Shown: one piece after another, positions 1 through 14,394 of the stretch
Position numbering within the stretch: the stretch's first letter is position 1
How the letters are laid out: each line of letters begins with the position of its first letter
Assembly: GCA_043228905.1 (NCBI GenBank)
Contig: JBHGNT010000870.1
Span: 1 to 14,394 of the forward strand
Source of the DNA: Azolla caroliniana
Taxonomy: Eukaryota; Plantae; Polypodiophyta
Length of the DNA stretch: 14,394 nucleotides
Reading direction: 5' to 3'
The notes under the pieces: model-generated
Databases searched by the model: none
What the model was told of the DNA's origin: nothing
Seen by the model: the letters and a program-made list of their open reading frames with translations, nothing else
Translations under genes and position numbers: made by a program

Positions 1-7
1 CGTTGAC

Positions 8-452
8 TTTTCAACATGAATTCGATACATTGTATCGAGTTCGTGTTGAAAATCTTATTTTTTGACAAGCACTCGATACAATGTATCGAGTTCATGTTTA
101 AAGTTTTTTTGGGGGTTTAAAAAAAAAGTTTTTTTTCTACTTATTTTGGGTCTTTTTGTTTTTAAAAAAAATTTAAAATTGAAGTGATTAAAAAACCAGA
201 GTTTTCATCACAAGTCGATACAATGTATCGAATTCATGTTTAAGAAAAATTACTTTTAACATGACTTTGATACATTGTATTCAATTGTGGTAAAAAATCT
301 AGTTTTTTCATCAATTCAAGCTTGATTTTTTTATTTTTTTATTTTTAAAACTGGGAAAAAAAACTTTGAACATGAATTTGATACATTGTATGGAATTGTG
401 ATGAAATCTTTGTTTTTTACATCAATTCGATACAATGTATGGAGTTCATGTT
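8..452. repeat. Array of six palindromic motifs (core TCGATACAWTGTATCGA) in mixed orientation, resembling DNA-transposon subterminal repeats
   Basis: Copies lie at about 22-38, 73-89, 215-231, 268-284, 379-394 and 427-443. Positions 8-52 form a 22-bp-arm inverted repeat with 2 mismatches. Copies 3/4 (about 202-297) and 5/6 form larger inverted pairs separated by A/T tracts. Confidence 0.85.
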
Positions 453-823
453 TATAAATCTTCTTCTTTTTCAAATAAAAGAGGTTTAGGGTTTACATGA
501 ACTCAAATTGTACTAAAATCTTTATTTTTACAAGAGAAAAAGATGCATATCGATAGTGCAAAGAAGTATGTTGCACAACAAGACACCTTATGGTGAACAT
601 GTGCTTCATTGATTAACAAAAAACCATTAATAATTGTGTTGATGGTAATTGAACCTTGCAAATGTCATTTATGTGGTCTATAAAATATTCTCGTGGTTCT
701 TAATCACCACTTCAAGCACTTAATGTTGATCTTCATAGTTTGGTTCATCTACAACAGAGAAACATTTATGTGGAACTAAGGATGACAACACGATCATAGC
801 TTAGGTGACAAGGAAACTTGCAA

Positions 824-1153
824 GAACTCAAGGTGGGGATATTAATAGTTACACATGTAGTTGACCATGACCTAGGGCACCAATTCTGCATTGGTGAAGT
901 TTTGGACGTGGTCATGCTTTAAACCTTTGTAATACATCTACCATTATGGCCATGACCTAGGGCACCAATTCTACATTGGTAAAGTTTTGGACGTGGTGAT
1001 GCATTAAACCTTTGTAATACATCTATCATTGACATTAGTGAGGTGGATATCATTGTGTATGACTTTACACTGACAAAAGTTGGATGTTTAAGGACGACAA
1101 CAATAGACATAATAAAAGAGATATTACCAAGTCTAGAAGATATCTTAGATTGA
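824..1153 (+). pseudogene. Degenerate coding-like remnant of unknown identity
   Basis: Plus-strand fragments ELKVGILIVTHVVDHDLGHQFCIGEVLDVV and IIDISEVDIIVYDFTLTKVGCLRTTTIDIIKEILP read like globular protein sequence but are broken by the duplication, frameshifts and stops. The family was not recognised with confidence. Confidence 0.25.
865..1030 (+). repeat. Tandem duplication with 85-bp period (two 81-bp copies)
   Basis: CCATGACCTAGGGCACCAATTCT...AATACATCTAYCATT occurs at 865-945 and 950-1030, with a few substitutions between copies. Confidence 0.92.
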
Positions 1154-1623
1154 AGGCGAACAAGATTTAGTGCACACAATATGGAGACACCATTTAGTGA
1201 AGACAATGATTTGATTGGTACATTTGAAAATTAGGAGGAAGCGTCACAATTGTATATTATCTATAGTGGTGATTCTCATGAAAGGAACGATGATAGTGAT
1301 GCAAATAATTCCTAAATGTTTTTTTGTGCAACGATATGTAACAAATTTAGACAACATTTTATTGAATGAAATAAAAAAGTTGATTGTTTTGAAATCTTTT
1401 GTTTATGATTTCATTAGGATCTAAAATACTACTAGTTGTAATTTCTCCTTAAAAATACACAAAGTTACTTTTTGTATTTGGCCAAAATTTTAGCTTTTTC
1501 ATCAAGTTTTCGAGAACATGTGATATTAGTATCAAGGTGTTTTGTGAAATGGCCAAAAAAGCCCCAAAATTAGATAGAATATTACTTATCCTTCCATTTG
1601 TGAACGTGAATGTGTTTTTAGTG

Positions 1624-3650
1624 CTCCAAAGCGTTGATCTAGGAGTGATTTTGTCAGGCAATTAGCGATGTTCGCCTCAGTGTCGATCTTCTGAACTTCG
1701 AGCTTCTTCTCGGTTACTAGCTCCCGAATATGATGATATCGCACCTCAATGTTCTTTGTCTTCGCATGATAGACATGATTATTAATGAGGTGTATTGCGC
1801 TCTGTGAGTCGTAGTAGATGGTAAGCGCTGGATGGTCGGTTCAACTTGTTACTGAGAAGTTGGTTGACAGTCGGTGCAACCAGATTGCTTCCTTCACTGC
1901 CTAATGCTGCTAGGTACTCGACCTTTGTGGTTGACAGGGCCGTGCACTCTTACAGCTTCAACCTCCATGATATGGTGCTGCCTCCATAGGTGAATGTGTA
2001 GCCTGATGTTGACTTCCAATTGTCAAATTTCCGACCTTGTCGGAGTCGGTGTAGCTTCGACGTCGAATTTGCGGATTTGAAAGTCAGTTGTGCATCTTCG
2101 GTTCCTCTTAGGTACCTGAAGATGTGCTTGCCGGCTTCCCAATGCTTCCGTCTTGGGTTTGACATGTACCGGCTAACGACCCCTACGACATAGGCTAGGT
2201 CGGGTTGAGTCACCACCATCGCATACATGATACTTCTTATGACTGATGCGCGAGGTATCTTTCCATTAAGCTCTTTCTCCTCGTTCATCTAAGGAGAGTC
2301 TCTGTCCGATAGTCGGATCGACGTCGAAAGCGGTGTTGGTGTTGGCTTGGAATTTTCCATGTTGAAACGTCTCAACACCCTTCAGATGTAGTCAAACTAG
2401 GAGAGTCGAAGAGTCCGTGTCTTCCGATTTCGCTCTATCCTCATGCCCAACATGTGTCAGCCTTGTCCAAGTTCCTTCATCGCAAACTTGTTGTGAAGGC
2501 TTCACTTTATTTTTCCGATCTCTACTCGATTGCTCCATGCAATGAGCATGTCGTCGATGTATAAGATCAGATAGATCTGGGACTCGTTGGCCAGTTGCCG
2601 AGTATATAAACATGGGTCGGAGTCAGATCGGCGGTATCCAAGCTGCCTGATGTAGGAGGCGAACTTTTGGTATCCTCGACGCTTGTTTTAGGCCATAGAG
2701 ACTTTTCTTCAATCGACATATGAGGTAACTTTCCTACCCCGTCGTCGTGAAGCCGGCCGGTTGAGACATGTAGATGTCTTCTTCCAAATCTCTGTGTTGG
2801 AACCCCATCTTTACGTCCATTTGTTCTAGCTCTAGGTCTTCTGTCGCCATGAGCCTGAGTAGGAGTCGAAGGGTGGTCATCTTGACAACTAGAGAAAATA
2901 TCTCGTCATAATCGACTTCATGTTCTTGCTTGAACCCCTTCGCAACGAGCTGAGCTTTGTATTTGGGCTTCTTTGAATCAGATACATATTTGTATCAGAA
3001 TACCCATTTGCAAGGTAGTGGCTTTCTTCCTGTTGGTAGTTCGACCAACTCCCATGTTTGATTCTGTCGAATCAAGTCCATCTCGGATTAAATGGCTTGT
3101 AGCCATGTATCGGCATTTGGTGCAATTATAACTTCTTCGTATGTGCTTGGTTCACCTGCACTGGTGTAGTTGGCATAGTTGAGGCCCGGTTGATAGAACT
3201 CTGTTGACCTTTTGACTCATTCGGATCTCCTGAGAGCCGGTTTTGCCGGTTCGATTTCTTCAGTCGACTCGGTCGGCCGATCATAATTGCTTGAACTGTC
3301 TTCAGGAGTCCTATTAGATGACTCGTCCCTATAGTAGGATTTCGGTGATGTCATGGCATCCTCCCCTTCTTCGGGATCAATTGACTTAGAGGTAGAAGAC
3401 TTAGCCAACTCGGTTCTATTTTTCCCTTTGGCCTTGGGTGGGTCGGCTCGCCCCTTGTTGAGTTTGCCTTTTTGTCTTTGATGGCTTTGTCTTCGAGTTC
3501 AACTAGTGGACCTCTTACCGATTCGGAGTCGGCGGGTGTGTTGTCGGCTTGTTTGAGTTCAGTTGTTCGTTGAATCTCTGAGTCGGCCCGGTGGGTCGGC
3601 CTTTCTACGATGTCTCTATCGACTTCGAAGGAGACCTTTGTTAAGCACTT
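1624..3650 (-). pseudogene. Ty1/copia (Tnt1-like) pol fragment: INT-RT linker, reverse transcriptase and RNase H, with stops and frameshifts
   Basis: Minus-strand motifs include [73 protein letters not shown] (2544-2570), QPDLAYVVGVVSRYM, KSTSGYTFTYGGSTISW and DSQSAIHL..HAKTKNIEVRYHHIRE..NIANCLTKSL. No gag, integrase core or LTR is present. Confidence 0.95.
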
Positions 3651-3654
3651 GGAT

Positions 3655-4421
3655 TGCACCACGACCAATCATGAAGAAGAACGCATCAACAAGGATGTAG
3701 TATGGCTAAAGAACCCATGAAGAGGAAATGACAAGAGGAAACCCCCCCTCGTCGTAACACCAACCGACACCCCCATCTCCTAATCTACCCCAATCAAAGA
3801 AGTCAACACGGTCTTGCTCCAACAAATATTAAATTTAAAATTACGACTCACATTACGCGAAGTACAGAGCTACACTGGCACCTTCGTGACTGACAACCCC
3901 CAACTACGACCTATACTCGCCAAAGAAATAGAGTTCACACTTGAAGAGCTGCTCAAACTCAACATCCAACCATGGCACGACGTCCTTCGCCGCCTCAATG
4001 GAGGCATGTCAGCAGATTATGGAGAGAAGATACACACCCACATCCCTCTTACGACCACAGTCCCCAAACAACCTGAAGGAACACCGATAGATATATGTGA
4101 AGCTCACTTCGAGAGCGACGACACTAGTTTCACTCTCCCCGTCTGCGTCAACGGCACGACGTGTGACGCGATCATTGACACCAGAGCGGGGGTAAGCATA
4201 ATTAGCTACGAATGCTGGTGTAAGTGGGGGAGCCTAAAAATGCTTCCTTCGGACGTCAAACTCTGAATGGCAGATGGGTCTATCCAACGGCCAGAAGGCA
4301 TGATTCCTGCACACCACTTCACTATCCACGGGGTCGAGTTCAATCTCACCTTCGTCGTCACAAGATCATCCAATCATGTGGCTTACGAGTGTTTACTAGG
4401 GAGGCCATTCCTATGTGAAAG
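3655..4421 (+). pseudogene. Gypsy gag-pol fragment: pre-protease region and most of aspartic protease 1
   Basis: Reads FTLPVCVNGTTCDAIIDTRAGVSIIS (DTG degenerated to DTR) ...VKL*MADGS...FVV...YECLLGRPFL in the frame of ORF 3814-4266, continuing through the TGA at 4264-4266. Confidence 0.9.
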
Positions 4422-4867
4422 GTCTATACCCTAAATGTAAATGCTATATAAACCACATGGTGGTGGCTTTGTATCTTCCATTTGTAAAGATCACCCTATT
4501 GATTAAGAGCTAGAGCTTCCTCTCCTCCTTCTTGTAACCTTTAAGCTTAAGAGAGATTAGTGAGGTGTTTAGTTAGAGAACAGTTACCTCTCTTCGTTGT
4601 TGGTGCTAGACCTCTTAGCAAAGAGGGTTAATAAACATATCCATTACTCTTATTGTCTATATTCATTAACCTATTGTCTATGAGAGCGAGCTTGAGAGAG
4701 TGAGAGAGATATCGTGCTTAATCATCTATTAATCGCTAATTGAGTGTGAGGCTCGGAGGTGTCCGACAACCATCTCTGCCCGATTCGCCATCAAAAGGGT
4801 ATACGCTGGTCCGAGCTCCGCAAACGACATCGAGGAGTTAACTCCGTCGATACATAGATCCTACACA
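4414..4867 (+). repeat. 5' LTR or U3-truncated LTR of the gypsy element
   Basis: Starts TGTG and ends CACA, with imperfect terminal inverted repeats (TGTGAAAGGTCTA / TAGATCCTACACA). Contains TATATAAA at 4445, AATAAA at 4630 and a GA-rich tract at about 4682-4709, and is followed by a PBS. There is no second LTR to confirm the boundaries, and the left boundary is ambiguous (4414 or 4422). Confidence 0.65.
4445..4452 (+). promoter_or_regulatory. Putative LTR TATA box
   Basis: CTATATAAAC, a canonical plant TATA context, inside the LTR-like segment. Confidence 0.5.
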
Positions 4868-4872
4868 TCTAT

Positions 4873-4890
4873 TTGCGCCGCTGTTGGGGA
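4873..4890 (+). promoter_or_regulatory. Primer binding site, tRNA-Asp type (degenerate)
   Basis: TTGCGCCGCTGTTGGGGA matches 14/18 positions of TGGCGCCGTTGCCGGGGA, the complement of the plant tRNA-Asp 3' end used by Athila-type elements. It lies 5 nt after the putative LTR CA end. Confidence 0.7.
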
Positions 4891-5213
4891 TACGACTGGC
4901 GCTTGAAGCCGACTTCGAGTGGCCAAACACTCGTAGGCAACCCACTTAATGAGGGAAGAAATCGAAAGGAAACCACCATTTGTGTTAATTAAAATTCTCA
5001 CTATTTCACGTTTTCATTAAGTTAATTTTCTGTTTTTTTTTCCCCCTCAATCGACTGGACATTAGCAAACTATTCGTCCGGTTAATGCTAAGCATGGTTG
5101 AGATTTAGCCGTTGCAGGGCAAGAATAATCACCGCGATTCTCGTTGATTACGATCATCCTACAGGACACAAAATGACCGTTGGCACCAAAAAATTCAAAT
5201 TTCCTACTCAAAG

Positions 5214-5826
5214 TTCGTCGAAAGATCAAGTTTGACAAGAGACCATCTTTCGACGAAAGATCAAAGTTCTCCAAACCCACATCTTTCGACAAACCCGTAA
5301 AGCTTGACAAGAGGATATCTTTTGACGGAAGATTATCCTTCATCAAAAGATCAGAGTTCGATAAGGGGAACATCTTTTGACGAAAGATCAAAGTTTGCCA
5401 AACCCACATCCTTCGACAAAAGATCAAAGTTTGCCAAACCCTCATCCTTCGACAAAAGATCAAAGTTTGCCAAACCCACATATTTCGACGAAAGATCAAA
5501 GTTTGCCAAACCCACATATTTCAACAAAAGATCAAAGTCTGCTAAACCCACAAAGTTCGACGAAAGATCATCTTTCGACAAACCCGTAAAGCTTGACAAG
5601 AGGATATCTTTCGACGGAAGATCATCCTTTGTTGAAAGATCAGAGTTCGATAAGGGGAACATCTTTTGACGAAAGATCAAAGTTTGCCAAACCCACATCC
5701 TTCGACGGAAGATCAAAGTTTGCCAAACCCACATCTTTCGATGAAAGATCAAAGTCGGCCAAACCCACAAAGTTTGATAAAAGATCATCTTTCGAAGAAC
5801 CCGCAAAGCTTGACAAGAGAACATGA
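5214..5826 (+). repeat. Hierarchical tandem array in the 5' leader (18-bp monomers, 36-bp dimers, 289-bp higher-order repeat)
   Basis: Monomers include TTCGACGAAAGATCAAAG, TTTGCCAAACCCACATCT, TTCGACAAACCCGTAAAG and CTTGACAAGAGGATATCT, about 34 in total. The block ending GGGGAACATCTTTTGA recurs at 5380 and 5669. Confidence 0.95.
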
Positions 5827-8067
5827 TCGGATCCTCATGGACATGGATGTTCAAAACCTGACCCACATGCCAGGAGGAGTTCACACAAACCAACCAAACA
5901 CACAGTGCTGACCCATCTAACCCGACTCGATACCACGGAGGGTGGTTAACCCTAGGGACGCTACCAAACATGAACCTCCCATCGAACCTAGCAATCAAAG
6001 CACCTCTCAACACACCCCCACTATAGGAGAGCCCAATGGCAGACCCGCTCAGTGTAGAGCGACACATACAGGATGCCGCACAAGAGTTACGTGTGATAGA
6101 ACAAGAAATCAATATATGGACGATGCAACTCTCAAAAGGGGGACAATAGGAAATCATCACCTGAGATATTGAAGCCACTTTGGCAGAAAGGAAAGACATG
6201 TTCACATGAGTGCAACAAAAACTTAACCTCCTAGAAGCATCGTCACATACGCATTGTCAAGACTGCGAGCCTAGCCTTGCACCGCATTCGAGCACAGTGG
6301 GCAACAGCCCAAACGAAGCACACAGGCGACGACACCCGACATCGCCACCTATGGACACAACCCCTACACCCGACAAAACTACCCCAACACCCCCGAATGC
6401 CGAACTCGCACTAGCATTACAATCCATCCAAACCCTCGTGGCATTGATGGAAAAAGAACAAGCACCCACGGACAATTCGAGAAACCCCACAAACGACAAC
6501 GGGAAGAGCACTTCCATTTCTAAACTAGTACCTCGTTTTATTGGTTTCGGTGACGCATATGACCATGTAGAGAGGTTCAAGTAGATATGTCGAGCTTATG
6601 AATCCCTCATAGAGACTACCAAAGTAGCTGCATTCGGACTTACACTCGACGACCAAGCCGGAATTTGGTTTAAGACCCTGAATGAGGACATCGTCGCGGA
6701 CTTCGAAAATGTCATTGAAGATTTCTTGATAAACTTCGCTTGTCGAGGGAATAAATGGAACCCGATCGACCAACTTTTCACCCTCAAGCAAGAAGCGAAC
6801 GAGATTGTCAGGGACTACATACGCAGCATGAAAATCCTTCACCATCATTGTAGCCCGGGGGACAAGATGTCAGACGACAAATTGATGAGCCACTTCATCA
6901 ATGGGTTGTTTGACCTGACACTCCAAAATTTCCTGATTGCCAAGATGTGTCAGTCATTCGCTGAAGCTTCCACGGTAGTGATGACTTTCGAAGATTCAAT
7001 GAGCGGGTTACGGATACCCACCCAAGCGCCTACGAAAAATCATGAGAAGCCCTCGGATCCCACTCCACCCACACCGCCAAGACCACCCCGTATAGAAAGA
7101 CCCCAAGTGAAAATGTAAGGTGTATGGTGTGCCACGACCATCACACGGGGCATGAGTGTCCCCTCCTCCACCAAGGACGGCCTCAATACTATAAGTGGTG
7201 CAAAGCCTTCGTGATGCATTCTCAAGAGAACTGCTGGCAAGCCCCAAACGGAAGGTATAGCCAAACACCAATGGTCAAGTTCCCACAATCACCTGCACCG
7301 CTTAGCTGCCCACAACTACCGGCAATACTTCCCCAACAACCCCCACTACCGCGCATTGGAGCCTGCCTCGCCGAACTAGAATACACCACCGATAACCCAA
7401 CCCAAGTTGGGAGGGCGCCCCCGAATATGAAGATTCATATCGGGAGTATGGTGTTGAAGAAGAGGAGCTTTCCCACTTTGTGGACTTCGAAGGCGACCAA
7501 ATACCAATGTACGTCCTAAGAGGAGAACAAAGGGGCCTGTCGATGGGATATCGCAACAATAATGGTCTAAGAAGGTCAGAATTGAAATGCTTCAATTGCC
7601 AAGGCCCACACATGGTTAGCGAGTGCCCAACCAAACATGAGTACTACAACAGGATGGCACAACGACCACGACACCCCCCACTCGAAACACCCCGACAACC
7701 ACTGGTACAAAGTCTCACCCAACAGTCACATGACCTTATCGAGTGGTTCCAAAGAGAAGAATCATGCCCAGGGTGTGGTAAAGAGCACTTAATACCATTT
7801 GTTATCTATCGTGCCATCAACGGTGGGCGCCAACGTCATTACACGAACTCAAAGAATAGCTCATAACTTAAAGTATCACGACCAAGACCTCCCCATGACT
7901 ACGTGTAAGAGACGAAAATCCAAAAAAAAATGCATCCACACGGACCTCAAAGCAAGATCAAGAACCGGAGGGAGACGTAGAAACGATACCTATCAACCCT
8001 AACCAAGAGCTGCCAGCACACCTAGCATCATACCCAAACCCAGTGGCTGAAAAACAAAAGGTCAAAG
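5823..8067 (+). pseudogene. gag: Gypsy gag with coiled-coil N-terminus, retrotransposon capsid domain and four Zn knuckles; stops and frameshifts
   Basis: ATG at 5823 is in frame with ORFs 6210-6584 and 6726-7118 through transition-type stops. Capsid-like sequence reads PRFIGFGDAYDHVERF..AGIWFKTL..LKQEANEIVRDYIRSM..FINGL. CX2CX3HX4C knuckles lie at 7121-7159 and 7588-7626, with degenerate ones at 7190-7234 and 7765-7800. A post-gag ANVITRTQ motif follows. Confidence 0.88.
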
Positions 8068-11000
8068 CTGCCTTGTGATGGACTTTGGGAAGGATACAAT
8101 CTATATGCGTAAAAACAACAAAACCTTCCGCATCAAAGCATACACACAAAAAGTTCATGAACAAGAAGGTAGTCCTCTCGTGGACGACTGGTCAGAAACC
8201 ACCGAGTTCGAGAACAACCTCCTAGCATGCAATCCCACAAAGACAATTCAAATCTTGGCTAGGGGTCAACCCCTTCCCCAAAATCCACTACCCCAAGGAC
8301 AGAGAATGCGAGGGAAGACCAATCCGTGGCCTCTGATGCGTCCGAGATGAATTGGGTGCACACTCTTGCCATGACCGATGCAATGTACCCCATTGGTACA
8401 AAGTGTTGCGATGAGGATGGAGACATGATTTCGTGTTTTAATGTCACTACTCTCGTACCCCAACGAAAATAGGTGGACGTAAAAGACGAAGACCTAGCGC
8501 AACGAATCACGTGCAAGGAAGAGAATGCGACCACTCGGAAGACCTCGACAAAAGTGGACTTCCCGGAGCAATTCAAACCTATGAACAAGGAAGTAGGGCA
8601 GTGGCTTGTAAGAGACCACAACACACCCCTAACATCCTAGGCGAGGCATGCGACGGACCGACGAGAGATAAAGAAATCAATCTCGGAAATGGGGTGGACC
8701 CCAAACAAGTGTTCATTGCCATGAATCTCCAGTCGGACGAGGAGATGTCCTTGATCACCCTTCTCATAGAATTTAGAGACGTGTTCGCATGGTCGTATGT
8801 AGATATGAAAGGTGTACCGGCCGAAGTCGTCACCCATAGCATCCCCATGCGAGCCGACGGCCGCCCAATTCGACAAAGACCGCGCCCAATGAACCCTAAC
8901 TATGCTCAACAAGTAAAAGCCGAAATCAATAAAATGTTAGACGTTGACATCATCTACCCGATTGAGCAAACAACTTGGGTCTCCCCGATCGTAGTCATCT
9001 CGAAGAAGAATGGCCAAATCCGCATATGTGTTGACTATTGACAAGTCAACGACGCCACCATCAAAGACAACTACCCGATACCTTACATCGAGCACTTACT
9101 CGAAAGAGTTGCAGGAGCAAAAGCCTATAGCTTCATCAATGGGTTCTCTGGGTACAACCAAATCTCGGTGGTGCCCGAAGATCAACACAAGATGGCCTTT
9201 GCAACCGAATTTGGTACGTTCGCGTACAAACAGATGCCTTTCAGGCTCACAAGTGCCCTAAGCACCTATCAAAGGGTAGCATACCACATCTTCACATCAA
9301 GGTTACGACAAGGAGTGGAGTCCTACGTTGATGATTTATGTTGCCATTCGAAATGGCATGCCCACCTGGCACTACTCCGCTTGACGTTTGAAAAGTGCAG
9401 GGAATATCAACTCTCCCTCAACTCTCTCAAGTGTCAATTCTTGGTCAAACATGGAATCATATTAGGTCATGTTGTGTCCCGACATGGGATCTCGACTTAT
9501 GAGGTAAAAGCAAAGCTCATCCTTGACATGCCACCTCCCGCGAACAAGAAACAACTACAAGGATTCATGGGGTACGTAGGTTACTATACACGCTTCATTA
9601 AGATGTTCGTAGACAAAGCAAGACCACTCTACGCATTACTAAAGCAGTACACCTGGACGGAAGAGTGCGCCCGTTCGTTCGAACTCTTGAGTGAGTGCAT
9701 AACTAAAGCCCCCATCCACCGATCCCCAGACTAGAACAAAGAGTTCCATGTTCACAGTGATGCTTCCACCTTTGCGATTGGCGCAATACTCGCTCAACCT
9801 GGCGAAGGTGCACTTGATCTACCAATCACCTTTTCTAGCCGCCAATTGAACTCTACGGAACGAAATTACTCCACAACGGAACGAGAAGCTTTAGGAATGG
9901 TTTACAACGTGAAGAAGTTCCGACATTACCTCTTGGCGTCATGTTTCTCATTTTTTGTAGATCATCAAGCCCTCCTCTACTTGGTAAACAAGACTCACGC
10001 CACAAGACACATATCACGATGGATCGTAACTCTACTCGAGTTCGATTTCAAGGTGGTGGTGAGAAAAGGAAAAGACCATGTACTCGCCGATCATTTCTCA
10101 CGAATACCAAATGGGGAAGAAGCCACTGGCATTGATGATGAAATGCCAGATGCTGCATTATTCACGATTGACATTGTACCATCATGGGCATCCGACATTG
10201 TTCATGTCTTAACCAAAGGAGCATCCTTCCTAAAACAACTAAGTCGGGCACAAACACATGTCTTGTTAAGAAAATGTGGCCCCTTCACGATGCTCAGAGG
10301 CAGCTTGTATCGAAGAGGCAACGATTATGTACTTCAAAGGTGTGTAGCCGACCATGATGCCATCACTATCCTCGAACAAGCTCATTATGGAAGCGGAAGC
10401 GGTCATTTCAATAATGAGTCCACCGCACGCAAGATCCTCCAGTCTGACCTATGGTGGCCAACACTATTCAAAGACACATACGAGTATGTACGCCGGTGTG
10501 ATGAGTGTCAACGTTTCAAGCACCCGTTTAAAGCGGGTTTCAACACACTAAACCCGGTAGTGGCTTGGCAACCATTCGAGAAATGGGGTATCGACTTTAT
10601 CAGCCCAATTAGTCCAGCTTCCAACCTCAATAGATACATAATCACCACCACTGATTATGCTACCAAGTGGGCTGAAGCCAAATATTGTGTTAATGCTGAT
10701 GCACGTCGCACCGCCAAATTCCTATTCGAAAATGTCATCACACGGTTTGGATGTCCGCTTGAGATCATTAGCAACCAAGGCTCCCATTTCCTCAATGAGG
10801 TGATAACACACCTACTAGGCGAGTTTATGGTGATGAACCGCAAGAGCTCCCCTTATTACCCCCGGTGCAACAGACAAGCGAAAAGCACTAATAAGGTGTT
10901 GTGCGCAGTACTCACGAAGATAATTGCAGCTTCGCGGTCCGATTGGAGCACCAAACTTCAAGCCGCATTGTGGGCCTTCCGCACCGCCTACAAAGTAGCA

Positions 11001-11495
11001 ACGCGCAACATACCATTCAAACTGGTATATGGACAAGAGGAGGTACATCCCATCGAGTTCCTCGTCCCTAGCCTTAGGATAGCTATTCAAGAACGATGGG
11101 ATGGGAACCTCCTCCCGTCATGCCTAGAGAACCTAGAACGGTTGACCGAAACTCGCCTTCTCGCATTCCAAGCACTCTTGACAGAGAAAGCCAATAGAAA
11201 GGCGTAGCACGAATACAAAGTAAGGGATAAAGATCTAGTTGAAGGGGACATGGCTCTCAAATTCGCCTCTCAACGACGCAAGAAGAAGCTCATATTACGA
11301 GGTGAAGGCCCCTACGTAGTCTCAGAGATTACCAAGACAAGAGCATGTCGAATACGCACACTCGAAGGAATCGACATCCCATGATTCATCAATGGGAGCA
11401 AGCTCAAACGTTACTACGGACCCTTCACCCTGGAAGCCCTGCTCACGGCTCGAAAACAAGAAGTGGAAGCCAAACTTAAAGCATTCGAAGGCTAA
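8068..11495 (+). pseudogene. pol: Gypsy pol: protease 1 C-terminal strand, RT, RNase H and integrase with GPY/F region; inactive
   Basis: Protease end LVMDFGKD. RT motifs WVSPIVVISKKNGQIRICVDY, SFINGFSGYNQI (D>N), QMPF and YVDD (9324-9335). RNase H motifs SDAS, EREAL, VDHQ, LADH. Integrase HHCC (H..GHF..CDECQR), WGIDF, ISNQG (D>N), NRQAKSTN (E>K), and GEGPY..INGSKLKRYY. In-frame stops end at 9041, 9734 and 11207, with another near 11384. Confidence 0.96.
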
Positions 11496-11907
11496 ATGGC
11501 CCGACTAGAAACCAACCTTCCCAATGCGCAAGCGAAACTGAAAAGACAAGGTGAAGCCCACTCTACGGCTATTGCTAGGTCGACATACCCTAATGACGTG
11601 ACAACACACCTACCATGCTTCGCCGAAGGCGTATCCCTAACAACAATAATCGATACCGGAGCATCACTAACCCTTTTCTCTTTCGAAACGTGGGAGCATC
11701 TAGGTTTCCCGGACCTCGAAGCGTGCAACGACAACTTCCTTGGCTTCAATGGTTTGACATCACGCTGCCTCGGAGCCTTTGTGTATAACATCAAGACACA
11801 ATATAGTGACCACTCAATCTGAGTTCGGATCCTCCCACCGAAAGTGTTGTACACCCTGTGCCTCCTCGGTTTGGATTGGTGTCACATAAGTGAATCTCTC
11901 TTGTTAC

Positions 11908-12476
11908 CATAGATTAACACATGTGTGATATTCGTAATATTCAAGAATACGAAATCGCCCCAAGAATATTATAAATCCATTCGTTTTATTTAAATAAATT
12001 TATTTCACCAAAAAATGAACAATTATTCATTAGTTTATGAAACTTATTTTAATTAGCTAATTAATTAATTAATTTTTAAAAATAAATATATTTATATTTA
12101 TTATAAAAATATGATTAGTGTGAACTTTCAAGTCCTATTTTTAATGTCAAGATAAAAATATCCATAAATTTTGAGGAAATAAAAAGTGAAAAATTAATGA
12201 ACTTTTATTTTATTTTATTTATTTATTAAAAATAAAATGAATACTTATAGTTATAAGTTACACATTTATTATAAAAATTGAGTACTCTCAAGTCCCTCTT
12301 TTATTATCCCTATTTATTGTCAAGTTCCTTTTTTTTATCCCAAGAAATTTAAAAAGATAAATTTATGTACTCTTTTTTGTTTTTTTTTGTCAAACGAATA
12401 CTTGACCACCCATTCATATTCGTATTCATTTGCCTTCGAATGGGAAACCCCATGAATGCGAATATGTCAATCTATG
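11908..12476. mobile_element. 569-bp non-autonomous DNA transposon (MITE), probably hAT superfamily
   Basis: Perfect 8-bp TSD CTTGTTAC at 11900-11907 and 12477-12484. TIRs CATAGATTAACACAT and ATATGTCAATCTATG match at 13/15. ATATTCGTA/GAATACGAA-type subterminal motifs are present, the interior is very AT-rich, and excision restores the host reading frame. Confidence 0.93.
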
Positions 12477-12570
12477 CTTGTTACCAAGCAAGAACATTGT
12501 TTCCTTCCAAACTGCAAATGGTGTGAAGTTCGAGAAACTCGTTACAACAACACTCGAACCACGTCCCACC

Positions 12571-12966
12571 AATCTCGATGAACCCCAGAATGTGAAAACA
12601 CCCAACCAAAAAGCACTCGCGCCACCACCGGCCACCCAAGGTCAGAGTAATGCTAACATTGGAACAAGGACATCCACGCCATGCAAGTGGGTGAATGTCC
12701 ACGCGACTTTCACCGAAGGACCCCGCCGCGGAGAACATGCTGTTTGGTGACTCAGAAAACAACTCACAAATCTCGATGAACCCCAGAATGTGAAAACACC
12801 CAACCAAAAAGCACTCGCGCCACCACCGGCCACCCAAGGTCAGAGTAATGCTAACATTGGAACAAGGACATCCACGCCATGCAAGTGGGTGAATGTCCAC
12901 GCGACTTTCACCGAAGGACCCCGCCGCGGAGAACATGCTGTTTGGTGACTCAGAAAACAACTCACA
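12571..12966 (+). repeat. Exact 198-bp tandem duplication
   Basis: 12571-12768 equals 12769-12966 with no mismatch seen. There is AA microhomology at the junction, and the length is 66 codons. Confidence 0.96.
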
Positions 12967-14139
12967 AACGCCCAAGGTTGGCACAAAGGTGCCACTCGCT
13001 TCTAGGTCCTGAAACGAAGCCGACGCCCCACCCACGTCCATACCACGACTGCACGGGACACCCGACAACTGTGCACATTGACCAAATACCCCGCCTAGGT
13101 TAAGGCCATAGACCTCGACCGAACTCAGCAACTAGGAGGCCGAATTCCCCATAGAACTGCCTTATATGCCCCCCCTTTCTCCCCTAAAAAGACGTCACGG
13201 GTCTGGGTCCTTAAAGGCATACAAAGGCCCTCTGACAACACTCAAACAACACACCCCCAGCCCCAACCCCACCGCTCCAACCCGACCCAAAAGCCCCTAA
13301 CGTTCCTAAACTCTCACAAAACCCTCGGTGGATCCCCGTCAACTCTACCGTCCGCACATAAATCTTAGTCCACCCCACACCCCTTTACCCCCTCACCATG
13401 CCTTATGTCACTTTGTTCATCAACTACTCGACCTGTCTTCTCCCTCGACCTCTGTTACCGTCCCCATTAGACAATAATTTATTTATTCATTACTCTTAAT
13501 GTCCCCATCCGCAAATTTTCGTTTTTTTGTCCATTTATTCATATTTACCATCTATTTTCTTTCTAATGGTTACCGTTTATTTTTAGTGGCCCCTCGACCG
13601 GTTATTTATACTCGTTTTCTATCTAATTTCTATTTCTTATGTTTCGTTCTTTTAAATATTATTTTTCATACTTAATTTTAGGTTCTTGTTAATTCTTTCC
13701 CTCTCTTTTGCCCTCCTCCCTCCACTCCTCTTTCCCCCTCACCACTCTCTCTTCTCCCTCCCTACTCTTCCACCTCCCTCTGTGTTGCGCCCCAACCCCT
13801 CTCGTTCTGCACTCTACCCTTGTTTTCTCTCCCCCCTTTTGATTACCGCTCTCCTCCACGCACTGCTTCTCGCCACCACCTCCTCCTCGGTCTGTTGCAA
13901 ACTCCCTCGGGTAGGTCTCAAATCTGTTTTTTTTGTGCTCTCTCACTCGGCCCCCGCCAACGCCACATGTTGTCCACAACCCACCCCCTGTGACAACCAC
14001 GACGACTACCATGTCGTTTCTGCCAGCCTCTTGTCGCTTGCGATCACTTCTGGACATTTCACCCACGGCCTCGTTTCATCCCCCGACAATCCTCTCTTTG
14101 AATCACCCCCCGTTCGACGAGTGAATCGTTTCTCGTCCT

Positions 14140-14342
14140 GGTTCGAAGAGAGGCACTCTTCGAACCACTCACCCTCGGTTCGAGGAGAGGCACTCTCGAA
14201 CCCCTCACCCCCGGTTCGAAGAGAGGCACTCTTTGAACCACTCACCCTCGGTTCGAGGAGAGGCACTCTTCGAACCCCTCACCCCTGGTTCGAGGAGAGG
14301 CACTCTTCGAACCACTCCCCCCGGTTCGAAGAGAGGCCCTCG
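14140..14342. repeat. Tandem array of 36-37-bp hairpin units (about 5.5 copies) in the retroelement 3' region
   Basis: Unit GGTTCGAAGAG-AGGCA-CTCTTCGAACC-ACTCACCCTC starts at 14140, 14177, 14213, 14250, 14287 and 14323 (partial). Each has an 11-bp stem, a 5-nt loop and a near-constant 9-10-nt linker. Confidence 0.95.
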
Positions 14343-14394
14343 TTGCCCAAACACAACCTAGACAGTAACACATAAGTCCCTTTAAAAAATAAAT

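Follow-up and report, generated by a model that had tools for sequence, protein, structure and literature searches.

Evidence for a lineage of plant Ty3/gypsy elements with a second retropepsin domain in frame after integrase

LTR retroelements have, to our knowledge, been described with one protease. A Ty3/gypsy element found in a 14,394 nt stretch of Azolla caroliniana DNA (GenBank accession number JBHGNT010000870.1; hereafter the window) raises the question of whether a second aspartic protease can be encoded downstream of integrase and, if so, whether it is a trait of a lineage or belongs to this one copy.

A retropepsin signature in a rearranged copy

Frame +3 was found to run from RNase H via integrase into a linker and then into a retropepsin signature. 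As the original prediction had proposed, the integrase C-terminus (GPY...NGSKLKRYYGP, to ~11423) and the linker are followed in frame by IIDTGAS (Asp at 11652), LGFNG and CLLGLDW (11862-11879), and the domain, designated PR2, matched the retropepsin profile PF13975 (gag-asp_proteas) with an E value of 4.9e-5 and 24.3 bits, the curated cut-off being 28.2. PF13650 also matched 11595-11909 (E 0.0024), the query in both cases being the translation of 11595-11909 with X at stops.

The features of the element lie on the plus strand. The reverse transcriptase (RT) region (8559..9731; PF00078, E 3e-11) is followed by an RNase H (RH) of the native type, with no additional archaeal-type RNase H (9735..10043; PF17917, E 7.8e-28), an integrase (INT) with zinc-binding, core and GPY-type C-terminal domains (10365..11423; PF17921 and PF00665), and a charged linker (11424..11594) predicted from the model of a relative, P0007, to form one 43-residue helix and a short hydrophobic strand. 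The main part of PR2 occupies 11595..11907 (DTG at 11652-11660, LLGLDW at 11862-11879), and its last strands, placed by sequence comparison, are found at 12485..12540, 3' of a 569 bp AT-rich MITE-like insertion (11908..12476, no strand assigned). The basic tail (12541..13385) includes stops, a motif of the form W..K..L.AQG...G....W.PK at ~12889-13008 and a 198 bp tandem duplication (12552-12947).

The TAA at 11493 had been taken for the sole break in the frame, and for a single C>T change from CAA. Neither point held, as family copies differ at two positions of this codon and there are six stops in frame +3, two in RT (9039 and 9732) and four after RNase H (11205, 11382, 11493 and 11820), of which 11205 and 11382 interrupt integrase and 11820 is inside PR2, in addition to the 569 bp insertion that splits PR2. 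Contigs of four runs, which come from three studies and have organism labels A-D, covered INT to PR2 in all bins; among the 40 of 343 rows listed, the window differed from 93-100% of the summed depth at 11493 and from >99% at 11206, indicating for these two positions that the stops are particular to the window copy.

The 569 bp insertion has terminal inverted repeats and an 8 bp target-site duplication (11900-11907 and 12477-12484), from the length of which we take it to be hAT-like. It is absent from another copy, locus L001, and three contigs of run X8 span 11900 into the far flank of the insertion. The left end of this high-copy insertion was found at much greater depth and with unrelated flanks in the read contigs, as expected of a mobile MITE.

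Upstream of RT, the window is rearranged. A fragment of the window's own family (3703..4413) comprises the pre-protease region and the canonical protease, PR1 (about 4096-4413; PF13975, E 2.1e-7), in which there is one stop, the catalytic motif is changed and LLGRPFL stands at the end. When the intact relative P0012 was used in a tblastn search, 3739-4413 corresponded to its residues 731-955 (91%). An LTR candidate identified from the sequence starts with TG at 4414 and extends to ~4867, and directly 3' of it (~4872-4890) is what we take to be a motif resembling a primer-binding site; self-BLAST revealed no partner for this LTR candidate within the window. The gag region, with zinc knuckles, a frameshift and stops (5847..8066; PF03732, E 1.2e-11), ends at the junction at 8066, corresponding to P0012 residue 693, and residues 694-957 are absent there. 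From 8066, the sequence matching P0012 residue 958 onward runs through RT, RH, INT, PR2 and the tail, with the C-terminal end of PR1 and the PR1-RT spacer (P0012 residues 958-1128 in tblastn) at 8066..8577. PR1 in the window is separated from RT, as it sits upstream of the LTR-like segment and gag, and the break in P0012 after residue 955 and the restart at 958 nearly coincide. The LTR-gag segment of the window's own family was thus placed almost precisely where PR1 ends (4413/4414 and 8066), and the simplest reading would be a nested self-insertion, in which a family member inserted at the PR1 end and its 3' part was later lost. As the window is a rearranged nest, it could not alone prove the existence of a two-protease element, and relatives were needed.

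A decayed Ty1/copia RT-RH fragment on the minus strand (1589-3668; PF07727, E 4.6e-21) is cut off at the start of the gypsy PR1 fragment. The window also contains a palindromic repeat array at its start (5-480), an 85 bp duplication (862-1030), 36 bp tandem repeats in the 5' leader (5209-5823) and 36-37 bp palindromic repeats in the 3' region (14140-14345) that are present in L001 too.

Intact relatives and distribution of PR2

A search with the linker and PR2 among 701 candidate proteins (411-2000 aa) yielded one match, P0004 (1981 aa), with 73% identity and full coverage, and alignment A2 used as the query yielded 2 matches among 7992. The P0004 cluster has 22 members, and the 15 members listed include uninterrupted ORFs of 2553, 2553 and 2454 aa that encode gag, zinc knuckles, PR1, RT, RH, INT, linker, PR2 and tail without a stop. 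Three further families include full-length single ORFs of 3185-3270 aa, each encoding both proteases. Intact ORFs, 2454-3270 aa in length and with RT 61-88% identical, are therefore known from four families (P0009/P0010/P0012; P0154/156/160; P0170; P0176/181), and PR2 was found behind INT in 8 families overall when those known from ORFs of at least 700 aa were counted. The distance from the end of integrase to the catalytic Asp was 77-96 residues in all nine proteins measured, and the GAG-PR-RT-RH-INT order of Ty3/gypsy elements was confirmed.

The nested and rearranged state of the window would be consistent with a one-off chimera, in which the integrase of this copy was joined in frame to a piece of some other element. 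However, this reading is refuted by the intact ORFs of the P0004 cluster and the three further families, and the same junction in 8 families and the contig coverage from INT through PR2 in four runs with four organism labels leave it a negligible probability.

In P0009, P0012, P0154, P0170 and P0176, gag, pol, PR2 and the tail are in one ORF without a frameshift or stop that might set the Gag:Pol ratio. In one sublineage of the two-protease clade (P0089, P0154, P0170, P0176 and P0199), the zinc-binding block of integrase is duplicated in tandem, with two G.WWPT motifs ~126 aa apart and two PF17921 stretches, and this doubling was not found in the window's family or in Adiantum P0091 and P0189.

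When 1.84 billion representatives were searched using phmmer, 70 matches were obtained at E <=0.001. The C-terminus of INT, the linker and the start of the protease were encoded in one ORF in P0025, P0029, P0033, P0036, P0038, P0052, P0055 and P0064, several such spanning matches being at 27-34% identity. Among 66 integrase relatives sampled (696-2218 aa), 16 reached at least 250 residues beyond the INT core, and a post-integrase protease was present in 7 of these 16, all within the PR2 branch, and absent from the other 59 of the 66. The named carriers come from a fern, Adiantum nelumboides (P0037 and, with their cluster-mates, P0090 and P0091). PR2 was not seen in the matches from Riccia, Marchantia, Cryptomeria, Pinus, Tanacetum or Vicia, where many ORFs stop at or before the INT C-terminus.

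Scans with P0019 detected one locus in metagenome contigs; prokaryote genomes and viral contigs gave no match. Two clade members, P0025 and P0168, are recorded as Enterobacter and Salmonella proteins from contigs that are very short, and are likely to represent plant DNA inside bacterial assemblies.

In a quick integrase tree of 59 rows (11 of the 70 were dropped because the alignment was too short), one branch of 13 rows (SH-aLRT 99) included all 12 rows labelled as carrying PR2 or as truncated in the linker, together with P0100, the ORF of which ends early and the cluster-mates of which have PR2. The 7 carriers were also on one side of a branch with support of 99 in a quick RT-RH tree (LG+G4; 35 of 37 rows). 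With intact single-ORF relatives in four families and the carriers forming a single branch in two trees, the predicted two-protease lineage, GAG-PR-RT-RH-INT-PR2-tail, is almost certainly real; there is a retropepsin match, and PR2 is present in other copies. PR2 is a clade-defining trait of this lineage and not a chimera, and the window element is a decayed copy from an old plant clade of non-chromovirus Ty3/gypsy elements.

A careful protease tree of 28 rows separated 13 PR2 from 15 PR1 sequences (support 97/94), with the PR1s of PR2 carriers grouping with other plant PR1s, and PR1 and PR2 within one element are 22-28% identical. This bears out the earlier view that PR2 is no recent local copy of PR1, and the sequences indicate that it is old. 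An earlier protease tree, to which a larger number of fragments and unnamed proteins with tandem proteases contributed, did not resolve PR2 (3 changes) and is compatible with a single origin. PR2 could have arisen by an ancient duplication or by capture. Although Ddi1 proteins are the top fold matches of PR2, Pfam prefers retroelement profiles to PF09668, and the data speak neither for nor against an origin from Ddi1. Outside the PR2 group, four unnamed proteins (P0059, P0063, P0067 and P0074) have two adjacent retropepsin-like domains.

Divergence, predicted fold and basic tail

Pairwise identity of PR2 is 21-32% among the four full-length families. Across the 8 families known from long ORFs, 10 of the 114 columns scored have at most one exception; D-[ST]-G keeps its Asp and Gly in 8/8 families, and the Gly of the hydrophobic-hydrophobic-Gly motif is present in 6 of 7. 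In three families with RT 87-88% identical, PR1 is 64-69% identical and PR2 just 21-32%, and between P0009 and P0012, PR2 is 85% identical, close to the spacers (79-87%), whereas PR1, RT, RH and INT are 95-98% identical and a 40-residue tail motif is 100% identical. From these identities, PR2 evolves much faster than PR1. For 65 PR2 codons compared between the window and L001, dN was 0.085 and dS 0.232 (ratio 0.36; Fisher p 0.03), a small sample with 21 differences, taken from two copies that are both decayed; the tail spacer gave a non-significant ratio of 0.53. One Adiantum copy and several of the short fragments, which may be decayed copies, have a changed catalytic motif (DLG, DFG, NSG, DTR or NIG).

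The model of PR2, built on a 12-sequence alignment, has a pLDDT of 75-93 across residues 21-100 and resembles human DDI1 (Foldseek E 3.4e-7), Toxoplasma Ddi1 (VIA Z 13.4, rmsd 2.4, 116 residues aligned) and EIAV protease (Z 12.1), and PR2 is thus predicted to have a retropepsin fold. It shares D-[ST]-G and the hydrophobic-hydrophobic-Gly motif with the retropepsins of retroviruses and LTR elements and the RVP domain of Ddi1, but differs in its position after integrase and in having 14-23% identity to solved structures, and its flap differs in sequence from the L.LADG seen in PR1s. In the model of intact P0007, the INT C-terminal beta domain is followed by a single 43-residue helix (512-554) and then by the protease, beyond which come a disordered stretch and, at the tail motif, a small hairpin-helix, so that a long helical stalk is predicted to join INT to PR2. 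A hydrophobic strand is found 5' of both PR1 and PR2, and could be a cleavage site.

The tails are 199-278 aa long and basic (K+R 12-19%, D+E 4-7%), with W.PK-like repeats. The motif W..K..L.AQG...G....W.PK was detected by pattern in 6 of 7 families and by eye in the seventh, and matched no Pfam family; in the ESM Atlas, it scored 0.92-0.93 to unnamed clusters without a Pfam family, and the INT-PR2 region scored 0.77 to a peptidase A2 cluster, which is a mere lead. The conserved tail motif (window 12889-13008; P0089, P0091, P0093, P0094, P0052 and P0078) is sometimes doubled, and its 40 residues are identical between two subfamilies. Sister non-chromovirus lineages (P0097, P0098, P0101, P0109 and P0123) have in-frame extensions of 590-1040 aa after the integrase core without a protease.

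Possible roles of PR2 and relationship to known elements

The most likely role of PR2, at about even odds, is that of a second active protease acting on the C-terminal end of Pol and so releasing integrase and the basic tail. The PR2 domains of two Pol molecules would be brought together in the virus-like particle via integrase and the stalk and would dimerise, as retropepsins must; the dimer would cut its own hydrophobic N-terminal junction, sites within the tail, or both, yielding integrase in its mature form and a small, basic protein derived from the tail that would probably bind nucleic acid, and PR2 would supply a specificity absent from PR1. This is consistent with the retention of D-[ST]-G at 21-32% identity, the single branch of carriers and the predicted retropepsin fold. 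However, the fast divergence of PR2, its spacer-like identity between P0009 and P0012 and the altered motifs in some copies count against it, as does the ability of sister lineages to process the same Pol by means of PR1 only, which indicates that PR2 is not generally needed.

The same fast divergence beside an invariant catalytic motif would also be expected if PR2 were an active protease directed against host proteins, such as silencing or restriction factors, carried on integrase and the tail and with substrate-binding surfaces diverging in an arms race. PR2 has been retained across a deep clade though PR1 suffices for sister lineages, and plant LTR elements have been reported with host-directed extra enzymes, for example an AlkB demethylase in the available text of one study (PMC12786077). 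However, relaxed constraint explains the fast divergence equally well and the data include no positive selection, the one pair compared giving a dN/dS of 0.36, and this role is rather unlikely. Weak constraint outside the core motifs and the long predicted stalk would suit a mainly binding or regulatory module, in which catalysis is secondary and PR2 dimerises the C-terminal end of Pol or integrase, or binds PR1 and thereby adjusts the level or timing of PR1 activation; retropepsins are obligate dimers. We are doubtful of such a role, as a purely structural one leaves the retention of Asp in 8/8 families unexplained, and PR1 is far more conserved than PR2, unlike a co-evolving interface.

A near-neutral relic, left from an old fusion to a part of some other element and held in frame solely by the need for the tail behind it, is an improbable reading of PR2. 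The spacer-like identity of PR2 between close subfamilies, against 100% in the 40-residue tail motif, would fit a relic, but at 21-32% identity a neutral domain would have lost D-[ST]-G along with the second-strand Gly, L and W, and dN/dS is below 1. If PR2 is instead a live protease, this fern-associated clade may, as a tentative and bolder proposal, be the first lineage of retroelements in which a single polyprotein contains two functional aspartic proteases. PR1 would perform canonical maturation, and a fast-evolving PR2 tethered to integrase would have a specificity of its own, perhaps for proteins of host defence, and would release a new basic W.PK-repeat tail protein.

Profile scans revealed no chromodomain and the branch is apart from rows with SH3_Tf2-1, and PF13456, the archaeal-type RNase H (aRH), was not found in P0004, P0012, P0154, P0170, P0176, P0181 or P0189. 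By its domains, the element is a non-chromovirus Ty3/gypsy element without an additional RNase H. The RT-RH and INT trees placed the clade among aRH-less plant elements, including rows from Marchantia, Riccia, Pinus and Cryptomeria, with the Tanacetum and Vicia rows (Athila-like by inferred label) on a separate branch; the clade could belong to Athila, Tat Z1 or Tat Z2. It resembles Athila and the Tat Z1/Z2 elements of Biryukov and Ustyantsev (PMC10508981), which are non-chromovirus OTA elements without an additional RNase H, in its GAG-PR-RT-RH-INT order, native RNase H alone, absence of a chromodomain and long untranslated regions, but differs in that INT is extended in frame by a second retropepsin and a basic tail. 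The clade also resembles the Tat elements with an additional RNase H (Ogre, Retand, Tat A-L), in which a duplicated enzyme type, in a post-integrase position in some cases, defines a lineage according to the accessible part of PMC13468544. However, the extra domain there is an RNase H and the native copy decays, whereas here it is an in-frame protease and both proteases keep D-[ST]-G. In the portions available, PMC10508981 and PMC13468544 classify elements by aRH position only.

Extra coding capacity downstream of integrase is known from plant and rotifer LTR elements, but the available text of PMC7264820 and PMC5408684 describes env-like, GDSL lipase, DEDDy nuclease and other products encoded mostly by separate ORFs, and in these sources and PMC12786077 the parts available name no post-integrase aspartic protease. 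No description of a second protease in LTR elements was found by phrase searches of the open literature or, in broader searches, in titles and the opening of abstracts, and the post-integrase second protease is apparently undescribed, though an earlier mention is possible. REXdb, in the text available, defines eight domain types and always removed elements with multiple copies of a domain as mispredicted, and the word 'fern' is absent from that main text (PMC6317226). As elements with repeated domains were removed, annotation pipelines would tend to label this clade as nested or chimeric, exposing a blind spot in the annotation of such elements.

A deep clade with two in-frame proteases is a protease counterpart of the well-studied dual-RNase-H Tat elements. 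Its naturally intact ORFs, including those of named Adiantum proteins, allow a direct assay of activity, and it provides a natural system for asking why a retroelement retains a second, divergent retropepsin.
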